Assembly (NCBI RefSeq): GCF_003018255.1
Contig: NZ_CP027440.1
Source of the DNA: Escherichia coli
GTDB taxonomy: Bacteria > Pseudomonadota > Gammaproteobacteria > Enterobacterales > Enterobacteriaceae
Length of the DNA: 64,000 nucleotides
Strand: one strand, 5' to 3'
Part shown: positions 1-64,000 of the stretch, piece after piece
Layout of the letters: the number at the start of each line of letters is the position of its first letter
How positions within the stretch are numbered: position 1 is the stretch's first letter
Program-made: the position numbers and the translations under genes
The notes under the pieces: model-generated
The model's input: the letters and a program-made list of their open reading frames with translations, nothing else
Databases searched by the model: none
Told to the model about the DNA's origin: nothing

Positions 1-43
1 CACTGGATAGATTATTAGCAGCATAATATGGGGTGAGGATAAT

Positions 44-67
44 GGCCGCTCCGTGCGGCCTTTTGAT
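44..67 (+). terminator. GC-rich hairpin GGCCGC-TCCGT-GCGGCC followed by TTTT; likely intrinsic terminator of the upstream plus-strand gene
   Basis: Inverted repeat plus T-run read directly at 44-64; abuts the yniB stop codon (67-69 on minus strand). Confidence 0.5.
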
Positions 68-603
68 TAAATAAACCCCAGCAGAGAAAAGAACACATAA
101 CCTGCAGCAATACAAATAACCGGCAGGATATACAGCGAGAAAAACTGCAGGAAAATAGTATGGTGCGGCACAACAATACGTGACTCAATTTGTTCACGCG
201 TTAGCCCCTCTTCCCCTTTGGCTTTTTCCAGAATGAGTTGATCTTCAACACCTTCCCGCAAGAAGCGCGCCTGGCGACTCATCCGGGCACCGGAATCCTG
301 CAACGCCAGTCCGACAAAAATCAGGAAGAAAATCACCCAGAACATAACGTTCACGCCACCATTAAAATTGGGCGTCGGGGAGTTATACCAGAACAGATTC
401 AAAAAAGGCGTATTCGCCTGCATCATATCGATCATGACATGAGTAAAGTCGAGCATGACCGCATTAATGCCTTCCTGGTTTTCCTGCCGGGTATTCATAA
501 ATTTAAGCAAAGAAATCAATGTAGAGATCAATGCAGGTATAAAAATCACCCAACCCAAAATCCTTTTCAAAACAGCAATGCGTCCAGCTTGTTGATACGT
601 CAT
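67..603 (-). CDS. yniB: inner membrane protein YniB
   Basis: 178-aa ORF, multiple hydrophobic segments; matches recalled YniB length and position upstream of yniC. Confidence 0.8.
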   Translation of the reverse strand: MTYQQAGRIAVLKRILGWVIFIPALISTLISLLKFMNTRQENQEGINAVMLDFTHVMIDMMQANTPFLNLFWYNSPTPNFNGGVNVMFWVIFFLIFVGLALQDSGARMSRQARFLREGVEDQLILEKAKGEEGLTREQIESRIVVPHHTIFLQFFSLYILPVICIAAGYVFFSLLGFI

Positions 604-749
604 GAGTTCTCCTTGATTAAGACGCGTCGTTTCACTTAGTTTACCTGTAGATATCTGTTTTCGCCCATTCTTTAAAGGCGATATGATAGGCGCTTAATCA
701 TAAGCACGGCTTAATACCTTACATATAATGCTCTAAAGGAGAGGTTGTA

Positions 750-1418
750 ATGTCAACCCCGCGTCAGATTCTTGCTGCAATTTTTGATATGGATGGATTA
801 CTTATCGACTCAGAACCTTTATGGGATCGAGCCGAACTGGATGTGATGGCAAGCCTGGGGGTGGATATCTCCCGTCGTAACGAGCTGCCGGACACCTTAG
901 GTTTACGCATCGATATGGTGGTCGATCTTTGGTACGCCCGGCAACCATGGAATGGGCCAAGCCGTCAGGAAGTAGTAGAACAAGTTATTGCTCGTGCCAT
1001 TTCACTGGTTGAAGAGACGCGTCCATTATTACCAGGTGTGCGTGAAGCCGTTGCGTTATGCAAAGAACAAGGTTTATTGGTGGGGCTGGCCTCCGCGTCA
1101 CCGCTGCATATGCTGGAAAAAGTATTGACCATGTTTGATTTACGCGACAGTTTCGATGCCCTCGCCTCGGCTGAAAAATTGCCTTACAGCAAGCCGCATC
1201 CGCAAGTATATCTCGACTGCGCAGCAAAACTGGGGGTTGACCCTCTGACCTGCGTGGCACTGGAAGATTCGGTAAATGGCATGATCGCCTCTAAAGCAGC
1301 CCGCATGCGTTCCATCGTCGTTCCTGCGCCAGAAGCGCAAAATGATCCACGTTTTGTATTAGCAAACGTCAAACTCTCATCGCTGACAGAACTCACCGCA
1401 AAAGACCTTCTCGGTTAA
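750..1418 (+). CDS. yniC: HAD-superfamily sugar phosphatase (2-deoxyglucose-6-phosphatase HxpB/YniC)
   Basis: 222-aa ORF with N-terminal HAD motif I (FDMDGLLIDSE); RBS aaggagag upstream. Confidence 0.85.
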   Translation: MSTPRQILAAIFDMDGLLIDSEPLWDRAELDVMASLGVDISRRNELPDTLGLRIDMVVDLWYARQPWNGPSRQEVVEQVIARAISLVEETRPLLPGVREAVALCKEQGLLVGLASASPLHMLEKVLTMFDLRDSFDALASAEKLPYSKPHPQVYLDCAAKLGVDPLTCVALEDSVNGMIASKAARMRSIVVPAPEAQNDPRFVLANVKLSSLTELTAKDLLG

Positions 1419-1529
1419 TGACCAGGGGGCAGTGATCACACTGCCCCTGGTTCTTTATCTGAATTTGCATTCAACTGACGGATTAATCGCCAATTTAAGA
1501 GAAAGAGTTACACCGTCACCACTTCCGTG

Positions 1530-1567
1530 CACTGTATAAAAACCCTATACTGTACGTATCGACAGTT
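1530..1567 (+). promoter_or_regulatory. Tandem overlapping LexA (SOS) boxes upstream of ydjM
   Basis: CACTGTATAAAAACCCTATA (1530-1549) and TACTGTACGTATCGACAGTT (1548-1567); second is a perfect CTGT-N8-ACAG box, ends 15 bp before the ydjM ATG. Confidence 0.8.
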
Positions 1568-1581
1568 TAGTGAGTTTTATC

Positions 1582-2172
1582 ATGACGGCGGAAGGTCACC
1601 TTCTCTTTTCTATTGCTTGTGCGGTATTTGCCAAAAATGCCGAGCTGACGCCCGTGCTGGCACAGGGTGACTGGTGGCATATTGTCCCTTCCGCAATCCT
1701 GACGTGTTTGTTACCGGACATCGATCACCCAAAGTCGTTTCTTGGGCAGCGATTAAAGTGGATATCAAAACCAATCGCCCGCGCTTTTGGGCATCGTGGT
1801 TTTACCCACAGTCTGCTGGCGGTATTTGCGCTGCTGGCAACCTTTTACCTTAAGGTTCCTGAAAGCTGGTTCATTCCGGCTGATGCGCTACAAGGAATGG
1901 TGCTGGGTTATTTGAGCCACATACTTGCCGATATGCTGACACCCGCCGGTGTTCCCCTGCTCTGGCCATGCCGCTGGCGTTTCCGCTTGCCTATCCTGGT
2001 TCCCCAAAAGGGCAACCAACTGGAACGTTTTATCTGCATGGCATTATTTGTCTGGTCGGTATGGATGCCCCATTCATTACCCGAAAACAGCGCTGTCCGT
2101 TGGTCATCGCAAATGATCAATACCTTGCAGATCCAGTTTCATCGGCTTATTAAGCATCAGGTTGAATACTAA
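1582..2172 (+). CDS. ydjM: SOS-regulated inner membrane protein YdjM
   Basis: ORF 1570-2172; start placed at ATG 1582 (MTAEGHLLF...); LexA boxes immediately upstream. Confidence 0.85.
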   Translation: MTAEGHLLFSIACAVFAKNAELTPVLAQGDWWHIVPSAILTCLLPDIDHPKSFLGQRLKWISKPIARAFGHRGFTHSLLAVFALLATFYLKVPESWFIPADALQGMVLGYLSHILADMLTPAGVPLLWPCRWRFRLPILVPQKGNQLERFICMALFVWSVWMPHSLPENSAVRWSSQMINTLQIQFHRLIKHQVEY

Positions 2173-2304
2173 AAAGGCAAAAATCACCTTTCTGGAATAA
2201 GCAATTCCATTTGAATATAAGAGCCAGCTCACAGTTCTGTTAATCTTGCGCCAACACTATGACTGCTACGCAGTGATAGAAATAATAAGATCAGGAGAAC
2301 GGGG

Positions 2305-3696
2305 ATGAACTTTCCATTAATTGCGAACATCGTGGTGTTCGTTGTACTGCTGTTTGCGCTGGCTCAGACCCGCCATAAACAGTGGAGTCTGGCGAAAAAA
2401 GTGCTGGTGGGTCTGGTGATGGGTGTGGTTTTTGGCCTCGCCCTGCATACCATTTATGGTTCTGACAGCCAGGTACTTAAAGATTCTGTACAGTGGTTTA
2501 ACATTGTTGGTAACGGCTATGTTCAACTCCTGCAAATGATCGTTATGCCGTTAGTCTTTGCCTCTATTCTGAGCGCGGTTGCCCGTCTGCATAACGCATC
2601 ACAGTTAGGCAAAATCAGTTTTCTGACCATCGGAACGCTTTTGTTTACCACACTGATTGCGGCGCTGGTCGGTGTGCTGGTCACCAACCTGTTTGGTTTG
2701 ACGGCTGAAGGTCTGGTTCAGGGTGGTGCAGAAACTGCACGTTTGAACGCCATCGAAAGTAACTATGTTGGTAAAGTCTCTGACCTGAGCGTTCCGCAGC
2801 TGGTCTTGTCCTTTATCCCGAAAAACCCGTTTGCCGATTTGACCGGAGCCAATCCGACGTCAATTATCAGCGTGGTAATTTTTGCCGCATTCCTCGGCGT
2901 AGCTGCGCTGAAGCTGCTGAAGGATGATGCGCCGAAAGGTGAACGCGTCTTAACCGCTATCGATACCCTGCAAAGCTGGGTGATGAAACTGGTTCGCCTG
3001 GTCATGCAGCTGACCCCTTACGGCGTTCTGGCGCTGATGACCAAAGTGGTTGCAGGTTCTAACCTGCAAGACATCATCAAACTGGGAAGTTTCGTTGTCG
3101 CGTCCTACCTCGGTCTTCTGATTATGTTTGCAGTGCATGGCCTTCTGCTGGGTATTAATGGCGTGAGCCCGCTGAAGTACTTCCGTAAGGTATGGCCAGT
3201 ACTGACGTTTGCCTTTACCAGCCGTTCCAGTGCTGCGTCTATCCCACTGAATGTGGAAGCACAAACGCGTCGACTCGGTGTTCCTGAATCCATCGCCAGT
3301 TTCGCCGCCTCTTTCGGTGCAACCATTGGTCAGAACGGCTGTGCCGGTTTGTATCCGGCGATGCTGGCGGTGATGGTTGCGCCTACGGTTGGCATTAACC
3401 CGATGGACCCGATGTGGATTGCGACGCTGGTCGGTATTGTTACCGTTAGTTCCGCAGGCGTTGCCGGTGTCGGTGGTGGTGCAACTTTCGCCGCACTGAT
3501 TGTGCTGCCTGCGATGGGCCTGCCGGTAACGCTGGTGGCATTGTTAATCTCCGTTGAACCGCTTATCGACATGGGTCGTACGGCGCTAAACGTTAGTGGC
3601 TCGATGACCGCTGGCACGCTGACCAGCCAGTGGCTGAAGCAAACCGATAAAGCTATTCTGGATAGCGAAGACGACGCCGAACTGGCACACCGTTAA
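2305..3696 (+). CDS. tcyP: L-cystine transporter (sodium:dicarboxylate symporter family) TcyP/YdjN
   Basis: 463-aa polytopic membrane ORF; RBS caggagaacgggg upstream. Confidence 0.85.
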
Positions 3697-3718
3697 TCCT
3701 GATTTGTTACGTTAAACG

Positions 3719-3744
3719 CCTGTCATCCCGACAGGTGTTTTTTT
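3719..3744 (+). terminator. Intrinsic terminator of tcyP (CCTGTC-ATCCC-GACAGG + T8)
   Basis: Hairpin plus T-run read directly; T-run overlaps the cedA stop codon on the opposite strand. Confidence 0.75.
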
Positions 3745-3985
3745 ATTCTTCGACCTCATTTTCCTGACGAATCTGATTTGCCCAACGCTGGGCGGATTCA
3801 GGCACAGTAAACGCCGGTGAGCGCAGAAATGACTCTCCCATCAGTACAAACGCAACATATTTGCCACGCAGCATCCAGACATCACGAAACGAATCCATCT
3901 TTATCGCATGTTCTGGCGGCGCGGGTTCCGTGCGTGGGACATAGCTAATAATCTGGCGGTTTTGCTGACGGAGCGGTTTCTTCAT
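3743..3985 (-). CDS. cedA: cell division modulator CedA
   Basis: ORF 3743-4006; start placed at internal ATG 3985 (MKKPLRQQNRQ...) giving 80 aa. Confidence 0.8.
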   Translation of the reverse strand: MKKPLRQQNRQIISYVPRTEPAPPEHAIKMDSFRDVWMLRGKYVAFVLMGESFLRSPAFTVPESAQRWANQIRQENEVEE

Positions 3986-4188
3986 TACTGGCTTCACTAA
4001 ACGCATATTAAAAATCAGAAAAACTGTAGTTTAGCCGATTTAGCCCCTGTACGTCCCGCTTTGCGTGTATTTCATAACACCGTTTCCAGAATAGTTTCCG
4101 AAGCGGGATCTGGCTGGTGGTCTATAGTTAGAGGGTTTTTTGACCAAAACAGCGGCCCTTTCAGTAATAATTTAAGGAGACGAGTTCA

Positions 4189-6450
4189 ATGTCGCAACAT
4201 AACGAAAAGAACCCACATCAGCACCAGTCACCACTACACGATTCCAGCGAAGCGAAACCGGGGATGGACTCACTGGCACCTGAAGACGGATCTCATCGTC
4301 CAGCGGCTGAACCAACACCGCCTGGTGCACAACCTACCGCCCCAGGGAGCCTGAAAGCCCCTGATACGCGTAACGAAAAACTTAATTCTCTGGAAGACGT
4401 ACGCAAAGGCAGTGAAAATTATGCGCTGACCACTAACCAGGGCGTGCGCATCGCCGATGATCAAAACTCACTGCGTGCCGGTAGCCGTGGTCCAACGCTG
4501 CTGGAAGATTTTATTCTGCGCGAGAAAATCACTCACTTTGACCATGAGCGCATCCCGGAACGTATTGTTCATGCACGCGGATCAGCCGCTCACGGTTATT
4601 TCCAGCCATATAAAAGCTTAAGCGATATCACCAAAGCGGATTTCCTCTCAGATCCGAACAAAATCACCCCAGTATTTGTACGTTTCTCTACCGTTCAGGG
4701 TGGTGCTGGCTCTGCCGATACCGTGCGTGATATCCGTGGCTTTGCCACCAAGTTCTATACTGAAGAGGGTATTTTTGACCTCGTTGGCAATAACACGCCA
4801 ATCTTCTTTATCCAGGATGCGCATAAATTCCCCGATTTTGTTCATGCGGTAAAACCAGAACCGCACTGGGCAATTCCACAAGGGCAAAGCGCCCACGATA
4901 CTTTCTGGGATTATGTTTCTCTGCAACCTGAAACTCTGCACAACGTGATGTGGGCGATGTCGGATCGCGGGATCCCGCGCAGTTACCGCACCATGGAAGG
5001 CTTCGGTATTCACACCTTCCGCCTGATTAATGCCGAAGGGAAGGCAACGTTCGTACGTTTCCACTGGAAACCACTGGCAGGTAAAGCCTCACTCGTTTGG
5101 GATGAAGCACAAAAACTAACCGGACGTGACCCGGACTTCCACCGCCGCGAGTTGTGGGAAGCCATCGAAGCAGGCGATTTTCCGGAATACGAACTGGGCT
5201 TCCAGTTGATTCCTGAGGAAGATGAATTTAAGTTCGACTTCGACCTTCTTGATCCAACTAAACTTATCCCGGAAGAACTGGTGCCCGTTCAGCGTGTCGG
5301 CAAAATGGTGCTCAATCGCAATCCGGATAACTTTTTTGCCGAAAACGAACAAGCAGCATTCCATCCAGGTCATATTGTTCCTGGTCTGGACTTCACCAAT
5401 GATCCCCTGTTGCAGGGACGTTTGTTCTCTTATACCGATACACAAATCAGTCGTCTTGGTGGGCCGAATTTCCATGAGATTCCGATTAACCGTCCGACCT
5501 GCCCTTACCATAATTTCCAGCGTGATGGCATGCATCGTATGGGGATCGACACTAACCCGGCGAATTACGAACCGAACTCGATCAACGATAACTGGCCGCG
5601 CGAAACACCGCCGGGGCCGAAACGCGGCGGTTTTGAATCATACCAGGAACGCGTGGAAGGCAATAAAGTTCGCGAGCGCAGCCCATCATTTGGCGAATAT
5701 TATTCTCATCCGCGCCTGTTCTGGTTAAGTCAGACGCCGTTCGAGCAGCGCCATATTGTTGATGGTTTTAGTTTTGAGTTAAGCAAAGTAGTACGCCCGT
5801 ATATTCGTGAGCGCGTTGTTGACCAGTTGGCGCATATCGATCTTAACCTTGCGCAGGCGGTAGCAAAAAATCTCGGTATTGAGCTGACTGACGATCAACT
5901 GAATATTACGCCGCCACCGGACGTCAACGGGCTGAAAAAAGATCCTGCGTTAAGTCTGTACGCCATTCCTGACGGTGATGTGAAAGGTCGCGTGGTAGCG
6001 ATTTTGCTTAATGATGAAGTGAGATCGGCAGACCTTCTGGCCATTCTCAAGGCGCTGAAGGCCAAAGGCGTTCATGCCAAACTGCTCTATTCCCGAATGG
6101 GTGAAGTGACTGCGGATGACGGTACGGTGTTGCCTATAGCCGCTACCTTTGCCGGTGCGCCTTCGCTGACGGTCGATGCGGTCATTGTCCCTTGCGGCAA
6201 TATCGCGGATATCGCTGACAACGGCGATGCCAACTACTATCTGATGGAAGCCTACAAACACCTTAAACCGATTGCGCTGGCAGGAGACGCGCGCAAGTTT
6301 AAAGCAACAATCAAGGTCGCTGACCAGGGTGAAGAAGGGATTGTGGAAGCTGACAGCGCCGACGGTAGTTTTATGGATGAACTGTTAACGCTGATGGCAG
6401 CACACCGCGTGTGGTCACGTATTCCTAAGATTGACAAAATTCCTGCCTGA
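4189..6450 (+). CDS. katE: catalase HPII (large-subunit monofunctional catalase)
   Basis: 753-aa ORF with catalase core sequence; RBS aaggagacgag upstream. Confidence 0.95.
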
Positions 6451-6454
6451 TGGG

Positions 6455-6700
6455 AGGCGGCGCAGTTGCGCCGCCTCAAATGATTTACATAGTGCGCTTT
6501 GTTTATGTCGGATGCGGCGTGAACGCCTTATCCGGCCTACAAAACTGTGCAAATTCAATATATTGCAGGAAAAACGTAGGCCTGATAAGCGAAGCGCATC
6601 AGGCAGTTTTGCGTTTGTCAGCAGTCTCAAGCGGCGCAGTTACGCCGCCTTTGTAGGAATTAATCGCCGGATGCAAGGTTCACGCCGCATCTGGCAAACA
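6455..6700. repeat. BIME/RIP-type cluster of REP palindromes (katE-chbG intergenic)
   Basis: Hairpin GAGGCGGCGC...GCGCCGCCTC at 6455-6478; canonical REP units GGATGCGGCGTGAACGCCTTATCCGGCCTAC (about 6510-6545) and inverted copies at about 6578-6607 and 6663-6697; central segment resembles an IHF-site-containing RIP element. Confidence 0.8.
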
Positions 6701-6707
6701 TCCTCAC

Positions 6708-7478
<771 letters not shown>

Positions 7479-8831
7479 TTAATGTGCTTTTTTAAGCTCT
7501 GCGATGCAGTCGGCAAAATTTGGCAACCATTTCTCGTGCGCCAGAATCATCTCGCGTGCCAGCAGCTCAGCATCGCGATCGGAATGCACCAACGGACTAA
7601 GGTTTAGGGCCAGTAACACATCGTTAAACTCTCCGCTAAGTGCGGCGTTGCTGGCAGCAATCTCGAAGCCTTTAATGGTGTGAATCAGCCCCATCACTTT
7701 ATCATCGAAATGCGTAATGCGCGGATGTGGCGTCGCGCCATCGCGCCCCAGCGTACAGGTCATTTCTACCGCCCAGTCTGCCGGAATATTATCAATATGC
7801 CCATGATGCGGGATATTAACGTAATGTTCAGCTTGCTTGTCGTTGTAGATAGCGTTGATCACTTCGCACGCTGCATCAGAGTAATAAGCCCCACCGCGCT
7901 GTTCCAGTTCTTTCGGCTTAACTTTCAACTCCGGGTTTTTATATAGCTCAAAAAGTTGTTTCTCGACTTTCTGTACTACCTGCGCTCGTGCGCCGCCTTT
8001 GTAGTATTCGCCCATTTCAATAGCCAGCATCTCTTTTTGCTTGAAGTAATAAAGCAAATAAGAACACGGCAACAGATTCATAGAACGAATTAAGCCTTCG
8101 CTAAATGGCAGATCGAAAATATTTTTAACGCCAGATGCTTTTAACTGCCCGGATGCCACACCATCAAGCAATTCGGCAAAGCGTGATTTGCCATTTACCA
8201 GCACATCCTTAATGAACACCATATGGTTGAGGCCGAACAGATCGATAGATAAATCATCGCTGTCTTTCAGCATCAGAACATCGCGAATAAACATCTTCAT
8301 GCCGATCGGAATATTACACACGCCGATAAAGCGTTTAAATCCGGTATGACGATAAACGGCTTCAGTGACCATTCCCGCCGGGTTAGTGAAGTTAATCACC
8401 CATGCATTCGGACATAGTTCTTCGACATCTTTTACGATGTCAAAAATCACCGGAATGGTACGCAGACCTTTAAACAGACCGCCCGCACCGTTAGTTTCCT
8501 GACCAAGATAACCATGACTTAATGGAATACGTTCATCCAGTTCGCGCGCCGGTAATTGGCCAACGCGCAGTTGGGTAGTAACGAAATCAGCATCTTTCAA
8601 TGCTTCGCGGCGATCCAGCGTTTTATAAAGCTTCATCGGGACGCCAGCGTTATCAATCATCCGTTGGCAGAGATCAAAAATAATATCCAGTTTCGCTTTA
8701 CCACCTTCGACATCCACCAGCCATAATTCGCTGACCGGCAATTCGTGATAACGCTTAATAAATCCTTCCAGTAACTCCGGGGTATAGCTGCTCCCGCCAC
8801 CAATAGTGACGACTTTTAATTTCTGGCTCAT
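7479..8831 (-). CDS. chbF: 6-phospho-beta-glucosidase (GH4 family, NAD/Mn-dependent) ChbF
   Basis: ORF 7479-8900; start placed at ATG 8831 (MSQKLKVVTIGGGSSYTPEL, NAD-binding fold) with RBS gggag upstream; 450 aa. Confidence 0.9.
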   Translation of the reverse strand: MSQKLKVVTIGGGSSYTPELLEGFIKRYHELPVSELWLVDVEGGKAKLDIIFDLCQRMIDNAGVPMKLYKTLDRREALKDADFVTTQLRVGQLPARELDERIPLSHGYLGQETNGAGGLFKGLRTIPVIFDIVKDVEELCPNAWVINFTNPAGMVTEAVYRHTGFKRFIGVCNIPIGMKMFIRDVLMLKDSDDLSIDLFGLNHMVFIKDVLVNGKSRFAELLDGVASGQLKASGVKNIFDLPFSEGLIRSMNLLPCSYLLYYFKQKEMLAIEMGEYYKGGARAQVVQKVEKQLFELYKNPELKVKPKELEQRGGAYYSDAACEVINAIYNDKQAEHYVNIPHHGHIDNIPADWAVEMTCTLGRDGATPHPRITHFDDKVMGLIHTIKGFEIAASNAALSGEFNDVLLALNLSPLVHSDRDAELLAREMILAHEKWLPNFADCIAELKKAH

Positions 8832-8934
8832 AATTTCTCCCTTCAGTACAGAATTCTGATATCTGGCATATCTGCCCCCCGGACATAAATAATCCAGCAA
8901 CAGGACAGATATGTGAATTGTCAGGTATAACGAC

Positions 8935-9777
8935 TTACTGATTAAATTCAGTCAATTTCTTACGATAGCTCTTAGGCGTAAAGGATGTTAATTTCTTAAA
9001 CGTTTTAATAAACAAGCTCGGGCTACTATAACCGGCCTCAAACGCAATATCCGTCACTGAATAGTTGGTCATTTCCAGTTGTTTTTTGGCAAAATTAATA
9101 CGGATTTCATTAATAATCTGCATTGGCGTTTTACCATAGTATCGTTGAGTCGCTCGCGTCAAATATTCCTGTGATTTGGCTGACAACGTCACCATATTCT
9201 CCAGCGCCGATTCACTAAACTGCTCTTTATCATGCATCTTTTCTACCGTACTTTTCAGCCACTGCGGTATATCATCAATCACCTGTTCTTCGCGGTAATG
9301 ACGTAAACGGTTAATGACATAAAAAGTAACCATCTCAACAAACTCTTCCAGCCCTGTTTCGCGGAAATTCAATGAAGAAATCACTGTTTCCACATAGGTG
9401 AGAAAAGCGTTATTGGTCCGGTATACCTGCGAAGCGACAAAGCAATAAGGCAACAACGGCAGGTAATGCTGCTCAAAAAAGCGTTTACTGATCCCAACGT
9501 TCAATATACGCGTGGCACCAAATTCATAAAAACTTTGATGGTGCGAACCTAACGGAATAAAAACAAAATCGCCCCGTTCCAGTAACACGCGCTTACCGTT
9601 AATCTCCTGGAAATAACGCCCGGTTAATACCAGAGTAAATTCATAATAGTCGTGCTGATGCAGTCCGCTGATACTCTCAGTTTTATTGTAGATAAACACA
9701 TGGAAATTTTTGCCATTAAACAACTGCTGTTCTCGGGCAGTGGCAATTTCCAGCGCGTTAATCACTGGCTGCATCAT
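8935..9777 (-). CDS. chbR: AraC-family dual regulator of the chb operon ChbR
   Basis: 280-aa ORF with C-terminal AraC-type HTH. Confidence 0.9.
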
Positions 9778-9784
9778 CGACTCC

Positions 9785-10135
9785 TTATGCCTTCAGTTTT
9801 TCATGAAGCTCAATTAATTCAGTAATCAGTTCACGCGCAAGCATGGACGTCATTAAATGATCCTGAGCGTGGACCAGCACCAGACTCACTTTCATCTTAC
9901 CTTCGCCCGCATCGCCTTCAATCAGTTTCGTCTGTACCAGATGCGCTTCATTCAATGCCATCCGTGACTGATCCATCATGGTTTTTGCTGCGGCAAAATC
10001 GCCCTGCTTCGCCTGTTTCAGTGCCGCATACGCCAGGCTGCGCGCTTGTCCGGAGTTGATGATAAGCCCCATCACCACTTCTTCCAGCTCTTCAACTTCC
10101 GTTTGCGTATCGGGAATATTATCGAGATCCATCAT
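9785..10135 (-). CDS. chbA: PTS chitobiose-specific EIIA component
   Basis: 116-aa ORF, lactose/cellobiose-family EIIA. Confidence 0.9.
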
Positions 10136-10185
10136 ACATCGTTCCTCTCTATTCTTACCGGCACGATTACCCGTACCGGCATCGA

Positions 10186-11544
10186 TTAAAATTTCAGGGC
10201 GTTAGCGATATCTTCTTCGCTCTCTTCTTTATCAATCGCGTTTTGTGCTTTGTTAGCCACCACAACAAAGGGCAGATAAATTAACGTTGCGATACCAAGG
10301 TTGAAGAGTGCGACCAGCAATGCGGCGACGCTACCGTTGGTGTTAAAGAAGGCTCCCAGACCGGTTGGCATGGTCCACGGTGCAATATTGGTCACCGGAG
10401 GAATAATGCCCATGTAGTAAGCTGCGAGGGTGATTGCCGCCAGAATCGGTTGTACCAGTACAAACGGAATAAACATCACCGGGTTCATGATAATTGGCAG
10501 ACCAAACAGAATCGGTTCGTTAATCTGGAAGATGCCGGACGGCAGCGCCAGTTTTGCCACCTGACGATAATCAGCACGGCGAGAGGCGATAAAGATAGCC
10601 AGGATCAGACCTAAAGTCGCACCACTGCCCCCAAGGAAAATAAAGGAGTCCAGCATCGGCTTGGCCCAGATATGGAAGGTCTTACCGGCTGCCAGCGCCG
10701 CTTCGACGGAACCATATTGCTGATAGGTCGCGATATTTTCCAGCGCCCACGGCGTCATAATGCCGTTGTCCAGTGCGGTCAGCGCCAGCGCACCATGAAT
10801 ACCGAAGAACCAGAGCAGTGGAACAAAGATCACATAGGCCCAGCCCACCACGCTACCCAACGATGCCAGTGGGGTTGAGATGGTATCCATAATGATCTGA
10901 TGGAAGTTGGTGCCCCAGGTATTCAACGCCCAGGCAATAATCCCCATCACGGAAAGAATAATAAAGCCGGGAATTAAAGCCGAGAAGGAACGCGATACTG
11001 AAGCAGGTACGCTATCGGGCAATTTAATGACCCAATTGCGGTGGACAATAAAGGTAAACATTTCTGCCACCGCCAGGCCAATAATAATCCCGGAGATGAT
11101 ATTCGCCCCACCTAACCAGTTTGCGCCAACCGCATAGGCCTCACCGACACTATATGGGGTGACGGTCATAAATGCTGCAACAGATAACAACCCAGCCGCC
11201 AGCGCATCGACTTTACGCTCTTCTGCCAGCGCCATGCCAATAAAGAACGGTGCCATTAAAGACATTATCCCTAATGTTCCGTTATATACGTTGCCGCCAA
11301 TACCTTTCAGACCATTAAGTGTTTCAATGGTTGAGGCATCCAGGCGAATACCTAAGGAATAAAAAAACGACCCCTCCCCAAAGCTTAGAAAAACGTTGTT
11401 AATTAATACAAACATGGCCCCCGCAAGGGTTAACGGCATTAAGCGAATAAAGCCATTTTTGATTGCATTAACGTGTGGCTGCTTTCCTATTTTAACTGCA
11501 AAAGGGAGGAGTACCTTTTCAAGCGATGCAATAACATTACTCAT
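10186..11544 (-). CDS. chbC: PTS chitobiose-specific EIIC permease
   Basis: 452-aa polytopic membrane ORF. Confidence 0.9.
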
Positions 11545-11628
11545 AGAAAAATACCCTTTAAAACCGCAATTTAAATATTGCGGTATTGATTTATGAAATA
11601 ACTCTTTGACGGGAAAATTTAAAATAAA

Positions 11629-11949
11629 TTAATTTGCTGCGGCTTTTTTAATCGCTGCAACCGCAGCCTTAAGCACGCCTAAACCATCGACTTTGCCATA
11701 AAGCAGCGAGTCAATTACTTCAACCGGTTTGTTGGGTAACAAACGCTGGATTTCGGGCAACATATAAGCAATCTGCGGCCCTAATAACACGACATCGGCA
11801 TTCTGACCTTTTTCACCAGCCAGTGTTTCCGGAAATGCTTCAATAATGACCGGAACTTCATATTTTTCTGCCTGTGCGCGCATTTTTGATACCAGTAAAG
11901 AGGTAGACATGCCCGCAGAACAAAACAGATAAATGTGTTTCTTTTCCAT
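11629..11949 (-). CDS. chbB: PTS chitobiose-specific EIIB component
   Basis: 106-aa ORF with phosphorylatable Cys ([11 protein letters not shown]). Confidence 0.9.
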
Positions 11950-12187
11950 AAAACTGCCCTCATCGACGATTATCTGTCAGCCAGACACTCCGCAAGCCTT
12001 AACCTGCTTCCATGCTCTGGGTAACTTGCGAAACCAACATGACTTTTTTTGTGGCTGAAAGGAGTATACGGTATAGGCCTGAGCAATAGTATTTCTTTGA
12101 CCTTATAAATTGTCTCTCCTTGACCTGTGGTTATGACCCTCTTCACATTTCGGGCAAATAATTCGCGAAGATAATTAAGAACACAGG

Positions 12188-12217
12188 CCAAAAAAAACCG
12201 GCGCAATGGCCGGTTTC
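12188..12217 (-). terminator. Intrinsic terminator downstream of osmE
   Basis: Hairpin AAACCGGCCATTGCGCCGGTTT followed by T-run on the minus strand, about 30 nt past the osmE stop. Confidence 0.7.
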
Positions 12218-12247
12218 CGTTGTTACTCAAGCTTTCAGGCGAAGTGA

Positions 12248-12586
12248 TTACTTCGTAGCCTGTGGATCAGTGTCGTATTCAGCACAGGTCTGATAACCGG
12301 AGTTGATGACATGTCCGGTATCATCTAACGCGACAAAGTAGGTTTCTGCTTTACCATCACGTTGACCCAGGATGTAGGTCTGGCAAGTACCACGAGCATG
12401 GATCATGCTCACTTCAGACGAAGGTTTACCCGCAATTTGTGCAACCTGCGCCCGGCTCATGCCTTTTTTGACGTCTTTCACCACAGGCTGTACAAACTGG
12501 TCTTTGGTACGATCATAAGCCGTACAACCCGCCAGCATGGTTAATACCGCCGCTGCACTCAGAATTCCTGCCATATTCTTGTTCAT
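12248..12586 (-). CDS. osmE: osmotically inducible lipoprotein OsmE
   Basis: 112-aa ORF with lipobox LAGC. Confidence 0.9.
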
Positions 12587-12787
12587 ATTCCGTCCTCTTG
12601 TTTATCAGCGTGTTAGATAAGCCTGGAATACATTGGGCGCTTTTTCAAGCCCGTGAACGAAACGGCTCCGCTTTCAGAGGATTCCTGTATGACGTTTTAA
12701 CCACCATTCAGCCCGCTGTCGCTTGTCGTTTCAGTAGCAACGGGTTAGCTTTAAGGAAGTTTTGTCTTTTCTGTCTGGAGGGGTTCA

Positions 12788-13615
12788 ATGACATTGCAAC
12801 AACAAATAATAAAGGCGCTGGGCGCAAAACCGCAGATTAATGCTGAAGAGGAAATTCGTCGTAGTATCGATTTTCTGAAAAGCTACCTGCAAACTTATCC
12901 GTTCATTAAATCACTGGTGCTCGGGATCAGCGGCGGTCAGGACTCCACACTTGCCGGTAAGCTGTGCCAGATGGCGATTAATGAGCTGCGCCAGGAGACC
13001 GGCAACGAATCACTGCAATTTATTGCCGTACGCCTGCCCTATGGTGTTCAGGCCGACGAACAAGATTGCCAGGATGCCATTGCCTTTATTCAACCGGATC
13101 GCGTATTAACCGTTAATATCAAGGGCGCGGTATTGGCCAGCGAACAGGCGCTGCGCGAAGCGGGTATTGAATTAAGTGATTTTGTCCGTGGCAATGAAAA
13201 AGCGCGTGAGCGGATGAAAGCACAATATAGCATTGCGGGTATGACCAGCGGTGTCGTGGTGGGCACCGATCATGCTGCAGAAGCCATTACCGGATTCTTC
13301 ACTAAATATGGTGACGGCGGTACGGATATTAATCCGCTGTATCGTCTCAACAAACGCCAGGGTAAACAGTTACTGGCGGCATTAGGTTGCCCGGAACACC
13401 TTTATAAGAAAGCCCCAACGGCCGATCTGGAAGATGATCGCCCTTCTCTGCCAGATGAAGTGGCACTCGGCGTGACCTATGACAATATCGACGACTATCT
13501 GGAAGGGAAAAACCTACCTGAACAGGTCGCCAGAACAATAGAGAACTGGTATCTGAAAACCGAACATAAACGCCGTCCGCCAATTACCGTTTTCGATGAT
13601 TTCTGGAAAAAGTAA
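12788..13615 (+). CDS. nadE: NH3-dependent NAD+ synthetase
   Basis: 275-aa ORF with PP-loop SGGQDS motif. Confidence 0.95.
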
Positions 13616-13656
13616 TAATTTGCACATATTGGTTTGTGCGAAAAAGAGTACTTTGT

Positions 13657-13757
13657 TCACGCCGGATGCGGCGTGAACGCCTTACTCGACCTACAAAACT
13701 ATGCAAATTCAATACATTGCAGGAGTCGAATAGGCCTGACAGGCGTAGCACGTCAGA
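13657..13757. repeat. BIME/RIP-type REP cluster (nadE-cho intergenic)
   Basis: REP unit GCCGGATGCGGCGTGAACGCCTTACTCGACCTAC and inverted partner AATAGGCCTGACAGGCGTAGCACGTCAGAC; central segment near-identical to the one at 6540-6580. Confidence 0.8.
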
Positions 13758-13810
13758 CGGTGTAACCTTTGTCATCGACCCGCCTCTTTTTTAATCGCTC
13801 TCCGCCTGTT

Positions 13811-13830
13811 ACACTGGATAGATAACCAGC
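13811..13830 (+). promoter_or_regulatory. LexA (SOS) box upstream of cho
   Basis: ACACTGGATAGATAACCAGC: CTGG-N8-CCAG palindrome, a non-canonical SOS box variant, 15 bp before the cho start. Confidence 0.7.
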
Positions 13831-13844
13831 ATTCGGAGTCAACA

Positions 13845-15345
<1,501 letters not shown>

Positions 15346-15392
15346 TTAGTGGCGATCAGGCTTTTTTTGCATCTGTTTGAGAACAAAAAAGA

Positions 15393-15460
15393 AAACCGCC
15401 GATCCTGTCCACCGCATTACTGCAAGGTAGTGGACAAGACCGGCGGTCTTACGTTTTTTG
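15393..15460 (-). terminator. Long imperfect hairpin flanked by A-run and T-run; bidirectional-type intrinsic terminator downstream of spy
   Basis: CCGCCGATCCTGTCCAC ... GTGGACAAGACCGGCGG with flanking A6/T6 runs. Confidence 0.65.
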
Positions 15461-15469
15461 GCTGAAAGA

Positions 15470-15955
15470 TTATTCAGCAGTTGCAGGCATTTTACCTTTT
15501 GCCGCTGGACGTTCTGTCAGACGCTTCTCAAAATTAGCATTAAATTGCTTTTTCTGTTCCGGCGTCAGGATGTTGTAAATCTTGTTCTGGGTTTCCATGT
15601 GCGCCAGCATGTTAGCTTTGCGCTGTTCTTCCATTTTTGCGATCTGCGCTTCAGCTTTTGCTTTATCGAAGGTATCGCTGGCAATGATGTCATGCATTGC
15701 GCGGCGTTCTTCCAGCGGCGGACGTTTCATCTGGTCACGCTGGCCTTTCATGATTTCGCGGATCTGCTGTTTCTGCGCGTCGGTCAGGTTCAGGTCTTTG
15801 AACATCATGTCCTGATGCGGACCGAACTTGCCTTTGTGGTGCATCATCGGCTTCGCGTCAGCCGGTGCTGAGGTAGTGGTGTCTGCGGCATGGGCCAGGT
15901 TAGCCGCGCCAAGAGCCAGGGTAGAGGCAACAAACAGTGCAGTTAATTTACGCAT
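15470..15955 (-). CDS. spy: periplasmic ATP-independent chaperone Spy
   Basis: 161-aa ORF with signal peptide and Spy/CpxP-family sequence. Confidence 0.95.
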   Translation of the reverse strand: MRKLTALFVASTLALGAANLAHAADTTTSAPADAKPMMHHKGKFGPHQDMMFKDLNLTDAQKQQIREIMKGQRDQMKRPPLEERRAMHDIIASDTFDKAKAEAQIAKMEEQRKANMLAHMETQNKIYNILTPEQKKQFNANFEKRLTERPAAKGKMPATAE

Positions 15956-16092
15956 ATTCTATATCCTTCCTTTCAGTTATTTATTACGGCTTTCTTAAGT
16001 AGCGTGCCGTGTTGACGAGATTAACTTTACTGACTTTAGCGTCAATTAATCAGAGCAACGGTAAAACAATGAAAGTGTAAAAAACACTTTTG

Positions 16093-16110
16093 CGCCAATT
16101 ATGGAGAAAA
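16093..16110 (-). promoter_or_regulatory. BaeR-box-like site upstream of spy
   Basis: Minus strand reads TTTTTCTCCATAATTGGC, matching the recalled BaeR consensus TTTTTCTCCATDATTGGC; a second TCTCCATC copy at about 16121-16129. Confidence 0.6.
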
Positions 16111-16284
16111 AAAGAAAATTTGATGGAGAGTAATGAGAGAATATTACAACACGATGATTTTGCAGAGATTATGAAGAACTATACCGGATGACTGGTGATA
16201 AATAAAGCAAATAACCAGGATTAATCTGTATTAATTTATAAGAAAGTAACTTAATACCCGCAGAATGATTTCTGCGGGTAAGTA

Positions 16285-22348
<6,064 letters not shown>

Positions 22349-22384
22349 TTAATAATAAGTAATGTTAGCGCTGTAAATGTAGAT

Positions 22385-22400
22385 TGCAGGGTTCGTGCCA
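22385..22400 (-). promoter_or_regulatory. sigma-54 (-24/-12) promoter of astCADBE
   Basis: Minus strand reads TGGCACGAACCCTGCA, with GG and GC at the consensus spacing, about 75 bp upstream of astC. Confidence 0.75.
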
Positions 22401-22756
22401 GCCAGTGATAAAAGTGCATAAATCGCGGAGGCTAACTGGAAATCAAGGAGTTATAACCAAACATATGCATTTAAAGTGCATATAAAGTGAATACGTTTGC
22501 GATGTGGGTGAATAAAAAGAATAAAAAACGCAATGTTATGCAGAAGTGAAATATAATTCTGAAATTGTGATCATTGACGAAATTTACTGGAAATTACTGC
22601 GCCATTCTGACGCAACGCGCACCAAAAGCGGGCATTTTTTGCGCCATCGTTGACATCATTAACAACCATCGATCAAATCACTTAACAACAGGCGGTAAGC
22701 AAAGCGAAATTCTGCTACCATCCACGCACTCTTTATCTGAATAAATGGCAGCGACT

Positions 22757-23563
22757 ATGAAATTTGTCTCTTTTAATATCAACGGCCTGCGCGCCAGACC
22801 TCACCAGCTTGAAGCCATCGTCGAAAAGCACCAACCGGATGTGATTGGCCTGCAGGAGACAAAAGTTCATGACGATATGTTTCCGCTCGAAGAGGTGGCG
22901 AAGCTCGGCTACAACGTGTTTTATCACGGGCAGAAAGGCCATTATGGCGTGGCGCTGCTGACCAAAGAGACGCCGATTGCCGTGCGTCGCGGCTTTCCCG
23001 GTGACGACGAAGAGGCGCAACGGCGGATTATTATGGCGGAAATCCCCTCGCCGCTGGGCAATGTCACCGTGATCAACGGTTACTTCCCGCAGGGTGAAAG
23101 CCGCGACCATACGATAAAATTCCCGGCAAAGGCGCAGTTTTATCAGAATCTGCAAAACTATCTGGAAACCGAACTCAAGCGTGAAAATCCGGTGCTGATT
23201 ATGGGCGATATGAATATCAGTCCTGGCGACCTGGATATTGGCATTGGCGAAGAGAACCGTAAGCGCTGGCTGCGTACCGGAAAATGTTCTTTCCTTCCGG
23301 AGGAACGCGAATGGATGGAGAGACTGATGAGCTGGGGATTGGTTGATACCTTCCGCCATGCGAATCCGCAAACAGCCGATCGTTTCTCATGGTTTGATTA
23401 CCGCTCAAAAGGTTTTGACGATAACCGTGGTCTGCGCATCGACCTGCTTCTCGCCAGCCAACCGCTGGCAGAATGTTGCGTAGAAACCGGCATCGACTAT
23501 GAAATCCGCAGCATGGAAAAACCGTCCGATCACGCCCCCGTCTGGGCGACCTTCCGCCGCTAA
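22757..23563 (+). CDS. xthA: exodeoxyribonuclease III
   Basis: ORF 22745-23563; start placed at ATG 22757 ([14 protein letters not shown]...) giving 268 aa. Confidence 0.95.
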
Positions 23564-23729
23564 TTTAGCTGTTCTCCTGGCTCAAACTGGGTCAGGAGAA
23601 TTAACCTTGAGAAAAATCAACAAACTGTCAGTAATGATTTGTTGCCTGCCGTCCTTTGTTATACCGTCACTGCGTTTTTAGTTGTCTGACCACTTCTCTA
23701 TTATCAAGTTTGATATAGGAAACTCCACG

Positions 23730-24440
23730 ATGAACGCTGAGCGTAAATTTCTTTTTGCCTGTCTTATTTTTGCGCTGGTCATTTACGCTTTCCACGCTTT
23801 CGGTTTATTCGAGCTGCTCACCGATTTACCTCACTTACTGACACTCATTCGCCAGAGCGGATTGTTCGGTTATAGCCTCTATATTCTGTTATTCATCATT
23901 GCCACCCTCTTTCTGTTACCAGGAAGCATACTGGTGATCGCTGGAGGGATAGTTTTTGGCCCGCTCTTAGGGACACTACTATCATTAATTGCCGCCACGC
24001 TGGCCTCCTCGTGCTCATTCCTGCTGGCGCGCTGGCTGGGACGTGATTTACTGCTGAAATACGTTGGCCATAGCCATACCTTTCAGGCCATTGAAAAAGG
24101 CATTGCGCGTAACGGTATTGATTTTCTTATTCTGACCCGCTTAATCCCGTTGTTTCCTTACAATATTCAAAATTACGCTTACGGATTAACCACAATCGCC
24201 TTCTGGCCTTATACCCTTATTTCGGCACTCACAACCCTGCCCGGTATTGTTATTTATACCGTGATGGCAAGCGATCTCGCCAATGAAGGCATTACGCTGC
24301 GCTTTATTTTACAACTCTGTCTGGCGGGCCTGGCACTGTTTATTCTCGTCCAGCTCGCAAAACTCTACGCCCGACACAAACATGTGGATCTGTCTGCTTC
24401 GCGCCGCAGCCCACTTTCTCACCCCAAAAATGAAGGATAG
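23730..24440 (+). CDS. ydjX: DedA/TVP38-family inner membrane protein YdjX
   Basis: ORF 23682-24440; start placed at ATG 23730 (MNAERKFLF...) with RBS agga upstream; 236 aa. Confidence 0.8.
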   Translation: MNAERKFLFACLIFALVIYAFHAFGLFELLTDLPHLLTLIRQSGLFGYSLYILLFIIATLFLLPGSILVIAGGIVFGPLLGTLLSLIAATLASSCSFLLARWLGRDLLLKYVGHSHTFQAIEKGIARNGIDFLILTRLIPLFPYNIQNYAYGLTTIAFWPYTLISALTTLPGIVIYTVMASDLANEGITLRFILQLCLAGLALFILVQLAKLYARHKHVDLSASRRSPLSHPKNEG

Positions 24441-24444
24441 AACG

Positions 24445-25122
24445 ATGTTGCAACATTATTCAGTGTCATGGAAAAAAGGACTGGCTGCACTCTGCTTACT
24501 GGCTGTTGCTGGGCTTAGCGGCTGCGATCAAAAAGAGAATGCGGCTGCAAAAGTGGAATACGACGGACTTTCGAACAGCCAACCGCTGCGTGTCGATGCC
24601 AATAACCATACGGTAACCATGCTGGTGCAAATTAATGGTCGTTTCCTCACCGACGACACTCGTCACGGTATTGTGTTTAAAGATGGCTCCAACGGACATA
24701 AATCGCTGTTTATGGGTTATGCGACCCCGAAAGCATTTTATGAAGCCCTGAAAGAGGCAGGTGGTACGCCGGGCGAAAACATGACGATGGATAATAAAGA
24801 AACGACTCATGTCACAGGCAGCAAACTGGATATTTCGGTCAACTGGCAAGGGGCGGCAAAAGCGTATTCCTTCGATGAAGTGATTGTTGACAGTAATGGC
24901 AAGAAACTGGACATGCGCTTTGGCGGTAATTTAACGGCAGCAGAAGAGAAGAAAACGGGTTGCCTGGTGTGTCTGGATAGCTGCCCGGTCGGCATCGTCA
25001 GCAATGCAACATACACTTATGGTGCGGTGGAAAAACGCGGCGAAGTGAAATTCAAAGGCAATGCCTCAGTTCTCCTGGCGGATAACACGCTGGCAACGGT
25101 TACCTTTAAAATCACCGAATAA
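24445..25122 (+). CDS. ydjY: predicted lipoprotein YdjY with C-terminal Cys cluster
   Basis: ORF 24283-25122; start placed at ATG 24445 (MLQHYSVSWKK...); lipobox LSGC; motif CLVCLDSCP. Confidence 0.8.
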   Translation: MLQHYSVSWKKGLAALCLLAVAGLSGCDQKENAAAKVEYDGLSNSQPLRVDANNHTVTMLVQINGRFLTDDTRHGIVFKDGSNGHKSLFMGYATPKAFYEALKEAGGTPGENMTMDNKETTHVTGSKLDISVNWQGAAKAYSFDEVIVDSNGKKLDMRFGGNLTAAEEKKTGCLVCLDSCPVGIVSNATYTYGAVEKRGEVKFKGNASVLLADNTLATVTFKITE

Positions 25123-25135
25123 AGCAGGATAACGG

Positions 25136-25843
25136 ATGATGAAGATGCAATCGCGTAAAATCTGGTACTACCGTATAACCCTCATCATCCTGTTGTTCGC
25201 TGTGCTGCTGGCATGGGCGCTGCTTCCCGGCGTCCATGTGTTTATCAATCGCAGCGTTGCGGCGTTTGCCGCCGTGGACCAACAGGGTATAGAACGCTTT
25301 ATTCAGTCTTACGGCGCACTAGCGGCAGTTGTCTCGTTCTTGTTGATGATTTTACAGGCCATTGCTGCACCGCTACCTGCGTTTTTGATCACCTTTGCCA
25401 ATGCGTCGCTGTTTGGTGCGTTCTGGGGCGGCTTACTGTCGTGGACCAGTTCGATGGCCGGCGCGGCACTGTGCTTTTTTATCGCCAGAGTGATGGGCCG
25501 CGAAGTGGTGGAAAAATTAACCGGCAAAACCGTACTTGACAGTATGGACGGCTTTTTCACTCGCTACGGCAAACACACCATCCTGGTATGTCGGTTATTG
25601 CCTTTTGTCCCTTTCGATCCAATCAGCTATGCTGCCGGTTTGACTTCAATACGTTTTCGCTCGTTTTTTATCGCCACCGGGCTTGGTCAATTACCGGCGA
25701 CTATTGTTTATTCCTGGGCGGGCAGCATGTTAACAGGCGGTACTTTCTGGTTTGTCACCGGACTGTTTATTCTGTTTGCCCTGACCGTGGTGATTTTTAT
25801 GGCGAAGAAAATATGGCTTGAGCGCCAGAAGAGGAATGCCTGA
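25136..25843 (+). CDS. ydjZ: DedA/TVP38-family inner membrane protein YdjZ
   Basis: 235-aa membrane ORF. Confidence 0.8.
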   Translation: MMKMQSRKIWYYRITLIILLFAVLLAWALLPGVHVFINRSVAAFAAVDQQGIERFIQSYGALAAVVSFLLMILQAIAAPLPAFLITFANASLFGAFWGGLLSWTSSMAGAALCFFIARVMGREVVEKLTGKTVLDSMDGFFTRYGKHTILVCRLLPFVPFDPISYAAGLTSIRFRSFFIATGLGQLPATIVYSWAGSMLTGGTFWFVTGLFILFALTVVIFMAKKIWLERQKRNA

Positions 25844-26391
25844 TGGGTTTACCGCCGCTTAGCAAAATTCCTTTCATTTTACGTCCGCAGGCGTGGCTGC
25901 ATCGTCGCCATTACGGCGAGGTGCTAAGCCCGATTCGCTGGTGGGGGCGGATCCCGTTTATCTTTTATCTGGTGTCGATGTTTGTCGGCTGGCTGGAGCG
26001 CAAACGCTCACCGCTCGATCCGGTAGTACGATCGCTTGTCAGCGCGCGCATTGCGCAAATGTGCCTGTGTGAGTTTTGCGTGGATATCACCAGTATGAAA
26101 GTCGCCGAGCGTACCGGCAGCACCGATAAACTGCTGGCAGTGGCTGACTGGCGGCAAAGCCCGCTCTTTAGCGATGAAGAACGGCTGGCGCTGGAGTACG
26201 CCGAAGCCGCAAGCGTAACGCCGCCAACGGTCGATGATGCCCTGCGCGCCCGACTGGCTACGCATTTTGACGCTCAGGCGCTCACCGAACTGACGGCATT
26301 GATAGGCCTGCAAAATCTGTCAGCCCGTTTTAATTCTGCCATGGACATTCCCGCTCAGGGGCTGTGCCGTATTCCTGAAAAACGTTCTTAA
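25843..26391 (+). CDS. ynjA: carboxymuconolactone decarboxylase (AhpD-like) family protein YnjA
   Basis: 182-aa ORF; start overlaps ydjZ stop by 1 nt; CxCxxC-like motif MCLCEFC. Confidence 0.8.
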   Translation: MGLPPLSKIPFILRPQAWLHRRHYGEVLSPIRWWGRIPFIFYLVSMFVGWLERKRSPLDPVVRSLVSARIAQMCLCEFCVDITSMKVAERTGSTDKLLAVADWRQSPLFSDEERLALEYAEAASVTPPTVDDALRARLATHFDAQALTELTALIGLQNLSARFNSAMDIPAQGLCRIPEKRS

Positions 26392-26400
26392 GGAGAGAAG

Positions 26401-27567
26401 ATGCGCCATTGTGGGTGGTTGCTGGGATTGTTATCGCTGTTTTCTTTGGCAACACATGCCAGTGACTGGCAGGAAATAAAAAATGAGGCCAAAGGACAAA
26501 CCGTCTGGTTTAACGCCTGGGGCGGCGATACCGCAATTAACCGCTATCTCGACTGGGTTAGCGGCGAGATGAAAACCCATTACGCTATAAACCTGAAGAT
26601 TGTTCGTCTCGCGGATGCCGCAGACGCGGTGAAGCGCATTCAGACCGAAGCTGCTGCCGGACGCAAAACGGGCGGTTCGGTGGATCTGCTCTGGGTGAAC
26701 GGCGAAAACTTCCGCACCTTAAAAGAGGCCAATTTATTACAAACGGGCTGGGCGGAGACTCTGCCCAACTGGCGCTATGTCGACACACAGCTTCCGGTGC
26801 GGGAAGATTTTTCAGTGCCTACAGAAGGGGCTGAATCGCCCTGGGGCGGCGCACAACTGACATTTATCGCCCGCCGCGATGTTACGCCACAGCCACCACA
26901 AACGCCGCAAACCTTACTGGAGTTTGCTAAAGCCAATCCCGGCACGGTTACCTATCCGCGCCCACCGGACTTTACCGGCACGGCGTTTCTTGAACAGTTG
27001 CTGATTATGCTAACGCCAGATCCCACAGCATTAAAAGAAGCGCCGGACGATGCGACTTTCGCCCGCGTCACTGCGCCCTTGTGGCAATATCTTGATGCAC
27101 TGCATCCGTATTTATGGCGCGAAGGAAAGGATTTCCCGCCTTCGCCCGCGCGGATGGATGCTCTGCTGAAAGCTACCACATTGCGCCTGTCGCTGACCTT
27201 TAACCCTGCACATGCGCAGCAAAAAATCGCCAGCGGCGATTTGCCTGCAAGCAGTTACAGTTTTGGTTTTCGCGAGGGGATGATTGGCAACGTCCATTTC
27301 GTCACCATTCCTGCCAACGCGAATGCCAGTGCTGCGGCGAAGGTAGTTGCCAATTTCCTGCTCTCACCCGATGCACAACTGCGTAAAGCAGATCCCGCTG
27401 TCTGGGGCGATCCTTCTGTTCTCGATCCGCAAAAACTGCCTGACGGGCAGCGCGAAACATTGCAATCGAGAATGCCGCAAGATCTGCCGCCGGTACTGGC
27501 TGAACCGCACGCAGGTTGGGTAAATACGCTGGAACAAGAATGGCTACACCGTTACGGTACGCATTAA
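26401..27567 (+). CDS. ynjB: ABC transporter periplasmic substrate-binding protein YnjB
   Basis: 388-aa ORF with signal peptide (LSLFSLATHA). Confidence 0.8.
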   Translation: MRHCGWLLGLLSLFSLATHASDWQEIKNEAKGQTVWFNAWGGDTAINRYLDWVSGEMKTHYAINLKIVRLADAADAVKRIQTEAAAGRKTGGSVDLLWVNGENFRTLKEANLLQTGWAETLPNWRYVDTQLPVREDFSVPTEGAESPWGGAQLTFIARRDVTPQPPQTPQTLLEFAKANPGTVTYPRPPDFTGTAFLEQLLIMLTPDPTALKEAPDDATFARVTAPLWQYLDALHPYLWREGKDFPPSPARMDALLKATTLRLSLTFNPAHAQQKIASGDLPASSYSFGFREGMIGNVHFVTIPANANASAAAKVVANFLLSPDAQLRKADPAVWGDPSVLDPQKLPDGQRETLQSRMPQDLPPVLAEPHAGWVNTLEQEWLHRYGTH

Positions 27568-29075
27568 TCTTTTTGCTGTGGGCGATGATGGCGGTGATTT
27601 ATGCACCGCAGATCCCGGCAGCTCTCACGCTGATATCGCCTGCTTTGTCGTTGACGCACTGGCAGGCGTTATTTGCCGATCCACAGTTACCGCAGGCATT
27701 ACTGGCGACGCTGGTGTCGACAACCATTGCGGCGGTCGGGGCGTTGTTGATTGCCCTGCTGGTGATTGTGGCGTTGTGGCCAGGGCCGAAATGGCAGCGT
27801 ATGTGCGCCCGGCTGCCGTGGCTGCTCGCCATTCCCCATGTGGCTTTTGCCACCAGCGCCCTTCTGCTCTTTGCTGACGGAGGGCTGCTTTATGACTATT
27901 TCCCGTATTTCACTCCGCCAATGGACCGATTTGGCATCGGTCTGGGCCTCACCCTCGCAGTGAAAGAAAGCGCATTTCTGCTGTGGATCTTAGCGGCAGT
28001 ATTGAGCGAAAAACGGCTGTTGCAGCAAGTTATTGTACTGGATTCGCTGGGCTACAGCCGCTGGCAATGCCTGAACTGGCTGCTGTTGCCCTCTGTCGCG
28101 CCTGCGCTGGCAATGGCGATGCTGGCGATTGTGGCCTGGTCGCTGTCGGTCGTGGATGTGGCGATTATCCTTGGGCCAGGTAATCCCCCGACGCTGGCGG
28201 TAATTAGCTGGCAGTGGTTAACTCAGGGCGACGCCGATCAACAAACGAAAGGTGCACTCGCCAGCCTGCTGCTGATGCTGTTACTCGCCGCCTACGTTTT
28301 GCTGGGCTATCTGCTATGGCGTAGCTGGAGGCGTACTATTCCCCGCGTAGATGGCGTTCGTAAGCCTGCCACGCCTTTATTGCCTGGCATTACTCTGGCG
28401 AGTTTTTTACCCTTGACCGGTGTGCTGTGTGTGGTTCTGTTGGCGATCCTCGCGGATCAGTCGACGATCAATAGTGAAGCGCTCATCAATAGCCTGACGA
28501 TGGGACTTACCGCGACGTTTATCGCTTTAATCCTGATACTGGCGTGGCTGGAATGGGGATCGTCACGTCGGCATTTCTGGCTATGGTTGCCCATTTTATT
28601 ACCCGCTCTGCCACTGGTGGCGGGCCAGTACACGCTGGCGCTATGGCTAAACCTAGATGGAAGCTGGACGGCGGTGGTCTGGGGGTATCTGCTGTGGGTA
28701 ATGCCGTGGATGCTGTTTATCCTGCAACCCGCCTGGCAGCGCATTGATTCACGGTTAATTTTGATTGCGCAAACACTGGGCTGGTCGCGGTCCAAAATCT
28801 TCTTTTACGTGAAATGTCCGCTTATGCTACGCCCTACGCTGATTGCCTTCGCGGTGGGATTTTCAGTCAGTATTGCACAGTATATGCCGACGCTGTGGCT
28901 GGGCGCGGGGCGTTTTCCGACGCTCACCACTGAAGCGGTGGCATTAAGCAGCGGCGGCAGCAACGGCATTCTCGCCGCCCAGGCTTTATGGCAACTGCTA
29001 TTACCGCTTATTATTTTTGCCCTGACCGCGTTAGTCGCAAAATGGGTAGGTTATGTCAGACAAGGACTCCGCTAA
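27540..29075 (+). CDS. ynjC: ABC transporter permease YnjC
   Basis: ORF 27516-29075; start placed at ATG 27540 (MATPLRYAL...); polytopic membrane protein. Confidence 0.75.
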   Translation: MATPLRYALIFLLWAMMAVIYAPQIPAALTLISPALSLTHWQALFADPQLPQALLATLVSTTIAAVGALLIALLVIVALWPGPKWQRMCARLPWLLAIPHVAFATSALLLFADGGLLYDYFPYFTPPMDRFGIGLGLTLAVKESAFLLWILAAVLSEKRLLQQVIVLDSLGYSRWQCLNWLLLPSVAPALAMAMLAIVAWSLSVVDVAIILGPGNPPTLAVISWQWLTQGDADQQTKGALASLLLMLLLAAYVLLGYLLWRSWRRTIPRVDGVRKPATPLLPGITLASFLPLTGVLCVVLLAILADQSTINSEALINSLTMGLTATFIALILILAWLEWGSSRRHFWLWLPILLPALPLVAGQYTLALWLNLDGSWTAVVWGYLLWVMPWMLFILQPAWQRIDSRLILIAQTLGWSRSKIFFYVKCPLMLRPTLIAFAVGFSVSIAQYMPTLWLGAGRFPTLTTEAVALSSGGSNGILAAQALWQLLLPLIIFALTALVAKWVGYVRQGLR

Positions 29076-29728
29076 TGCTCTGCGTGAAAAATGTTTCGCT
29101 ACGTTTACCAGAAAGCCGCTTGCTGACAAACGTTAACTTTACGGTGGATAAAGGTGACATTGTCACGTTAATGGGGCCGTCTGGCTGTGGAAAATCCACT
29201 CTGTTTTCATGGATGATTGGTGGACTGGCCGGACAGTTTTCTTGTACAGGGGAGCTATGGCTCAATGAGCAACGGATTGACATGCTACCCACCGCACAGC
29301 GTCAGATTGGCATTCTTTTCCAGGATGCACTGTTATTTGACCAGTTCAGCGTCGGGCAAAATTTACTGCTGGCGCTACCGGCGACACTTAAAGGGAATGC
29401 CCGACGTAATGCCGTGAATGATGCACTTGAGCGTTCAGGCCTTGACGGAGCTTTCCATCAGGATCCTGCTACTTTGTCTGGCGGTCAGCGAGCGCGCGTT
29501 GCTCTGCTACGCGCCCTTCTCGCCCAGCCAAAAGCGTTACTCCTGGATGAGCCATTCAGCCGTCTAGATGTGGCTCTGCGCGATAATTTTCGCCAGTGGG
29601 TGTTCAGCGAAGTTCGCGCCCAGGCGATCCCCGTCGTTCAGGTAACGCACGATCTCCAGGATGTTCCTGCTGATAGTTCTGTTCTGGATATGGCGCAGTG
29701 GTCAGAAAATTACAACAAACTGCGATAA
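29075..29728 (+). CDS. ynjD: ABC transporter ATP-binding protein YnjD
   Basis: ORF 28988-29728; start placed at ATG 29075 overlapping ynjC stop (TAATG); Walker A GPSGCGKST, signature LSGGQRARV. Confidence 0.85.
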   Translation: MLCVKNVSLRLPESRLLTNVNFTVDKGDIVTLMGPSGCGKSTLFSWMIGGLAGQFSCTGELWLNEQRIDMLPTAQRQIGILFQDALLFDQFSVGQNLLLALPATLKGNARRNAVNDALERSGLDGAFHQDPATLSGGQRARVALLRALLAQPKALLLDEPFSRLDVALRDNFRQWVFSEVRAQAIPVVQVTHDLQDVPADSSVLDMAQWSENYNKLR

Positions 29729-29794
29729 CGCAAAGTTTTTCTCAATGCGTCAGTTCAGAATGGCGCACTCAAAACTACAATGTCGGGATTTTCG

Positions 29795-31102
29795 ATGAAA
29801 CGTGTTTCTCAAATGACCGCGCTGGCAATGGCTTTAGGGCTGGCTTGCGCTTCTTCGTGGGCCGCTGAACTGGCGAAGCCTCTTACACTTGACCAGCTTC
29901 AACAACAAAATGGCAAAGCGATAGATACTCGCCCCAGCGCGTTTTATAACGGCTGGCCACAAACCTTAAATGGCCCTTCTGGTCATGAACCTGCCGCCTT
30001 AAACCTCTCTGCTAACTGGCTCGACAAAATGAGCACCGAACAGCTCAACGAGTGGATCAAGCAACATAACCTGAAAGCCGATGCTCCGGTGGCGCTGTAC
30101 GGTAATGACAAAGATGTCGACGCCGTCAAAAAGCGACTGCAAAAAGCAGGTTTTACGCATATCTCCATTCTGAGTGACGCGCTAAGCGAACCTTCCCGTC
30201 TGCAAAAACTGCCGCATTTTGAGCAGCTGGTTTATCCGCAATGGCTGCACGACCTGCAACAAGGTAAAGAGGTTACGGCGAAACCTGCCGGTGACTGGAA
30301 AGTCATTGAAGCGGCCTGGGGCGCTCCTAAGCTTTACCTTATCAGCCATATTCCCGGCGCTGACTACATCGATACCAACGAAGTGGAAAGCGAACCGCTG
30401 TGGAACAAAGTTTCTGATGAACAACTAAAAGCGATGCTGGCAAAACACGGCATTCGCCATGACACCACGGTCATTCTGTACGGGCGTGACGTATACGCTG
30501 CAGCGCGTGTGGCACAAATTATGCTCTACGCTGGCGTGAAAGATGTCCGCCTGCTGGACGGCGGCTGGCAAACCTGGTCCGACGCGGGACTGCCCGTTGA
30601 GCGCGGAACGCCACCGAAAGTGAAAGCGGAACCGGATTTCGGCGTGAAGATCCCGGCACAACCGCAACTGATGCTTGATATTGAACAAGCGCGTGGACTG
30701 CTGCATCGCCAGGATGCATCGCTGGTGAGCATTCGTTCGTGGCCAGAATTTATCGGTACGACCAGCGGTTACAGCTATATTAAACCAAAAGGTGAAATAG
30801 CCGGAGCACGTTGGGGACACGCTGGTAGCGACTCGACGCATATGGAAGATTTCCATAACCCGGATGGCACCATGCGTAGCGCCGATGATATTACCGCTAT
30901 GTGGAAAGCATGGAATATCAAGCCAGATCAGCAAGTTTCATTCTACTGCGGCACCGGCTGGCGCGCGTCAGAAACCTTTATGTACGCACGCGCAATGGGC
31001 TGGAATAACGTCTCCGTTTATGACGGTGGCTGGTACGAATGGAGCAGCGATCCAAAAAATCCGGTAGCAACCGGTGAACGCGGCCCGGACAGCAGTAAAT
31101 AA
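29795..31102 (+). CDS. ynjE: periplasmic multi-domain rhodanese (thiosulfate sulfurtransferase) YnjE
   Basis: ORF 29780-31102; start placed at ATG 29795; signal peptide; rhodanese active-site loop CGTGWR. Confidence 0.85.
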   Translation: MKRVSQMTALAMALGLACASSWAAELAKPLTLDQLQQQNGKAIDTRPSAFYNGWPQTLNGPSGHEPAALNLSANWLDKMSTEQLNEWIKQHNLKADAPVALYGNDKDVDAVKKRLQKAGFTHISILSDALSEPSRLQKLPHFEQLVYPQWLHDLQQGKEVTAKPAGDWKVIEAAWGAPKLYLISHIPGADYIDTNEVESEPLWNKVSDEQLKAMLAKHGIRHDTTVILYGRDVYAAARVAQIMLYAGVKDVRLLDGGWQTWSDAGLPVERGTPPKVKAEPDFGVKIPAQPQLMLDIEQARGLLHRQDASLVSIRSWPEFIGTTSGYSYIKPKGEIAGARWGHAGSDSTHMEDFHNPDGTMRSADDITAMWKAWNIKPDQQVSFYCGTGWRASETFMYARAMGWNNVSVYDGGWYEWSSDPKNPVATGERGPDSSK

Positions 31103-31110
31103 CATTGCAA

Positions 31111-31737
31111 TTACTGACGCTGGAGCGACTTCAGCGTCAGATACCCACTCCACACCCGCGTAAAGGTCGTCATCCAGCACAACGCACCAAATACCCACGC
31201 AAACCACGGAAAACAGGCCGGAAAGAGGCAACTCAGAACAAACAGCAAAATCGTCTCGCTGCCTTCGGTTAAGCCGCCCAGATAATAAAACGATTTATGC
31301 GCATAACCGGGATTATCAATCTGATGTTTCGCCGCCAGCGCAGCAAAAGCGAGAAAACTGCTGCCCGTGCCGATAAACGCAAACAACAGCCAGCCTCCGG
31401 CCAGCGCGTTTTGTTCTGGTGCGGCGAGAATAAAACCAAACGGCACCAGCGCGTAAAAGAGAAAATCGAGAGAAATATCGAGAAAGCCGCCCGCGTCGGT
31501 AAGTCCTCTGCGCCGCGCCAGCGCACCGTCCAGACCATCAAGCAGCCTGTTCAACAAAATGACGATTAGCGCCGCCAGATACCAGCCCAGCGCCAGAAAC
31601 GGCAGTGCCAGCACGCCGATGGCAAATCCCACTAATGTTAAACCATCTGGCGTGATGCCGGGTTTATCCAGCACCTTCACACACTGATGCAACAAAGGTT
31701 TAATTCGGGGATGAAGATGGCGGTCTAGCACAGGCAC
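31111..31737 (-). CDS. ynjF: CDP-alcohol phosphatidyltransferase family membrane protein YnjF
   Basis: 208-aa ORF with D-G-x2-A-R ... D motif region (DGLDGALARRRG). Confidence 0.8.
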   Translation of the reverse strand: MPVLDRHLHPRIKPLLHQCVKVLDKPGITPDGLTLVGFAIGVLALPFLALGWYLAALIVILLNRLLDGLDGALARRRGLTDAGGFLDISLDFLFYALVPFGFILAAPEQNALAGGWLLFAFIGTGSSFLAFAALAAKHQIDNPGYAHKSFYYLGGLTEGSETILLFVLSCLFPACFPWFAWVFGALCWMTTFTRVWSGYLTLKSLQRQ

Positions 31738-31817
31738 TCCTTAAATATAAAGCCTTTCCGATTGAGCAACAGTGCGGATATTATGGCATTTTTCGCTTAT
31801 CTGCCCGTGTGTAATTT

Positions 31818-32225
31818 ATGAAAATGATTGAAGTTGTTGCCGCCATCATTGAACGTGATGGCAAAATTTTACTCGCGCAACGCCCCGCCCAGAGCGATCA
31901 GGCGGGATTATGGGAGTTTGCCGGTGGTAAAGTCGAGCCGGATGAAAGCCAGCGGCAGGCGCTGGTGCGTGAGTTAAACGAAGAACTGGGCATCGAAGCA
32001 ACTGTTGGTGACTATGTTGCCAGCCATCAGCGAGAAGTTTCGGGGCGGATTATCCATCTTCATGCCTGGCACGTACCCGACTTCCACGGGACGTTACAGG
32101 CACATGAACATCAGGCGCTGGTCTGGTGCTCACCTGAAGAGGCGCTGCAATATCCGCTGGCCCCTGCTGACATTCCATTATTAGAGGCGTTTATGGCTTT
32201 ACGCGCCGCCAGACCAGCGGATTAG
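31818..32225 (+). CDS. nudG: Nudix hydrolase NudG (CTP pyrophosphohydrolase)
   Basis: 135-aa ORF with Nudix box GGKVEPDESQRQALVRELNEELGI. Confidence 0.9.
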   Translation: MKMIEVVAAIIERDGKILLAQRPAQSDQAGLWEFAGGKVEPDESQRQALVRELNEELGIEATVGDYVASHQREVSGRIIHLHAWHVPDFHGTLQAHEHQALVWCSPEEALQYPLAPADIPLLEAFMALRAARPAD

Positions 32226-32463
32226 TGCTAAGGTTTTTGTCATCCTGTTGGCATTGCAGCAGTATTCCTTCGGCTTTAATTACCGCCCCTTCAGAATAAT
32301 TTTGATCCTGATAAACGCAGCACTGAGTACAGGGCTGCGCTGACTGCCCGCCTGAACTGAACACTTCTGGCGGTACGTTTACCTCCACGTCCGGACGATA
32401 ATGCGGGTTAGCCAGTGCAATTATTGGAAATGCTAATACTACGGCGAACAATGCTCGACTCAC
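32191..32463 (-). CDS. ynjH: DUF1496 secreted protein YnjH
   Basis: 90-aa ORF with signal peptide; 3' end overlaps nudG by 35 bp. Confidence 0.75.
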   Translation of the reverse strand: MSRALFAVVLAFPIIALANPHYRPDVEVNVPPEVFSSGGQSAQPCTQCCVYQDQNYSEGAVIKAEGILLQCQQDDKNLSTNPLVWRRVKP

Positions 32464-32698
32464 AGGGAACTCCTTAACGTTATTGTCTCTTCTACAGATA
32501 ACGGTAGCCGGGCGGCAAAACTTTAGCGTCTGAGTTATCGCATTTGGTTATGAGATTACTCTCGTTATTAATTTGCTTTCCTGGGTCATTTTTTTCTTGC
32601 TTACCGTCACATTCTTGATGGTATAGTCGAAAACTGCAAAAGCACATGACATAAACAACATAAGCATAATCGTATTAATATATAAGGGTTTTATATCT

Positions 32699-34042
32699 AT
32701 GGATCAGACATATTCTCTGGAGTCATTCCTCAACCATGTCCAAAAGCGCGACCCGAATCAAACCGAGTTCGCGCAAGCCGTTCGTGAAGTAATGACCACA
32801 CTCTGGCCTTTTCTTGAACAAAATCCAAAATATCGTCAGATGTCATTACTGGAGCGTCTGGTTGAACCGGAGCGCGTGATCCAGTTTCGCGTGGTATGGG
32901 TTGATGATCGCAACCAGGTGCAGGTCAACCGCGCATGGCGCGTGCAATTCAGCTCCGCTATCGGTCCGTACAAAGGCGGTATGCGCTTCCACCCTTCAGT
33001 AAACCTTTCCATTCTCAAATTCCTCGGCTTCGAGCAAACCTTTAAAAATGCCCTGACAACCCTGCCGATGGGCGGTGGTAAAGGCGGCAGCGATTTCGAC
33101 CCGAAAGGGAAAAGCGAAGGCGAAGTTATGCGTTTTTGCCAGGCGCTGATGACTGAACTGTATCGCCACCTGGGCGCGGATACTGACGTTCCGGCAGGTG
33201 ATATCGGCGTTGGTGGTCGTGAAGTCGGCTTTATGGCGGGGATGATGAAAAAGCTCTCCAACAATACCGCCTGCGTCTTCACCGGTAAGGGCCTTTCATT
33301 TGGCGGCAGTCTTATTCGCCCGGAAGCTACCGGCTACGGTCTGGTTTATTTCACCGAAGCAATGCTAAAACGCCACGGTATGGGTTTTGAAGGGATGCGA
33401 GTTTCCGTTTCTGGCTCCGGCAACGTCGCCCAGTACGCTATCGAAAAAGCGATGGAATTTGGTGCTCGTGTGATCACTGCGTCAGACTCCAGCGGCACTG
33501 TAGTTGATGAAAGCGGATTCACGAAAGAGAAACTGGCACGTCTTATCGAAATCAAAGCCAGCCGCGATGGTCGAGTGGCTGATTACGCCAAAGAATTTGG
33601 TCTGGTCTATCTCGAAGGCCAACAACCGTGGTCTGTACCGGTTGATATCGCCCTGCCTTGCGCCACCCAGAACGAACTGGATGTTGACGCCGCGCATCAG
33701 CTTATCGCCAATGGCGTTAAAGCCGTCGCCGAAGGGGCAAATATGCCGACCACCATCGAAGCGACTGAACTGTTCCAGCAGGCAGGCGTACTGTTTGCAC
33801 CGGGTAAAGCGGCTAATGCTGGCGGTGTAGCAACATCGGGCCTGGAAATGGCGCAAAACGCTGCGCGCCTGGGCTGGAAAGCCGAGAAAGTTGACGCACG
33901 TTTGCATCACATCATGCTGGATATCCACCATGCCTGTGTTGAGCATGGTGGTGAAGGTGAGCAAACCAACTACGTGCAGGGGGCGAACATTGCCGGTTTT
34001 GTGAAGGTTGCGGATGCGATGTTAAGCCAGGGCGTGATTTAA
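32699..34042 (+). CDS. gdhA: NADP-specific glutamate dehydrogenase
   Basis: 447-aa ORF with GDH family sequence (GPYKGGMRFHP, catalytic Lys region). Confidence 0.95.
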   Translation: MDQTYSLESFLNHVQKRDPNQTEFAQAVREVMTTLWPFLEQNPKYRQMSLLERLVEPERVIQFRVVWVDDRNQVQVNRAWRVQFSSAIGPYKGGMRFHPSVNLSILKFLGFEQTFKNALTTLPMGGGKGGSDFDPKGKSEGEVMRFCQALMTELYRHLGADTDVPAGDIGVGGREVGFMAGMMKKLSNNTACVFTGKGLSFGGSLIRPEATGYGLVYFTEAMLKRHGMGFEGMRVSVSGSGNVAQYAIEKAMEFGARVITASDSSGTVVDESGFTKEKLARLIEIKASRDGRVADYAKEFGLVYLEGQQPWSVPVDIALPCATQNELDVDAAHQLIANGVKAVAEGANMPTTIEATELFQQAGVLFAPGKAANAGGVATSGLEMAQNAARLGWKAEKVDARLHHIMLDIHHACVEHGGEGEQTNYVQGANIAGFVKVADAMLSQGVI

Positions 34043-34050
34043 GACAATTG

Positions 34051-34082
34051 TGCCGGATACAGCGCAAACGCCTTATCCGGCC
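34051..34082. repeat. REP palindrome (gdhA-topB intergenic)
   Basis: TGCCGGATACAGCGCAAACGCCTTATCCGGCC. Confidence 0.7.
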
Positions 34083-34118
34083 ATAAAAATCTTCAGTATC
34101 AGATGGTTGAAAGAACCT

Positions 34119-36074
34119 TTATATTATCACTCCATTGCCCGCCTCTTCTGATGGCGGGCTTTTTTTCGGCGCTCTCTTGCGTGGCGAATCCTTTTTCTTC
34201 CCTTCTCCACCGCCGGGAGCCATTATTCCCCGAAACTGCCTTACCGACGTGCGCTTTGCCTGATCAATCAACTGGTACAATGTCCCCACCAGCGGCTGCA
34301 TAAAGTCCTGATAGCGACACTGCTTTTCGCTGATTTGCGTCAGCACCGATTCCCAGTGCGCGGTCATGTCCGGTCGCGTCGCCATTTCTGGCAGCGAATG
34401 GAATAGCGCTTTTCCGGCGTCGGTGGAGTGGATATAGCGCCCTTTTTTGGTCAGGAAGCCTCGCTTGAACAGCAGTTCAATAATCCCGGCGCGAGTCGCT
34501 TCTGTCCCCAGACCATCGGTCGCACGAAGGATCTTTTTCAGATCTTTGTCCTGCACAAAACGTGCTATCCCGGTCATCGCTGAAAGCAGTGTTGCATCGG
34601 TAAAATGGCGCGGCGGCTGGGTTTGCCGCTCTACCACTTCACCTTTTTCACACAGCAACTCATCGCCTTTCGCCACCACAGGCAGCGGCGTGCCGTCGTT
34701 TTCTTCATCGCGCTCTTTGCTGCCTAACAGTGTGCGCCAGCCTGCTTCAGCAAGAAAACGGGCTTTAGCGACAAATTTGCCTTTGGCAATGTCCAGTTCG
34801 ATAACACACTTGCGGAACACCGCATCCGGGCAGAACTGCATCAAATACTGACGGGCAATCAGGTTATAGACCTTCGCTTCGTTCTCCGTCAGGTTGATCG
34901 CAGAACTCCGTGCGGTCGGGATGATGGCGTGGTGCGCATCGACTTTTTTGTCATCCCAACAGCGGTTGCGTATATCTGGATCGACCACTGGCTGCGGCAA
35001 CAGATCTGGTGCATGAACGCTGATAGCATTCATCACCGCGTGGCGTCCGGCAAAATGTTCTTCTGGCAAATAGCGGCAATCGGAACGCGGATAAGTGATT
35101 AGCTTGTGCGTTTCGTACAGCTTCTGGCAGATATCAAGCACGTTCTGCGCGCTCAGACCAAAACGTTTAGCCGCTTCAATCTGCAACGCCGAAAGCGAAA
35201 AAGGCAGCGGCGCGGATTCTGATTCCCGTTTATCGTTATAGCTGGTGACAATAGCTGGTTGACCACTAATGCGGTTAACCACATGCTCCGCCAGTGGACG
35301 ATGTAATAAGCGCCCTTCTTCATCCTGGTACGGTTCACACGCTTCGCTCGGTTGCCAGATAGCGGTAAACCGCTCATCGGCAGGTGTCACGATATGTGCT
35401 TTGACTTCAAAGAAGTCTTTCGCCACGAAGTTTTCAATCTCTTCGTCGCGGCGCACCACCAGTCCGAGTACGGGCGTCTGCACGCGTCCCACGGAAAGCA
35501 CGCCCTGATAACCGGCATTGCGACCGAGAATGGTATACGCACGGGTCATATTAATGCCGTACAGCCAGTCAGCTCGCGCACGCGCCAGTGCAGAAACGCA
35601 CAGCGGTACAAACTCGCTATTGGAGCGAAGACGATCGATCGCCCGCTCAACCGCCTGCGGGTTCAGGTCGTTTATCAAACAACGCTGTACCTGCTGGCGC
35701 TTTTCCGGTGCCAGTTGCAGGTAGTCCAGCACTTCATCCACCAGCAGTTGCCCTTCGCGATCCGGGTCTCCGGCGTGAACGATTTCGCTGGCTTCATGCA
35801 GGAAGCGTTTGATGACATTAAGTTGTTTAGTCACGGAGGGTCGGGGCTGTAATTGCCACTTTTCCGGGACAATCGGCAAATCCGCAAGATTCCAGCGCGC
35901 ATAGCGGCTGTCGTAGGCGTCTGGCTGCGCCTGCTCAAGCAGGTGACCGATACACCAGGTCACCACCTGACCATTACCGCACTCGATAAAGCCATCGCCT
36001 TTCCGGTGCGGTTTAGGCAGGACATCAGCAATGGCGCGCGCCAGACTCGGTTTTTCGGCAATAAACAACCGCAT
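34119..36074 (-). CDS. topB: DNA topoisomerase III
   Basis: ORF 34119-36131; start placed at ATG 36074 ([16 protein letters not shown]...); Toprim/type IA topoisomerase. Confidence 0.9.
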
Positions 36075-36078
36075 TGAA

Positions 36079-37122
36079 TTAACGGATCTCAACCATGGCA
36101 CGACCGCCGCGCGCTGGCACCAGTTCGCCAATCGCCGTCAGTTCAATGCCAAACTCGGCGGCTGTAGCTTTGACCTCATTTTCTGCTTCCGGCATGACCG
36201 CCAGCAGCAAACCGCCAGAAGTTTGCGGATCGCACAGCAGTTCGCGCACTTCACGCGGCATTTCACCCATCAGATGACCGTAGCTGGCAAAGTTACGTTC
36301 GGTGCCGCCAGGCACTGCGCCCAACTTAATGTACTCTTCAACCCCCGGCAATTTCGGGATCGCGTCATAGTCGACGCGCGCCTGCACACCTGCGCCCTGA
36401 CACATTTCGCTTAAATGCCCCAGTAAACCAAAACCCGTAACGTCGGTCATCGCTTTTACGCCTTCGATGTTGGCAAAGGACGCGCCTGCGATGTTCATCC
36501 GGCACATCACTTCCGTCGCCAGTCCCTGATGTTCTGGTTTCAGCAGTGATTTTTTCTCAGCCGTGGTAAGAACGCCAATCCCCAGAGGTTTCGTCAGGAA
36601 CAGTTTGCATCCGGCTTGTGCGGTACTGTTTTTCTTCACCCGCTCGGTAGGTACGATCCCCGTTACCGCCAGACCAAAAATCGGCTCCGGCGCATCGATG
36701 GAGTGACCGCCAGCCAGCGCAATACCCGCCTGACGGCATGCATGGCGTCCACCTTCGGTCACTTCGCGGGCAATTTCCGGGGAAAGTTTGTTAATCGGCC
36801 AGCCGAGGATCGCAATCGCCATAATCGGTTTGCCGCCCATTGCGAAGATATCGCTGATGGCGTTAGTCGCCGCAATGCGGCCAAAATCGAAAGGATTATC
36901 AACGATCGGCATAAAGAAGTCGGTGGTGCTGATAACGCTGGTGCCATTGCCCAGATCGTACACCGCCGCATCGTCGCGGGTTTCATTACCCACAAGCAAA
37001 TTCGGATCAACAAACTTCGCCTGCTCACTGTGCAGGATGGTTTCCAACACTTTTGGGGAAATTTTACAGCCGCAACCAGCGCCGTGGCTGTATTGGGTCA
37101 AACGAATCGAGTTCTCGCTCAT
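36079..37122 (-). CDS. selD: selenide, water dikinase (selenophosphate synthetase)
   Basis: ORF 36079-37128; start at ATG 37122 ([23 protein letters not shown]); 347 aa. Confidence 0.95.
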
Positions 37123-37238
37123 GGACATCTCCTGTCAATGCAATCCGGGTATGGTAACCCTCATTCCGTGAAGTGATAAGTGAGAGTGTCTGAATTCCTG
37201 CGCCTTTGCTCACAATCCAGACAGTTTCGCGACAATTA

Positions 37239-37790
37239 TCAGAAATAAGTCACAAACGGCGTCGGGTCCGGGACGTTTATCGACGTAGATGCTTTCAACT
37301 GCGGCGTACCGAGGTAGAGAAAACCGACAATTTTATCCTGCTCACGGCAACCGAATGCTTCACGCACTACCGGACTTTCAGTTAATGCACCACTGCGCCA
37401 GATGCCGCCAAACCCCTGGGCAACTGCTGCCATTTGCATCGCCATGACCGCGCATCCCGCAGACATTTCCTGTTCCCAGCGCGGGACTTTATGATTTTCT
37501 TCGCATTTCGCCACCACCGTTATGATGAGCGGTGCGCGGAACGGCGCATTACGCGCTTTGTCGATGGCTTTGTTATCACTACCGGCAGCAATCGCCCCCT
37601 GCTCCAGTACGGCGCTGAAACGCTCGCGCCCTTCCCCTTCAATCACAAAGAAATGCCACGGTTGCATGGACTTATGGTCCGGCGCACGCATAGCCGCACG
37701 CAGGATGTTTTGCAGTTGTTCACCCGTTGGCGCAGGTTCAGCCAGGCGGGAGGCGCTACGGCGATTGATCAATAGTTCGAGTGCATCCAT
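37239..37790 (-). CDS. ydjA: NAD(P)H nitroreductase-family protein YdjA
   Basis: ORF 37239-37808; start at ATG 37790 ([14 protein letters not shown]...); 183 aa. Confidence 0.9.
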
Positions 37791-37950
37791 TTGATTAACT
37801 CCTGTCATGATATTTATTCACAAAATTAACACGAGAGTGGATTTTGTTACAGCCCAGTCCGCAATTCCTGCTGACAAGTGCCGGTTGGGTCATTACGATA
37901 ACCACATCTATTGCGCCTGAAACAGGTGTGACCTTAAGTTGGGAGAATAC

Positions 37951-39807
37951 ATGCGAACCCTTTGGCGATTTATTGCCGGATTTTTTAAATGGACGTGGCG
38001 TCTGCTGAATTTCGTCCGTGAAATGGTACTTAACCTGTTCTTTATTTTTCTCGTGCTGGTTGGTGTGGGGATCTGGATGCAGGTCAGTGGTGGTGATTCG
38101 AAAGAAACGGCCAGTCGTGGCGCACTGCTGCTGGACATTTCTGGTGTGATCGTCGATAAACCCGACAGTTCTCAGCGGTTTAGTAAATTAAGCCGCCAGC
38201 TGCTTGGTGCCAGTTCCGATCGTCTGCAGGAAAACTCACTGTTTGATATCGTCAACACCATTCGCCAGGCGAAGGACGACCGCAATATCACCGGTATTGT
38301 GATGGATCTGAAAAACTTCGCAGGCGGCGACCAGCCGTCTATGCAGTACATCGGCAAAGCTCTGAAAGAGTTTCGTGATAGCGGGAAACCGGTTTATGCC
38401 GTTGGCGAGAACTACAGCCAGGGGCAATATTATCTCGCCAGTTTCGCCAATAAAATTTGGCTGTCTCCGCAAGGCGTGGTTGATCTGCACGGCTTTGCCA
38501 CCAACGGTCTGTACTACAAATCATTACTGGATAAGCTGAAAGTTTCCACCCATGTGTTCCGCGTGGGTACGTATAAATCTGCCGTTGAACCGTTTATTCG
38601 TGATGATATGTCGCCGGCAGCCCGCGAAGCTGACAGCCGCTGGATTGGTGAGCTGTGGCAAAACTATCTGAATACTGTTGCCGCTAACCGGCAGATCCCT
38701 GCTCAGCAGGTATTCCCTGGCGCGCAAGGGTTGCTTGAGGGTTTAACCAAAACCGGTGGCGATACCGCGAAATATGCGCTGGAAAACAAGCTGGTCGATG
38801 CACTGGCATCGAGTGCCGAAATCGAAAAAACTCTGACCAAAGAGTTCGGCTGGAGCAAGACTGATAAAAATTATCGCGCCATCAGTTATTACGATTACGC
38901 ATTGAAAACGCCGGCAGATACCGGTGACAGCATCGGAGTCGTCTTCGCTAATGGCGCAATTATGGATGGCGAGGAAACTCAGGGGAATGTTGGCGGTGAT
39001 ACCACTGCGGCACAAATCCGCGACGCTCGCCTTGACCCGAAAGTGAAAGCGATTGTCCTGCGTGTTAATAGCCCAGGCGGCAGCGTTACCGCGTCTGAAG
39101 TGATTCGCGCTGAACTGGCAGCAGCCCGGGCAGCGGGTAAGCCTGTGGTTGTATCGATGGGCGGCATGGCGGCATCTGGTGGTTACTGGATTTCCACACC
39201 AGCTAATTACATTGTGGCTAACCCCAGCACCCTGACCGGTTCTATCGGTATCTTCGGCGTGATCACCACCGTAGAAAATAGTCTGGATTCGATTGGTGTT
39301 CATACTGATGGTGTCTCAACTTCACCGCTGGCGGATGTTTCTATCACCAGAGCACTGCCGCCGGAAGCGCAGCAGATGATGCAGTTAAGCATTGAGAATG
39401 GCTATAAACGCTTTATCACGCTGGTTGCTGATGCGCGTCATTCAACGCCAGAGCAGATTGATAAAATCGCCCAGGGCCATGTCTGGACCGGTCAGGATGC
39501 AAAAGCTAACGGGCTGGTCGATAGTCTCGGGGATTTCGATGATGCGGTCGCCAAAGCAGCAGAGCTGGCAAAAGTGAAACAGTGGCATCTGGAATACTAC
39601 GTTGATGAACCGACCTTCTTCGACAAAGTGATGGACAACATGTCTGGTTCTGTCCGGGCAATGTTGCCAGATGCGTTCCAGGCCATGTTACCTGCACCGC
39701 TGGCCTCGGTAGCCTCTACCGTTAAAAGTGAAAGCGACAAGCTGGCAGCGTTTAACGACCCACAAAACCGTTATGCGTTTTGCCTGACCTGCGCCAACGT
39801 GCGTTAA
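37951..39807 (+). CDS. sppA: signal peptide peptidase A (protease IV)
   Basis: ORF 37939-39807; start at ATG 37951 with RBS gggaga; 618 aa tandem ClpP/crotonase-fold. Confidence 0.95.
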
Positions 39808-39971
39808 GTCTTGTACTGAGTGGCCGACAGATCGTCGGCCACATTTTTTTACCTCGACGAATCCTCTTCCCGCTGTCTCGCCCCATATTTCCTTATCCGC
39901 ATAGTATCAGGTGCGCTCCCCCTTCCTCACGTATATACTTTTGCTCTTTCGATATCATTCATATCAATATC

Positions 39972-40988
39972 ATGCAAAAGAAATCAATTTACGTCGCCTA
40001 CACGGGCGGGACCATCGGGATGCAGCGTTCCGAGCAGGGTTATATTCCGGTGTCAGGTCATCTACAGCGCCAACTGGCGCTGATGCCGGAATTCCATCGC
40101 CCGGAGATGCCAGATTTCACTATTCATGAATATACGCCATTGATGGATTCTTCTGATATGACGCCAGAAGACTGGCAGCATATTGCTGAAGATATTAAAG
40201 CGCACTATGACGACTATGATGGTTTTGTCATTCTGCACGGCACAGACACGATGGCGTATACCGCCTCTGCACTGTCGTTCATGCTCGAGAATCTCGGTAA
40301 ACCGGTCATTGTGACAGGGTCACAAATCCCGCTGGCTGAGTTACGCTCTGACGGACAAATTAATCTGCTGAATGCGTTGTACGTTGCGGCGAATTATCCT
40401 ATCAACGAAGTAACTCTCTTTTTTAATAATCGACTGTATCGTGGCAACAGAACCACCAAAGCCCATGCCGATGGTTTTGATGCGTTTGCCTCTCCAAACC
40501 TTCCTCCGTTACTGGAAGCAGGTATCCATATTCGCCGTTTGAATACGCCACCCGCCCCGCACGGTGAAGGGGAATTGATCGTTCATCCAATCACGCCGCA
40601 ACCAATTGGCGTAGTGACGATTTATCCGGGGATTTCTGCTGACGTCGTGCGCAATTTTCTGCGCCAACCTGTGAAAGCATTGATTCTGCGCTCATATGGC
40701 GTGGGTAATGCGCCACAAAACAAAGCCTTCCTGCAGGAATTACAAGAAGCCAGCGATCGCGGTATTGTGGTGGTCAACCTGACACAATGTATGTCCGGTA
40801 AAGTGAACATGGGTGGTTATGCCACCGGTAACGCCCTCGCCCATGCCGGCGTTATTGGCGGTGCAGATATGACTGTAGAAGCCACGCTAACCAAACTGCA
40901 TTACCTGCTTAGCCAGGAACTTGATACTGAAACCATTCGCAAGGCCATGAGCCAAAACCTGCGTGGCGAACTGACGCCGGATGATTAA
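39972..40988 (+). CDS. ansA: cytoplasmic L-asparaginase I
   Basis: ORF 39780-40988; start at ATG 39972 (MQKKSIYVAYTGGTIGM, asparaginase signature); 338 aa. Confidence 0.95.
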   Translation: MQKKSIYVAYTGGTIGMQRSEQGYIPVSGHLQRQLALMPEFHRPEMPDFTIHEYTPLMDSSDMTPEDWQHIAEDIKAHYDDYDGFVILHGTDTMAYTASALSFMLENLGKPVIVTGSQIPLAELRSDGQINLLNALYVAANYPINEVTLFFNNRLYRGNRTTKAHADGFDAFASPNLPPLLEAGIHIRRLNTPPAPHGEGELIVHPITPQPIGVVTIYPGISADVVRNFLRQPVKALILRSYGVGNAPQNKAFLQELQEASDRGIVVVNLTQCMSGKVNMGGYATGNALAHAGVIGGADMTVEATLTKLHYLLSQELDTETIRKAMSQNLRGELTPDD

Positions 40989-40998
40989 GGAGACTGCA

Positions 40999-41640
40999 AT
41001 GCACCCTCGCGCCCTGTTACTGGTCGATTTACAAAATGATTTCTGTGCTGGTGGCGCGCTCGCCGTGCCGGAAGGTGACAGTACGGTGGATGTCGCTAAC
41101 CGCCTGATTGACTGGTGCCAGTCGCGCGGTGAAGCGGTTATCGCCAGTCAGGACTGGCACCCGGCGAATCACGGCAGTTTTGCCAGTCAGCACGGTGTAG
41201 AGCCTTATACGCCAGGCCAACTCGACGGTTTGCCACAAACCTTCTGGCCAGATCACTGTGTGCAGAACAGTGAAGGCGCACAATTACATCCGTTACTGAA
41301 CCAAAAAGCGATCGCAGCGGTGTTCCATAAAGGCGAAAATCCTTTAGTTGACAGTTACAGTGCCTTTTTTGATAACGGCCGTCGGCAGAAAACCACGCTC
41401 GATGACTGGTTACGCGATCATGAAATCGATGAATTGATCATTATGGGTCTGGCTACTGACTATTGCGTGAAGTTTACCGTGCTGGACGCGTTACAGTTAG
41501 GTTATAAGGTTAATGTGATTACCGATGGTTGTCGTGGCGTGAATATCCAGCCACAGGACAGTGCGCACGCGTTTATGGAGATGTCAGCAGCTGGGGCAAC
41601 GCTATATACGCTGGCAGATTGGGAAGAGACGCAGGAGTAA
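40999..41640 (+). CDS. pncA: nicotinamidase/pyrazinamidase
   Basis: ORF 40981-41640; start at ATG 40999 with RBS aaggaga; isochorismatase-fold, 213 aa. Confidence 0.9.
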   Translation: MHPRALLLVDLQNDFCAGGALAVPEGDSTVDVANRLIDWCQSRGEAVIASQDWHPANHGSFASQHGVEPYTPGQLDGLPQTFWPDHCVQNSEGAQLHPLLNQKAIAAVFHKGENPLVDSYSAFFDNGRRQKTTLDDWLRDHEIDELIIMGLATDYCVKFTVLDALQLGYKVNVITDGCRGVNIQPQDSAHAFMEMSAAGATLYTLADWEETQE

Positions 41641-41800
41641 TATTAGTTGGATTCATCTCTGGCCTACATTTCCTCAATGACATTGTAGGCCAGGTAATAC
41701 TTGTTAGTGTTGCATTTAACCTACTCGCAGCTAAAACACGACATCCGAACAAGTCTATTTGCCCTCCCTTAATAACAGGCTTAAATACTAGACAACTCAT

Positions 41801-42073
41801 TCACTTAAACATGGCAATAGGCTTTGCTGAGATACCAAAATCTTCTTTTAACTGTTGTTTGCTCTTCATGACCATCTGACCATTTGTGTCAATTGTCATA
41901 TGCTGTGCTTCGGTATTATTACGGGCTTGCCACAGCATCACCAGTTGCAGGCAGTTCTCTTTTTGTTCCTCGGTCAACGCAACGCCATCAGGCCATTTCC
42001 CCAGTTCAACGGCGGTCGACAAACGCTGGTATACCTCAGGCGTCATGCTGTTGATAATGTCATCAAGATTCAT
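41801..42073 (-). CDS. yeaC: DUF1315 protein YeaC
   Basis: ORF 41801-42118; start at ATG 42073 (MNLDDIINSMTPEV...); 90 aa. Confidence 0.8.
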   Translation of the reverse strand: MNLDDIINSMTPEVYQRLSTAVELGKWPDGVALTEEQKENCLQLVMLWQARNNTEAQHMTIDTNGQMVMKSKQQLKEDFGISAKPIAMFK

Positions 42074-42114
42074 AATTTTTCCGCTCCTGTGGAATAAGTT
42101 GCTGAATCGTTTTT

Positions 42115-42528
42115 TCAACCGTTGATTTCTTCGCCGTTTTCGCCATCGGTAAAGCGTAAAGAGGCAGAGTTAACACAATAACGTTCGCCCGTTGGCTGCG
42201 GCCCGTCGGGGAAGACATGCCCCAGATGGGCATCACAGTTACCGCAACGAATTTCTATGCGCTGCATTCCATGTGACAAGTCTTTGATATAACAAATAGA
42301 TTCTTCACTCACCGGTTCGTAGAAACTGGGCCAGCCACAGCCGGAATCATACTTGGTTTGGGAATGAAACAGCGGGGCATCGCAGATCAAACAGTGATAT
42401 ACGCCGTCACGCTTGTTATGCAGTAAACGACCCGTAAATGGCGGTTCTGTCCCATGATTCTGCGTCACGTAGAACTGCATCTCGGACAAATTTTTTTTCA
42501 GTTCTTCTGCCGAAGGTTTATTAGCCAT
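42115..42528 (-). CDS. msrB: peptide methionine-(R)-S-oxide reductase MsrB
   Basis: ORF 42115-42558; start at ATG 42528; zinc-binding CxxC pairs and SelR catalytic region; 137 aa. Confidence 0.95.
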
Positions 42529-42857
42529 TTGCTCACATCTCACTTTAATCGTGCTCACATTACGTGACTGATTCTAACAAAACATTAACACCAACTGGCA
42601 AAATTTTGTCCTAAACTTGATCTCGACGAAATGGCTGCACCTAAATCGTGATGAAAATCACATTTTTATCGTAATTGCCCTTTAAAATTCGGGGCGCCGA
42701 CCCCATGTGGTCTCAAGCCCAAAGGAAGAGTGAGGCGAGTCAGTCGCGTAATGCTTAGGCACAGGATTGATTTGTCGCAATGATTGACACGATTCCGCTT
42801 GACGCTGCGTAAGGTTTTTGTAATTTTACAGGCAACCTTTTATTCACTAACAAATAG

Positions 42858-43865
<1,008 letters not shown>

Positions 43866-43886
43866 GTTGAGATGACACTGTGATCT

Positions 43887-43917
43887 AAAAAGAGCGACTT
43901 CGGTCGCTCTTTTTTTT
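43887..43917 (+). terminator. Strong intrinsic terminator of gapA
   Basis: AAAAAGAGCGACTTCGGTCGCTCTTTTTTTT: perfect hairpin with flanking A and T runs. Confidence 0.9.
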
Positions 43918-43948
43918 ACCTGATAAAATGAAGTTAAAGGACTGCGTC

Positions 43949-44833
43949 ATGATTAAGAAAATTTTTGCCCTTCCGGTCATCGAACAAATCTCCCCTGTCC
44001 TCTCCCGTCGTAAACTGGATGAACTGGACCTCATTGTGGTCGATCATCCCCAGGTAAAAGCCTCTTTTGCATTACAGGGCGCACACCTTCTCTCATGGAA
44101 ACCTGCGGGTGAAGAAGAAGTTCTGTGGTTGAGCAATAACACACCGTTCAAAAATGGCGTCGCTATTCGCGGTGGCGTACCGGTTTGCTGGCCGTGGTTT
44201 GGTCCGGCTGCACAACAAGGTCTGCCTGCGCACGGTTTTGCCCGCAACCTGCCGTGGACGCTGAAATCACATCGTGAAGATGCTGATGGCGTAGCGCTGA
44301 CTTTTGAATTGACACAAAGCGAAGAGACGAAAAAATTCTGGCCACACGACTTTAAGCTATTAGCGCATTTCCGCGTGGGTAAAGCCTGTGAAATCGATCT
44401 TGAAGCACACGGCGAATTTGAAACCACCTCTGCCCTGCATACCTACTTTAACGTGGGTGATATCACTAAGGTAAGCGTCAGTGGACTGGGCGATCGCTTC
44501 ATTGATAAAGTGAATGACGCGAAAGAAGATGTACTGACCGACGGTATTCAGACCTTCCCTGACCGTACCGATCGCGTGTATCTGAATCCGCAAGATTGCA
44601 GCGTGATTAATGACGAAGCGCTGAATCGTATTATCGCCGTAGGCCACCAGCATCATCTGAACGTTGTAGGCTGGAACCCAGGACCGGCGCTTTCAGTTAG
44701 CATGGGCGATATGCCGGATGATGGCTACAAGACCTTTGTTTGTGTAGAAACAGCTTACGCCTCAGAAACGCAAAAAGTCACCAAAGAGAAACCTGCACAT
44801 CTGGCGCAATCCATTCGCGTTGCGAAACGTTAA
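43949..44833 (+). CDS. yeaD: glucose-6-phosphate 1-epimerase-like protein YeaD
   Basis: ORF 43928-44833; start at ATG 43949; aldose-1-epimerase fold, 294 aa. Confidence 0.9.
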   Translation: MIKKIFALPVIEQISPVLSRRKLDELDLIVVDHPQVKASFALQGAHLLSWKPAGEEEVLWLSNNTPFKNGVAIRGGVPVCWPWFGPAAQQGLPAHGFARNLPWTLKSHREDADGVALTFELTQSEETKKFWPHDFKLLAHFRVGKACEIDLEAHGEFETTSALHTYFNVGDITKVSVSGLGDRFIDKVNDAKEDVLTDGIQTFPDRTDRVYLNPQDCSVINDEALNRIIAVGHQHHLNVVGWNPGPALSVSMGDMPDDGYKTFVCVETAYASETQKVTKEKPAHLAQSIRVAKR

Positions 44834-44849
44834 TTTGCGTTAATGTTGT

Positions 44850-44874
44850 GTGCCGGGTGCGATGCATCCGGCAC
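44850..44874. repeat. REP-like hairpin between convergent yeaD and yeaE
   Basis: GTGCCGG-gtgcgatgcat-CCGGCAC. Confidence 0.6.
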
Positions 44875-44883
44875 GTATCAACA

Positions 44884-45782
44884 TCACACCATATCCAGCG
44901 CAGTTTTTCCTTTTGGTGCCGGATATGCCTTATCCAGCATAGCTAATTCCGCTGATGAAAGTTCGACCTCAAGCACAGCCGCATTTTGTTGGACATGGGT
45001 AATCGTGGCCGCTTTTGGAATCGCCATCACACCCTGATGGCTGATTACCCACGCCAACAATACTTGTGCCGCGCTGATATTGTGAGCATGTGCAATTTCG
45101 TTGACTACCGCGTTTTTTAACAGCCCATTGCGCAACCGCCCGGCCTGGGCTAACGGACTGTAAGCCATCACCGGCATCTGCTGTTTCTGGCACCAGGGAA
45201 GTAGATCGTACTCAATCCCTCGTGAACCGAGATGGTAAAGCACCTGATTAGTGGCACACTGATTCCCCCCGGCAGCTGCCAGAGTTCCTGCATATCGGCA
45301 TAATCAAGGTTAGAAACGCCCCAGCGGCGGATTTTTCCCTGGGCGATCAATTTTTCCATCGCTGCGACAGTCTCTTCAAAAGCGAAACTGCCAGACCAGT
45401 GTAATAAGTAGAGATCGAGATAATCAGTATTGAGACGGCGTAAACTGGCTTCGCATGCATTTATCGCTTTTTGCCCGCCAGCATTCCACGGATAGACTTT
45501 AGAGACGAGAAAGACGTTCTCACGCAGGCCGGTTAATGCTTCCCCAACCACCATTTCGGCACCGCCATCGGCATACATTTCGGCGGTATCAATGAGGGTT
45601 AAACCGAGTTCAATGCCCGCGCGTAGTGCAGCAACTTCTGTTTTACGCTGACTGGCATCTTCGCCCATATACCATGTTCCCTGCCCTATGGCTGGCAGTG
45701 AGACATCGCCACTAAATTGAATCATTTTTTGTTGCATTGCTTCCTCCCAGGTATTGCACCACCGTAATGCAAAACAGGGCAT
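44884..45782 (-). pseudogene. yeaE: aldo-keto reductase YeaE disrupted by -1 frameshift in a G6 (plus-strand C6) homopolymer
   Basis: Two consecutive minus-strand ORFs (45168-45782 and 44884-45243) each carry one half of an AKR; reading frame switches at plus-strand CCCCCC 45265-45270; adding one G restores ...QLPGGNQCATNQVLYHLG... Confidence 0.7.
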
Positions 45783-45826
45783 GACGCCCTGTTTTTATGC
45801 ACAAAATGCCCTGGAAAAATGCATTA

Positions 45827-46573
45827 TCAGAATTTGTAGGTGATCCCGGTAGAAATCAGGCCAGTCCAGGATTTATCCACCATTGGGCTGTCAGTAACTT
45901 CATCAGACAGACGGGTGTAGCGCGCGGTACCGTAAACACTCCAGTCACCGAGGAAGTTGTAGCTGGCGCTCAGCTCCAGGTAAGGGCTCCAGCTGTCGTT
46001 CGGGTTATAGCCACGCAGACCGCTGCGAGCGGACTCTTTGCGCGATACGCCATAATAGTATTCGTTCTGGTTTTCGCTGTTCCACTGCACACCAATACCC
46101 GGAGTCACGGTCAGGCCACCGTTGGTGTAACGATACAACCAGGCCATATCCCAGACGATGCCGTTGCTGTTATCCAGGGTATCGCCAGCCAGGGTGGTAC
46201 GCAGGTAACCGTACTGGGTAAAGTGAGCATAAGACAGACCAGCCATCATGGTGCTCTTACGGTCATCCAGGTGACGCATTTGGTGATCGCCACTGTCTTT
46301 AGCTTTGAAGTAAAGCGGCGACCAGTAAGCGGTAATTGAAAGTTTGTCCGTTGCGTCATTCCACAGGTAGTAACCACCACCTAAGCCACGGAACCAGAAG
46401 TTATCGCCGTCATAGTTGATTACCGGTACTGGGTAAACATCGGTATCGTAATCTTTATATGGGTGTTCAACGACACCTACGCCTGCGCCCAGGGAAAATT
46501 TACCTTCAGCGTGCGCTACGCCTGCAGACGTTGCGATAAGCACTCCAAGTGCCAGAAGTTTGAGTTTGGTCAC
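45827..46573 (-). CDS. mipA: MltA-interacting outer membrane scaffold protein MipA
   Basis: 248-aa ORF with signal peptide and C-terminal aromatic residue (ITYKF). Confidence 0.9.
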   Translation of the reverse strand: MTKLKLLALGVLIATSAGVAHAEGKFSLGAGVGVVEHPYKDYDTDVYPVPVINYDGDNFWFRGLGGGYYLWNDATDKLSITAYWSPLYFKAKDSGDHQMRHLDDRKSTMMAGLSYAHFTQYGYLRTTLAGDTLDNSNGIVWDMAWLYRYTNGGLTVTPGIGVQWNSENQNEYYYGVSRKESARSGLRGYNPNDSWSPYLELSASYNFLGDWSVYGTARYTRLSDEVTDSPMVDKSWTGLISTGITYKF

Positions 46574-46889
46574 AATTAATCATTCCTTAAACAAATGTTT
46601 AGCGGGCGACAAAGTTTACCCGTCAATACATCGAAACCCAACCTTTTTACGTTTTCATTTTTTATAGTAACTGTTTAATTTTCCTGACGCAGATGACACC
46701 ACTCTTACAGCCAAATGAATTTAGCGTTACTGGCGACCCTGGTCTTTACATTAATTATGCAAAATTTATGGATGAGTTGTTGATATGCCATTGAAATTAA
46801 GAAAGCCGTGCAGGCAAGTTTTCCATTTGCCATCTACGCTTAATTTTGAAGGTGTATCACCGGGCACGTTGTTCTCATCGTCGATAAAA

Positions 46890-46905
46890 TGGCATGAGAG
46901 TTGCT
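46890..46905 (+). promoter_or_regulatory. sigma-54 (-24/-12) promoter-like element upstream of yeaG
   Basis: TGGCATGAGAGTTGCT: GG and GC at the consensus spacing, about 100 bp upstream of the yeaG ATG. Confidence 0.6.
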
Positions 46906-47008
46906 GTGTTTTAGCAAGAGACGTCGTTCAGTTTACCTCTTCCGGGAGCCTCTACTATTCATATGAACGGCTCTTAACCTGTGCTAAAAAACGAAAGGAC
47001 GGCATACC

Positions 47009-48943
47009 ATGAATATATTCGATCACTATCGCCAGCGATATGAAGCTGCCAAGGACGAAGAGTTCACACTGCAGGAGTTTCTTACCACTTGTCGGCAAGA
47101 TCGCAGTGCTTATGCCAACGCGGCTGAGCGGCTATTGATGGCTATCGGTGAGCCTGTCATGGTCGATACAGCCCTGGAACCCAGACTTTCTCGACTCTTT
47201 TCTAACCGGGTCATTGCACGTTATCCGGCGTTTGAAGAGTTTTACGGCATGGAAGACGCGATTGAACAGATTGTCTCTTATCTGAAACACGCGGCTCAGG
47301 GGCTGGAAGAGAAGAAACAAATTCTGTATCTGCTGGGGCCTGTGGGTGGGGGTAAATCATCGCTTGCTGAGCGACTGAAATCATTAATGCAGCTCGTACC
47401 GATTTATGTATTGAGCGCCAACGGTGAGCGTAGCCCGGTCAACGATCATCCGTTCTGTCTTTTCAATCCGCAGGAAGATGCGCAGATTCTGGAAAAAGAG
47501 TATGGCATTCCTCGCCGTTATCTCGGCACCATCATGTCGCCGTGGGCGGCAAAACGCCTGCATGAATTTGGTGGCGATATCACTAAGTTCCGGGTAGTGA
47601 AGGTCTGGCCGTCAATTCTGCAACAAATTGCTATCGCCAAAACGGAACCCGGTGATGAGAACAACCAGGACATCTCCGCGCTGGTTGGGAAAGTCGATAT
47701 TCGTAAACTCGAACACTACGCGCAGAATGACCCGGACGCCTACGGCTATTCCGGTGCATTGTGCCGCGCCAACCAGGGGATCATGGAATTCGTTGAGATG
47801 TTTAAAGCACCGATTAAAGTGCTGCATCCCTTGCTAACCGCCACTCAGGAAGGTAACTACAACGGGACGGAAGGTATCTCCGCCCTGCCGTTCAACGGGA
47901 TTATTCTCGCCCACTCGAACGAATCCGAATGGGTCACTTTCCGTAATAACAAAAACAACGAAGCCTTCCTCGATCGTGTTTACATCGTGAAGGTGCCGTA
48001 TTGCTTGCGCATTTCCGAAGAGATCAAAATCTACGAGAAATTGCTTAATCACAGTGAATTGACTCACGCCCCCTGCGCCCCTGGCACGCTGGAAACGCTG
48101 TCACGTTTTTCCATTCTTTCGCGCCTTAAAGAGCCAGAAAACTCCAGCATTTATTCAAAGATGCGGGTTTATGATGGCGAAAGTCTGAAAGACACAGATC
48201 CCAAAGCCAAGTCGTATCAGGAATATCGTGACTACGCCGGTGTCGATGAAGGGATGAACGGTCTGTCGACGCGTTTTGCGTTTAAGATCCTCTCCCGCGT
48301 GTTCAACTTCGATCATGTAGAAGTGGCGGCAAACCCGGTTCATCTGTTCTACGTCCTGGAACAGCAGATCGAGCGCGAGCAGTTCCCGCAAGAACAGGCA
48401 GAACGCTATCTGGAGTTCCTGAAAGGTTATCTGATCCCGAAATATGCCGAGTTTATCGGCAAAGAGATCCAGACGGCCTACCTTGAATCCTATTCCGAAT
48501 ATGGGCAAAACATTTTCGACCGTTATGTTACCTACGCGGATTTCTGGATTCAGGATCAGGAGTATCGCGATCCTGATACCGGGCAGTTGTTTGACCGCGA
48601 GTCTCTTAACGCCGAGCTGGAGAAAATCGAGAAACCGGCGGGGATCAGTAATCCAAAAGATTTCCGCAACGAGATTGTTAACTTCGTACTGCGCGCCAGA
48701 GCGAATAACAGCGGACGCAATCCGAACTGGACCAGCTATGAAAAACTGCGCACGGTTATTGAGAAGAAAATGTTCTCCAATACCGAGGAGCTGTTGCCGG
48801 TTATTTCGTTTAACGCCAAAACGTCAACCGACGAGCAGAAGAAACATGACGACTTTGTCGACCGTATGATGGAAAAAGGCTACACCCGTAAACAGGTGCG
48901 TTTACTGTGCGAATGGTATTTGCGCGTACGTAAATCGTCTTAA
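47009..48943 (+). CDS. yeaG: PrkA-family serine protein kinase YeaG
   Basis: 644-aa ORF with Walker A (GPVGGGKSS) and PrkA family sequence. Confidence 0.9.
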   Translation: MNIFDHYRQRYEAAKDEEFTLQEFLTTCRQDRSAYANAAERLLMAIGEPVMVDTALEPRLSRLFSNRVIARYPAFEEFYGMEDAIEQIVSYLKHAAQGLEEKKQILYLLGPVGGGKSSLAERLKSLMQLVPIYVLSANGERSPVNDHPFCLFNPQEDAQILEKEYGIPRRYLGTIMSPWAAKRLHEFGGDITKFRVVKVWPSILQQIAIAKTEPGDENNQDISALVGKVDIRKLEHYAQNDPDAYGYSGALCRANQGIMEFVEMFKAPIKVLHPLLTATQEGNYNGTEGISALPFNGIILAHSNESEWVTFRNNKNNEAFLDRVYIVKVPYCLRISEEIKIYEKLLNHSELTHAPCAPGTLETLSRFSILSRLKEPENSSIYSKMRVYDGESLKDTDPKAKSYQEYRDYAGVDEGMNGLSTRFAFKILSRVFNFDHVEVAANPVHLFYVLEQQIEREQFPQEQAERYLEFLKGYLIPKYAEFIGKEIQTAYLESYSEYGQNIFDRYVTYADFWIQDQEYRDPDTGQLFDRESLNAELEKIEKPAGISNPKDFRNEIVNFVLRARANNSGRNPNWTSYEKLRTVIEKKMFSNTEELLPVISFNAKTSTDEQKKHDDFVDRMMEKGYTRKQVRLLCEWYLRVRKSS

Positions 48944-49043
48944 CAACCCTGGCCCGGTACACATGCTACCGGGCCTACAACGACAGCGAACCGTGGGCCA
49001 GAGAAGCGGCAACACAGGCGTAGCATAAAGTTGGCAAATGTAG

Positions 49044-50339
<1,296 letters not shown>

Positions 50340-50485
50340 AACTGTCAGCCGGGTCATTATCGCCTGGCTGATTTTTAGTTCACTGTAAATTATCTCATTT
50401 ATTACATACATTAGCTTACAATCGCTTTAAATATGACAGCATAACCTTTACACAATTTAGTTCCAGAAAACAATCATTCGGAAAA

Positions 50486-51961
50486 ATGATTCGGTCAACA
50501 CGTATTTCCCTGGGGTTATTCTTTAATTATTTTTTATCGTTAACGAAAATTGATCCTGGTCAAAACTATATATCTCTGCCATCAATAAAATCCAGCACTC
50601 ACATTGCTCTCCTTTTTATGGCTTCTATGGGTACACAAAAATTAAAAGCTCAAGGCTTTTTTATTTTCAGCTTATTGCTGACGTTAATTTTATTTTGCAT
50701 TACTACCTTATATAACGAAAACACGAATGTAAAACTCATCCCACAGATGAATTACCTGATGGTTGTTGTGGCTTTGTTTTTCCTTAACGCCGTCATTTTC
50801 CTTTTCATGTTAATGAAGTATTTCACTAACAAACAAATTTTACCAACACTCATTTTAAGCCTTGCATTTTTAAGTGGCCTTATCTATTTAGTTGAAACCA
50901 TTGTAATTATCCATAAACCAATCAACGGCAGTACACTGATCCAGACAAAGTCGAATGATGTTTCTATTTTCTATATTTTCCGCCAACTCAGTTTCATTTG
51001 TTTAACCTCGCTGGCGCTCTTTTGTTATGGGAAAGACAACATCCTTGACAACAATAAGAAGAAAACTGGCATTCTGTTGCTGGCGCTGATTCCTTTTTTA
51101 GTTTTTCCCCTTCTGGCACACAATCTGAGCAGTTATAACGCTGACTATTCTTTGTATGTCGTCGATTACTGTCCGGACAACCATACTGCGACCTGGGGAA
51201 TCAACTATACAAAAATATTGGTTTGTTTGTGGGCATTTTTACTGTTCTTTATTATCATGCGTACACGATTAGCCAGCGAACTATGGCCGTTAATAGCATT
51301 ATTATGTCTGGCATCGCTATGCTGCAACTTACTTCTACTGACTCTGGATGAGTATAATTACACCATCTGGTATATCAGTCGCGGGATTGAAGTTTCCAGT
51401 AAACTGTTTGTTGTGTCTTTTCTGATTTATAACATTTTTCAGGAACTGCAACTCTCCAGCAAACTGGCAGTTCATGATGTACTGACCAATATTTATAATC
51501 GGCGCTACTTTTTCAACAGCGTAGAGTCATTATTGTCGCGACCTGTTGTTAAGGACTTTTGTGTCATGCTGGTTGATATTAATCAGTTCAAACGCATCAA
51601 TGCCCAATGGGGACATCGTGTGGGTGATAAAGTGCTGGTATCAATTGTCGATATTATCCAGCAAAGCATCCGCCCCGATGATATTTTAGCGCGACTGGAG
51701 GGTGAGGTGTTTGGCTTGCTATTTACCGAACTCAATAGTGCCCAGGCAAAAATCATTGCGGAACGTATGCGTAAAAATGTCGAACTCCTGACCGGCTTTA
51801 GTAACAGATATGATGTTCCTGAGCAAATGACCATCAGTATTGGCACGGTTTTTTCAACGGGTGACACACGTAATATCTCGCTTGTCATGACGGAAGCAGA
51901 TCAAGCCTTACGCGAAGCGAAAAGCGAGGGGGGCAACAAAGTGATTATTCATCATATTTAA
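50486..51961 (+). CDS. yeaI: membrane-bound degenerate GGDEF protein (EGEVF variant) YeaI/CdgI
   Basis: 491-aa ORF; N-terminal multi-TM domain, C-terminal GGDEF fold with RLEGEVFGL in place of GGDEF; AT-rich. Confidence 0.85.
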   Translation: MIRSTRISLGLFFNYFLSLTKIDPGQNYISLPSIKSSTHIALLFMASMGTQKLKAQGFFIFSLLLTLILFCITTLYNENTNVKLIPQMNYLMVVVALFFLNAVIFLFMLMKYFTNKQILPTLILSLAFLSGLIYLVETIVIIHKPINGSTLIQTKSNDVSIFYIFRQLSFICLTSLALFCYGKDNILDNNKKKTGILLLALIPFLVFPLLAHNLSSYNADYSLYVVDYCPDNHTATWGINYTKILVCLWAFLLFFIIMRTRLASELWPLIALLCLASLCCNLLLLTLDEYNYTIWYISRGIEVSSKLFVVSFLIYNIFQELQLSSKLAVHDVLTNIYNRRYFFNSVESLLSRPVVKDFCVMLVDINQFKRINAQWGHRVGDKVLVSIVDIIQQSIRPDDILARLEGEVFGLLFTELNSAQAKIIAERMRKNVELLTGFSNRYDVPEQMTISIGTVFSTGDTRNISLVMTEADQALREAKSEGGNKVIIHHI

Positions 51962-52141
51962 GTGCAAAAATATTCAGAGCCATGCTTTTTGCGTGGCTTT
52001 TGCATACAATTTATTACTATTACCCCTAAATTTCCCCTCCCCAGCGGCGCAGAGATGAGTATAATTAGCGCCCCTGTGCCAGGCCGCAATCGAACTTTAT
52101 CTGGTTTTCTCGTTTCACTAACCGAAGGAGTGCCATTTATC

Positions 52142-53632
52142 ATGAAATTGCACCATAGAATGCTCCGGCATTTTATCGCCGCAAGTGTCATTGTGCTGAC
52201 ATCTTCCTTCCTTATTTTTGAACTTGTCGCCAGCGACAGAGCAATGAGTGCCTATCTGCGCTATATCGTGCAGAGAGCAGACTCCTCCTTTCTTTATGAT
52301 AAGTATCAGAATCAGAGTATTGCCGCGCATGTGATGCGCGCTCTCGCTGCTGAGCAGTCGGAAGTGTCGCCAGAACAGCGGCGCGCCATCTGCGAGGCTT
52401 TTGAGTCTGCCAATAATACCCATGGCTTAAACCTGACTGCCCATAAATACCCGGACTTACGCGGCACACTACAAACCGCATCCACTGACTGCGACACAAT
52501 TGTGGAAGCTGCAGCACTATTACCCGCTTTTGATCAGGCAGTGGAAAGCAACCGCCACCAGGATGATTACGGTTCAGGTCTTGGGATGGCCGAAGAGAAA
52601 TTTCACTATTATCTCGATCTCAATGACCGCTATGTCTATTTTTATGAGCCGGTTAATGTTGAGTACTTTGCGATGAATAACTGGTCTTTCCTGCAGTCAG
52701 GAAGTATTGGCATCGATCGCAAAGATATTGAAAAGGTATTTACCGGGCGTACCGTTTTATCGAGCATTTACCAGGATCAGCGTACTAAACAGAACGTGAT
52801 GAGTTTGCTGACGCCGGTATATGTCGCAGGGCAGCTAAAAGGGATTGTGCTGCTGGATATTAACAAAAACAATCTGCGGAATATCTTTTACACTCATGAC
52901 CGCCCTCTCCTCTGGCGTTTTCTCAATGTCACGCTAACCGATACCGATTCGGGGCGCGACATTATCATCAACCAGAGCGAAGATAATCTGTTCCAGTATG
53001 TCAGTTACGTCCATGACTTACCGGGCGGCATTCGTGTCTCGTTATCCATTGATATTCTTTACTTTATCACGTCTTCGTGGAAAAGCGTTCTGTTCTGGAT
53101 TTTGACGGCGTTAATTTTGCTGAATATGGTGCGGATGCACTTCCGTTTATACCAAAACGTGTCGCGAGAAAATATTAGTGATGCGATGACTGGACTGTAT
53201 AATCGCAAAATTTTAACCCCTGAACTGGAGCAGCGGTTGCAGAAGCTGGTGCAATCCGGTTCTTCGGTGATGTTTATTGCAATTGACATGGACAAGTTAA
53301 AGCAAATAAATGACACCCTCGGTCATCAGGAGGGGGATTTAGCGATTACGTTATTAGCTCAGGCGATTAAACAATCGATTCGTAAAAGTGATTATGCCAT
53401 CCGACTCGGTGGCGATGAATTCTGCATCATTCTTGTCGATTCGACGCCGCAAATTGCAGCACAACTGCCTGAACGTATCGAAAAACGTCTGCAACATATC
53501 GCGCCGCAGAAAGAGATCGGCTTCTCTTCCGGTATTTACGCGATGAAAGAAAACGATACGTTACATGATGCGTATAAAGCTTCCGATGAGCGTTTATATG
53601 TCAATAAGCAGAACAAAAACAGCCGTTCATGA
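52142..53632 (+). CDS. yeaJ: membrane-anchored diguanylate cyclase YeaJ/DgcJ
   Basis: ORF 51962-53632; start at ATG 52142 with RBS aaggag; intact RLGGDEF motif; 496 aa. Confidence 0.85.
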   Translation: MKLHHRMLRHFIAASVIVLTSSFLIFELVASDRAMSAYLRYIVQRADSSFLYDKYQNQSIAAHVMRALAAEQSEVSPEQRRAICEAFESANNTHGLNLTAHKYPDLRGTLQTASTDCDTIVEAAALLPAFDQAVESNRHQDDYGSGLGMAEEKFHYYLDLNDRYVYFYEPVNVEYFAMNNWSFLQSGSIGIDRKDIEKVFTGRTVLSSIYQDQRTKQNVMSLLTPVYVAGQLKGIVLLDINKNNLRNIFYTHDRPLLWRFLNVTLTDTDSGRDIIINQSEDNLFQYVSYVHDLPGGIRVSLSIDILYFITSSWKSVLFWILTALILLNMVRMHFRLYQNVSRENISDAMTGLYNRKILTPELEQRLQKLVQSGSSVMFIAIDMDKLKQINDTLGHQEGDLAITLLAQAIKQSIRKSDYAIRLGGDEFCIILVDSTPQIAAQLPERIEKRLQHIAPQKEIGFSSGIYAMKENDTLHDAYKASDERLYVNKQNKNSRS

Positions 53633-53674
53633 TAACCTTCTGTGGTTGTTTGCTTGTAATCTCAGGAGCATGAA

Positions 53675-54178
53675 ATGACTGAAATGGCTAAAGGAAGCGT
53701 GACGCATCAGCGGTTAATCGCTTTATTATCACAAGAAGGTGCTGACTTCCGCGTCGTTACCCATGAAGCGGTAGGTAAATGTGAAGCGGTGTCAGAAATT
53801 CGTGGCACCGCTTTAGGCCAGGGGGCTAAGGCACTGGTATGTAAAGTCAAAGGCAATGGTGTAAATCAACATGTTCTGGCGATCCTCGCGGCCGATCAAC
53901 AGGCCGATCTGAGCCAACTCGCCAGCCATATAGGCGGATTACGCGCTTCGTTGGCCAGCCCGGCGGAAGTCGATGAACTCACAGGCTGTGTCTTCGGCGC
54001 GATCCCCCCTTTCAGCTTCCATCCAAAACTCAAACTGGTTGCCGATCCCCTACTCTTCGAACGATTTGATGAAATCGCCTTCAATGCAGGCATGCTGGAT
54101 AAATCCGTTATTTTGAAAACCGCGGATTATTTGCGCATTGCGCAACCAGAACTGGTCAATTTCCGCCGCACTGCGTAA
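53675..54178 (+). CDS. yeaK: YbaK/ProX-family aminoacyl-tRNA deacylase YeaK
   Basis: 167-aa ORF. Confidence 0.8.
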   Translation: MTEMAKGSVTHQRLIALLSQEGADFRVVTHEAVGKCEAVSEIRGTALGQGAKALVCKVKGNGVNQHVLAILAADQQADLSQLASHIGGLRASLASPAEVDELTGCVFGAIPPFSFHPKLKLVADPLLFERFDEIAFNAGMLDKSVILKTADYLRIAQPELVNFRRTA

Positions 54179-54283
54179 CTAGCCTGTCCGTTCGATAAGA
54201 AGAACGGACAAAACCAGCACAACAGCAATGGCAAAAAACGATGACGTGATAATCAGTGTCTCGACGAACATTTGATCGTTCAT
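54179..54283 (-). CDS. yoaI: 34-aa small membrane protein YoaI
   Basis: Read by hand on minus strand: ATG AAC GAT CAA ATG TTC GTC GAG ... TAG = [34 protein letters not shown]; not in ORF track (below 60 aa). Confidence 0.75.
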
Positions 54284-54452
54284 AGTATGCCCCCGGGAGA
54301 TAGTTGTTTTCACGTTATTGTTAGCGTGCGCAAATGGCAGTTTGATGACAGTTCGCCTGATTTTTTATGCAAAAAACGTAAAGATTTTCTACTTCCTTCC
54401 TGCAGCAAGCGTAAAGTAAGCAGGCTTATTATTCTTTGGCAAGGAAACCACG

Positions 54453-54899
54453 ATGTTTGATGTCACTTTGCTGATCCTGCTCGGGTTAGCTGCGCTGGGC
54501 TTTATCAGTCATAACACCACTGTCGCCGTTTCAATTCTGGTGTTAATCATTGTCCGCGTCACACCGTTAAGCACCTTTTTCCCGTGGATTGAAAAACAGG
54601 GGCTAAGTATCGGGATAATCATTCTGACGATTGGCGTTATGGCTCCCATCGCCAGCGGGACGCTACCGCCCTCAACCCTGATTCACTCGTTTCTGAACTG
54701 GAAATCGCTGGTGGCAATTGCAGTCGGCGTTATTGTCTCCTGGCTGGGGGGGCGCGGCGTGACGTTAATGGGCAGCCAGCCGCAACTGGTCGCCGGGCTG
54801 CTGGTGGGCACTGTTTTGGGCGTGGCGCTGTTTCGCGGCGTACCGGTTGGCCCGCTTATTGCCGCGGGTCTGGTTTCGCTGATTGTGGGGAAACAGTAG
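54453..54899 (+). CDS. yeaL: DUF441 inner membrane protein YeaL
   Basis: 148-aa hydrophobic ORF. Confidence 0.8.
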
Positions 54900-55677
54900 T
54901 TAATCCCGCAATATATCGGCCTGGCGTTTGCCCCAGGCCTTTCTTAAACATAGTAATAAAGGCCGTTGTTGAATCATACCCCAGCGTATGAGCAACTTTC
55001 TGTACAGTATCGCCTTTCACTAATCCCTGAAGCGCCATAATCAGCTGTAACTGCTGACGCCACTGGCGAAAACTCACCCCCGTCTCTTTCACTATCAGTC
55101 GGGCAAGATTGCGTTCACTCATCGCAAAAAAGCGAGCCCATTGCCCCAATGACCCCCACTCGACGGGCTCTTTCGCCATCATCTCCACCATCGCGCGGAT
55201 TTTAGGATGAGAAGAAACGGGTAGGTGCAGCTGTTGTTGTGGCTGCTGAGGGAGTTCATCAAACAGGACCTGAATTAATCTGCGGGTCATCGGCTCAGCA
55301 CGCTGAGTCGTCGTCCTGTTTGCCAGGGTTAAAATTAATTCCCGGCATAAGGGCGATATTTTCAATGTGCAACAGGTTGTCGGCATTGTCACTGCGCTGG
55401 GTTCGATAAACAGAAAACAGAGTTCAGCGTTAGCTGTCACTTGATTGCTATGTTCCACCCCTCCCGGTATCCAAACCGCATATTGTGGCGGCACCATCCA
55501 CAAAGCATTTTCCACCGTACAGGTAATTGCACCATGTAGTGCCAGTATCAACTGTCCTTTGCGGTGCTGATGTACAGGACTGGTTAACTCATCCGTTCCG
55601 GCGTGAATACAAAATGCGACCGCGGCTTCATGGTGTCGGTCGGGTTCATAGCCATTGAGATTCAACCTGTGCATCAT
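54856..55677 (-). CDS. yeaM: AraC-family transcriptional regulator YeaM/NimR
   Basis: 273-aa ORF with cupin N-domain and AraC HTH; 3' end overlaps yeaL by 44 bp. Confidence 0.85.
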
Positions 55678-55773
55678 TTTGTCCGAATTTAGCGATAATT
55701 TGTCATTTTAGCTTGATTCAACATAACAATAAAAACGGTAAGGTACAGCCTCGTTTGTAACAATGAGAAGCAT

Positions 55774-56955
55774 ATGACCTGTTCAACTTCATTAAGCGGC
55801 AAAAACAGGATTGTCCTTATCGCTGGCATTCTGATGATTGCCACAACATTACGCGTCACCTTTACCGGCGCAGCACCGTTACTGGATACGATTCGTTCCG
55901 CTTACTCGCTGACGACGGCGCAAACCGGCTTATTGACCACCCTGCCATTATTAGCCTTTGCGCTAATCTCACCTTTGGCTGCCCCGGTGGCGCGACGTTT
56001 TGGTATGGAACGTAGCCTGTTTGCCGCGTTACTTTTGATCTGTGCTGGTATCGCAATTCGCTCTCTCCCTTCGCCTTACTTATTATTTGGCGGTACAGCG
56101 GTCATTGGCGGTGGGATTGCATTAGGCAATGTCTTACTGCCAGGATTAATTAAACGCGATTTCCCTCATTCCGTCGCCAGACTTACCGGCGCATATTCCC
56201 TGACAATGGGAGCTGCAGCGGCACTGGGATCGACTATGGTCGTGCCGCTGGCTTTGAACGGTTTTGGCTGGCAAGGCGCGTTGCTCATGCTGATGTCTTT
56301 TCCTCTGCTGGCTCTTTTTTTATGGCTGCCACAGTGGCGAAGTCAACAACATGCAAATTTGAGTACCTCACGCGCCTTACATACTCGGGGTATCTGGCGT
56401 TCGCCGCTTGCCTGGCAGGTAACATTGTTTCTTGGGATCAACTCACTGGTCTATTACGTGATTATTGGCTGGCTTCCGGCGATTCTCATCAGTCACGGCT
56501 ATAGCGAAGCACAGGCGGGTTCACTGCATGGTTTGCTGCAACTAGCCACAGCAGCTCCCGGTTTGCTGATCCCACTTTTCTTACATCATGTGAAAGATCA
56601 GCGTGGTATTGCAGCGTTCGTTGCCTTGATGTGCGCAGTGGCCGCGGTTGGGCTCTGCTTTATGCCAGCACACGCGATCACCTGGACTCTGCTTTTCGGT
56701 TTTGGTTCCGGCGCAACAATGATACTGGGGTTGACGTTCATTGGTCTGCGGGCAAGTTCTGCGCATCAGGCGGCGGCACTCTCGGGGATGGCACAATCCG
56801 TCGGGTATTTGCTGGCAGCCTGTGGGCCGCCGCTGATGGGTAAAATACACGATGCTAACGGTGACTGGTCCGTACCACTGATGGGTGTTGCAATACTTTC
56901 ACTACTGATGGCGATTTTCGGACTTTGCGCCGGGAGAGACAAAGAAATTCGCTAA
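55774..56955 (+). CDS. yeaN: MFS transporter YeaN/NimT
   Basis: 393-aa 12-TM-like ORF divergent from yeaM. Confidence 0.85.
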   Translation: MTCSTSLSGKNRIVLIAGILMIATTLRVTFTGAAPLLDTIRSAYSLTTAQTGLLTTLPLLAFALISPLAAPVARRFGMERSLFAALLLICAGIAIRSLPSPYLLFGGTAVIGGGIALGNVLLPGLIKRDFPHSVARLTGAYSLTMGAAAALGSTMVVPLALNGFGWQGALLMLMSFPLLALFLWLPQWRSQQHANLSTSRALHTRGIWRSPLAWQVTLFLGINSLVYYVIIGWLPAILISHGYSEAQAGSLHGLLQLATAAPGLLIPLFLHHVKDQRGIAAFVALMCAVAAVGLCFMPAHAITWTLLFGFGSGATMILGLTFIGLRASSAHQAAALSGMAQSVGYLLAACGPPLMGKIHDANGDWSVPLMGVAILSLLMAIFGLCAGRDKEIR

Positions 56956-57009
56956 TATCCGGTGCTATAGTGACGTGGCAAATCATGCGTGAAAGGGAGA
57001 ACAAATACG

Positions 57010-57357
57010 ATGAATATTCAGTGCAAACGCGTTTATGATCCGGCTGAACAGAGCGATGGTTATCGCGTACTGGTCGACCGCCTCTGGCCACGCGGTATCA
57101 AAAAAACCGATTTAGCCCTTGATGAATGGGATAAAGAAATCACGCCGTCAACGGAACTGCGCAAAGCCTTTCACGGCGAAGTCGTCGATTTTGCAACCTT
57201 TCGCGAGCAATATCTTGCAGAACTGGCGCAACACGAGCAAGAAGGAAAGCGGCTGGCGAACATCGCCAAAAAACAGCCGCTGACCCTGCTCTACTCAGCA
57301 AAAAACACCACGCAGAACCATGCGCTGGTGCTGGCAGACTGGCTACGTAGCTTGTGA
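57010..57357 (+). CDS. yeaO: DUF488 protein YeaO
   Basis: ORF 56989-57357; start at ATG 57010 with RBS gggaga; 115 aa. Confidence 0.8.
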   Translation: MNIQCKRVYDPAEQSDGYRVLVDRLWPRGIKKTDLALDEWDKEITPSTELRKAFHGEVVDFATFREQYLAELAQHEQEGKRLANIAKKQPLTLLYSAKNTTQNHALVLADWLRSL

Positions 57358-57378
57358 TTTTAGTACGCCATCCGGCAG

Positions 57379-57633
57379 TTATTTTTCACCAGCCGGATGG
57401 TCCCGTCGCCACAATGCCCATTCATCAATCGTTTCACCGCCCGGTAATTTGCAATTGTTGCTGACCCCTTGCGCTGTCTGCACAGGAATGAGCGTCCCGC
57501 CCTTCTGCTGGCAATAGACCGACGCCGGATTTGCCATACCAATCTGCGGCGGTTTAGGTGCTTCTGGCTGAGAAGGGGTTGAACAACCAGCCAGGACCAG
57601 CAAGCAAGGCAGAACAAAACTGATAATTTTCAT
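57379..57633 (-). CDS. yoaF: DUF333 lipoprotein YoaF
   Basis: 84-aa ORF with lipobox LAGC. Confidence 0.8.
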   Translation of the reverse strand: MKIISFVLPCLLVLAGCSTPSQPEAPKPPQIGMANPASVYCQQKGGTLIPVQTAQGVSNNCKLPGGETIDEWALWRRDHPAGEK

Positions 57634-57815
57634 TTATTGATCTCACATATTTATCCAGACTTAGAGTATCGCGGTATCGTTTTGTTTTGCAGCACTATTT
57701 TTATTACATTCACTCAAATCATATTACGCCTTGTTTCATCTTTGTTGATGATGTTTTATCATGCCTGCAAAGATTAAATAATCAGCATTTACCCGCCGTA
57801 TCCTGGAGTTGTTTC

Positions 57816-58841
57816 GTGTCAGATCAGATTATCGCCCGCGTCTCGCAATCCCTTGCCAAAGAACAGTCACTGGAAAGCCTGGTCCGACAGCTTCTGGAGA
57901 TGCTGGAAATGGTCACTGATATGGAATCAACCTACCTGACCAAAGTGGATGTCGAAGCGCGCCTGCAGCATATAATGTTTGCCCGTAACAGCCAGAAAAT
58001 GCACATCCCGGAGAATTTTACCGTCTCGTGGGATTACTCGTTATGCAAACGCGCCATTGATGAAAACTGCTTTTTCAGCGATGAAGTCCCTGACCGTTGG
58101 GGCGACTGTATTGCGGCACGCAATCTTGGCATCACCACATTTCTGAGCACGCCAATTCACTTACCGGATGGATCATTCTATGGCACGCTTTGCGCCGCCA
58201 GCAGTGAGAAGCGCCAGTGGAGTGAACGCGCGGAACAGGTTTTACAGTTATTCGCCGGACTGATTGCACAATATATTCAAAAAGAGGCACTGGTTGAGCA
58301 GCTGCGCGAAGCCAATGCTGCGCTGATTGCGCAATCGTATACCGACTCGTTAACCGGGCTACCGAATCGGCGGGCGATTTTTGAAAATCTGACGACGCTG
58401 TTTTCTCTCGCCCGACATCTTAACCATAAGATAATGATCGCGTTTATCGATCTGGATAACTTCAAATTAATCAACGATCGTTTTGGTCATAATAGTGGTG
58501 ATTTGTTCCTCATTCAGGTTGGCGAGCGCCTTAATACGCTCCAGCAAAATGGCGAAGTTATTGGTCGTCTCGGCGGTGATGAGTTTTTGGTTGTTTCACT
58601 GAACAACGAGAATGCGGATATTTCGTCTCTGCGAGAACGTATTCAACAGCAAATACGTGGAGAATATCACTTAGGTGACGTTGATTTGTATTATCCCGGT
58701 GCCAGTCTTGGCATAGTAGAAGTCGATCCTGAAACGACCGATGCAGACAGTGCCCTGCATGCTGCCGATATCGCGATGTATCAGGAGAAAAAACACAAAC
58801 AGAAAACACCTTTTGTCGCGCATCCAGCGCTACATTCCTGA
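57816..58841 (+). CDS. yeaP: GAF-GGDEF diguanylate cyclase YeaP/DgcP
   Basis: ORF 57687-58841; start placed at GTG 57816 (VSDQIIARV...) with RBS ggag 8 nt upstream; intact RLGGDEF; 341 aa. Confidence 0.8.
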   Translation: MSDQIIARVSQSLAKEQSLESLVRQLLEMLEMVTDMESTYLTKVDVEARLQHIMFARNSQKMHIPENFTVSWDYSLCKRAIDENCFFSDEVPDRWGDCIAARNLGITTFLSTPIHLPDGSFYGTLCAASSEKRQWSERAEQVLQLFAGLIAQYIQKEALVEQLREANAALIAQSYTDSLTGLPNRRAIFENLTTLFSLARHLNHKIMIAFIDLDNFKLINDRFGHNSGDLFLIQVGERLNTLQQNGEVIGRLGGDEFLVVSLNNENADISSLRERIQQQIRGEYHLGDVDLYYPGASLGIVEVDPETTDADSALHAADIAMYQEKKHKQKTPFVAHPALHS

Positions 58842-58873
58842 GGCGTATTCACATCCTTTTGATTGGTGATAAC

Positions 58874-58972
58874 ATGCGAATCGGTATTATTTTTCCGGTT
58901 GTAATCTTTATTACAGCGGTCGTATTTTTAGCATGGTTTTTTATTGGCGGCTATGCTGCCCCGGGAGCATAA
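58874..58972 (+). CDS. yoaK: 32-aa small membrane protein YoaK
   Basis: Read by hand: MRIGIIFPVVIFITAVVFLAWFFIGGYAAPGA; not in ORF track. Confidence 0.7.
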   Translation: MRIGIIFPVVIFITAVVFLAWFFIGGYAAPGA

Positions 58973-58974
58973 AG

Positions 58975-59049
58975 ATGAAAAAAACAACGATTATTATGAT
59001 GGGTGTGGCGATTATTGTCGTACTCGGCACTGAGCTGGGATGGTGGTAA
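58975..59049 (+). CDS. yoaJ: 24-aa small membrane protein YoaJ
   Basis: Read by hand: MKKTTIIMMGVAIIVVLGTELGWW; starts 2 nt after the yoaK stop. Confidence 0.7.
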   Translation: MKKTTIIMMGVAIIVVLGTELGWW

Positions 59050-59107
59050 CGTCACATCTAGAAAATAGCAAAGGCTGCCTGTGTGCAGCCTTTGTGCAAT
59101 TTACGCG

Positions 59108-59356
59108 TTAACTTTTAATCTTTCTGTAGATAAACAGCACGACAATCGCGCCAATAACGGCAACCACGAAGCTGCCAAAATTGAAGCCATCGACTTTACC
59201 AAAGCCAAACAGCGTGCTGATCCATCCGCCGACTACGGCACCGACTATCCCCAGCAGGATAGTCATAAAGAATCCACCACCATCTTTACCTGGCATGATC
59301 CACTTCGCCAGAATACCGGCAATAAGCCCAAAAATAATCCATGACAGAATGCCCAT
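59108..59356 (-). CDS. yeaQ: GlsB/YeaQ/YmgE-family stress membrane protein
   Basis: 82-aa Gly-rich two-TM ORF. Confidence 0.85.
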   Translation of the reverse strand: MGILSWIIFGLIAGILAKWIMPGKDGGGFFMTILLGIVGAVVGGWISTLFGFGKVDGFNFGSFVVAVIGAIVVLFIYRKIKS

Positions 59357-59503
59357 TGTTTCCTCACTTATCTGTTTTGCATTAGCGGGTTAGTCGCTGA
59401 TAAAAAGCATAGCACAACATCGTGAGGGCAAGATTTGTGACGAGCATCACGGAGGATTTTTTTGCGATGGCGCAGAAATTGCGCCATCAACGATCAGTGA
59501 TAA

Positions 59504-59686
59504 TTACCAACCACAAACATCATGTTCGTTTTCCGTGTCATAAGAACGCACGGTATTCACCAGATCTTTTATCACTTCAGCCGCCACTTCTGGCACCAGC
59601 AAAGTCATCGGCGTCTCTGTTTCATAATCGACAGAAACGCCATTGCTGTTATTGGTGACGGTCACGGTATACGTTGCTTTGCCCAT
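59504..59686 (-). CDS. yoaG: DUF1869 protein YoaG
   Basis: 60-aa ORF immediately downstream of yeaR (4-bp gap). Confidence 0.8.
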   Translation of the reverse strand: MGKATYTVTVTNNSNGVSVDYETETPMTLLVPEVAAEVIKDLVNTVRSYDTENEHDVCGW

Positions 59687-59689
59687 GAT

Positions 59690-60049
59690 TCATTTCCCGT
59701 TATGAATGACTTTCCGTTGTTGCGCACCTTCCATCAGGACTTCAGGAGCAACGAAGAAGTCAATGTTGAAATAAGTGTCGTCAGTCATGGCTTCAATGTT
59801 GTGCCACTTTTCTGGAGGGAACACAGCAAACTGCCCCGCTTCGATAAGGATCACTTGATCAGGCTCTGTACTGTGTTCATCAGCGTAGCCGAGATATTTG
59901 ACCGCCCCATGCATAACGGAAAGGCGTGGGTAAACCCCCGGGCGCGTTCCTTTATCAAGATGACGTTCGAATATTCCGGCAGGCGCAGTTTGTTTATTCC
60001 AGAAAGGCGTTGAGCGCGTATGAATATAATTCTGTGGGATTTGCAGCAT
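59690..60049 (-). CDS. yeaR: DUF1971 protein YeaR
   Basis: 119-aa ORF. Confidence 0.8.
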   Translation of the reverse strand: MLQIPQNYIHTRSTPFWNKQTAPAGIFERHLDKGTRPGVYPRLSVMHGAVKYLGYADEHSTEPDQVILIEAGQFAVFPPEKWHNIEAMTDDTYFNIDFFVAPEVLMEGAQQRKVIHNGK

Positions 60050-60221
60050 CCTTTTCCCTCCTTCGGTGAATGCGCTGAAAACGGTTTATTTCAGCCGTTT
60101 CAGGGTACGCCTGATAATTTGCATTTTAAATACCATTTATTGGTTACTATTTAGCACCGTATCAGAGAAGAATCAGGGAGGATTACAGGTGGGAAGCCCG
60201 CGACAACGCGGGCTGAATGCA

Positions 60222-60929
<708 letters not shown>

Positions 60930-60986
60930 TTAGAAAGGAGAAAATCAGGTTTTAACCTGATATCAACCCGATAATTGAATCATTAA

Positions 60987-61910
60987 TCAGGCATGCTCCA
61001 GTGAAAAATTCGGGTAGTGCTCGGCAAAATACTGGCGTAAAAATTCTACCGTTATCCGTACTTTCGCTGACGTCGCCAGCCTTGAAACATAAACGGCCCA
61101 GACATTCGCTGGCTGGTAATATTCCGGTAGCACTTGTACTAAATGACCACTGGCAATGTTTTCGCTAACATCCCACCAGGAGCGCAGAGCAATCCCCTGC
61201 CCATCGAGACACCACTGATGGACAATTTCTCCATGATTAGACGACAGTGGGCCGGTAACTTTAATCGCATGGTGGCCTTCTTTATTGCGTAATTGCCAGA
61301 CACCAAAAGGATGATCGCGCTCTTTAATGACCAGGCACGGCAATGCAGAAAGATCGGTTAAATGTTTCGGCGCGCCATGTTGCGCAATAAATTCCGGTGA
61401 CGCGCAGAGAATGCGATAATTGGTCGCCAGTTTGCGGGCGATTAAATTAGGGGCGATGTCATCGCCAATGCGAATATCGAGATCGACACCTTCATTGACC
61501 AAATCGACCAACCGGTCTTCCACATCAAAACGTAATTCCAGTTGCGGATACGCCTTCGCCAGCGCTGATAACGCCGGGGCCACCACCTGTCGTCCAAAAC
61601 CAAAGCTGCTGATAATACGCAGCATCCCCTGTGGCACCTGACGCACGTCAGAAAGTTCGTCCATCATCTGACCGACATCCTGCAAAATCCGCTGCGCCCA
61701 TTCATAAATCCGCTCTCCTTCTTCGGTAATGGTGACGCGGCGGGTGGTGCGGTGTAACAACACCACGTTTAGCGTTTGCTCCAGCAAGGCGATGCGCTTG
61801 CTGACGAACGCCGGAGAAACGCCCAGTTCTTCCGCCACGGCGGCAAAACCAGCCCGGCGAGCCACCAGCATAAAGACGCGCAAATCGTTCAGCAGCGGTA
61901 AATTATTCAT
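60987..61910 (-). CDS. dmlR: LysR-family transcriptional regulator DmlR
   Basis: ORF 60987-61931; start placed at ATG 61910 (MNNLPLLNDLRVF...); N-terminal LysR HTH; divergent from dmlA. Confidence 0.8.
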   Translation of the reverse strand: MNNLPLLNDLRVFMLVARRAGFAAVAEELGVSPAFVSKRIALLEQTLNVVLLHRTTRRVTITEEGERIYEWAQRILQDVGQMMDELSDVRQVPQGMLRIISSFGFGRQVVAPALSALAKAYPQLELRFDVEDRLVDLVNEGVDLDIRIGDDIAPNLIARKLATNYRILCASPEFIAQHGAPKHLTDLSALPCLVIKERDHPFGVWQLRNKEGHHAIKVTGPLSSNHGEIVHQWCLDGQGIALRSWWDVSENIASGHLVQVLPEYYQPANVWAVYVSRLATSAKVRITVEFLRQYFAEHYPNFSLEHA

Positions 61911-62012
61911 GATTCGTGTTTTATGTTTCACCAGTTACAGGGATTAATTCCTTTTCAGTCAATTATAGGATGGTGATGTTGTCAATTTTGATGGTCAGGA
62001 AGTGAGAACCCA

Positions 62013-63098
62013 ATGATGAAAACGATGCGTATTGCTGCGATCCCGGGAGACGGGATTGGCAAAGAAGTCCTTCCTGAAGGGATTCGCGTGTTACAGGCTG
62101 CCGCTGAGCGCTGGGGCTTCGCCTTGAGTTTTGAGCAAATGGAGTGGGCGAGCTGCGAGTATTACAGCCATCACGGTAAAATGATGCCGGACGACTGGCA
62201 TGAGCAACTTAGCCGTTTCGACGCCATCTATTTTGGTGCCGTCGGCTGGCCGGACACCGTTCCGGACCATATTTCGTTGTGGGGTTCGCTGCTGAAATTT
62301 CGTCGTGAATTCGACCAGTACGTCAACCTGCGCCCGGTTCGTCTCTTTCCTGGCGTTCCCTGCCCGCTGGCGGGAAAACAGCCTGGCGACATCGATTTTT
62401 ACGTGGTCAGGGAAAACACCGAAGGCGAATATTCCTCGCTCGGCGGCAGAGTGAATGAAGGTACAGTGCATGAAGTCGTCATTCAGGAATCGGTATTTAC
62501 TCGTCGTGGTGTCGATCGTATTTTGCGCTATGCCTTTGAACTTGCGCAAAGCCGCCCACGTAAGACGCTAACTTCTGCCACTAAATCGAACGGTTTAGCC
62601 ATCAGCATGCCGTACTGGGATGAGCGAGTGGAAGCAATGGCTGAGAATTACCCGGAGATCCGCTGGGACAAGCAGCATATTGACATTCTCTGCGCACGTT
62701 TTGTGATGCAACCGGAACGCTTCGATGTGGTAGTGGCGTCCAATTTGTTTGGCGATATCCTTTCCGATCTTGGCCCGGCCTGCACCGGCACCATTGGCAT
62801 TGCCCCATCCGCCAACCTGAATCCGGAACGCACTTTCCCGTCGCTCTTCGAGCCTGTCCACGGTTCCGCGCCGGATATCTACGGGAAAAAAATTGCTAAC
62901 CCTATCGCCACAATTTGGGCCGGTGCAATGATGCTCGATTTTCTCGGCAATGGAGATGAGCGTTTCCAGCAAGCGCATAACGGTATTCTGGCCGCGATTG
63001 AAGAAGTGATTGATCACGGGCCGAAAACACCTGATATGAAAGGCAATGCCACCACGCCACAGGTTGCCGACGCGATTTGCAAAATTATTTTGCGTTAA
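62013..63098 (+). CDS. dmlA: D-malate / 3-isopropylmalate dehydrogenase-family enzyme DmlA
   Basis: 361-aa ORF, isocitrate/isopropylmalate dehydrogenase family. Confidence 0.85.
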   Translation: MMKTMRIAAIPGDGIGKEVLPEGIRVLQAAAERWGFALSFEQMEWASCEYYSHHGKMMPDDWHEQLSRFDAIYFGAVGWPDTVPDHISLWGSLLKFRREFDQYVNLRPVRLFPGVPCPLAGKQPGDIDFYVVRENTEGEYSSLGGRVNEGTVHEVVIQESVFTRRGVDRILRYAFELAQSRPRKTLTSATKSNGLAISMPYWDERVEAMAENYPEIRWDKQHIDILCARFVMQPERFDVVVASNLFGDILSDLGPACTGTIGIAPSANLNPERTFPSLFEPVHGSAPDIYGKKIANPIATIWAGAMMLDFLGNGDERFQQAHNGILAAIEEVIDHGPKTPDMKGNATTPQVADAICKIILR

Positions 63099-63117
63099 GG
63101 TCAAACCAGTTTATTTG

Positions 63118-63145
63118 AACCGCGTCACTGACGCGGTTTTTTTAT
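63118..63145 (+). terminator. Intrinsic terminator of dmlA
   Basis: CCGCGTCACTGACGCGG hairpin followed by TTTTTTTATT. Confidence 0.85.
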
Positions 63146-63348
63146 TCGTTCTTTGCAGTAAATAACCTGCGTCATTTCACCTTTTATTGTTTCCGTTTCG
63201 TGTTTTATGGCTTTCCGTATTCTTAATTGTTTAATTTATGTAACATGCAAATAATCAATTTGTTAATCACGACATACAACTCATTACCCTGCAAATAATT
63301 ACAACTGGCAAAAGCCAGAGACGGGCTTTTATGCCCAGGAGATGACTC

Positions 63349-64000
63349 ATGATGAGCAATGTTAAGAAAAAAGATGTGCCGCTGATAAGCATCAGCCTGG
63401 TGGCCATTCTTTTCATCGCAGCTGCATTAAGCCTTTTCCCACAACAATCGGCCGACGCGGCCAACGCAATATACACTTTTGTTACGCGTACGTTAGGTTC
63501 CGCCGTACAGGTATTGGTTTTGCTGGCAATGGGACTGGTGATTTATTTAGCCACCAGTAAATACGGCAATATTCGTCTTGGCGAAGGAAAACCGGAATAC
63601 AGCACGCTCTCATGGCTGTTTATGTTTATTTGTGCCGGTTTAGGTTCTTCTACGCTTTATTGGGGGGTTGCTGAATGGGCCTATTATTATCAAACGCCTG
63701 GATTAAATATCGCACCGCGTTCACAACAGGCACTCGAATTTAGCGTTCCCTACTCCTTCTTCCACTGGGGCATCAGCGCCTGGGCAACTTATACGCTGGC
63801 CTCATTAATCATGGCTTATCACTTTCATGTGCGGAAAAATAAAGGGCTGAGCCTTTCCGGCATTATTGCTGCTATTACCGGCGTTCGCCCGCAAGGCCCG
63901 TGGGGAAAACTGGTCGATTTGATGTTCCTGATCGCCACTGTCGGCGCACTGACCATTTCCCTTGTTGTCACCGCAGCAACCTTTACCCGTGGGCTTTCCG
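63349..64000 (+). CDS. yeaV: BCCT-family transporter YeaV (5' partial, runs off window end)
   Basis: Open frame from ATG 63349 ([15 protein letters not shown]...) with RBS aggag 8 nt upstream; hydrophobic TM segments; no stop before 64000. Confidence 0.75.

Follow-up and report, generated by a model that had tools for sequence, protein, structure and literature searches.

A full LexA palindrome and a distal half-site upstream of ydjM in Escherichia coli

The ydjM locus

The DNA analysed here, referred to as the window, is a stretch of 64,000 nucleotides from the Escherichia coli chromosome. Bases 1300-1800 have a match of 95-100% identity in 5,423 of 5,426 complete E. coli genomes, with strain 104 at 100%, and the features annotated under this match are hxpB and "ydjM: metal-dependent hydrolase". 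The genes at this end of the window are yniB (67-603, minus strand), hxpB, also called yniC (750-1418, plus strand), ydjM (1582-2172, plus strand), the transporter gene ydjN/tcyP (2305-3696) and katE (4189-6450). This is also the gene order of K-12. Adding 1,808,629 to a window position gives the K-12 position, and b1728, the K-12 counterpart of ydjM, lies where this conversion puts it.

The ydjM open reading frame encodes 196 amino acids. It matches the Pfam family YdjM (PF04307, E 7e-36) and the NCBIfam equivalog NF008651, "metal-dependent hydrolase". Across the Enterobacteriaceae and Erwiniaceae the protein is 63-99% identical, and many of its histidine and aspartate residues are invariant. 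A sequence search found no relative in the PDB, and a Foldseek search of the AlphaFold model against the PDB gave no significant match, with every E-value above 1. The model is predicted to be all-helical, at moderate confidence (pLDDT 65.7). YdjM is a conserved membrane protein whose "metal-dependent hydrolase" annotation is by family name only. The initial annotation had called it a small membrane protein of unknown function, which is fair given that neither sequence nor fold leads to a solved relative.

The ATG at 1582 is taken to be the true start codon, because ATGACGGCGGAA there does not change among relatives, in contrast to the preceding 14 nt, which vary and carry indels.

On the other side, hxpB is followed by a terminator-like hairpin and T-run (1425-1458, plus strand; hairpin 1425-1448). 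The stem has 10 pairs, 7 of them G-C, and is followed by GGTTCTTTAT. In Escherichia this terminator-like element would isolate ydjM from upstream transcription. The possibility that the LexA boxes described below serve hxpB was rejected, since hxpB, which has the same orientation as ydjM, comes before the boxes and is closed off by this hairpin.

Downstream, no terminator-like hairpin was found in the gap between ydjM and tcyP/ydjN (2173-2304), which does contain a promoter-like ATGACT-16-AATAAT at 2259-2286. It is conceivable that SOS-induced ydjM transcripts read through into tcyP. The pairing of ydjM with the transporter gene is kept as far as the Erwiniaceae in the loci looked at, while the upstream neighbour changes: it is a HAD phosphatase in Escherichia, and a short-chain dehydrogenase in Klebsiella and Pantoea.

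Two overlapping LexA boxes

Two LexA-like sites, both read on the plus strand, lie directly before ydjM. The distal one, box A, is CACTGTATAAAAACCCTATA at 1530-1549. The proximal one, box B, is TACTGTACGTATCGACAGTT at 1548-1567, a complete CTGT-N8-ACAG palindrome around a spacer that contains G and C. The two 20-mers share the TA at 1548-1549, and 14 nt separate the end of box B from the ATG. Direct reading therefore bears out the initial annotation, which had placed two LexA boxes with a 2-nt overlap here and had called the second a perfect palindrome: the core at 1550-1565 is the only perfect CTGT-N8-ACAG in the 64-kb window.

The bare core is by itself not beyond chance, given that 0.64 occurrences are expected per window. 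For this reason a full-motif matrix was built that yields a heterology index (HI). It is based on 18 published LexA sites printed in PMC3009722, and the ydjM sites are not among these. The matrix caps the penalty for bases that were never observed in training.

Box A has an HI of 10.26 and box B one of 10.22. In a scan of both strands of the window they rank second and third, after the cho box only, so that the matrix scoring proposed along with the initial annotation makes them outliers in the window. LexA sites below about 12.6 reportedly bind and those above about 15 do not (Lewis et al. 1994). Both boxes fall in the range of functional sites, although the score of box A is flattered by the capped penalty. 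The table of an RNA-seq study with AZT gives an HI of 9.0 for E. coli ydjM. In 200 windows simulated with a Markov-1 model, 0.29 sites per window reached an HI of 10.3 or less, and none of the 200 contained a pair of such sites at an offset of 18 nt.

The best LexA box in the window is CACTGGATAGATAACCAGCA (13812-13831, HI 5.7), 13 nt upstream of a 295-aa open reading frame (13845-14732). This frame is at the position of cho, or ydjQ, which is known as an SOS-regulated nuclease gene. Since the cho box is in the training set, it serves as a positive control only. After cho and the ydjM pair, the next best site is TGCTTTATTTATCACCAGTC (16190-16209, minus strand), at HI 12.45. At the very start of the window (1-20) there is a weak LexA-like match, CACTGGATAGATTATTAGCA, with an HI of 13.45. 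It shares 16 of 20 bases with the cho box, falls in what K-12 coordinates show to be the 3' end of yniA, and probably arose by chance.

Box A is a half-site

A LexA box has a CTG-N10-CAG core within a 20-mer like TACTGTATATATATACAGTA. Only box B has this core; box A reads CTG...CTA. The difference becomes clear when the arms are scored separately, with a matrix of 36 half-sites in which true half-sites have a median HI of 3.0 and do not exceed 9.06. On the left, box A has CACTGTATAA, which is close to consensus, with its CTGT at 1532-1535 and an HI of 2.58. On the right, it has CTA in place of the required CAG, and this half scores 11.13, which is worse than every true half-site. For box B the values are 4.30 on the left and 6.69 on the right.

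The two boxes thus arrive at nearly the same total in different ways. The penalties of box A are almost all at positions 17 and 18, which would be A and G in CAG but are T and A here. Those of box B are all in the spacer, at positions 8, 9, 13 and 14 (C8, G9, C13, G14), and both of its arms are perfect. Box A is one excellent half-site joined to a non-site and does not amount to a full CTG-N10-CAG box. With the penalty for unseen bases capped, the full-site HI makes it look better than it is.

The window contains 12 half-sites with an HI of 2.58 or less, against 3.4 +/- 2.0 in Markov-1 simulations. They are mostly in coding sequence that contains CTGG or CTGT, and the excess is probably an effect of codon usage.

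Conservation of the operator

To compare the operator between species, loci were collected by a scan with the YdjM protein, using one genome per species. This gave 80 Enterobacteriaceae loci at 85-99% protein identity. Four further loci come from Erwinia amylovora, Pantoea, Klebsiella and one relative at 63% identity, which with the window makes 85 sequences.

The spacing of the two sites hardly changes. In 79 of 81 cases (the window plus the Enterobacteriaceae), the start-to-start distance of the two best LexA-like sites before ydjM is exactly 18 nt. The same phasing is seen in Erwinia, in Klebsiella and in one further relative, and the layout with this phasing is present in 83 of the 85 sequences overall. 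In Leclercia a 1-nt insertion makes it 19 nt, and in Pantoea a 1-nt deletion makes it 17.

Within the boxes, CCTATACTG (1544-1552) is invariant in all 85 sequences, and so are the CTG and the ACAG (1562-1565) of box B. The CTGT of box A is retained in 81-82 of 85. The right half of box A contains CCTATA in every sequence and never has CAG. Box B has an HI between 5.3 and 11.7, with a median of 7.7, and its variation is limited to places that LexA tolerates, namely position 6, which is T or G, and the spacer. From box B to the ATG, the 14 nt vary at an entropy of 0.5-1.75 bits. Over the 85 Enterobacteriaceae and Erwiniaceae sequences this is the pattern of a conserved operator: the arms are kept, while the spacer and the 5' UTR vary.

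In two species, Citrobacter amalonaticus S646 and Intestinirhabdus alba, the left half of box A has been lost, and box B and an intact ydjM are still present. The box B of C. amalonaticus is among the strongest variants, with an HI of 5.5.

Among E. coli there is very little variation. The 38-bp double box is one of two alleles in 5,374 of 5,426 complete genomes. The alleles differ at 1543, position 14 of box A, which is C in the window and in 1,098 genomes, and T in K-12 and in 4,276 (of the 5,426). E. whittamii has A here, and other genera most often have C. The HI of box A is little affected, at 10.26 versus 9.75.

Conservation also extends upstream of the boxes. The block GTTACA-N-CGTCAC (1507-1519, plus strand) is the same in 84 of 85 sequences at almost every position, including in the Erwiniaceae. 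Counted from the putative start discussed below, it spans about -51 to -39, and it could serve as an alternative -35, at a distance of 17 nt from YACTGT, or be bound by another regulator. Compared by eye with the consensus sequences of CRP, FNR, ArcA, sigma-32, sigma-E and sigma-54, it fitted none of them convincingly.

A putative promoter at the box junction

A strict sigma-70 consensus scan of 1380-1640 found no promoter, so the assignment that follows is based on comparative reasoning. The supplements of four transcription-start or tiling-array studies, also when searched by K-12 coordinate, list no experimental start site for ydjM. The comparison does narrow things down. Most genera have another gene upstream, and only about 10-25 nt separate its end from the conserved block, which would place the promoter inside the block.

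The block contains three candidate -10 hexamers, all of them inside the boxes: YACTGT (1530-1535), TATAAA (1535-1540) and TATACT (1546-1551). The likely -10 is TATACT, the best supported of the three on comparative grounds. It agrees with the consensus at 5 of 6 positions, follows a C at 1545 on the plus strand, straddles the box junction, and is invariant in 85 of 85 sequences. It is also kept in both lineages in which YACTGT and TATAAA are destroyed, each of which has an intact gene.

A putative weak -35, TTCCGT (1523-1528, plus strand), precedes TATACT by 17 nt. Its T1523 and T1524 show no or almost no variation, and the hexamer at this distance contains TT in all three groups: it reads TTCCGY, and by eye TTTATT in Erwinia and TTCTCA in Pantoea. 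Seven nucleotides after TATACT comes the putative transcription start, A1558 (plus strand; K-12 1810187). This A is present in 84 of 85 sequences and is followed by an invariant T, though LexA is indifferent to these spacer positions. Whichever -10 is correct, both boxes would overlap the core promoter of ydjM as it is inferred here. The choice of TATACT would also explain why the right half of box A was never "repaired", because T1546 and A1547 would be T-12 and A-11 of the -10.

The -10 preferred by sigma-S has a C at -13, which the invariant CTATACT (1545-1551) resembles. At a distance of 2.6 kb there is katE, a sigma-S-dependent gene. Folded as RNA, the putative 5' UTR showed no unusual structure (z = -0.11).

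Published SOS regulation and the strength of repression

That ydjM belongs to the SOS response is not new. It is in the LexA-regulon table of a 2019 review of the SOS response (PMC6590174). Tandem LexA sites were experimentally reported for it by Fernandez de Henestrosa et al. in 2000, according to PMC4951493. A study in Salmonella describes two ydjM SOS boxes, one 14 nt (HI 9.12) and one 32 nt (HI 12.85) before the start codon. This is exactly the geometry in the window, and the box at 32 nt is the same as box A. The ydjM::gfp fusion of that study did not fluoresce, which agrees with low expression but says no more than that. The authors of PMC4576408 note that box A is absent from RegPrecise.

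Expression data are available as well. RNA-seq after AZT showed ydjM to be induced 2.5-fold and, when wild type was compared with lexA3, to depend 8.6-fold on a cleavable LexA. With ciprofloxacin, the log2 fold change of ydjM was -0.04, 1.59 and 1.53 at 1, 10 and 25 minutes, and 2.61, 2.60 and 1.81 at 50, 75 and 120 minutes. The initial annotation had proposed control by LexA through tandem sites, and had named an absence of SOS induction as what would speak against it. The control was rightly recognised and is already in the literature: the published lexA3 comparison gives the 8.6-fold difference, and induction is visible by 10 minutes.

It had further been suggested that tandem boxes imply unusually tight repression. 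This can be examined with the 28 classical SOS genes in the AZT RNA-seq table, by regressing the log2 of their LexA dependence on HI. The LexA dependence of ydjM is 3.4-fold above the trend, which amounts to a z of only 1.2, and it is 9th of the 28. It is the highest among the seven genes whose best box has an HI of 8-10, as would be expected if a second site adds repression. Unusual tightness is not supported by these numbers, with weak boxes (HI about 10), a distal box that is only a half-site, rank 9 of 28 and early induction. What fits is a second site that contributes some repression on top of a weak primary one. Compensation for the weakness of both sites seems a better description of the pair than extra-tight control.

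In short, the double operator of ydjM has been known since 2000, and its SOS induction has been documented and repeatedly re-measured. What is added here is that the distal box is a half-site, that it coincides with a probable -10, and how deep the conservation goes.

Interpretation

Taking the sequences, scores and conservation described above together with the LexA-dependent induction in the literature, this known SOS operator probably works with one LexA dimer on box B and a second dimer anchored by the half-site in box A, so that RNA polymerase is excluded from the promoter. The first dimer would bind the full palindrome (1548-1567). The second would be anchored 18 nt upstream by the CTGT of box A (1532-1535), probably helped by contact with the first. 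TATACT (1546-1551) would then lie on the junction of the boxes and the start, A1558, at the centre of box B. Between them the two bound dimers would cover about -28 to +10, and RNA polymerase would be kept out. Upon DNA damage, RecA-stimulated cleavage of LexA would free the promoter, leading to the early induction of ydjM. In this scheme we infer the position of the promoter, the occupancy of box A by LexA and the cooperativity between the dimers; for the occupancy of box A, the source is a secondary citation. Against a second dimer it can be said that box A lacks the CAG arm, that the Salmonella box A, at HI 12.85, is near the usual cut-off, and that two species lost the left half of box A and kept the gene.

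In the main alternative, only box B is a LexA operator and box A is conserved as promoter DNA that happens to resemble a LexA half-site. Box A would then be spacer plus part of the -10, or would supply an alternative -10, YACTGT, paired with a GTTACA that precedes it by 17 nt. On its right side box A is a non-site in all 85 sequences, its left half is lost in two species, and the window has 12 good lone half-sites, so that such sites are not rare. The whole 75-bp block (1507-1567) is conserved, so that conservation alone does not single out LexA, and the GTTACA-17-YACTGT spacing is kept in the Enterobacteriaceae and Erwinia. However, of the 10 positions in the LexA half-site consensus the conserved bases of box A fit 9-10, a better match than that of the median true half-site, and their register relative to box B is fixed. 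Species without YACTGT keep an intact gene, which makes it unlikely that YACTGT is the essential -10. In C. amalonaticus, which lost the left half of box A, the strong box B (HI 5.5) hints at compensation. Tandem binding sites are moreover stated to have been experimentally reported for ydjM, in PMC4951493. On balance we consider it unlikely that box B acts alone.

The promoter could also be further upstream, at CTGAAT-17-ATTAAT (1459-1487), with LexA blocking elongation at about +37 to +74 downstream. Genomic SELEX did place a "constitutive promoter" that binds sigma-70 holoenzyme in the yniC-ydjM spacer, and the hexamers picked by that study in K-12, CTGAAA-17-ATTAAT, have this sequence as their counterpart in the window. 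The choice of hexamers was computational, though, inside a low-resolution peak. The region 1459-1487 is not conserved outside Escherichia, and the closeness of the upstream gene to the block in most genera (about 10-25 nt) would put the promoter inside the block. An elongation block therefore seems very improbable. That both matches are chance resemblances with no regulatory role can practically be dismissed. The bare core may be expected 0.64 times per window, but the full-motif scores are outliers, the pair appeared in 0 of 200 simulated windows, the sites are invariant across two bacterial families, and the published lexA3 dependence had already refuted the idea.

A more novel reading is put forward tentatively and at less than even odds. 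Instead of two boxes, ydjM may have a conserved "one-and-a-half-site" operator: a full palindrome plus an upstream half-site, in a fixed 18-nt phase, with an embedded -10, contact between the dimers and possibly a second input. If so, the -10 would, by its T-12 and A-11, inevitably abolish the distal box's second arm, and repression would proceed via dimer-dimer contact at about 1.7 helical turns, unlike in the colicin and lexA operators. The GTTACA-N-CGTCAC block might then add a second regulatory input.

As a discovery the ydjM operator has little value, as the gene is a textbook-listed SOS gene whose tandem sites date from 2000. A modest residual value lies in a repressor site and a -10 element that share bases, and in a weak-plus-half-site operator that is fixed across two enterobacterial families. 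On the biological role of YdjM the operator sequence is uninformative.

Comparison with known tandem operators

The closest known case is ydjM of K-12 itself. Its tandem boxes (1810159-1810196, upstream of b1728) are the same locus, with the same 20-mers and the same 2-nt overlap. One base differs, which is 1543, T in K-12 and C in the window.

A YdjM-family gene is also controlled by LexA in a distant phylum. In Staphylococcus aureus, a gene of the PF04307 type is part of the SAOUHSC_02424 operon, as described in a review (PMC11442139). By that description the gene has a single box of the Gram-positive type, CGAAAATATGTTCG, and the operon comprises three genes.

Other operators resemble ydjM in their layout. 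Like ydjM, the cea gene of ColE1 is preceded by two LexA sites that overlap at their ends. In colicin operators two dimers bind and keep expression off, and no detectable basal expression is described. PMC4951493 contrasts the tandem sites of ydjM with those of colicin genes, where a strong and a weak site overlap at their ends. Scored with the same matrix, the ColE1 cea boxes have HI 4.5 and 8.6. They start 15 nt apart and their 20-mers overlap by 5 nt. The ydjM boxes, by contrast, are phased at 18 nt instead of in the colicin manner, both are weak (HI about 10), and one of them is a half-site. The response also differs, as ydjM is up 3-fold by 10 minutes of ciprofloxacin, whereas the colicin pattern is late.

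The operator of lexA is similar to that of ydjM in another way: it belongs to a chromosomal SOS gene whose start codon is closely preceded by two LexA sites side by side. The lexA boxes are both full sites, with HI 4.9 and 7.8, and start 21 nt apart, or two helical turns, which leaves a 1-nt gap. Those of ydjM start 18 nt apart and overlap. The tandem layout of ydjM is therefore neither of the colicin nor of the lexA type, but follows the same principle.

What the first reader, a model, noticed from the sequence alone, without database searches (positions are those of the whole stretch)
3697..3742. tcyP (ydjN) and cedA are convergent with only 46 bp between them; ydjO is absent
I recall a gene (ydjO) between ydjN and cedA in K-12; here the tcyP stop and the cedA stop are 46 bp apart and share one hairpin terminator whose T-run includes the cedA stop codon. 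This is a second small presence/absence difference from K-12 in the same window.
Basis: partly seen in the sequence, partly recalled or inferred. Interest (0 to 1): 0.3.

Follow-up and report, generated by a model that had tools for sequence, protein, structure and literature searches.

The report
Ancestral ydjO-free tcyP–cedA terminator spacer
This E. coli lacks the orphan gene ydjO that K-12 carries between tcyP and cedA. It keeps the older arrangement, two genes facing each other across a 46-bp spacer with one shared terminator hairpin, an ordinary variant found in about a fifth of sequenced E. coli.

Summary
tcyP (2305-3696, +) and cedA (3743-3985/4006, -) converge with 46 bp between their stop codons. 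The spacer holds one hairpin (3714-3740). Its T7 run (3738-3744) overlaps the complement of the cedA stop codon.

K-12 has 1095 bp here, at 34% GC, carrying ydjO. This is a common polymorphism, not a private deletion. About 1125 of 5426 complete E. coli genomes have the same compact junction and no ydjO anywhere, including CFT073 with an identical spacer.

The compact form is ancestral. Of 75 related Enterobacteriaceae loci, 62 have a spacer of 110 bp or less, mostly with an A-run/GC-stem/T-run hairpin. Four other Escherichia lineages carry the same hairpin sequence.

The K-12 form is a derived AT-rich insertion. It replaced the terminator and the last ~30 nt of cedA (CedA ends ENEVEE here, EGEVTE in K-12). 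It is old: E. albertii has a 33%-identical ydjO homologue at the same site, and an E. coli sister lineage keeps a deletion remnant.

YdjO has no detectable family or function. One practical point: a published "E. coli-specific conserved" ydjO qPCR marker should miss about 21% of complete genomes.

Ordinary, low interest.

The parts
2305..3696 (+). tcyP (ydjN), cystine/sulfocysteine:cation symporter, 463 aa, stop TAA at 3694-3696
   Evidence: ORF list. RefSeq annotation of a 100% identical record.
3697..3742 (.). 46-bp convergent intergenic spacer. This is the ydjO-free haplotype. It is identical in CFT073 and orthologous to the 45-47-bp spacers of E. whittamii and three other Escherichia lineages.
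3714..3740 (+). Terminator hairpin: stem AAACGCCTGTC / GACAGGTGTTT (includes one G.U pair), loop ATCCC. dG is -15.8 kcal/mol on the tcyP transcript. On the cedA transcript it is -12.8 kcal/mol with a C.A mismatch.
   Evidence: The equivalent A-run/stem/T-run hairpin is in 47 of 62 short orthologous spacers.
3738..3744 (+). T7 run, the U-tract of the tcyP terminator. Its last two bases are part of the complement of the cedA stop codon.
   Evidence: direct reading.
3743..3772 (-). Haplotype-specific 3' tail of cedA (stop codon plus the last ~9 codons; protein ends ...QENEVEE). It has 11 mismatches to K-12 in 30 nt, against 3 in the remaining 213 nt.
3743..4006 (-). cedA, cell division activator. 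It is 87 aa as called by PGAP, or 80 aa from the K-12 curated start at 3985.

Best explanation
The window carries the ancestral, ydjO-free haplotype of the tcyP-cedA junction. The two convergent genes are separated by a 46-bp spacer whose only feature is a palindromic GC-rich hairpin flanked by an A-tract and a T-tract, that is, a bidirectional intrinsic terminator.

On the tcyP transcript the hairpin starts 18 nt after the stop codon. It has 11 pairs at -15.8 kcal/mol and is followed by U7, so it should terminate efficiently. On the cedA transcript the stop codon UAA runs directly into the A-tract of the same palindrome. There the stem has a C.A mismatch (-12.8 kcal/mol) and only a UUU tail, so termination in that direction is probably weaker. 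A ribosome stopping at UAA would cover the 5' arm until it is released. These termination steps are inferred.

K-12 and about 79% of complete E. coli genomes carry a derived haplotype instead. It is an AT-rich segment of about 1.1 kb holding the orphan gene ydjO plus a 288-bp spacer that published data report as H-NS-bound. That segment replaced the hairpin and the last ~30 nt of cedA. Both haplotypes are old. Each is shared with other Escherichia species, and flanking recombination has sharpened the boundaries. The comparisons are shown; the direction of change and the age are inferred from them.
For: Anatomy.

K-12 difference: 1095 bp against 46 bp, with the K-12 segment at 34.4% GC and the flanks near 51%.

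Population:
- The compact junction is in 1123-1129 of 5426 complete genomes.
- The ydjO segment is in 4301 of 5426, and the two counts are complementary.
- CFT073 has the identical 46 bp.
- The window's nearest relatives over 25 kb are ST117 APEC strains (PMC6256689).

Ancestral state:
- Of 75 Enterobacteriaceae loci with both genes, 62 have spacers of 110 bp or less (median 64).
- 47 of those 62 meet a strict test of A>=4, stem, T>=4.
- E. whittamii and two further Escherichia lineages have AAAACGCCTGTCATCCCGACAGGCGTTTTTT. A third has a close variant of the same hairpin.

Haplotype boundary and age:
- The cedA tail groups by haplotype. The window differs from K-12 at 11 of 30 nt, from E. whittamii at 4 of 30, and K-12 differs from E. 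albertii at 5 of 30.
- The cedA body groups by species. The window differs from K-12 at 3 of 213 nt.
- E. albertii has a ydjO homologue at the same site: 33% identity over 241 aa, E 7e-36. It is interrupted by IS1 in TW07627 and intact in 125 database sequences.
- Escherichia sp. MOD1-EC7003 keeps a 194-bp remnant, deleted between 9-bp repeats AGATCGTCA.

Foreign and silenced character: the K-12 ydjO-cedA spacer is listed as an H-NS-bound 'promoter island' next to predicted foreign genes (PMC3661553).
Against: No transcript 3'-end data exist for this haplotype, so termination is inferred from sequence.

The generic terminator scan found 2 sites in 1 kb against 1.0 expected. By itself that is not significant.

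The cedA-side U-tract is only UUU in E. coli, so 'bidirectional' may be overstated here.

The phylogroup distribution was not mapped genome by genome. B2 rests on CFT073 alone. Phylogroup G rests on my own knowledge that ST117 belongs to G.

E. fergusonii was not sampled.

Vertical retention cannot be separated from re-acquisition of the compact allele by recombination.
Confidence: 0.88

Rival explanations
1. The compact arrangement is a secondary deletion: ydjO was present in this lineage and was later excised.
For: ydjO is clearly dispensable and decays elsewhere. There is a frameshift plus IS1 in strain AH62. IS1 interrupts ydjO in other strains. Escherichia sp. MOD1-EC7003 has a microhomology deletion.
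Against: The 46 bp contains no trace of the K-12 segment. It is the orthologue of the spacer in four other Escherichia lineages, with the same hairpin sequence. The linked cedA tail (ENEVEE) also matches those lineages and not the ydjO haplotype. A deletion cannot rebuild an ancestral hairpin and gene tail. The one true deletion seen leaves a 194-bp scar.
Confidence: 0.03
2. The strain did not inherit the compact allele vertically. It regained it by homologous recombination from a compact (B2-like) donor, using tcyP and cedA as flanking homology.
For: The region is mosaic. The spacer and cedA are identical to CFT073. However, the window's tcyP is closer to a ydjO+ strain (98.9%) than to CFT073 (98.0%). 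The window is 100% identical to strain 104 up to base 4435, and then mismatches cluster in katE. The haplotype boundaries are razor-sharp.
Against: Nothing contradicts it directly. It changes the route of inheritance, not what the feature is. The whole ST117-like group shares the allele.
Confidence: 0.25
3. The hairpin terminates only tcyP. cedA transcription ends elsewhere or through Rho, so the terminator is not truly shared.
For: On the cedA strand the stem has a C.A mismatch, dG falls to -12.8 kcal/mol, and the tail is UUUAACG. E. coli has A3 where sister species have A4.
Against: In sister Escherichia and most other genera the palindrome is symmetrical, with long A and T tracts. That argues it is selected to work in both directions. 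Imperfect U-tracts can still terminate.
Confidence: 0.3

Closest known systems
Bidirectional intrinsic (Rho-independent) terminators between convergent genes, described as pervasive in E. coli by Ju, Li and Liu, Nat Microbiol 2019 (cited from my own knowledge; the title phrase occurs in the text of 65 papers in the library)
   Same: A single GC-rich palindrome flanked by an A-tract and a T-tract sits in a short convergent spacer. It is conserved in position across Enterobacteriaceae.
   Different: This instance is asymmetric in E. coli (A3/T7, one G.U pair). It has not been mapped experimentally. One stop codon lies inside the T-run.
The K-12 ydjO (b1730) locus: an AT-rich, H-NS-bound, predicted horizontally acquired gene with a 'promoter island' upstream (PMC3661553)
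   Same: Same chromosomal site between tcyP and cedA. It is the alternative allele of the feature in the window.
   Different: The window has none of it. It is 1095 bp at 34% GC against 46 bp. It carries its own hairpins at both ends and a different cedA tail.
Lineage-linked presence/absence markers in E. coli, such as the yjaA, chuA and TspE4.C2 markers of Clermont phylotyping (own knowledge)
   Same: A small accessory segment is present or absent according to deep lineage.
   Different: Here both states are shared with other Escherichia species. ydjO has been proposed as universally conserved in E. coli/Shigella (PMC11057252), which the genome counts contradict.

Membership tests
Intrinsic terminator (tcyP direction) | Stable GC-rich stem-loop immediately followed by a U-tract, just downstream of the stop codon | tested here: met
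   11-pair stem at -15.8 kcal/mol, z = -4.8, followed by U7. It starts 18 nt after the tcyP stop.
Bidirectional intrinsic terminator | The same palindrome followed by a U-tract on the opposite strand as well (an A-tract upstream on the + strand) | tested here: inconclusive
   The cedA strand gives -12.8 kcal/mol, one C.A mismatch and the tail UUUAACG. The strict A>=4 test is failed by the window and by CFT073, which have A3. It is met in 47 of 62 short orthologous spacers.
Bidirectional intrinsic terminator | Location in a short spacer between convergent genes, conserved among orthologous loci | tested here: met
   62 of 75 loci have spacers of 110 bp or less, and most carry one hairpin of this type, with the stem sequence varying between genera.
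Bidirectional intrinsic terminator | Measured transcript 3' ends or termination activity | not testable with these tools
   No transcriptome data are available here.
ydjO-free (compact) haplotype of E. coli | tcyP and cedA contiguous, with no ydjO-related sequence | tested here: met
   The alignment with K-12 shows this. The ydjO qPCR primers and probe are absent from the 64-kb window. In the collection, genomes with the compact junction (1123-1129) and genomes with the ydjO segment (4301) add up to the total of 5426.
ydjO-free (compact) haplotype of E. coli | Linked cedA 3' tail encoding ...QENEVEE | tested here: met
   The tail is identical to CFT073. It has 4 of 30 mismatches to E. whittamii and 11 of 30 to K-12.
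CedA (Pfam PF10729) | Match to the family profile above its gathering score | tested here: met
   154.5 bits against a cut-off of 27, E 7.9e-46.
YdjO family (considered for the missing gene) | Membership of any described protein family, defence system or phage family | tested here: not met
   - No match in Pfam, NCBIfam or PADLOC, and only a chance-level PHROG match.
- No similarity to YahL or YjfZ.
- Homologues occur only in E. coli/Shigella and E. albertii.
- The AlphaFold model has pLDDT 52.6, too low to search with.

The most novel reading that the evidence does not exclude
The tcyP-cedA junction is an ancient two-allele system that crosses species boundaries in Escherichia. One allele is the ancestral terminator spacer. 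The other is a fast-evolving, H-NS-silenced orphan-gene cassette (ydjO) that overwrote the terminator and the cedA tail.

On this reading both alleles have persisted since before the E. coli / E. albertii split, possibly under balancing selection. The alternative would be a recent gain or loss.

Support: the tail divergence tracks the divergence of the cedA body within each haplotype. For K-12 against E. albertii it is 5/30 against 30/213. For the window against E. whittamii it is 4/30 against 23/213.
Probability: 0.3. Interest if true: 0.4.

Novelty: already known. Interest (0 to 1): 0.17.

Why it matters
Mostly it does not. The arrangement is a common, already annotated accessory-gene polymorphism plus a textbook terminator.

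Two modest points follow:

1. ydjO has been published as one of three "conserved signature" genes for qPCR detection of E. coli/Shigella in water (PMC11057252). The amplicon (K-12 1812392-1812490) lies inside the segment that about 1125 of 5426 complete genomes lack. Those include the uropathogen CFT073 and the ST117-like poultry lineage. The assay should therefore miss those lineages. The protein also has an E. albertii homologue.

2. The locus gives a clean small example of an orphan-gene insertion overwriting a conserved bidirectional terminator and a gene's C-terminal tail, with both alleles shared across species.

Tried and rejected
**Function of YdjO.** Pfam, NCBIfam and PADLOC gave nothing, and PHROGs gave only a chance-level match (E 0.37). 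Paralogy with YahL and YjfZ, the other two "signature" proteins of similar length, was rejected. Plasmid hits were only mislabelled chromosomes. The AlphaFold model from six sequences had pLDDT 52.6, so no fold search was run.

**A false remote homologue.** The exhaustive search returned one apparent remote homologue, P0034, at 26% identity and E 1.5e-36. It is an artefact. Its 2-kb contig (Logan SRR33321306) becomes 99% identical to K-12 once A and G are swapped.

**RNA and promoters.** Rfam found no RNA family in 3300-4300. The promoter scan found none there.

**Hairpin counting.** My first hairpin counter absorbed the A and T runs into the stem and undercounted tracts. I replaced it with an explicit A-run/stem/T-run test.

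**Phylogroups.** I could not assign all 5426 genomes, because only 60 rows are listed per search. UMN026 (NC_011751.1) is not in the collection. Phylogroups D and F therefore remain unchecked.

**Deletion hypothesis.** A deletion origin for the compact allele was considered and rejected (see rivals).

Full report
**1. Observation**

tcyP occupies 2305-3696 on the + strand. cedA occupies 3743-4006 on the - strand (87 aa as PGAP calls it; 3743-3985 from the K-12 curated start). A RefSeq record that is 100% identical over this stretch (E. coli strain 104) annotates exactly these genes. The cedA ORF matches Pfam CedA at E 7.9e-46.

The spacer 3697-3742 is 46 bp. It holds one hairpin: stem AAACGCCTGTC (3714-3724), loop ATCCC, stem GACAGGTGTTT (3730-3740). 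A run of seven T follows at 3738-3744. The complement of the cedA stop codon (TTA, 3743-3745) includes the last two T's.

Folded as RNA, the tcyP-sense strand gives -15.8 kcal/mol (z = -4.8; 0 of 200 shuffles as stable) followed by U7. The cedA-sense strand gives -12.8 kcal/mol with a C.A mismatch and the tail UUUAACG. No Rfam family and no promoter-like site lie in 3300-4300.

**2. Comparison with K-12**

In MG1655, tcyP ends at 1812325. ydjO (804 bp, - strand) starts 3 bp later. A 288-bp spacer follows, and then cedA. That is 1095 bp between the two stop codons.

Homology with the window stops within a few bases after the tcyP stop codon. It resumes about 30 nt inside the 3' end of cedA. The first 40-nt bin of cedA counted from its stop codon has 11 mismatches, and the base-by-base alignment places them all within the first ~30 nt. 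Later 40-nt bins have 0-2. CedA therefore ends ...QENEVEE here and ...QEGEVTE in K-12.

The K-12 segment is 34.4% G+C against about 51% for the flanks. It brings its own hairpins at both ends. Its ydjO-cedA spacer is listed among the H-NS-bound "promoter islands" associated with predicted foreign genes (PMC3661553).

**3. Population frequency**

- Among 5426 complete E. coli genomes, 1123-1129 have the compact junction in one piece.
- 4301 contain the K-12 segment, almost always once and at this site.
- The two numbers are complementary, so ydjO is absent from about 21% of the genomes and has not moved elsewhere in them.
- CFT073, a B2 uropathogen, has the identical 46 bp.
- The window's closest relatives over 25 kb (99.2%) are APEC O2-211, O78:H4 APEC and many poultry strains. 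APEC O2-211 is ST117 (PMC6256689). That ST117 is phylogroup G is my own knowledge.
- In ydjO+ strains the gene is sometimes decayed, for example by a frameshift plus IS1 in AH62 and by IS1 insertions elsewhere.

**4. Which state is ancestral**

A scan of one genome per species for CedA returned 80 loci. In 75 of them both genes were found.

- 62 have a spacer of 110 bp or less (median 64 bp). Most carry one GC-rich palindrome between an A-run and a T-run, although the stem sequence differs between genera. A strict test of A>=4, stem, T>=4 is met in 47 of those 62.
- E. whittamii and two other Escherichia lineages about 90% identical to E. coli in tcyP have the same hairpin, AAAACGCCTGTCATCCCGACAGGCGTTTTTT, in a 47-bp spacer. 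A fourth lineage has a close variant in a 45-bp spacer. All four share the ENEVEE-type cedA tail (ENEIEE in the fourth).

The compact spacer in the window is therefore the retained ancestral state. A deletion of ydjO could not have rebuilt it.

**5. Age of the ydjO haplotype**

Three observations show it is old and not confined to E. coli.

- *A remnant in a sister lineage.* Escherichia sp. MOD1-EC7003 is the closest lineage to E. coli in tcyP (about 96%). It has a 194-bp spacer that is the K-12 segment with about 890 bp removed between two copies of AGATCGTCA.
- *A homologue in E. albertii.* E. albertii has an AT-rich (33.7% GC), 937-bp segment at the same site, with an ORF in the same orientation. 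In TW07627 it is split by an IS1 with a 9-bp target duplication. Removing the IS1 restores a 257-aa ORF that is 33% identical to YdjO over 241 residues (E 7e-36). An intact copy is present in 125 database sequences.
- *The cedA tail groups by haplotype, the body by species.* K-12 differs from E. albertii at 5/30 nt in the tail and 30/213 in the body. The window differs from E. whittamii at 4/30 and 23/213. The window differs from K-12 at 11/30 and 3/213.

Within E. coli there is also a divergent ydjO allele, 84.6% identical in nucleotides. Its dS is 0.44 against 0.11 for the adjacent tcyP, and its dN/dS is 0.27. ydjO thus behaves as a constrained but fast-evolving gene.

The simplest reading is one old insertion whose two alleles have been sorted, or exchanged by flanking homologous recombination, among Escherichia lineages. 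I cannot separate long-term retention from introgression.

**6. What YdjO is**

It is unknown.

- It has no significant match in Pfam, NCBIfam, PADLOC or PHROGs.
- It is not related to YahL or YjfZ.
- It is not on plasmids.
- Homologues occur only in E. coli/Shigella and E. albertii.
- The only apparent remote hit was an artefact contig with A and G swapped.
- The structure model was too poor to use.

**7. Mechanism**

*Shown:* the anatomy, the fold energies, and the conservation of position and architecture.

*Inferred:* the hairpin ends tcyP transcription efficiently. It ends cedA transcription less efficiently in E. coli than in sister species, because a C-to-T change (G.U on one strand, C.A on the other) and a shortened A-tract weaken that direction. 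Because the cedA stop codon abuts the palindrome, a terminating ribosome would cover its 5' arm until release.

Such bidirectional terminators at convergent gene pairs are a known and common class.

**8. Verdict**

The feature is ordinary: the ancestral allele of a common accessory-gene polymorphism, annotated in more than a thousand genomes.

The practical corollary concerns the ydjO qPCR marker proposed as conserved in all E. coli/Shigella (PMC11057252). It targets a segment missing from about a fifth of complete genomes.

Noticed in passing
window 6451-6707: The katE-chbG spacer is 257 bp here and in strain 104. It is 46 bp in CFT073 and in two ydjO+ strains (NMBU-W10C18 and 88-3493). The extra ~211 bp consists of REP/BIME-like palindromes (GCCGGATGCGGCGTGAACGCCTTATCCGGCCTAC, GTAGGCCTGATAAGCGAAGCGCATCAGGC).
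   Followed up: partly
window 4436-6500 (katE) and onward to ~22 kb: The window is 100% identical to E. coli strain 104 for bases 1-4435. Then 196 mismatches appear over the next ~18 kb, with 72 in bases 4001-7000 (mostly katE). No complete genome in the collection exceeds 99.2% identity over 1-25000. This looks like a recombinant katE allele or an unsampled strain.
   Followed up: partly
L090 (Logan SRR33321306 contig 56313): A public assembled contig is E. coli K-12 sequence with A and G interchanged. It is 99% identical after swapping them back. It generates a spurious protein (P0034) that looks like a 26%-identical remote homologue of YdjO in the 1.84-billion-protein library.
   Followed up: yes
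L094 (E. albertii TW07627, CH991859.1) 3992-8370: E. albertii has no katE between chbG and cedA; only 244 bp separate them. Its ydjO homologue is interrupted by a 768-bp IS1 with a 9-bp target duplication GGAACACCG. The same IS1 probably explains the contig breaks in draft E. albertii assemblies.
   Followed up: partly
L007 (Escherichia sp. MOD1-EC7003) 4244-4437; K-12 L003 421 and 1314: A ydjO remnant of 194 bp. The deletion endpoints coincide with a 9-bp direct repeat AGATCGTCA present twice in the K-12 segment, which points to a microhomology-mediated deletion.
   Followed up: yes
L033 (Enterobacter wuhouensis), L073 (Kosakonia sacchari), L078 (Siccibacter colletis), cedA-tcyP gap: The same convergent spacer has taken other insertions in other genera. 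These are a two-ORF transposase-like element that I read as IS3-family, landing inside the terminator hairpin; a pair of genes, one of which I read as a LysR-type regulator; and a small two-gene pair resembling a toxin-antitoxin module. None of these identifications was checked against a family library.
   Followed up: no
L005 (E. coli AH62) 3520-5262: ydjO is frameshifted, and an IS1 sits between ydjO and cedA. IS1 also interrupts ydjO in strains C21 and 503025. The gene is decaying in some ydjO+ strains.
   Followed up: no
window 3985-4006: The cedA start is ambiguous. PGAP aa from the ATG at 4006, while the curated K-12 gene is 80 aa from the ATG at 3985.
   Followed up: no

Follow-up and report, generated by a model that had tools for sequence, protein, structure and literature searches.

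Two intergenic spacers in the window, the 64,000-nucleotide stretch of Escherichia coli DNA analyzed here, very probably each contain a full-length BIME-1, a mosaic repeat of Escherichia that is non-coding, ~150 bp long and also known under the names RIP and RIB. The first copy lies between katE and chbG, and the second between nadE and cho. BIME-1 has been defined as one Y REP and one Z1 REP that are inverted relative to each other, separated by a long, well-conserved linker (L) that frequently contains an IHF site, and present as a single unit of about 140 bp per locus (Ton-Hoang et al., 2012; Chiapello et al., 2005). Both window elements display all those BIME-1 features for which the sequence allows a test. 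The BIME/RIP-type identification, which had been proposed from the letters of the DNA without database searches, is thus borne out by the Y/Z1 layout, by the literature definition and by matches to a family profile. Knowledge of BIME-1/RIP elements dates from the early 1990s; the two copies are typical of the family, and as elements they are already known.

The near-identical central segment that had been noticed in the two spacers was confirmed. The pattern CTACAAAACTRTGCAAATTCAATAYATTGCAGGA matches the plus strand at positions 6537-6570 and 13691-13724 with 0 mismatches, and the two 34-nt cores are identical at 32 of 34 positions. No third match was present in the 64-kb window, even when up to 3 mismatches were allowed, and shuffled controls gave 0 matches in 100 shuffles. 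The two whole units align at 86% identity across ~121 nt. Chance likeness of the two spacers was rejected on the basis of the shuffled controls and the dispersal of the family described below.

REPs were located with the three consensus sequences that Durrant et al. (2024) quote. At both sites a Y REP on the plus strand is followed by the core and then by a short Z REP on the opposite strand, which is the order of REP, core and inverted REP described by the sequence-only reading. The Y REP of copy 1 (6507-6540) ends in CTAC and has 2 mismatches to the published Y consensus, and that of copy 2 (13661-13694) has 4. The Z REP of copy 1 (6576-6604, minus strand) has 1 mismatch to GCCTGATGCGCTACGCTTATCAGGCCTAC and that of copy 2 (13730-13758, minus strand) has 6. 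These short Z REPs are assigned to Z1 by elimination, since in the Rfam consensus REP325/naRNA4 has a Z2 REP of the long form; no long Z REP was found anywhere in the window. Between the REPs, the plus-strand L linkers are 35 nt long in both copies (6541-6575 and 13695-13729), as supported by matches to the Rfam ES036 model, and they agree with both the family profile and the independent Rfam consensus. The linker of copy 1 contains a palindrome formed by TGCAA (6548-6552) and TTGCA (6563-6567); that of copy 2 contains the IHF-like sequence ATTCAATACATTG. Beyond the katE and nadE spacers, the sole further REP-like sequence detected in the window is a lone degenerate Y REP at 34052-34085, with 6 mismatches to the consensus.

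The limits of the elements were established with a family profile. A scan of a single genome from each species for the exact 22-mer TGCAAATTCAATAYATTGCAGG yielded twenty further copies, and an nhmmer profile was built from 20 Escherichia sequences with enough flank. Against this profile, in which both window copies are included, a single full-length match was obtained at each locus. Copy 1, comprising an A flank, Y, L, Z1 and a B flank, extends over 6476-6629 on the plus strand (154 bp; profile positions 4-157 of 159, 158 bits, E = 3e-48), and copy 2, in which the REP arms are decayed, over 13633-13780 on the plus strand (148 bp; profile positions 7-154 of 159, 139 bits, E = 3e-42). In the family profile the outer flank consensus sequences (left, ..cagATTGttGACaAAGTGcGCtTTGTTCAT; right, AgTtTtgCgTTTGtCATcAatctca) are imperfect inverted repeats of each other. 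These limits modify the ranges originally proposed. The range 6505-6700 does take in the element of the katE spacer, but it cuts off the left flank and includes two foreign segments, a hairpin at 6631-6650 (H2, see below) and a degenerate Y REP at 6653-6696; the range 13657-13757 was imprecise, as the profile match is wider on both sides. The degenerate third Y REP, on the plus strand, consists of GTAGG, an 8-nt insert and GCCGGATGCAAGGTTCACGCCGCATCTGGC. It was recognized as an inverted repeat with the Y REP (31 nt at 77%) and gives weak profile matches, and it is located outside the shared unit. Because copy 1 is accompanied by this extra REP 48 nt downstream, some catalogues may count the site as a three-REP cluster. 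We also observed that CTGCCTGATG (6443-6452), around the katE stop codon, is similar to the 5' end of a Z REP and has an inverted match to 6597-6606.

Comparison with described repeat families supports the assignment to BIME-1. With BIME-1/RIP/RIB the two elements share the Y and inverted Z1 REPs, the ~35-nt L linker with its IHF-like site and the occurrence of one unit per locus, and they are also alike in size (~150 bp), in position just 3' of a gene and in presence or absence among strains. They depart from the family in no essential respect; the extra Y REP and a duplicated hairpin lie near copy 1, and the arms of copy 2 are decayed. BIME-2 elements (REP325/naRNA4, Rfam RF02564) share REPs in alternating orientation and extragenic placement, but differ in combining Y with the long Z2, in having short linkers (S, s, l, r), in forming tandem arrays and in being targets of gyrase rather than of IHF. 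BIME-2/naRNA4 was rejected, given an naRNA4 score of only 33 bits, where the gathering score is 59.5, and the lack of a long Z REP in the window. REPINs also consist of two inverted REPs around a spacer and are likewise non-autonomous, with GTAG-tagged REPs recognized by TnpA-REP. Unlike REPINs, which are mobilized by RAYT/TnpA-REP, BIME-1 has a long conserved linker and conserved outer flanks.

Gene calls at both spacers were taken from the annotation of an identical strain and of K-12. Strain JNE23-011 is 100% identical to the window across the region queried, and the window is 97.4% identical to K-12 MG1655 over 12.5 kb. The katE gene (plus strand) ends with TGA at 6448-6450, as seen in both sequence and annotation, and the annotated stop codon of chbG (minus strand) is at 6708-6710, giving a 257-bp spacer between a convergent pair. 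The nadE gene (plus strand) ends with TAA at 13613-13615, again by sequence and annotation, and cho is annotated on the plus strand with a GTG start at 13845. Both spacers had been described as lying between convergent genes. That description holds for katE and chbG, but nadE and cho are co-directional according to the annotation, so that copy 2 is situated between the 3' end of nadE and the cho promoter region. The elements begin 26 nt past the katE stop codon and 18 nt past that of nadE, in extragenic positions at gene 3' ends. A CTG-N10-CAG sequence, CTGGATAGATAACCAG, is present at 13814-13829, 16 nt 5' of the cho GTG and 34 nt 3' of the end of BIME-1; it resembles the LexA box expected for SOS-regulated cho. 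REP or RIP repeat_region features were sought in the NC_000913.3 annotation record, and none were present.

The elements had been called recognizable genome-wide repeats rather than novel ones, and a search for similar copies elsewhere in the genome gave results in agreement with this. Of 5426 complete E. coli genomes, 5425 contain the 49-nt linker region, and the median number of sites in a genome is at least 27. The exact 22-mer was sought in 100,044 species representatives and occurs in Escherichia only (E. coli, E. albertii, E. whittamii and unnamed Escherichia species), with the exception of one contig. This contig, NZ_AGAF01000060.1 (262 bp, labeled 'Desulfosporosinus sp. OT'), contains a K-12-type katE 3' end together with BIME-1 and is probably E. 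coli contamination of the Desulfosporosinus assembly.

The likeness of the two spacers might alternatively have arisen by local duplication or gene conversion between loci 7 kb apart, given the proximity of the copies and the lack of any others in the 64-kb window. Equally similar copies, however, are found at many unrelated loci (lpdA-yacH and others), copies occur in at least four other Escherichia species, and the two window copies differ in population status, that at katE being polymorphic and that at nadE fixed. A local origin is refuted by the genome-wide and cross-species copies, together with the high median number per genome, and its probability is negligible. We therefore retain the identification of both sites as members of the dispersed BIME-1 family.

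The polymorphism of the katE locus is evident from the sizes of its alleles. A long allele, with the 257-bp spacer and BIME-1, is carried by 1930 of the 5426 genomes; in ST131, O157:H7 and JS316 the katE-chbG spacer is 46 bp and contains one unrelated hairpin, AAGGTCACGCCCCCTGGGGAGTGACCTT. The final two sense codons of katE and its stop codon differ synonymously between the alleles (CCT GCC TGA in the long allele vs CCG GCG TAA). BIME-1s have been described as present or absent among isolates and as concentrated in strain-specific 'loops' (Chiapello et al., 2005), and the polymorphism of the katE copy fits this published pattern. The katE-chbG spacer is thus a dimorphic marker of E. coli lineages. 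The copy at nadE-cho is fixed, with 5425 of 5426 genomes covering at least 80% of a 501-bp query centered on it; E. whittamii and Escherichia sp. E1V33 have it as well. Two versions of the left flank were observed at nadE-cho, one in the window, K-12 and E. whittamii, and a quite different one, with the hairpin GCGGCCTCCCCGCC, in CP52E and E1V33.

Sequence variation among orthologous copies was evaluated at nadE-cho. In a small sample of five sequences, two of which were chosen by an exact linker match so that the comparison is biased, variation affected 5 of the 35 columns of L, compared with 12 of 34 columns for Y, 8 of 29 for Z1 and 16 of 64 for the adjacent spacer outside the element; within the IHF-like 13-mer, 1 of 13 columns varied. 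CP52E, which is divergent and was not selected in this manner, has 1 difference from the window across the 35 positions of the linker and 10 across the 34 positions of Y. The conserved nadE linker would provide weak independent support for IHF binding.

A TCAA-N4-TTG pattern reminiscent of an IHF site had been pointed out in the shared core, and it is present in both copies, as ATTCAATATATTG at 6553-6565 and ATTCAATACATTG at 13707-13719. Both 13-mers have one mismatch to WATCAANNNNTTR, which is reportedly the IHF consensus as given by Craig and Nash and by Goodrich and colleagues. The match itself is uninformative, however, as the window contains 71 occurrences of WATCAANNNNTTR with up to 1 mismatch where 61 ± 8 are expected, a difference that is not significant. 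The motif was consequently rejected as evidence by itself, and the case for IHF derives from membership in the family. Table 2 of PMC6907758 assigns WATCAANNNNTTR to H-NS and TCGATAAATT to IHF, apparently with the two motifs swapped. IHF interacts with the sequence between the REPs of BIME-1 (Nunvar et al., 2010, citing Boccard and Prentki, 1993), and from the family's experimentally shown binding, as recounted in reviews, we infer that IHF binds both L linkers. A literature search for locus-specific reports of IHF binding at the two copies returned none. If the family literature applies here, IHF would bind the L linker (at ATTCAATATATTG in copy 1) and bend the DNA.

The sequence-only reading had further proposed that the elements mark terminators. 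This was not upheld, as a consensus scan found no intrinsic terminator in either spacer. A scan of both spacers for sigma-70-like promoters was also negative, although a consensus scan of this type is weak evidence. With neither a canonical terminator nor a canonical promoter in either spacer, any role of the elements at RNA 3' ends is a matter of inference. Because the elements begin no more than ~30 nt past the katE and nadE stop codons and have the same orientation as these genes, they are most likely transcribed within 3' UTRs. The predicted RNA fold of 6440-6710 has an energy of -119 kcal/mol (z = -7.1 vs shuffled sequences) and that of 13610-13800 an energy of -60 kcal/mol (z = -4.5 vs shuffled sequences); strong folding of both spacers is expected for clustered palindromes. 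As described in the family literature, the REP stems may fold in mRNA or extrude in supercoiled DNA, and the upstream transcript could thereby be stabilized or attenuated.

A scan of the whole window at Rfam gathering thresholds returned exactly two matches, both to RF02751 (ES036, CssrF) and both in the elements, one at 6541-6583 with 55.4 bits and the other at 13695-13737 with 42.9 bits; the gathering score is 37.6. The core could thus be viewed as a multi-copy small-RNA gene to which the REPs are incidental. Both linkers do score above the threshold, and the family was defined on RNA: ES036 is a 43-nt RNA-seq signal at MG1655 740211-740253 (Rau et al., 2015), and CssrF is a ~290-nt Northern band from the dacB-yhbZ spacer in Shigella. 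Rau et al. (2015), however, report no start site for ES036 and suggest processing from a longer transcript, for example a 3' UTR; moreover, neither spacer has a promoter-like site, and reads from a multi-copy repeat are not assignable to a single locus. The 43-nt ES036 model, which aligns end to end with both linkers, corresponds exactly to the BIME-1 L linker plus GTAGGCCU, indicating that the model is itself derived from the repeat. RF02751 in effect models the BIME-1 linker, an independent sRNA gene is unlikely at these loci, with no sign of one at katE or nadE, and the small-RNA explanation of the core as a whole is very improbable. A processed linker fragment may accumulate, which would be compatible with the BIME-1 explanation that we favor. 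For annotation, ES036 sRNA matches at these sites are to be read as BIME-1 linkers. A second signal, ES098 (Rau et al., 2015; K-12 1814204-1814245), corresponds approximately to window positions 4526-4567 within the katE coding region, and it was not reported by the gathering-threshold scan of the window.

The katE copy is bordered by a duplicated hairpin. A 20-nt direct repeat surrounds the element, GCGGCGCAGTTGCGCCGCCT at 6457-6476 and GCGGCGCAGTTACGCCGCCT at 6631-6650, and each repeat forms a hairpin. The left repeat is held within hairpin H1 (6454-6477; GAGGCGGCGCA-GT-TGCGCCGCCTC), which was located by repeat search, and the right repeat is hairpin H2, identical to the left at 19 of 20 positions. 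The direct match between the two segments (95%) exceeds their inverted match (85%). Copy 2 at nadE-cho has no clear flanking repeat. Different, locus-specific hairpins are duplicated around BIME-1 at six other loci, and matches between the flanks of the same locus exceeded the 95th percentile of cross-locus controls (score 8; control mean 5.8) at ~7 of 11 independent loci.

A clean pair of filled and empty sites was obtained for the paralogous copy at lpdA-yacH only. K-12 BW25113 and one O157 strain possess a single terminator, AAAAAAGCGGCTAACCACGCCGCTTTTTTT, at this position, and the filled site in E69 and SCU-124 consists of AAGCGGCTATTCTGGCCGCTT, BIME-1 and AAGCGGCTAACAACGCCGCTTTTTTT and is 171-172 bp longer. 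BIME-1 insertion thus goes together with the doubling of an entire terminator-like stem-loop, the right copy of which keeps the T-run. The corresponding empty katE-chbG allele, predicted to have a single hairpin, was not seen among the sampled E. coli genomes, implying that the 46-bp allele is a different spacer and not the pre-insertion state, and it was rejected as such.

Hairpin duplication would be consistent with staggered cleavage that is directed by structure and takes place at the base of an extruded hairpin, whereby BIME-1 would end up between a hairpin that has no T-run and one that bears it. We consider it doubtful that integration of BIME-1 at terminator-like stem-loops, with a target duplication of ~20-23 bp, is both real and undocumented for this family. 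The duplication of terminator hairpins bears on how BIME-1 spreads. Paired substitutions that leave the stem intact (C-G to T-A, G-C to A-T) often distinguish the two copies of a duplicated hairpin; the copies at lpdA-yacH differ in the loop only. The paired stem changes could reflect selection on both hairpins or fold-back copying.

The ~20-nt hairpin duplications around BIME-1 behave like those of YPAL/RU-2, miniature insertion sequences of Yersinia. YPAL elements are ~168 bp long, are not A+T-rich, have internal inverted repeats and are co-transcribed with upstream genes; their target duplications, according to a review, range from 3 to 26 bp and span or adjoin dyad symmetries. YPAL belongs to another genus and was compared with BIME-1 by description only; no report of an IHF site was found for it.

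An alternative reading is that the IHF site serves mobilization of the element, with IHF acting as an architectural cofactor of excision or insertion, and that BIME-1 is purely selfish DNA. Such a role would account for the transposon-like anatomy, in which the outer flanks are imperfect inverted repeats, for the flanking direct duplications at ~7 of 11 independent loci and for the existence of filled and empty alleles, and other miniature elements with IHF sites are known, such as the Neisseria Correia element. The nadE copy argues in the other direction, as it is fixed and its REP arms are decayed, yet its linker is the best-conserved segment in the small and partly biased sample described above. 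This combination suggests constraint that has persisted after the loss of mobility. We regard a role restricted to mobilization as possible but unlikely; it overlaps with the BIME-1 identification and is not exclusive of it. Under that identification, which we favor, BIME-1 would be non-autonomous mobile DNA, parts of which may since have been put to use by the host. The family literature also suggests that the REPs would be recognized by the REP-associated Y1 transposase and would provide insertion targets for IS elements.

An IS insertion at the katE-side element was identified in strain GPEC1201, where IS621 interrupts BIME-1 within the Z REP. On the minus strand, the junctions read CTTATCAGGCCT followed by TGTAT at the start of IS621, and ACAGTAT at its end followed by CTACCAATAAAC. 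The insertion point falls between ATCAGGCCT and AC, and CTAC directly follows ACAGTAT. This junction is the natural IS621 target reported by Durrant et al. (2024). In the window, this target is degenerate and not intact in the Z1 REP of copy 2. In the Z1 REP of copy 1, minus-strand positions 6586-6576 read ATCAGGCCTAC, an intact natural IS621 target. The segment at 6576-6586 is therefore a natural target of the IS621 bridge recombinase and its bridge RNA, and is occupied in at least one strain.

Follow-up and report, generated by a model that had tools for sequence, protein, structure and literature searches.

Cho is a homologue of the N-terminal part of UvrC and acts as an SOS-inducible back-up nuclease for the 3' incision of nucleotide excision repair. 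Shortly ahead of its gene in Escherichia coli stands a site with the half-sites CTGG and CCAG, and the question raised by this locus is whether those arms mark a non-canonical, weakened LexA operator that delays induction of cho, or an ordinary LexA box. We addressed this in a 64,000-nucleotide stretch of E. coli DNA (contig NZ_CP027440.1), referred to below as the window, in which all positions are numbered. Almost certainly, the site is the sole LexA operator of cho (ydjQ), a gene listed in catalogues of the E. coli SOS regulon, and it is of intermediate strength.

Genomic setting

The window derives from the E. coli chromosome and has the gene order nadE-cho-ves-spy, followed by astE. Of 5426 complete E. 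coli genomes, 5425 have a match to the 401 bases surrounding the site, with nadE and “excinuclease Cho” annotated at that place, and the 34-nucleotide segment 13805-13838 finds an exact match of at least 28 nucleotides in 5086 of the 5426. The K-12 MG1655 gene is b1741, and neither its box nor its start-codon region differs from the window. When the protein was compared with the NCBIfam equivalog NF007833, it scored 577.5 bits over residues 1-287 (cut-off 367) and is thus assigned to Cho. The features at the start of the gene are as follows.

13812-13831, no strand given: LexA (SOS) box of cho, CACTGGATAGATAACCAGCA, in the standard 20-mer frame; from the published motif, heterology index and conservation
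13835-13838, plus strand: Shine-Dalgarno sequence GGAG, 6 nt ahead of the GTG; GAG (13836-13838) in 75/75 and G13835 in 69/75 aligned upstream regions
13845-14732, plus strand: cho (ydjQ) coding sequence, 295 amino acids, GTG start; open reading frame, RefSeq “excinuclease Cho”, NCBIfam NF007833

At its other end, cho (plus strand, ending at 14732) converges with ves (minus strand), and the 3' ends of the two genes overlap by 41 nt (14692-14732); the same overlap is found in the K-12 annotation (1824362-1824402). The nadE-cho spacer also holds a REP-like element at 13646-13687, an imperfect inverted repeat of 19 nt that is 79% complementary, has a 4-nt loop and contains GCCGGATGCGGCGTGAACGCCTTA. 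Most other genera lack this repeat in their aligned spacers.

Frame and symmetry of the box

A preliminary description of this DNA quoted the site as the 20-mer ACACTGGATAGATAACCAGC. That sequence is present at 13811-13830, with CTGG-N8-CCAG inside it at 13814-13829, but the standard 20-mer frame, TACTG(TA)5CAGTA, lies one base to the right, at 13812-13831. The gap to the GTG is 14 nt when counted from 13830 and 13 nt when counted from 13831. The same description called the 20-mer a perfect palindrome, which is wrong: it is self-complementary at only 6 of 20 positions. Within the 16-mer core, CTGGATAGATAACCAG (13814-13829), 12 of 16 positions are self-complementary (6 of 8 pairs); perfect symmetry is confined to the CTGG and CCAG arms. 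This core has two features of E. coli-type LexA boxes, namely CTG and CAG trinucleotides 10 bp apart and an A/T-rich spacer; the inner eight bases, ATAGATAA, are A or T at seven positions, the sole G being at 13821.

Published record

The assignment of a LexA site to cho was correct, and the box is already known, having stood in catalogues of the SOS regulon since 2000. In a UV tiling-array study (PMC3009722, Table 4), the LexA motif reported ahead of UV-induced cho is TACACTGGATAGATAACCAGCATTC, and the box in the window is identical to it. A 2019 review of the SOS response places cho (ydjQ) under “Known SOS box” (PMC6590174, Table 1), a listing that rests on Fernandez de Henestrosa 2000 and Courcelle 2001. 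Measured with the lexA3 allele, LexA cleavage makes a 5.1-fold difference to cho expression (PMC11228462, Table 1). In sequence, position, gene and range of heterology index (HI), the site does not differ from the catalogued E. coli cho (ydjQ) box.

The HI published for cho is 7.5, a mid-range value that falls between lexA (7.4) and ruvA (7.6) and is better than those for uvrD, dinG, ftsK, dinB and polB (PMC11228462). For Salmonella ydjQ, a single box with an HI of 6.69 and a 3.3-fold induction by nalidixic acid are on record.

Heterology index of the site

The bare pattern CTG-N10-CAG is uninformative in this DNA: there are 27 matches in the window, and dinucleotide shuffles predict 12.7. This excess probably reflects codon usage, CTG and CAG being very common E. 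coli codons. We therefore built an HI matrix with the Berg-von Hippel/Lewis formula from 17 E. coli boxes of PMC3009722 Table 4, cho being excluded, and used it to scan both strands of the whole 64-kb window. The cho box was the best site found (HI 7.93). In 40 first-order Markov simulations, sites with an HI of 7.93 or lower arose by chance at a mean of 0.025 per 64 kb (1/40). The working threshold for a LexA box is an HI below 15, and proven boxes mostly fall below 13 (PMC11002266); both the computed value of 7.93 and the published 7.5 lie well inside these limits. Among the CTG-N10-CAG matches, only the cho box and one ydjM box score as LexA boxes, and one further site in the window with an HI below 13 has no CTG-N10-CAG.

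The second and third best sites of the window are two overlapping LexA-like boxes at 1530-1567, CACTGTATAAAAACCCTATA (1530-1549, HI 10.5) and TACTGTACGTATCGACAGTT (1548-1567, HI 9.9). Directly after them is an open reading frame (1570-2172) of 200 amino acids with a match to the equivalog NF008651 (YdjM-type metal-dependent hydrolase), an arrangement that resembles the known SOS gene ydjM with its tandem boxes. A weak LexA-like 20-mer, TGCTTTATTTATCACCAGTC, lies on the minus strand at 16190-16209 in the spy-astE spacer; it has an HI of 12.4, is without the left CTG and is probably a chance occurrence.

The inner G and C

Relative to the consensus gammaproteobacterial box TACTG(TA)5CAGTA, as found for example at umuDC and sbmC, the cho box shares CTG-N10-CAG and the A/T-rich spacer (7/8). 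It carries a real HI penalty at five positions, C1, G6, G10, C15 and C19, whereas the cost at position 14 is a negligible 0.14. The costliest single deviation is the central G13821, at 3.14 HI units; C at box position 1 costs 1.44 and C at position 19 costs 0.82. The left inner G accounts for 1.82 and the right inner C for 0.57, which together make 2.39 of the 7.93 units (30%).

These inner bases recur in other boxes. A left inner G is present in 3 of the 18 boxes tabulated in PMC3009722 Table 4 (ruvA, cho, dinG) and a right inner C in 7 of the 18 (recN, dinI, ruvA, uvrD, cho, uvrB, dinB). The ruvAB box, CGCTGGATATCTATCCAGCA, is likewise CTGG-N8-CCAG and has nearly the same HI (7.6 versus 7.5 for cho), although it belongs to another gene and has another central spacer sequence. 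Since a box with the same arms and a near-equal HI serves ruvA, the inner G/C variant is an ordinary functional form: the two bases are tolerated natural variants and do not define a special class of operator. Given these arms in ruvA, the mid-range published HI and the 30% share of the inner pair, the terms “non-canonical” and “weaker”, which had been applied to the cho box, overstate its divergence.

Timing of induction

The first proposal for this site, read as an operator kept weak and non-canonical on purpose so that cho responds late or to high damage, is improbable. Such a reading can point to the divergence of the box from consensus (HI 7.5-7.9) and to the small induction of cho in every data set we have seen. 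A weak box, however, would release LexA sooner, not later. In the literature it is low, not high, HI that is tied to late expression: the classical view, as set out in PMC11002266, holds that low-HI genes are expressed later, and the time course reported in that paper (2024) finds that HI tracks the amplitude of induction and not its timing. With ciprofloxacin, cho had already risen by 10 minutes (log2 0.92) and reached a maximum of only 1.59 (PMC11002266), so that both the classical model and the observed early, low-amplitude response speak against a late induction or one strongly dependent on damage, as had been proposed. The cho HI also matches those of lexA and ruvA, and the inner G and C, on which the argument for weakness was based, contribute only 2.39 of 7.93 HI units. 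Note that AZT did not induce cho (0.77-fold; PMC11228462).

Conservation in Enterobacteriaceae

To examine conservation, a Cho protein scan was made with one genome per species; it gave 80 Enterobacteriaceae loci, of which 79 include upstream DNA. When the 150 nt preceding the start codon were searched in all 79 cho loci, the top-scoring LexA-like site was in each case a CTG-N10-CAG box. Its end is 11-16 nt from the start codon, mostly 12-13 nt, and just before the GGAG Shine-Dalgarno sequence. The inner positions vary by lineage, being T or G on the left and A or C on the right, and the loci divide by half-site form as follows.

CTGT..ACAG: 27 loci
CTGG..ACAG: 24 loci
CTGG..CCAG: 23 loci, including Escherichia, Salmonella and most Citrobacter
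Other forms: 5 loci

HI values over the 79 loci range from 3.0 to 9.8, and E. coli is placed toward the weaker end but within the range of the family. In an alignment of 75 distinct cho upstream regions, ACTG (13813-13816), CAG (13827-13829) and GAG (13836-13838) are invariant (75/75 each), and there is essentially no conservation upstream of about 13780.

Two observations concern individual records. Some E. coli strains (for example GN4738, L083) have T in place of C at 13812, box position 1, giving TATACTGG. Separately, an enterobacterial cho locus is carried by CACSKA010000006.1 (L046), which is labelled Chryseobacterium sp. 18061. In its LexA box this record does not differ from Citrobacter sp. 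18056 (L076), which comes out of the same project, and a wrong label or contamination is therefore probable.

Predicted overlap of promoter and operator

Conservation extends beyond the left end of the box. G13808, T13810 and A13811 are present in 75/75 sequences and T13807 in 69/75. All four positions are outside the 20-mer and are without a mirror counterpart on the right, so a symmetric LexA dimer is insufficient to explain them. Together with box positions 1-4 these bases read TGnTAYACT; as to the hexamer, 38 sequences have TATACT and 34, E. coli among them, have TACACT. From this comparison the conserved TGnTAYACT, which overlaps the left arm of the box, is probably an extended -10 element. 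The elements predicted from it, and a conserved run of T residues farther upstream, are listed here.

13786-13792, plus strand: conserved C-TTTTTT run, 17-18 nt upstream of the predicted -10; from column counts in 75 nadE-cho spacers
13807-13815, plus strand: predicted extended -10, TG-n-TACACT (TG at 13807-13808, hexamer at 13810-13815); from conservation
13822, plus or minus about 2 nt, plus strand: predicted transcription start, 7 nt past the -10 hexamer; from spacing

If transcription begins at the predicted start, the leader would be about 23 nt long and would carry the Shine-Dalgarno sequence, and the LexA box would extend from about -10 to +10. A sigma-70 promoter and terminator scan of 13560-13960 returned neither a -35/-10 pair nor a terminator; such a simple promoter scan needs two recognizable hexamers, and extended -10 promoters are therefore missed by it. 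No transcription start for cho (b1741) appears in the Cappable-seq supplementary text or among the listed entries of the Kim et al. 2012 table of transcription start sites, which is unsurprising because the gene is repressed and weakly expressed.

In Kosakonia, Enterobacter and Klebsiella the T-run follows a GC-rich hairpin and so serves as the T-tract of an intrinsic nadE terminator. No such hairpin was predicted before the T-run in E. coli or Salmonella arizonae, in which the T-run and the CCGCCTC preceding it persist. At 13786-13792 the run may occupy the -35 zone of the predicted cho -10.

The presence of these signals permits another reading of the conservation, in which it comes only from the promoter and ribosome-binding region, or from another regulator, and LexA is incidental. 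The left arm does overlap the conserved -10-like element, and the Shine-Dalgarno sequence is just downstream. Against this, the right-arm CAG at 13827-13829 is retained in 75/75 sequences exactly 10 bp from the CTG, which a -10 element would not require, and the dependence of cho expression on lexA has been published (PMC11228462). We consider this reading very improbable, even more so than late induction through a weakened operator. A functionless chance inverted repeat, for which one could cite only the 27 occurrences of CTG-N10-CAG in the window, was rejected on the HI score (the best-scoring site, with 0.025 expected per 64 kb) and on the conservation of position and sequence in 79/79 species, its probability being negligible.

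Probable mode of repression and a possible tuning of basal expression

With the site taken as the LexA operator of cho, a LexA dimer would bind the half-sites CTGG and CCAG. The box overlaps both the predicted -10 and the predicted start, which suggests repression by promoter occlusion; bound LexA would most likely block either the binding of RNA polymerase or the opening of the promoter. After DNA damage, RecA-stimulated self-cleavage of LexA leads to derepression of SOS genes, and at this locus self-cleavage would free the cho promoter. A box of intermediate strength (HI about 7.5-7.9) combined with a weak-looking promoter would fit a modest, early induction of low amplitude.

The predicted -10 hexamer TAYACT takes in box positions 1-4, and a C/T exchange at 13812 would therefore alter promoter strength and LexA affinity together. 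With T instead of C the HI falls from 7.93 to 6.49, and the predicted -10 would change from TACACT into the improved TATACT; T is found at 13812 in half of the genera as well as in some E. coli strains. With bases shared in this way by -10 and operator, the lineage-specific inner states (CTGT/ACAG, CTGG/ACAG and CTGG/CCAG) could reflect selected tuning of the basal level of Cho instead of neutral drift. We offer this idea tentatively, and regard it as unlikely. If true, it would refine a known operator in a small way and not establish a new type of element.

Significance

Beyond the correct annotation of the cho box, the import of these results is small. What is added here is that the position of the box is invariant over 79 enteric species and that CTGG/CCAG is an ordinary variant, common to ruvA. 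The one mildly new element is comparative evidence for a putative extended -10 promoter that would share bases with the operator. This probable overlap gives a concrete, testable picture of how LexA may repress cho.

Follow-up and report, generated by a model that had tools for sequence, protein, structure and literature searches.

The 329-bp spacer upstream of spy holds, in the sense of the gene, a sequence that resembles the recognition site of the regulator BaeR, and the locus raises the question of whether this 18-mer is the BaeR operator of spy and how much of the surrounding DNA belongs with it. As a whole, the evidence is best explained if the 18-mer is the promoter-proximal BaeR operator of spy within a conserved control region, a reading to which we give a probability of about 0.88. 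That operator is one element in a conserved control region of ~220 bp, which is an array of regulator sites. A BaeR box at spy is already known and ordinary, as is the CpxR site beside it, and since the spy box has been in print since 2005 to 2008, nothing new comes from the box itself. A full-text search for published papers giving the actual spy site sequences found none. What is modestly useful is an architecture wider than the 18-mer, comprising three putative proximal units, a distal tandem pair, and a far-upstream block, together with an in vivo ChIP-exo signal that lies on the distal pair and not on the textbook 18-mer. spy is a standard reporter of Bae and Cpx envelope stress and its product is a major periplasmic chaperone; which upstream element carries which signal matters for the design of reporters and biosensors and for the reading of natural promoter variants.

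The 18-mer upstream of spy

Between positions 15400 and 16400, the window (the whole 64-kb stretch of Escherichia coli DNA that was analyzed) matches several RefSeq chromosomes at 100% identity, and this DNA is present in 5,425 of 5,426 complete genomes. The control region differs from that of K-12 MG1655 by two substitutions (16132 and 16247), both outside the motifs discussed here, and by no indels, so experiments in K-12 apply directly; K-12 coordinates are obtained by adding 1,809,670 to those of the window. An Rfam search (E<=1) of 15400 to 16400 returned no known RNA elements, giving only two sub-threshold chance hits. The features of the region are collected in Table 1.

Table 1. Features of the spy control region in window coordinates, with identity to the window sequence across 79 distinct upstream regions (information content in bits where calculated)
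Feature	Sequence	Position	Strand	Identity	Remarks
spy CDS		15470-15955	-		161 aa; ORF and RefSeq annotation; ATP-independent periplasmic protein-refolding chaperone Spy; the regulated gene
spy start codon	ATG	A at 15955	-
Putative -10	TAATCT	16018-16023	-	85%	16-bp spacer to -35
Putative -35	TTGACG	16040-16045	-	100%	Proposed from conservation; inside BaeR peak_1 to within the edge base
CpxR box	GTAAAACAATGAAAG, GTAAA-N5-GAAAG	16061-16075	+		Putative; 2 mismatches to GTAAAN5GTAAA; inside conserved block 16056-16090
CpxR block		16061-16086		95%, 1.76 bits
Proximal BaeR box (P3)	TTTTTCTCCATAATTGGC	16094-16111	-		Exact match to BaeR consensus; half-site core TCTCCAT (16101-16107), then AATTGG
BaeR core of P3	TCTCCATAATTG	16096-16107		89%, 1.67 bits
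Middle unit (P2)	ATTTTCTTTTT	16109-16119	-	80%	Putative degenerate half-site, one helical turn upstream of P3
Second copy (P1)	CTCTCCATC	16122-16130	-	74%, 1.14 bits (for CTCTCCAT)	22 bp (two helical turns) upstream of P3 core, in helical phase; family consensus aCTCTcCA
Distal tandem repeat (D1 + D2)	TCTTCATAATC + TCTGCAAAATC	16156-16177	-	72%	11-bp period; two exact TCTNCANAA matches
Intervening spacers				48-55%
astE		16285-17253			Upstream neighbor of spy

The first-pass annotation had noted a BaeR recognition sequence on the minus strand at 16093 to 16110, about 140 bp upstream of spy, and a second copy, TCTCCATC, at 16121 to 16129. In its essentials this was right. RefSeq annotates identical DNA as spy followed by astE, and the 18-mer is an exact minus-strand match to the published consensus 5′-TTTTTCTCCATDATTGGC-3′, credited to Nishino et al. 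2005 (quoted in PMC3799227 and PMC3915751); spy is BaeR dependent, and BaeR ChIP-exo peaks fall in the same intergenic region. The proximal end of the 18-mer lies 139 bp from the A of the ATG (span, 139 to 156 bp, or 139 to 175 bp with the second copy). The second copy, GATGGAGA on the plus strand, is likewise present and conserved. The coordinates were off by 1 nucleotide and are 16094 to 16111 for the 18-mer and 16122 to 16129 for the second copy.

The exactness of the 18-mer match is expected and partly circular, since spy was itself, with mdtA, acrD, and ycaC, one of the sources of the consensus; the four BaeR sites reported at the time were those of spy, mdt-bae, acrD, and ycaC (PMC2731931). 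When the K-12 mdtA and acrD promoters are read directly, TTTTTCTCCATDATTGGC is close to the majority sequence of the spy, mdtA, and acrD sites. A second BaeR motif, TCTNCANAA, is credited to the study of metal-induced spy expression by Yamamoto et al. 2008 (quoted in PMC3799227). Exact matches to it occur near spy on the minus strand at 16099 to 16107, that is, within P3, and at 16158 to 16166 and 16169 to 16177, and the second proximal copy (TCTCCATCA) differs from it by 1 mismatch. The 18-mer is unchanged in K-12, O157:H7, and strain C1, and P1 and the 18-mer are both intact in the divergent E. coli strains sampled (O157:H7 and strain C1).

Layout and conservation of the control region

A Spy protein scan, with one genome per species, recovered 80 spy loci from Escherichia, Citrobacter, Salmonella, Enterobacter, Klebsiella, Raoultella, Kosakonia, Cedecea, Buttiauxella, and other genera. 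Their 79 distinct upstream regions were aligned with MAFFT, and identity was measured against the window sequence. In most of the 80 loci the best match to the 18-mer was in spy sense, at -143 to -172 from the ATG, and had 0 to 6 mismatches; 70 to 72 bp farther upstream there was often another match, a weaker one. The near-invariant positions of P3 are C16106, C16103, A16102, A16100, and the TTG (79 taxa). Almost no indels occur from 16131 to 16020, which indicates that spacing across this interval is constrained. Read from the alignment, this phylogenetic footprint supports a candidate operator independently of the BaeR consensus.

The footprint extends upstream of P3. A phased pair CTCCAY-N16-CTCCAY occurs once in the 64-kb window, at spy, with 0 mismatches. 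In E. coli, its two strong copies, P1 and P3, stand 22 bp apart with the weak unit P2 between them. P2 reads TTaTCCTTATT in other genera; across the 79 taxa its C16114 is invariant and the neighboring T positions are conserved. It occupies the position at which mdtA and acrD have a CTCC partner half-site, 10 to 11 bp upstream. The family consensus of the cluster is aCTCTcCA-cgat / ttTaTcCTTaTT / TTtCTyCAyAATTGgc, and by sequence the cluster reads as three putative units that repeat every 11 bp; the middle unit is degenerate, and in E. coli (TTTTCTT) it is more degenerate still.

The distal repeat, which the first-pass annotation lacked, is TCTTCATAATCTCTGCAAAATC in full (16156 to 16177) and TtCTtCAtAAT ... 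CTtcaAAATCA across taxa. The tandem TCTNCANAA-NN-TCTNCANAA is found once in the 64-kb window, at this repeat, with 0 mismatches. In strain C1, D2 is TCTGCTAAATC instead of TCTGCAAAATC (aligned to 16161), the only within-species change in a BaeR unit among the strains sampled.

Nearer the gene, the GTAAA repeats at about 16058 to 16080 had been proposed as a possible CpxR site with imperfect spacing. The place is upheld; the repeats lie in a conserved block, spy is CpxR dependent, and the spacing turns out to be canonical. On the plus strand, GTAAA occurs at 16061 to 16065 and 16077 to 16081 and TGAAA at 16070 to 16074; the block from 16056 to 16090 thus contains an additional GTAAA, as well as an A-tract. 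Its near-invariant core, CTTTCAnTGnTTTAC, is the complement of GTAAAnCAnTGAAAG, i.e., GTAAA-N5-GAAAG, in the spacing of the CpxR consensus GTAAA-N5-GTAAA (De Wulf et al. 2002, quoted in PMC7889517). This settles the concern over spacing; the other perfect GTAAA, at a distance of 16 bp, is out of register. The CpxR unit is the most conserved block after the invariant -35 hexamer. No CpxR ChIP-exo peak was called at spy (PMC7657598).

The putative -35 and -10 hexamers would place the spy transcription start at ~16010 to 16013. A consensus scan for sigma-70 promoters and terminators from 15900 to 16320 called nothing. Its threshold was at least 4/6 matches per hexamer and 9/12 in all, and it missed the TTGACG/TAATCT pair because these hexamers score 5/6 and 3/6, under the threshold. 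A good -35, a poor -10, and activators upstream fit an activator-dependent sigma-70 promoter. Counted from the predicted start, the CpxR box would lie at ~-50 to -64, the 18-mer at ~-83 to -100, and P1 at ~-111 to -119, so that the proximal cluster (16094 to 16130) would span ~-83 to -119 and the distal pair ~-145 to -166. The minus strand also carries a short conserved stem, ACGGC...GCCGT (15986 to 16010), at the 5′ end of the predicted spy mRNA. One of its pairs covaries from G-C to A-U in 3 of 20 sequences, and its loop is variable and at times expanded; it may be a 5′-terminal stabilizing hairpin.

At the other end of the region, a minus-strand block from 16201 to 16230 reads TACAGATTAATCCTGG-N6-TGCTTTATT, with the pattern T-A-C-R-GA-TTAW-TCC-TGG ... 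TGCTTTATT across taxa. This block is as strongly conserved as the BaeR sites and is kept in spy loci that lack astE upstream; we found no published assignment for it. Of the 79 taxa, 75 have its RGAN4TCY core in the same alignment columns, and the 22.7 kb of aligned upstream DNA contains no further copy. The RcsB box is a pseudo-palindrome, TN(G/A)GAN4TC(T/C)NA (PMC7913699), and overproduction of RcsB raises spy expression 3.9-fold (PMC2731931). A full RcsB box at 16216 to 16229 was rejected, the 14-mer with its outer T and A being found in 0 of 79 taxa; RcsB is a candidate only, because the 3.9-fold induction of spy and the RGAN4TCY core fit.

Directly upstream of the distal repeat is a conserved -10-like hexamer, TATAGT (TATAnT across genera; 16178 to 16183, minus strand), with a weak TTTATT 17 bp farther upstream. 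It could be a second promoter or the flank of a BaeR site. The sigma-54 consensus requires a GG-to-GC distance of 11 nt, and a sigma-54 reading of CCTGG-N6-TGCTTT was rejected on its distance of 7 nt. A sigma-70 reading with TTGCTT as the -35 and TATAGT as the -10 was rejected on its spacer of 21 bp, and a weak sigma-70 reading, TTTATT-N17-TATAGT, is possible, though unsupported. Tentatively, and with the odds against it, the far-upstream block and TATAGT might together form a conserved module, either an undescribed operator for a third input, with RcsB as the candidate, or a second upstream promoter. If either were the case, spy would integrate three pathways through a defined cis-element. 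A GC-rich inverted repeat, ACCCGCAGAA-N4-TTCTGCGGGT (16256 to 16279), follows closely after the astE stop codon and is presumably the terminator of the ast operon; the terminator scan missed it because its T-run is weak.

A natural variant of the region was found in the clinical E. coli strain ECE170 (NZ_CP196906.1, locus ~2537 to 3300), where an IS1 is inserted at ~16092/16093, just upstream of the CpxR block. Every BaeR-type box is gone from this locus, the CpxR box and core promoter are kept, and other genes stand in place of astE. ECE170 is thus a natural promoter-truncation variant, and at least one clinical E. coli strain is without BaeR boxes.

BaeR occupancy and the competing readings

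That spy depends on both BaeR and CpxR, and that BaeR is bound in vivo in this region, has been established by others. BaeR ChIP-exo gave two peaks upstream of spy (PMC7657598, Data Set S2). Of these, peak_1 (K-12 1825677 to 1825711, window 16007 to 16041) falls on the core promoter, and peak_2 (K-12 1825823 to 1825843, window 16153 to 16173) overlaps the distal repeat and has the higher signal-to-noise ratio of the spy peaks, 9.25 (PMC7657598). No BaeR peak was called on the 18-mer itself (K-12 1825764 to 1825781) in the same data set (PMC7657598). In 5% ethanol, the log2 fold change of spy was -5.76 in the baeR knockout and -3.04 in the cpxR knockout (PMC7657598 supplement), and by qRT-PCR spy was up 75-fold with BaeR overproduction and 39-fold with CpxR overproduction (PMC2731931). 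Induction of spy by chlorite is absent in a baeR deletion strain, and a Salmonella spy-gfp fusion requires both baeR and cpxR.

BaeR is a winged-helix response regulator of the OmpR/PhoB type. In the mechanism that we propose, envelope stress (indole, zinc, ethanol, chlorite, or spheroplasting) would activate the kinase BaeS, and BaeR would be phosphorylated. Phosphorylated BaeR would then bind head to tail on tandem (T)CTCCAY-type half-sites ~11 bp apart. At spy, these would be the proximal cluster (16094 to 16130), made up of CTCTCCATC, a degenerate T-rich middle unit, and TCTCCATAATTGG, and the distal tandem pair TCTTCATAATC/TCTGCAAAATC (16156 to 16177), which would also take BaeR. We infer head-to-tail binding on both clusters because AdeR and DzrR have tandem half-sites and mdtA and acrD a CTCC partner. 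CpxR would bind GTAAA-N5-GAAAG, and the two regulators would independently recruit or stabilize RNA polymerase, through contacts that are likewise predicted, at a weak sigma-70 promoter whose TTGACG is good and whose TAATCT is poor.

The chief rival reading would have BaeR work in vivo from the distal repeat (16156 to 16177) alone and would put the conservation of the 18-mer down to something else: a second activator, for example, a bend or UP-like element, or cooperative filling at low affinity. It is compatible with the ChIP-exo data, in which the spy peak of higher signal-to-noise ratio (9.25) coincides with the distal repeat and the 18-mer has no called peak; the distal repeat also has the canonical 11-bp tandem geometry, and the Nishino 2005 18-mer consensus is reportedly a bioinformatic derivation. 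However, peak calling in ChIP-exo can miss internal sites in a multi-protein array, and within the 18-mer there is a perfect copy of TCTNCANAA, which is credited to the work of Yamamoto et al. 2008 on spy. The alternative is further weakened because, at mdtA, a BaeR ChIP-exo peak covers the equivalent 18-mer and because the core of the spy 18-mer is better conserved than the distal repeat (89% versus 72%). On balance we consider it unlikely that the distal repeat acts by itself.

The converse would make the 18-mer alone the whole BaeR site and leave TCTCCATC, farther upstream, and the distal repeat as accidental or nonfunctional likenesses; it is the minimal reading of the first-pass annotation and agrees with a published consensus that describes a single 18-mer. 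It is more improbable still, given that both P1 and the distal repeat are kept from genus to genus with constant spacing, that a BaeR ChIP-exo peak lies on the distal repeat, and that OmpR/PhoB-type relatives bind tandem half-sites. As for a chance match in AT-rich intergenic DNA, the AT-richness of the spacer can be cited for it and nothing further. Against it, the zero-order expectation is 5.6e-6 exact matches per window; the 18-mer is the sole match in the 64-kb window at <=3 mismatches, where 0.23 such matches are expected; and TCTCCAT, expected 0.035 times on that strand of the spacer, is seen twice. The gene that follows is moreover BaeR dependent, conservation of the site extends over 79 taxa, and a chance origin of the 18-mer is excluded. 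The preferred reading, with the 18-mer as the promoter-proximal operator, combines what is established elsewhere about BaeR and CpxR with what is observed here, namely, the exact sequence, its uniqueness, its conservation, and its fixed spacing. Points that weigh against it are the lack of a called peak on the 18-mer, the circularity of the consensus match, the absence of a called CpxR peak at spy, and the 22-bp separation of the two strong proximal copies, where mdtA, acrD, AdeR, and DzrR have 10 to 11 bp.

Comparison with related operators

The closest counterparts of the spy box are those of mdtA (mdtABCD-baeSR) and acrD. In K-12 these are TTTTTCTCCCTTATTGGC and TTTTTCTCCACGATTGGC, respectively, and each agrees with the spy box at 16 of 18 positions. 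All three boxes have a T-run, a TCTCC core, and an ATTGGC tail and are oriented in the sense of their gene. At mdtA, BaeR peak_5 (2153931 to 2153967) covers the box (2153945 to 2153962) together with its upstream partner half-site, and, as at spy, a second BaeR ChIP-exo peak lies on the core promoter (PMC7657598). The arrangement differs in that mdtA and acrD have their CTCC partner 10 to 11 bp upstream, whereas the well-conserved partner at spy stands 22 bp upstream, beyond a degenerate unit. The mdtA and acrD boxes are also near the core promoter, at 54 to 71 bp and 72 to 89 bp from the ATG, compared with 139 to 156 bp at spy, where, unlike at mdtA and acrD, a CpxR site is placed between box and promoter and an extra distal tandem pair is present. 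These differences leave the classification of the spy site as a BaeR box unchanged.

The putative CpxR box of spy resembles the consensus GTAAA-N5-GTAAA in its length of 15 bp and its canonical spacing; it is extremely conserved, and the gene that it precedes is Cpx dependent. It differs in its second pentamer, which is GAAAG (2 mismatches), in lying on the strand opposite to spy, and in the extra GTAAA 16 bp off and out of register.

A wider comparison is with AdeR and DzrR, OmpR/PhoB-type regulators of RND efflux or envelope-stress genes that bind tandem CTCCAY half-sites repeating every 11 bp. The DzrR footprint (Dickeya, Burkholderia desAB) is CGGTTCTCCATCATATCTCCATATT, with tandem half-sites TTCTCCATCATATCTCCATATT (PMC10052836). 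For AdeR, the DNA of the cocrystal, from the adeR-adeABC spacer of Acinetobacter baumannii, is AAGTGTGGAGNAAGTGTGGAG (reverse complement, CTCCACACTTnCTCCACACTT), and the crystal structure has two DNA-binding domains on the repeat (PMC5766154). These are different proteins from different organisms, and each of their sites consists of two perfect adjacent repeats, whereas the repeats at spy are imperfect and split into two clusters.

Follow-up and report, generated by a model that had tools for sequence, protein, structure and literature searches.

The sigma-54 promoter of the astCADBE operon, astCp2, is already known and represents a well-studied textbook case: promoter, sigma factor and activators have been characterized from 1999-2002 onward, and several genome-wide studies have confirmed them anew, leaving little discovery value in the promoter itself. 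A sigma-54 ChIP-seq peak, termed OS17, was mapped upstream of astC with the minus-strand motif CTGGCACGAACCCTGCA; the start predicted for it is 62 nt away from the gene, and its flag "C" denotes a promoter (astCp2) experimentally confirmed in EcoCyc (Bonocora 2015, Table 1; PMC4591121). In vitro, gSELEX peaks for the RpoN holoenzyme and for NtrC were found within the astC/xthA spacer, and astC was listed as one of the few RpoN promoters with experimental confirmation (Shimada 2021). An NtrC ChIP-seq peak was identified at astCADBE, with Kiupakis & Reitzer 2002 cited for "direct binding" (Brown 2014), and an astCp-lacZ fusion is responsive to the Ntr system. ArgR, which bends DNA by 70-90 degrees, further induces the sigma-54 ast operon in the presence of arginine as an accessory, non-essential factor (summarized in PMC3037356). 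In addition, RpoS dependence of ast has been documented and was seen in rich medium.

The homologous site of Salmonella, TGGCACGAATGCTGCAAT, is bound by sigma-54, and astCABDE is a sigma-54-dependent operon of the NtrC class (Samuels 2013). Further points of comparison are provided by two other groups of regulatory regions. The glnHp2 promoter resembles ast in combining a weak sigma-54 promoter with upstream NtrC sites and an architectural bending protein in the intervening loop. However, glnHp2 requires IHF between enhancer and promoter, whereas the architectural factor described for ast is ArgR, a contrast that has been drawn explicitly in a preprint (IHF for glnHp2, ArgR for astCp), and the ast enhancer is unusually distant (about 230-250 bp). 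The operators of arginine biosynthesis (argF, argI, argECBH, carAB and others) share the same 18-bp ARG box motif with ast. They consist of two strong boxes that are 2-3 bp apart (a 39-bp operator), overlap the promoter and mediate repression.

The locus analyzed here is the divergent xthA-astC intergenic region of E. coli, contained in a 64-kb stretch of the E. coli chromosome (the window). The longest open reading frame downstream on the minus strand begins at 22312 and encodes AstC (21092-22312); it is followed by astA, astD, astB and astE, the last of which ends at 16285. The astCADBE operon thus extends over 16285-22312 (minus strand), as deduced from the open reading frames of the window and the RefSeq annotation of a 99.7%-identical genome. 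The 901 bp surrounding the promoter element are present with at least 95% identity in 5,424 of 5,426 complete E. coli genomes, with annotated xthA and astC on either side. Flanking genes, operon, distance to astC and the 17-mer CTGGCACGAACCCTGCA are all identical to those of astCp2 in K-12 (Kiupakis & Reitzer 2002; OS17), so that the same element is found here in another strain. K-12 MG1655 differs from the window by eight changes in the 444-bp intergenic region, comprising substitutions at 22367, 22423/22424, 22548, 22562, 22615 and 22703 and a 1-bp deletion near 22461; none of them falls inside the 16-mer that forms the element. Among 5,423 E. coli genomes, no more than 8 carry the 66-bp core-promoter allele (22360-22425) at 99% identity or more, the rarity of the allele being due to the SNPs at 22367 (+8) and 22423/22424 (-49/-50), and the nearest genome is that of strain 2017.09.02CC from Viet Nam.

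On the minus strand, reading from 22400 to 22385, the window carries the 16-mer TGGCACGAACCCTGCA, whose GG (-25/-24) and GC (-13/-12) doublets are spaced by exactly 10 bp. Compared to the consensus TGGCAC-N5-TTGCW, 10 of 11 specified positions agree, the single mismatch being a C instead of a T at -15. An earlier note on this DNA had described a near-perfect -24/-12 element at this site, about 75 bp upstream of astC, and this description proved accurate: the final base of the 16-mer is separated from the astC ATG (22312) by 72 nt, and the element is located on the astC strand and points toward astC. The interpretation of the element as the sigma-54 promoter of astCADBE is supported by the 17-mer shared with OS17 and by the predicted start. 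Placed 12 nt past the C of the -12 GC, this start (+1) is expected at 22374, and the resulting 62-nt leader to the ATG equals the distance between transcription start site and gene given by Bonocora (2015) for OS17/astCp2. The leader (22313-22373, minus strand) contains the ribosome-binding site GAGGTCGCT ahead of the ATG. The 80-species alignment described below further revealed TTAAC (from +23 onward) and TTATTTA, both located ahead of the ribosome-binding site, as conserved leader blocks within 22313-22352. Rfam yielded no RNA family matches in the intergenic region or the astC leader.

By itself, the motif is weak evidence and statistically not compelling. The exact pattern TGGCAC-N6-TGCA occurs once in the 64-kb window, with a chance expectation of 0.26 per window and at least one match in 23 of 100 shuffled sequences, and if one mismatch to TGGCAC-N5-TTGCW is permitted, seven hits are obtained compared to 3.6 expected. 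Where the element lies, how it is oriented and how well it is conserved raise it above chance. The astC loci of 80 other Enterobacteriaceae species were fetched and aligned, and TGGCA(C/T)G...TGCA was found to be kept in all 81 sequences at a distance of 71-76 nt from the ATG, with 20 variants of the spacer between the fixed -24 and -12 blocks. Fixed blocks separated by a variable spacer are the pattern expected of selection on sigma-54 recognition.

Beyond the element, the alignment shows discrete conserved blocks that are separated by variable DNA. Proceeding toward astC, these blocks are two conserved GC-spaced elements at about -260 to -224, AAATTTCG-N6-GATCACA at -211 to -192 (22566-22585, minus strand), CAGAATTATATTT at -187 to -175, TG(A/C)ATAA at -168, TATTCACTTT-TATGCA at -119 to -103, TG(A/C)ATA at -95, TAAC-N4-TTGAT at -79 to -67, TTTATGCA at -49 to -42 (22416-22423, minus strand; perfect in 82% of the 80 species) and, finally, a near-invariant stretch from CTGGCTGGCACG through TGCAATCTACATTTACAG at -30 to +4.

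These features can be combined into one explanation, in which the element is astCp2, the sigma-54 (RpoN) promoter of astCADBE, activated by NtrC through looping, assisted by an ArgR-induced bend and overlapped by a sigma-S-type -10 element. The probability of this reading as a whole is estimated at roughly 93%. In this model, sigma-54 RNA polymerase would sit on the -24/-12 element (22400-22385) as a closed complex. Upon nitrogen limitation, phosphorylated NtrC would occupy two adjacent weak enhancer sites located approximately 230-250 bp upstream (22598-22634), contact the polymerase through DNA looping and spend ATP to open the promoter, and transcription would start near 22374 and proceed through the 62-nt leader into astC. 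ArgR-arginine would occupy the ARG boxes that lie between about -185 and -90 in the AT-rich loop and, by bending the DNA, raise expression further, which would account for arginine-specific superinduction. An IHF-induced bend at -73 would likely assist loop formation alongside ArgR, and a sigma-S-type -10 at the start site would provide stationary-phase expression from nearly the same point. In K-12, whose core is identical, sigma-54 occupancy, NtrC binding and dependence on NtrC, ArgR and RpoS have been demonstrated; occupancy and genetic dependence are taken to extend from K-12 and Salmonella to the present strain, given the agreement of the sequences. The exact coordinates of the NtrC sites and ARG boxes, the position of the sigma-S -10 and the likely IHF bend at -73 are predictions from motif and alignment.

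The DNA upstream of the element had also been described as AT-rich, and indeed the region 22440-22700 exhibits 36.8% GC compared to 50.1% in the window, which places it among the lowest 2% of 261-bp windows. TGAATA/TGCATA hexamers, noted before as repeats in this region, are enriched as well, with five occurrences compared to 0.72 expected, a number reached in none of 500 shuffles. The "GCACCA motifs" mentioned alongside them were overstated in the plural: one exact GCACCA is present (22619-22624, plus strand), the others being two GCGCC relatives. Taken together, GCACC/GCGCC occurs three times in 22440-22700 (0.66 expected, P=0.018).

A scan with the NtrC consensus TGCACCA-N3-TGGTGCA (14 positions) identified two adjacent NtrC-like sites within this region on the minus strand: site 1, TGCCCGCTTTTGGTGCG, at 22618-22634 (centre -252; 10 of 14 positions) and site 2, TGCGTCAGAATGGCGCA, at 22598-22614 (centre -232; 11 of 14 positions). 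Two such matches upstream of astC compare to 0.18 expected (P=0.017), and with a spacing of 20 bp they are situated on the same helical face. Both predicted sites are weak. Across species, site 1 has a mean of 10.09, the top score of any position in the region, and site 2 reaches 9.12, compared to a positional background of 5.48 (sd 1.06), with its GC dinucleotides 13 bp apart being conserved. One caveat stays with these coordinates. Converted to the window, the published NtrC ChIP peak covers approximately 22327-22407 and lies on the promoter instead of the predicted NtrC sites, which are located approximately 250 bp upstream (Brown 2014). The peaks of the same study for nac, ddpX and yeaG likewise coincide with the sigma-54 motif positions of Bonocora (2015), and the offset is therefore probably a matter of resolution or looping.

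ARG boxes are less easily recognized in such DNA. Consensus counting upstream of astC gave five hits compared to 2.2 expected (P=0.08), without enrichment over AT-matched shuffles. As this approach failed to separate ARG boxes from the AT-rich background, a matrix was trained on the box pairs of ten K-12 operators (carAB, argF, artJ, artP, argA, argG, argR, argD, argECBH and argI). The boxes extracted are those of the classical operators; single boxes range from 7.8 to 22.1 bits and pairs sum to 26-40 bits. With this matrix, the highest-scoring single box upstream of astC is TCAGAATTATATTTCACT at 22545-22562 (minus strand, centre -179.5; 13.7 bits, window p 1.6e-5), which is strong only in Escherichia; elsewhere, the full box is not conserved (median 0.8 bits). 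Next to it lies an ARG-box-like element around TGCATAACATTGCG at 22527-22544 (minus strand, centre -161.5; median 6.7 bits). Closer to the promoter, a cluster of three overlapping ARG boxes was found at 22465-22503 on the minus strand (centres -120.5, -109.5 and -99.5), the core of which is ATTCACTTTATATGCACT at 22492-22475 (centre -109.5; 11.6 bits, window p 4.7e-5). The only ARG box with robust conservation is the one at -109.5, whose median is 11.6 bits and which reaches 6 bits or more in 91% of species, and the boxes at -120.5, -99.5 and -161.5 show moderate conservation.

A canonical pair of two strong boxes was not detected in the ast region by the matrix scan. The best pair (22492-22454) sums to 14.3 bits (window p=1.6e-5), which is still above AT-matched shuffles (P=0.025), and this and the other best pair (12.8 bits) remain so low because the partners at the canonical offset of 20-21 bp are weak (2.7 and -0.9 bits, respectively). 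The suggestion of the earlier note that the hexamer repeats resemble ARG-box half sites can thus be upheld insofar as single boxes within the score range of genuine operators are present inside 22440-22700, but not in the sense of a strong canonical pair. Between species, TGCAT and TGAAT interchange at the same columns, with TGCAT of E. coli being replaced by TGAAT in many genera, which fits predicted ARG half sites. As judged from scores and alignment, ARG boxes are present at ast and selected, in an arrangement unlike a repressor operator. In contrast to the biosynthetic operators, the boxes at ast are located 90-185 bp upstream, their partners are weak and ArgR activates; the arrangement agrees with ArgR acting from upstream in an architectural and activating capacity. 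Together with the published evidence for NtrC and ArgR, the NtrC-like sites and ARG boxes inside 22440-22700 support the dual nitrogen/arginine control of the arginine succinyltransferase pathway that had been expected for this region.

Between the ARG boxes and the promoter, the conserved block at -79 to -67 contains a perfect IHF core, AATCAAGGAGTTA (consensus WATCAANNNNTTR), at 22441-22453 on the plus strand, equivalent to positions 1832111-1832123 of K-12 (NC_000913.3). In the window, perfect IHF cores occur three times, which equals the chance rate; therefore, the probability of finding one within the loop of roughly 190 bp is approximately 0.01. Across the 80 species, the core scores a mean of 8.95 of 9 and is perfect in 95%, its four unspecified bases (N4) vary and the W position alternates between A and T only. 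The position of this predicted core is equivalent to that of the IHF site required at glnHp2. For the block TTTATGCA further downstream, three roles are conceivable, namely as an A/T-rich 5' arm belonging to the IHF site, as an ArgR half site or as an upstream contact point of polymerase; as a full ARG box it is poor (median -1.4 bits across species), and it fits no matrix well. No report of IHF at ast was found in a search that did not extend to Kiupakis & Reitzer 2002, Lu & Abdelal 1999 or databases, and the site may already be known. The conserved IHF-type core is possibly the sole new detail of the ast control region. Tentatively, an unreported conserved IHF site might exist at 22441-22453, perhaps extending to TTTATGCA, and the loop of approximately 240 bp might then owe its shape to two bends, a fixed one made by IHF and an arginine-dependent one made by ArgR, and not, as commonly portrayed, to ArgR substituting for IHF; this proposal is held to be doubtful.

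The sigma-S-type -10, a CRP-like half site and the IHF-type core are elements that the earlier note did not contain. The predicted sigma-S-type -10, C-TACATT at 22376-22382 (minus strand), matches CTAYRYT, is perfect in 89% of species and overlaps the sigma-54 start region. Transcription from it would begin near 22368-22370, some 5 nt past the sigma-54 start, and this overlap would explain why conservation extends past the -12 element. The CRP-like site TTCGTCAATGATCACA is part of the conserved block at -211 to -192 and agrees in 7 of 10 positions, with a perfect TCACA half; as the best CRP match reaches only 7 of 10, a role of CRP at this site is kept as a possibility. Lu and Abdelal are said to have described CRP binding at Salmonella ast in 1999. 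A scan for sigma-70 promoters upstream of astC returned nothing relevant. TTGATT together with TTTATGCA was considered as a -35/-10 pair and rejected, as no hexamer with the key A2 and T6 is present at a spacing of 17-19 bp.

The good, conserved sigma-S-type -10 at the start site raises the question of whether sigma-54 might bind to its site without promoter action, the operon being transcribed only from the overlapping sigma-S/sigma-70-type promoter under the influence of ArgR and CRP. Such an arrangement could account for the RpoS dependence of ast in rich medium and for the low activity of astCp2 in reporter contexts, and for many of the 135 sigma-54 ChIP sites of E. coli no productive activity is known. 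However, this particular site is marked as experimentally confirmed, ast is NtrC-dependent and, in Salmonella, sigma-54-dependent, and conserved NtrC-like enhancer sites are located upstream. Moreover, sigma-54 and sigma-S promoters are not mutually exclusive, and both are described for ast in the literature. Binding without promoter function is therefore considered improbable.

Even less probable is the idea that some of the conserved upstream DNA works for xthA, the divergent gene, instead of astC. With its start at 22757 on the opposite strand, xthA requires a promoter of its own, and the conserved block CTGCTACCATCC at 22706-22735 (plus strand) contains what resembles a sigma-S -10, some 30 nt ahead of the xthA ATG; this block is probably the xthA promoter. 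It lies beyond the NtrC sites, however, and the elements between 22385 and 22634 are oriented and spaced relative to astC, so that an xthA promoter would supplement the main explanation but not replace it. Least probable of all is a chance match in intergenic DNA, with the AT-rich region representing generic promoter or nucleoid-protein-bound DNA devoid of specific NtrC or ArgR sites: the expected motif frequency and the ARG-box counts, which do not exceed those of AT-matched shuffles, would allow for it, but the invariant blocks around a variable spacer in 81 of 81 sequences, the discrete upstream blocks that stand out from variable flanks and the published ChIP and gSELEX occupancy in effect refute it.

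A close counterpart of the ast control region described here is that of Salmonella Typhimurium (Lu & Abdelal 1999; Samuels 2013). Both share the sigma-54-bound site upstream of astC, the dependence on NtrC and sigma-54 and the conserved blocks, and they differ in the spacer bases and in the sequence of the NtrC region.

Additional sigma-54 sites were encountered elsewhere in the window. The sequence ATGGCATGAGAGTTGCT at 46889-46905 (plus strand) is OS18, a sigma-54 site known from the literature that lies upstream of yeaG (ATG near 47008); with it, the window holds a second genuine sigma-54 promoter of the NtrC class. Another sequence, TGGCACAAATTATGCT at 30510-30525 (plus strand), coincides in position with IS23, a published intragenic sigma-54 site within ynjE; as K-12 reads GTGGCGCAGATTATGCT there, IS23 of the present strain is closer to the consensus. 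Compared to K-12, two stretches are missing, namely ynjI, of about 1.3 kb, at approximately 34044-34143 and the entire ydjE-ydjL cluster, of about 9.2 kb, at approximately 41646-41802, each being replaced by 100-160 bp. Consequently, astC and yeaG are 24.5 kb apart here and 34.7 kb apart in K-12. The strongest ARG-box pair of the window according to the matrix is predicted at 51940-51978 (AGTGATTATTCATCATAT tta AGTGCAAAAATATTCAGA; 21.2 bits) and is located in the intergenic region between cdgI (yeaI) and dgcJ (yeaJ), not at ast.

A genuine sigma-54 promoter and its regulatory context could thus be recognized by the earlier reader from raw sequence. For the ast control region of the Enterobacteriaceae, the cross-species footprint provides a clean site-by-site map, and the conserved IHF site, if true, would slightly revise the accepted model of ArgR-assisted looping at astC.

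Follow-up and report, generated by a model that had tools for sequence, protein, structure and literature searches.

The ydjXYZ-ynjABCDE cluster of Escherichia coli is already well known but functionally uncharacterised. In the window, the whole 64,000-nt stretch of DNA analysed here, a translation check found the eight open reading frames from ydjX to ynjE intact and co-directional on the + strand at positions 23730-31102, as the initial annotation had placed them. The locus and its surroundings comprise the following features:

23607-23620, + strand: FNR-type box TTGAGAAAAATCAA upstream of ydjX, one mismatch to TTGATN4ATCAA
23730-24440, + strand: ydjX, DedA/TVP38 (VTT-domain) inner-membrane protein, 236 aa (Pfam PF09335 VTT_dom, E 2.3e-26)
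24445-25122, + strand: ydjY, lipoprotein, 225 aa, invariant triad C173/C176/C180
25136-25843, + strand: ydjZ, second DedA/VTT-domain membrane protein, 235 aa (Pfam PF09335, E 1.6e-24)
25843-26391, + strand: ynjA, CMD/AhpD-family protein, 182 aa, CxCxxC (C74, C76, C79; Pfam PF02627, E 5e-8)
26401-27567, + strand: ynjB, periplasmic substrate-binding protein, 388 aa, signal peptide ..ATHA/SD (NCBIfam PRK11622, 558 bits)
27540-29075, + strand: ynjC, fused double ABC permease, 511 aa
29075-29728, + strand: ynjD, ABC ATPase, 217 aa (Walker A GPSGCGKS, signature LSGGQ, Walker B LLLDEP)
29754-29781, + strand: sigma-70-like promoter TTCAGA-16-TACAAT in the ynjD-ynjE gap, from a consensus scan
29795-31102, + strand: ynjE, periplasmic three-domain rhodanese, 435 aa, loop C385GTGWR, signal peptide ..SSWA/AE
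31111-31731, - strand: ynjF, CDP-alcohol phosphatidyltransferase family membrane protein, 206 aa (Pfam PF01066, E 5.6e-11)
36079-37122, - strand: selD, selenide, water dikinase (NCBIfam NF002098, E 4.9e-186), 5 kb past the ynjE stop

From ydjX to ynjE the junctions measure 4, 13, -1 (TGATG), 9, -28, -1 (TAATG) and 66 nt. The 1-nt overlaps of ydjZ/ynjA and ynjC/ynjD and the 66 nt before ynjE had been described earlier and hold; the 28-nt overlap of ynjB with ynjC was absent from that description and hinges on the annotated ATG at 27540. The E. coli genome that matches best has identical gene names in its RefSeq annotation. The arrangement is conserved and no chance juxtaposition, since 5392 of the 5426 complete E. 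coli genomes cover at least 80% of the 9-kb region and the gene order is the same in E. albertii, E. whittamii and Citrobacter.

The FNR-type box is placed as expected for the FNR site reported at -60.5 of ydjXYZ-ynjABCD (PMC3688515). The same study describes two FNR-activated transcription units, with separate promoters before ydjX and before ynjE, and the sigma-70-like promoter in the ynjD-ynjE gap is consistent with a separate ynjE unit. Co-transcription with the upstream xthA, raised by the initial annotation, is unlikely: the 166-nt gap between the xthA end and the ydjX start holds the FNR-type box, and the ydjX promoter was mapped separately (PMC3688515).

Both DedA proteins, YdjX and YdjZ, fall in the TVP38/TMEM64-like branch. 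YdjX-like genes (30-38% identity) adjoin ydjY in many lineages, and YdjZ-like genes (50-59% identity) lie next to it, mostly downstream, in Firmicutes and Campylobacterota. YdjY itself has a lipobox (LSG/C) with Asp at +2, which predicts inner-membrane retention, and a cysteine motif that reads C173-L-V-C176-L-D-S-C180-P; the cysteine motifs reported earlier for YdjY, YnjA and YnjE can all be read in the translations. Many database entries for YdjY proteins carry the label '4Fe-4S ferredoxin-type domain', the CxxxCP part of the motif is ferredoxin-like, and phmmer returns NuoI-like chains at E ~0.3. However, the family conserves only three cysteines (CxxCxxxC) without a second cluster motif, its signal is of the Sec lipoprotein type and not Tat, and its predicted fold differs from the ferredoxin fold. 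It is thus highly improbable that YdjY is an iron-sulfur electron-transfer lipoprotein and the cluster a periplasmic redox chain.

YnjA has no signal peptide and is therefore presumed cytoplasmic; its motif M-C-L-C-E-F-C covers residues 73-79. Its PDB relatives are 2ijc (2e-9), the debrominase Bmp8 and AhpD, and its best NCBIfam match (2.7e-29, below the model cut-off) is 'YciW-related (seleno)protein', a family name that means that some members contain Sec and nothing more. Among YdjY loci, ynjA is restricted to those of enterics, while one distant cluster (L092) has a CMD-family gene.

YnjBCD shares the type-I architecture of the CysPUWA/Sbp, ThiBPQ and PhnS2T2U2 (2-aminoethylphosphonate) importers, and the best, sub-threshold matches of YnjC and YnjD are to these families, but all curated equivalog cut-offs are missed widely. 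YnjC matches the PhnU2, ModB and CysT permeases weakly and far under cut-off (in Firmicutes loci its counterpart is two separate permease genes), and YnjD falls under the cut-offs of its best models, PhnT2 (2.6e-42) and ThiQ (3.3e-39). The AF2 model of YnjB (pLDDT 90) has the fold of a cluster-D binding protein, nearest to PhnS-like proteins, PotD, FbpA and AfuA at only 12-17% identity; a sequence search of the PDB with YnjB returned no relative, and Pfam PF13416 is found on its close relatives. The cut-offs missed by YnjBCD include those of the curated sulfate/thiosulfate and thiamine transporter models.

YnjE matches PDB entries 3IPO and 2WLR at E ~1e-285. The next match (E ~1e-88), and its closest characterised homologue, is the anaerobic ergothioneine synthase EanB (PDB 6KTV, 6H98), which has the same active-site loop, FYCGTGWR. 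EanB is reportedly a cytoplasmic, sulfane-sulfur-using enzyme that acts on hercynine and partners with the methyltransferase EanA, whereas YnjE is made with a cleavable signal peptide and its cluster contains no EanA-like gene. An exported multi-domain rhodanese linked genetically to selenium and tellurium is ExtH, of the Geobacter selenite/tellurite reduction operon (NCBIfam NF040901). YnjE matches its model at 1.1e-10, but with 41 bits this is far under the cut-off of 200, and the multihaem cytochromes that partner ExtH are missing from the ydjX-ynjE cluster.

The extent of the association was traced with YdjY. A scan of 100,044 species with the patterns CLDSCPVG and GAVEKRxEV, and hence confined to the family's conserved branch, gave 80 loci in 43 lineages. 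Of these loci, 71 have a DedA/VTT gene close to ydjY; the two genes share a strand in 69 and are no more than 1.5 kb apart in 62. Several phyla also place secreted rhodaneses, ABC importers of the YnjB type and CDP-alcohol phosphatidyltransferases of the YnjF type beside ydjY: a rhodanese of any kind in 10 of the 43 lineages (the YnjE-type ones secreted), the importers in nine and YnjF in six. Fusion proteins (rhodanese::YdjY, YdjY-rhodanese-YdjY and DedA::YdjY) also occur, and locus L088 contains the whole E. coli gene set minus ynjA, with its rhodanese fused to YdjY. Conserved synteny, whose absence had been named beforehand as refuting the link of the rhodanese to the ABC and DedA genes, is thus present outside the enterics.

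The genes could nevertheless lack a common function, with tight packing reflecting operon economy only. YnjE would then serve cytoplasmic molybdopterin synthesis with IscS, YdjX and YdjZ would be DedA paralogues with a general part in membrane homeostasis, and YnjBCD an unrelated thiamine- or phosphonate-like importer. A cytoplasmic role in which YnjE directs IscS sulfur to MoaD has indeed been published (as cited in PMC4326299 and PMC3688515), ynjE has its own promoter, and YnjBCD must often occur without YdjY because the YnjB family is far larger (>4479 clusters against 238). This reading is quite unlikely in view of the cross-phylum synteny and domain fusions, the FNR control common to both transcription units (PMC3688515), and the export signals: YnjE is treated as periplasmic (PMC10215317), and its homologues adjoining ydjY in Catonella, a Peptostreptococcaceae MAG and Campylobacter combine a lipobox or signal peptide with a CG[TS]GWR loop.

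Synteny and fusions therefore uphold the initial annotation where it joined rhodanese, Cys-rich lipoprotein, DedA proteins and ABC importer in one unit; its boundary was drawn too short, as ynjF was missing. This gene, convergent with ynjE and adjoined by nudG (CTP pyrophosphohydrolase), encodes the complete motif DxxDGxxARx7Gx3Dx3D, and its relatives share operons with YdjY, DedA and YnjB in five non-enteric loci and in L088. It belongs to the conserved set, and the functional unit reaches beyond ynjE. The evidence supports one conserved functional module from ydjX to ynjF, with an invariant core of the extracytoplasmic Cys-triad lipoprotein YdjY and DedA/VTT membrane proteins. The E. coli set appears to be the reduced, enterobacterial form of an envelope module that is rare and associated mostly with anaerobes. 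Elsewhere, the most frequent accessory neighbours of the YdjY-DedA core are the ArsS/TIGR04282/TIGR04283 'arsenosugar biosynthesis' set (formerly rSAM/selenodomain-associated; 8-9 lineages), whereas E. coli keeps the envelope and import parts only.

The product of the module might be a modified membrane lipid and not an imported nutrient. YnjBCD would import a head-group precursor of the phosphonate, phospho-alcohol or sugar type, YnjF would couple it to lipid, the DedA proteins would flip the lipid, and YdjY and YnjE would modify or metalloid-load it at the outer leaflet; E. coli would thereby hold the salvage arm of an ArsS/TIGR04282-3 'arsenosugar'-type (or seleno-sugar) lipid pathway that is full in other anaerobes. 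Several observations fit: the intact catalytic motif of YnjF and its consistent adjacency to YnjB in Firmicutes operons, nudG beside ynjF, MprF-type flippase-like genes in five lineages, fatty-acid-hydroxylase::YdjY and VTT::APH-kinase fusions, and recurrent choline-kinase-like, CofC/DUF2064/GT2, nucleoside-hydrolase-like and ArsS genes. The best matches of YnjB, YnjC and YnjD are components of 2-aminoethylphosphonate-type transporters, and DedA proteins are presented as flippases of lipids and undecaprenyl phosphate (10.1101/2022.02.03.479048). However, E. coli is not known to make an unusual lipid, the YdjY-DedA core frequently has no lipid enzyme with it, and no ArsS, TIGR04282/3, kinase or nucleosidase gene was found in the 64,000-nt window. 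Adjacency to SelD and YedF would be explained only if the lipid carried selenium, and we consider a lipid product unlikely.

Uptake or handling of a sulfur species (thiosulfate, polysulfide or persulfide), with YnjE and YdjY as periplasmic sulfane-sulfur carriers and YnjBCD as importer, is equally doubtful. The rhodanese fold and CX4R loop of YnjE are typical of sulfurtransferases, its relative EanB is said to use sulfane sulfur, YedF (TusA/DsrE) and PF11823 have Se/S-carrier annotations, disulfide chemistry is suggested by an HdrD-like CCG domain, and one divergent locus has a faint Sulf_transp match. Yet YnjC and YnjD lie far under the CysT/CysA cut-offs, YnjB has no match to Sbp/CysP models, and no sulfur-assimilation, Sox or Dsr genes were found among the recurrent ydjY neighbours. 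To our knowledge, the operon is not in the CysB sulfur-starvation regulon; it is known as FNR-activated (PMC3688515). YnjE lacks thiosulfate:GSH activity and works poorly with 3-mercaptopyruvate (PMC10215317). The "sulfur-species uptake" label given initially is thus not specifically supported.

The genes that do recur near ydjY in other lineages are those of selenium metabolism (SelD, YedF, DUF3343), HdrD-like CCG proteins and the ArsS/TIGR04282-3 set. Seven lineages have SelD or YedF no more than 10 kb from ydjY, against about 0.5 expected by chance on a rough estimate; SelD itself is that close in five lineages other than that of E. coli. L088 encodes YedF, a PF11823 Se/S-carrier protein and a CCG protein matching the 'dicluster near Sec' model, and a probable selenoprotein gene is part of the cluster in both Facklamia and Bacillus benzoevorans. 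Among NCBIfam models, YnjE has weak matches to ExtH and to a rhodanese (seleno)protein, and the best match of YnjA is again a '(seleno)protein' family. We tentatively favour ydjX-ynjF as an envelope system, induced under anaerobiosis, in which a thiophilic chalcogen (selenium most likely) is captured and then moved through the inner membrane. Periplasmic YnjE would load the element on Cys385 as a persulfide or perselenide and hand it to C173/C176/C180 of the inner-membrane-anchored YdjY, for example as a selenotrisulfide. The element, or a carrier bearing it, would then cross the membrane via YdjX and YdjZ, be freed reductively in the cytoplasm by the CxxC protein YnjA (whose position an HdrD-like CCG domain may take in other lineages), and pass to SelD for use in anaerobic selenoproteins. 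YnjBCD may import a small partner molecule, which YnjF may attach to lipid.

Precedents exist for parts of such a route. YedE/YedF (a predicted selenium transporter and redox partner) and YeeE/YeeD (TsuA/TsuB, thiosulfate uptake) likewise pair a membrane transporter with a small Cys-based sulfur/selenium-transfer protein; YedE/YedF-type systems (PMC5322559) and the YdjY module alike have neighbourhood links to SelD, and YedF is present inside some YdjY clusters. The families differ (DedA/VTT and the YdjY fold here, Sulf_transp and TusA/DsrE there), and, unlike those systems, the module has extracytoplasmic Cys proteins, YdjY and YnjE, and adds an ABC importer and a CDP-alcohol phosphatidyltransferase. 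Ledgham 2005 (cited in PMC8679861) connected a DedA-family protein of Cupriavidus metallidurans CH34 with selenite uptake and resistance. Like YdjX and YdjZ in the proposed route, this protein is implicated in selenium movement across the membrane; it is encoded by a single gene for which no YdjY, rhodanese or ABC partner is described.

Selenium transfer remains tentative on several counts. About 34 of the 43 YdjY lineages have neither SelD nor YedF within 10 kb, a search for Sec variants of YdjY, YnjA and YnjE gave none, and no paper in the literature searched ties the ydjX-ynjF genes to selenium. The rhodanese, TusA/DsrE and DUF3343 carriers are chemically ambiguous between selenium and sulfur, and the element could be arsenic, because arsenosugar synthesis gave the commonest accessory genes (TIGR04282/3, ArsS) their names. 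The scheme gives no reason for the ABC importer and the CDP-alcohol phosphatidyltransferase, and the molybdopterin role cited for YnjE (PMC4326299; PMC3688515) counts against it. In the window, selD is a candidate downstream partner linked by proximity only, which could be chance (~0.4%). For selenium, FNR activation of both transcription units fits anaerobic selenoprotein demand, and the poor sulfur-donor activity of YnjE (PMC10215317) counts in its favour. According to reviews, no specific high-affinity selenium transporter is known. Since its relatives adjoin selenium-metabolism genes, the cluster may be a dedicated selenium, not bulk sulfur, route and, if so, would provide the long-sought dedicated entry of selenium into the cell.

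On translation of the window, the stretch from ydjX to ynjE is read as eight uninterrupted open reading frames with junctions of 4, 13, -1, 9, -28, -1 and 66 nt, and the end of xthA lies 166 nt ahead of ydjX. Translation bears out both the tightly packed eight-gene cluster of the initial annotation and the motifs quoted there for YdjY, YnjA and YnjE; the reported gaps also stand, the sole omission being the 28-nt overlap of ynjB and ynjC. For ynjC, the annotated ATG at 27540 and an alternative TTG at 27516 are both available, giving overlaps with the ynjB end of 28 or 52 nt (window 27516-27567). With either start, the overlap suggests translational coupling of the two genes. Of 5426 complete E. 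coli genomes, 5424 match the 9-kb region and 5392 cover 80% or more of it; the best identity is 98.8%. RefSeq annotation of the best-matching genome gives the order xthA, ydjX, ydjY, ydjZ, ynjA, ynjB, ynjC, ynjD, ynjE, ynjF (opposite strand), nudG, ynjH, gdhA and topB.

A genome-wide study found that FNR directly activates two separate operons, ydjXYZ-ynjABCD (site at -60.5) and ynjE (site at -41.5), the ynjE site being based on ChIP-seq and RNA-seq (PMC3688515). Two candidate elements were located in the window.

Positions 23607-23620: FNR-type box, TTGAGAAAAATCAA
ynjD-ynjE gap: sigma-70-like promoter

A scan of the 66-nt gap before ynjE returned no FNR box at two or fewer mismatches. Because the FNR operons are separate, and given the FNR-type box and the sigma-70-like promoter in the ynjD-ynjE gap, the co-transcription with xthA raised initially is unlikely. 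Directly after the xthA stop codon lies an inverted repeat without a T-run (ttctcctg ... caggagaa, 23572-23600), which may mark the end of the xthA transcript. Overproduction of BaeR mildly induces ynjABCD (PMC2731931). The annotation and regulation of the locus are already published.

Conservation beyond E. coli was surveyed with YdjY patterns in 100,044 species, each represented by one genome; the patterns reach only the family's conserved branch. The scan yielded 94 loci, and 80 of them were retained and examined as 20-kb neighbourhoods. Besides Escherichia and Citrobacter, they represent a mostly anaerobic assortment of Firmicutes, Campylobacterota and Desulfobacterota plus a spirochaete. 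A DedA gene lies near ydjY in 71 of the 80; in 69 the two share a strand, and in 62 they are no more than 1.5 kb apart. Of the nine loci without a DedA gene nearby, five sit on contigs ending close to ydjY. Further relatives of the E. coli genes recur across the 43 lineages of loci, and several domains are fused to YdjY (P numbers denote fusion proteins).

Any rhodanese: near ydjY in 10 of 43 lineages
YnjB-type binding protein with permeases and ATPase: near ydjY in 9 of 43 lineages
YnjF-type CDP-alcohol phosphatidyltransferase: near ydjY in 6 of 43 lineages
Rhodanese::YdjY fusion: P0272, P0274
YdjY-rhodanese-YdjY fusion: P0349
DedA::YdjY fusion: P0242, P0310
Fatty-acid-hydroxylase::YdjY fusion

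In Catonella, a Peptostreptococcaceae MAG and Campylobacter, the YnjE-type rhodaneses adjoining ydjY have a lipobox or signal peptide together with a CG[TS]GWR loop. One operon (locus L055) runs YdjY-(4TM)-DedA-DedA-DedA-YnjF-YnjB-permease-permease-ATPase. Another locus, L088, found independently of the pattern scan, encodes on one strand a DedA protein, a rhodanese::YdjY fusion, a 4-TM protein and a second DedA, and on the other an ABC ATPase with two permeases, proteins resembling YnjB (36% identity) and YnjF, and a CCG protein; this is the entire E. coli set minus ynjA. The initial grouping of rhodanese, ABC and DedA genes into one module is upheld by their recurrence as neighbours across phyla, by the fusions and by the L088 gene set, and it is quite probable that the nine genes, ynjF included, form a single envelope module. 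YnjF-type genes occur within ydjY operons, and ynjF should be added to the set.

One metagenomic cluster (L091) combines two fusions, VTT (DedA)::APH/choline-kinase-like and YdjY-rhodanese-YdjY (7217-8923 and 1603-3303), with CofC/DUF2064/GT2, CCG, nucleoside hydrolase and YnjB-type binding protein genes.

YdjY belongs to family PF27149/NF040466 (139.8 bits against a curated cut-off of 50), a rare one for which 1.84 billion proteins yield 395 representatives at 50% identity. Within its CLVCLDSCP stretch (residues 173-181), C173, C176 and C180 are invariant in 65 family sequences (triad GCxxCxxxC), and the CxxCxxxC triad is retained in 104 of 114 full-length representatives. Its sequence has a lipobox, LSG/C, followed by Asp at +2, which is an inner-membrane retention signal of Lol sorting in E. 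coli; lipobox and motif agree with its description as a lipoprotein with a cysteine cluster. A 4Fe-4S ferredoxin requires the four-ligand motif CxxCxxCxxxCP and a ferredoxin fold; YdjY, which has just three cysteines, a Sec-type lipoprotein signal and no such fold, was rejected as one. For YdjY and YdjZ (window 24445-25843), identity between the Escherichia proteins and those of Firmicutes or Campylobacterota (loci L012-L085) is 46-60%. Because such identity spans phyla in so rare a family, it suggests that ydjY and ydjZ may have spread horizontally; GC content over 20-38 kb of the window, the cluster included, shows no anomaly and no horizontal-transfer signature. A divergent locus (L094 310-5018) encodes two YdjY paralogues and a protein faintly matching Sulf_transp (YeeE/YedE family), with no DedA gene in view.

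YnjE consists of three rhodanese domains with the catalytic Cys in a six-residue CX4R loop (E 2.8e-285 to 3IPO; also solved as 2WLR), the loop being CGTGWR at residues 385-390. Classical signal peptides are read in the sequences of YnjE and YnjB, and the signal peptide and 3IPO match confirm the exported multi-domain rhodanese originally described. Among other solved structures, that of EanB, the anaerobic ergothioneine sulfurtransferase, is nearest to YnjE (E about 1e-88), and the two have the FYCGTGWR loop in common. EanB is a cytoplasmic enzyme encoded alongside the methyltransferase EanA; YnjE has a signal peptide and a cluster with no methyltransferase, and so falls outside the ergothioneine synthase class. 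YnjE showed no apparent thiosulfate:GSH activity (PMC10215317), and passages in secondary sources have it directing IscS sulfur to molybdopterin synthesis (PMC3688515, PMC4326299). YnjA matches PF02627 (E 5.3e-8), and C76-E-F-C79 of its MCLCEFC motif (residues 73-79) aligns to the CxxC of 2ijc, in keeping with an AhpD/CMD-like protein. No YnjA homologues were found by tblastn of the non-enteric ydjY loci; a CMD gene in the distant cluster L092 resembles YnjA in the CxxC region only.

YnjBCD comprise the parts of a type-I ABC importer: an exported binding protein, a permease with two transmembrane domains and an ATPase whose Walker A, signature and Walker B motifs are complete in translation. 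The sequences are thus consistent with the complete importer proposed at first. YnjB scores 558 bits to PRK11622, and PF13416 is found on close relatives. YnjB, YnjC and YnjD fall far under the curated cut-offs of the sulfate/thiosulfate, thiamine, molybdate and phosphonate systems: among CysPUWA-Sbp equivalogs, CysT gave 23 bits against 246-415 and CysA 108.5 against 502, with no match of YnjB to the Sbp or CysP models; among ThiBPQ equivalogs, ThiQ gave 134.7 against 245, with no ThiB match for YnjB. The confident YnjB model (pLDDT 90) predicts a cluster-D binding protein, and its Foldseek neighbours (PhnS-like STM0429, PotD, FbpA and AfuA; 12-17% identity) bind very different ligands. By sequence YnjB has no PDB relative, and the best 120 matches listed contain only close enterobacterial proteins. 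YnjF is a CDP-alcohol phosphatidyltransferase (PF01066, E 5.6e-11) with the motif DxxDGxxARx7-8Gx3Dx3D present in translation as DGLDGALARRRGLTDAGGFLDISLD, and is essentially unstudied in the searchable literature. The catalytic motif of YnjF is intact; its divergent neighbour nudG (31818-32225, plus strand; ynjF 31111-31731, minus strand) is annotated as a CTP pyrophosphohydrolase, and the two may be paired functionally around CTP and CDP-alcohol chemistry.

YdjX and YdjZ carry the VTT domain PF09335 above the Pfam significance threshold (E 2.3e-26 and 1.6e-24), which supports their assignment as two DedA/TVP38 membrane proteins, among the eight E. coli DedA paralogues. Both lie below the cut-off for every characterised equivalog (the undecaprenyl-phosphate transporter UptA and E. 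coli DedA PRK10847: 28.6 and 36.2 bits against 250; 27.5 against 236). YdjZ-like proteins of E. coli and Firmicutes are 50-59% identical. In Desulfobacterota, YdjX-like DedA proteins bear an N-terminal HdrD-like domain with ferredoxin motifs and CCG repeats (L019 8002-9957, L023 128-1774, L025 2537-4582), a fusion that suggests disulfide-type reduction coupled to DedA on the cytoplasmic side. A four-helix membrane domain of ~125 aa with the motif VWLEMRV (for example L037 10646-11026, L065 3311-3688, L088 9097-9483) is encoded after ydjY or, as a fusion, forms the N-terminal part of YdjZ-like DedA proteins (L013 10694-11878); it has no Pfam or NCBIfam match and is absent from E. coli.

Because the defining features tested for each were not found, the module is ruled out as a CysPUWA, ThiBPQ, EanAB or ferredoxin system. 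In concept, YedE/YedF and YeeE/YeeD come nearest to it; they likewise pair a transporter with a Cys-based carrier but differ in protein families, topology and accessory parts.

As to the substrate, the sulfur species named initially finds no support in the recurrent ydjY neighbours, none of whose families belongs to sulfur assimilation or oxidation. These neighbours are as follows.

SelD: near ydjY in 5 lineages
YedF ('selenium metabolism protein'): near ydjY in 6 lineages
ArsS-type radical-SAM (seleno)protein: near ydjY in 8 lineages
TIGR04282/3 transferases: near ydjY in 9 lineages
C-GCAxxG-C-C (seleno)protein family members: recurrent
Nucleoside-hydrolase-like and choline-kinase-like proteins: recurrent
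MprF-type flippase-like proteins: recurrent
HdrD-like CCG/Fer4 domains, free or on the DedA N-terminus: recurrent

In 7 of the 43 lineages SelD or YedF is no more than 10 kb from ydjY, against about 0.5 expected for a random gene by a rough gene-density estimate with no formal test. Desulfobacterota show the orders DedA-YdjY-SelD or SelD-YedF-x-YdjY, and in L088 YedF and a PF11823 (DUF3343) Se/S carrier stand directly behind the second DedA gene. The adjacency recurs in unrelated lineages, as for selenium-utilisation neighbourhood genes in the sense of Lin 2015. Of the accessory families, the 64-kb window contains selD only (selenide, water dikinase; 36079-37122, minus strand), 5 kb past the ynjE stop with ynjF, nudG, ynjH, gdhA and topB between. 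The ArsS radical-SAM and two TIGR04282-3 transferase genes, which adjoin ydjY in 8-9 other lineages, gave no matches when representatives were compared with this window by tblastn. Since ArsS and TIGR04282/3 take their names from arsenosugar synthesis, the element could be arsenic; arsM, arsC and acr3 are not among the recurrent neighbour families tallied. Sulfur is just as possible, as neither rhodanese nor TusA/DsrE nor DUF3343 tells sulfur from selenium.

The clusters of Facklamia and Bacillus benzoevorans contain a PrdB/GrdB-like gene that ends at a conserved in-frame TGA with conserved sequence beyond it and for this reason is probably an unannotated selenoprotein with TGA as its selenocysteine codon. 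Such reading frames (L074 4879-5346, L077 3693-4160, L066 13115-13591, also L078, L082 and L084) all stop at the TGA after ..SPG, followed by conserved YICHQSVGLIQ. No selenocysteine (in-frame TGA) form of YdjY, YnjA or YnjE turned up in a search of the 80 loci. A Cupriavidus DedA protein has been linked to selenite uptake, as cited in PMC8679861.

The module most likely serves to trap a thiophilic chalcogen, of which selenium is the most probable, and to bring it inward in the absence of oxygen, the condition under which E. coli produces its selenoprotein formate dehydrogenases. Selenium itself is a tentative assignment, less secure than the unity of the system; both are graded so because most YdjY loci have no SelD or YedF nearby and the scan covered the conserved branch only. 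Localisation signals and conserved residues, together with fusions and neighbourhoods, lead us to infer a relay that would start at YnjE Cys385, pass to the YdjY Cys triad and onward through the DedA pair YdjX and YdjZ, undergo reduction by the YnjA CxxC and end at SelD. YnjBCD and YnjF are left unaccounted for by this scheme. A rival reading, a lipid-linked head group or carrier, is suggested by the constant pairing of the two, by the lipid-related fusions and by genes for kinases and nucleotidyl-transferases in fuller clusters. Returning to selenium, no specific high-affinity transporter is known in prokaryotes according to reviews of 2022 and 2026 (PMC9312934, PMC13188914). It is conceivable, if rather unlikely, that the YdjY-DedA core with YnjE, YnjA, YnjBCD and YnjF is the first dedicated high-affinity prokaryotic selenium acquisition system, with an unprecedented mechanism: capture by the Cys triad at the membrane's outer face and inward carriage through DedA-type proteins, perhaps with a lipid-linked carrier that YnjF assembles from a head group supplied via YnjBCD.

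Published neighbourhood-derived selenium candidates are YedE, YedF and LysR_Se as well as DUF3343, the ydj/ynj genes not being included (PMC5322559), and no paper in the searchable literature ties ydjY or ynj genes to selenium. Three elements appear to be new relative to that literature: the module as defined across phyla, ynjF as one of its members, and its association with selenium. Selenoprotein synthesis was worked out in E. coli; if this FNR-induced cluster supplies selenium, the long-standing selenium-transporter gap would become directly testable. YdjX and YdjZ would gain a first biochemical context and the YdjY fold, which has no structural relative, a function; the export of YnjE and its inactivity with the usual sulfur donors would be explained, and E. 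coli would be tied to the widespread, unexplained ArsS/TIGR04282-3 clusters of anaerobes. Should the sulfur or lipid reading be right instead, the conserved nine-gene set would still be a coherent system in the best-studied bacterium.
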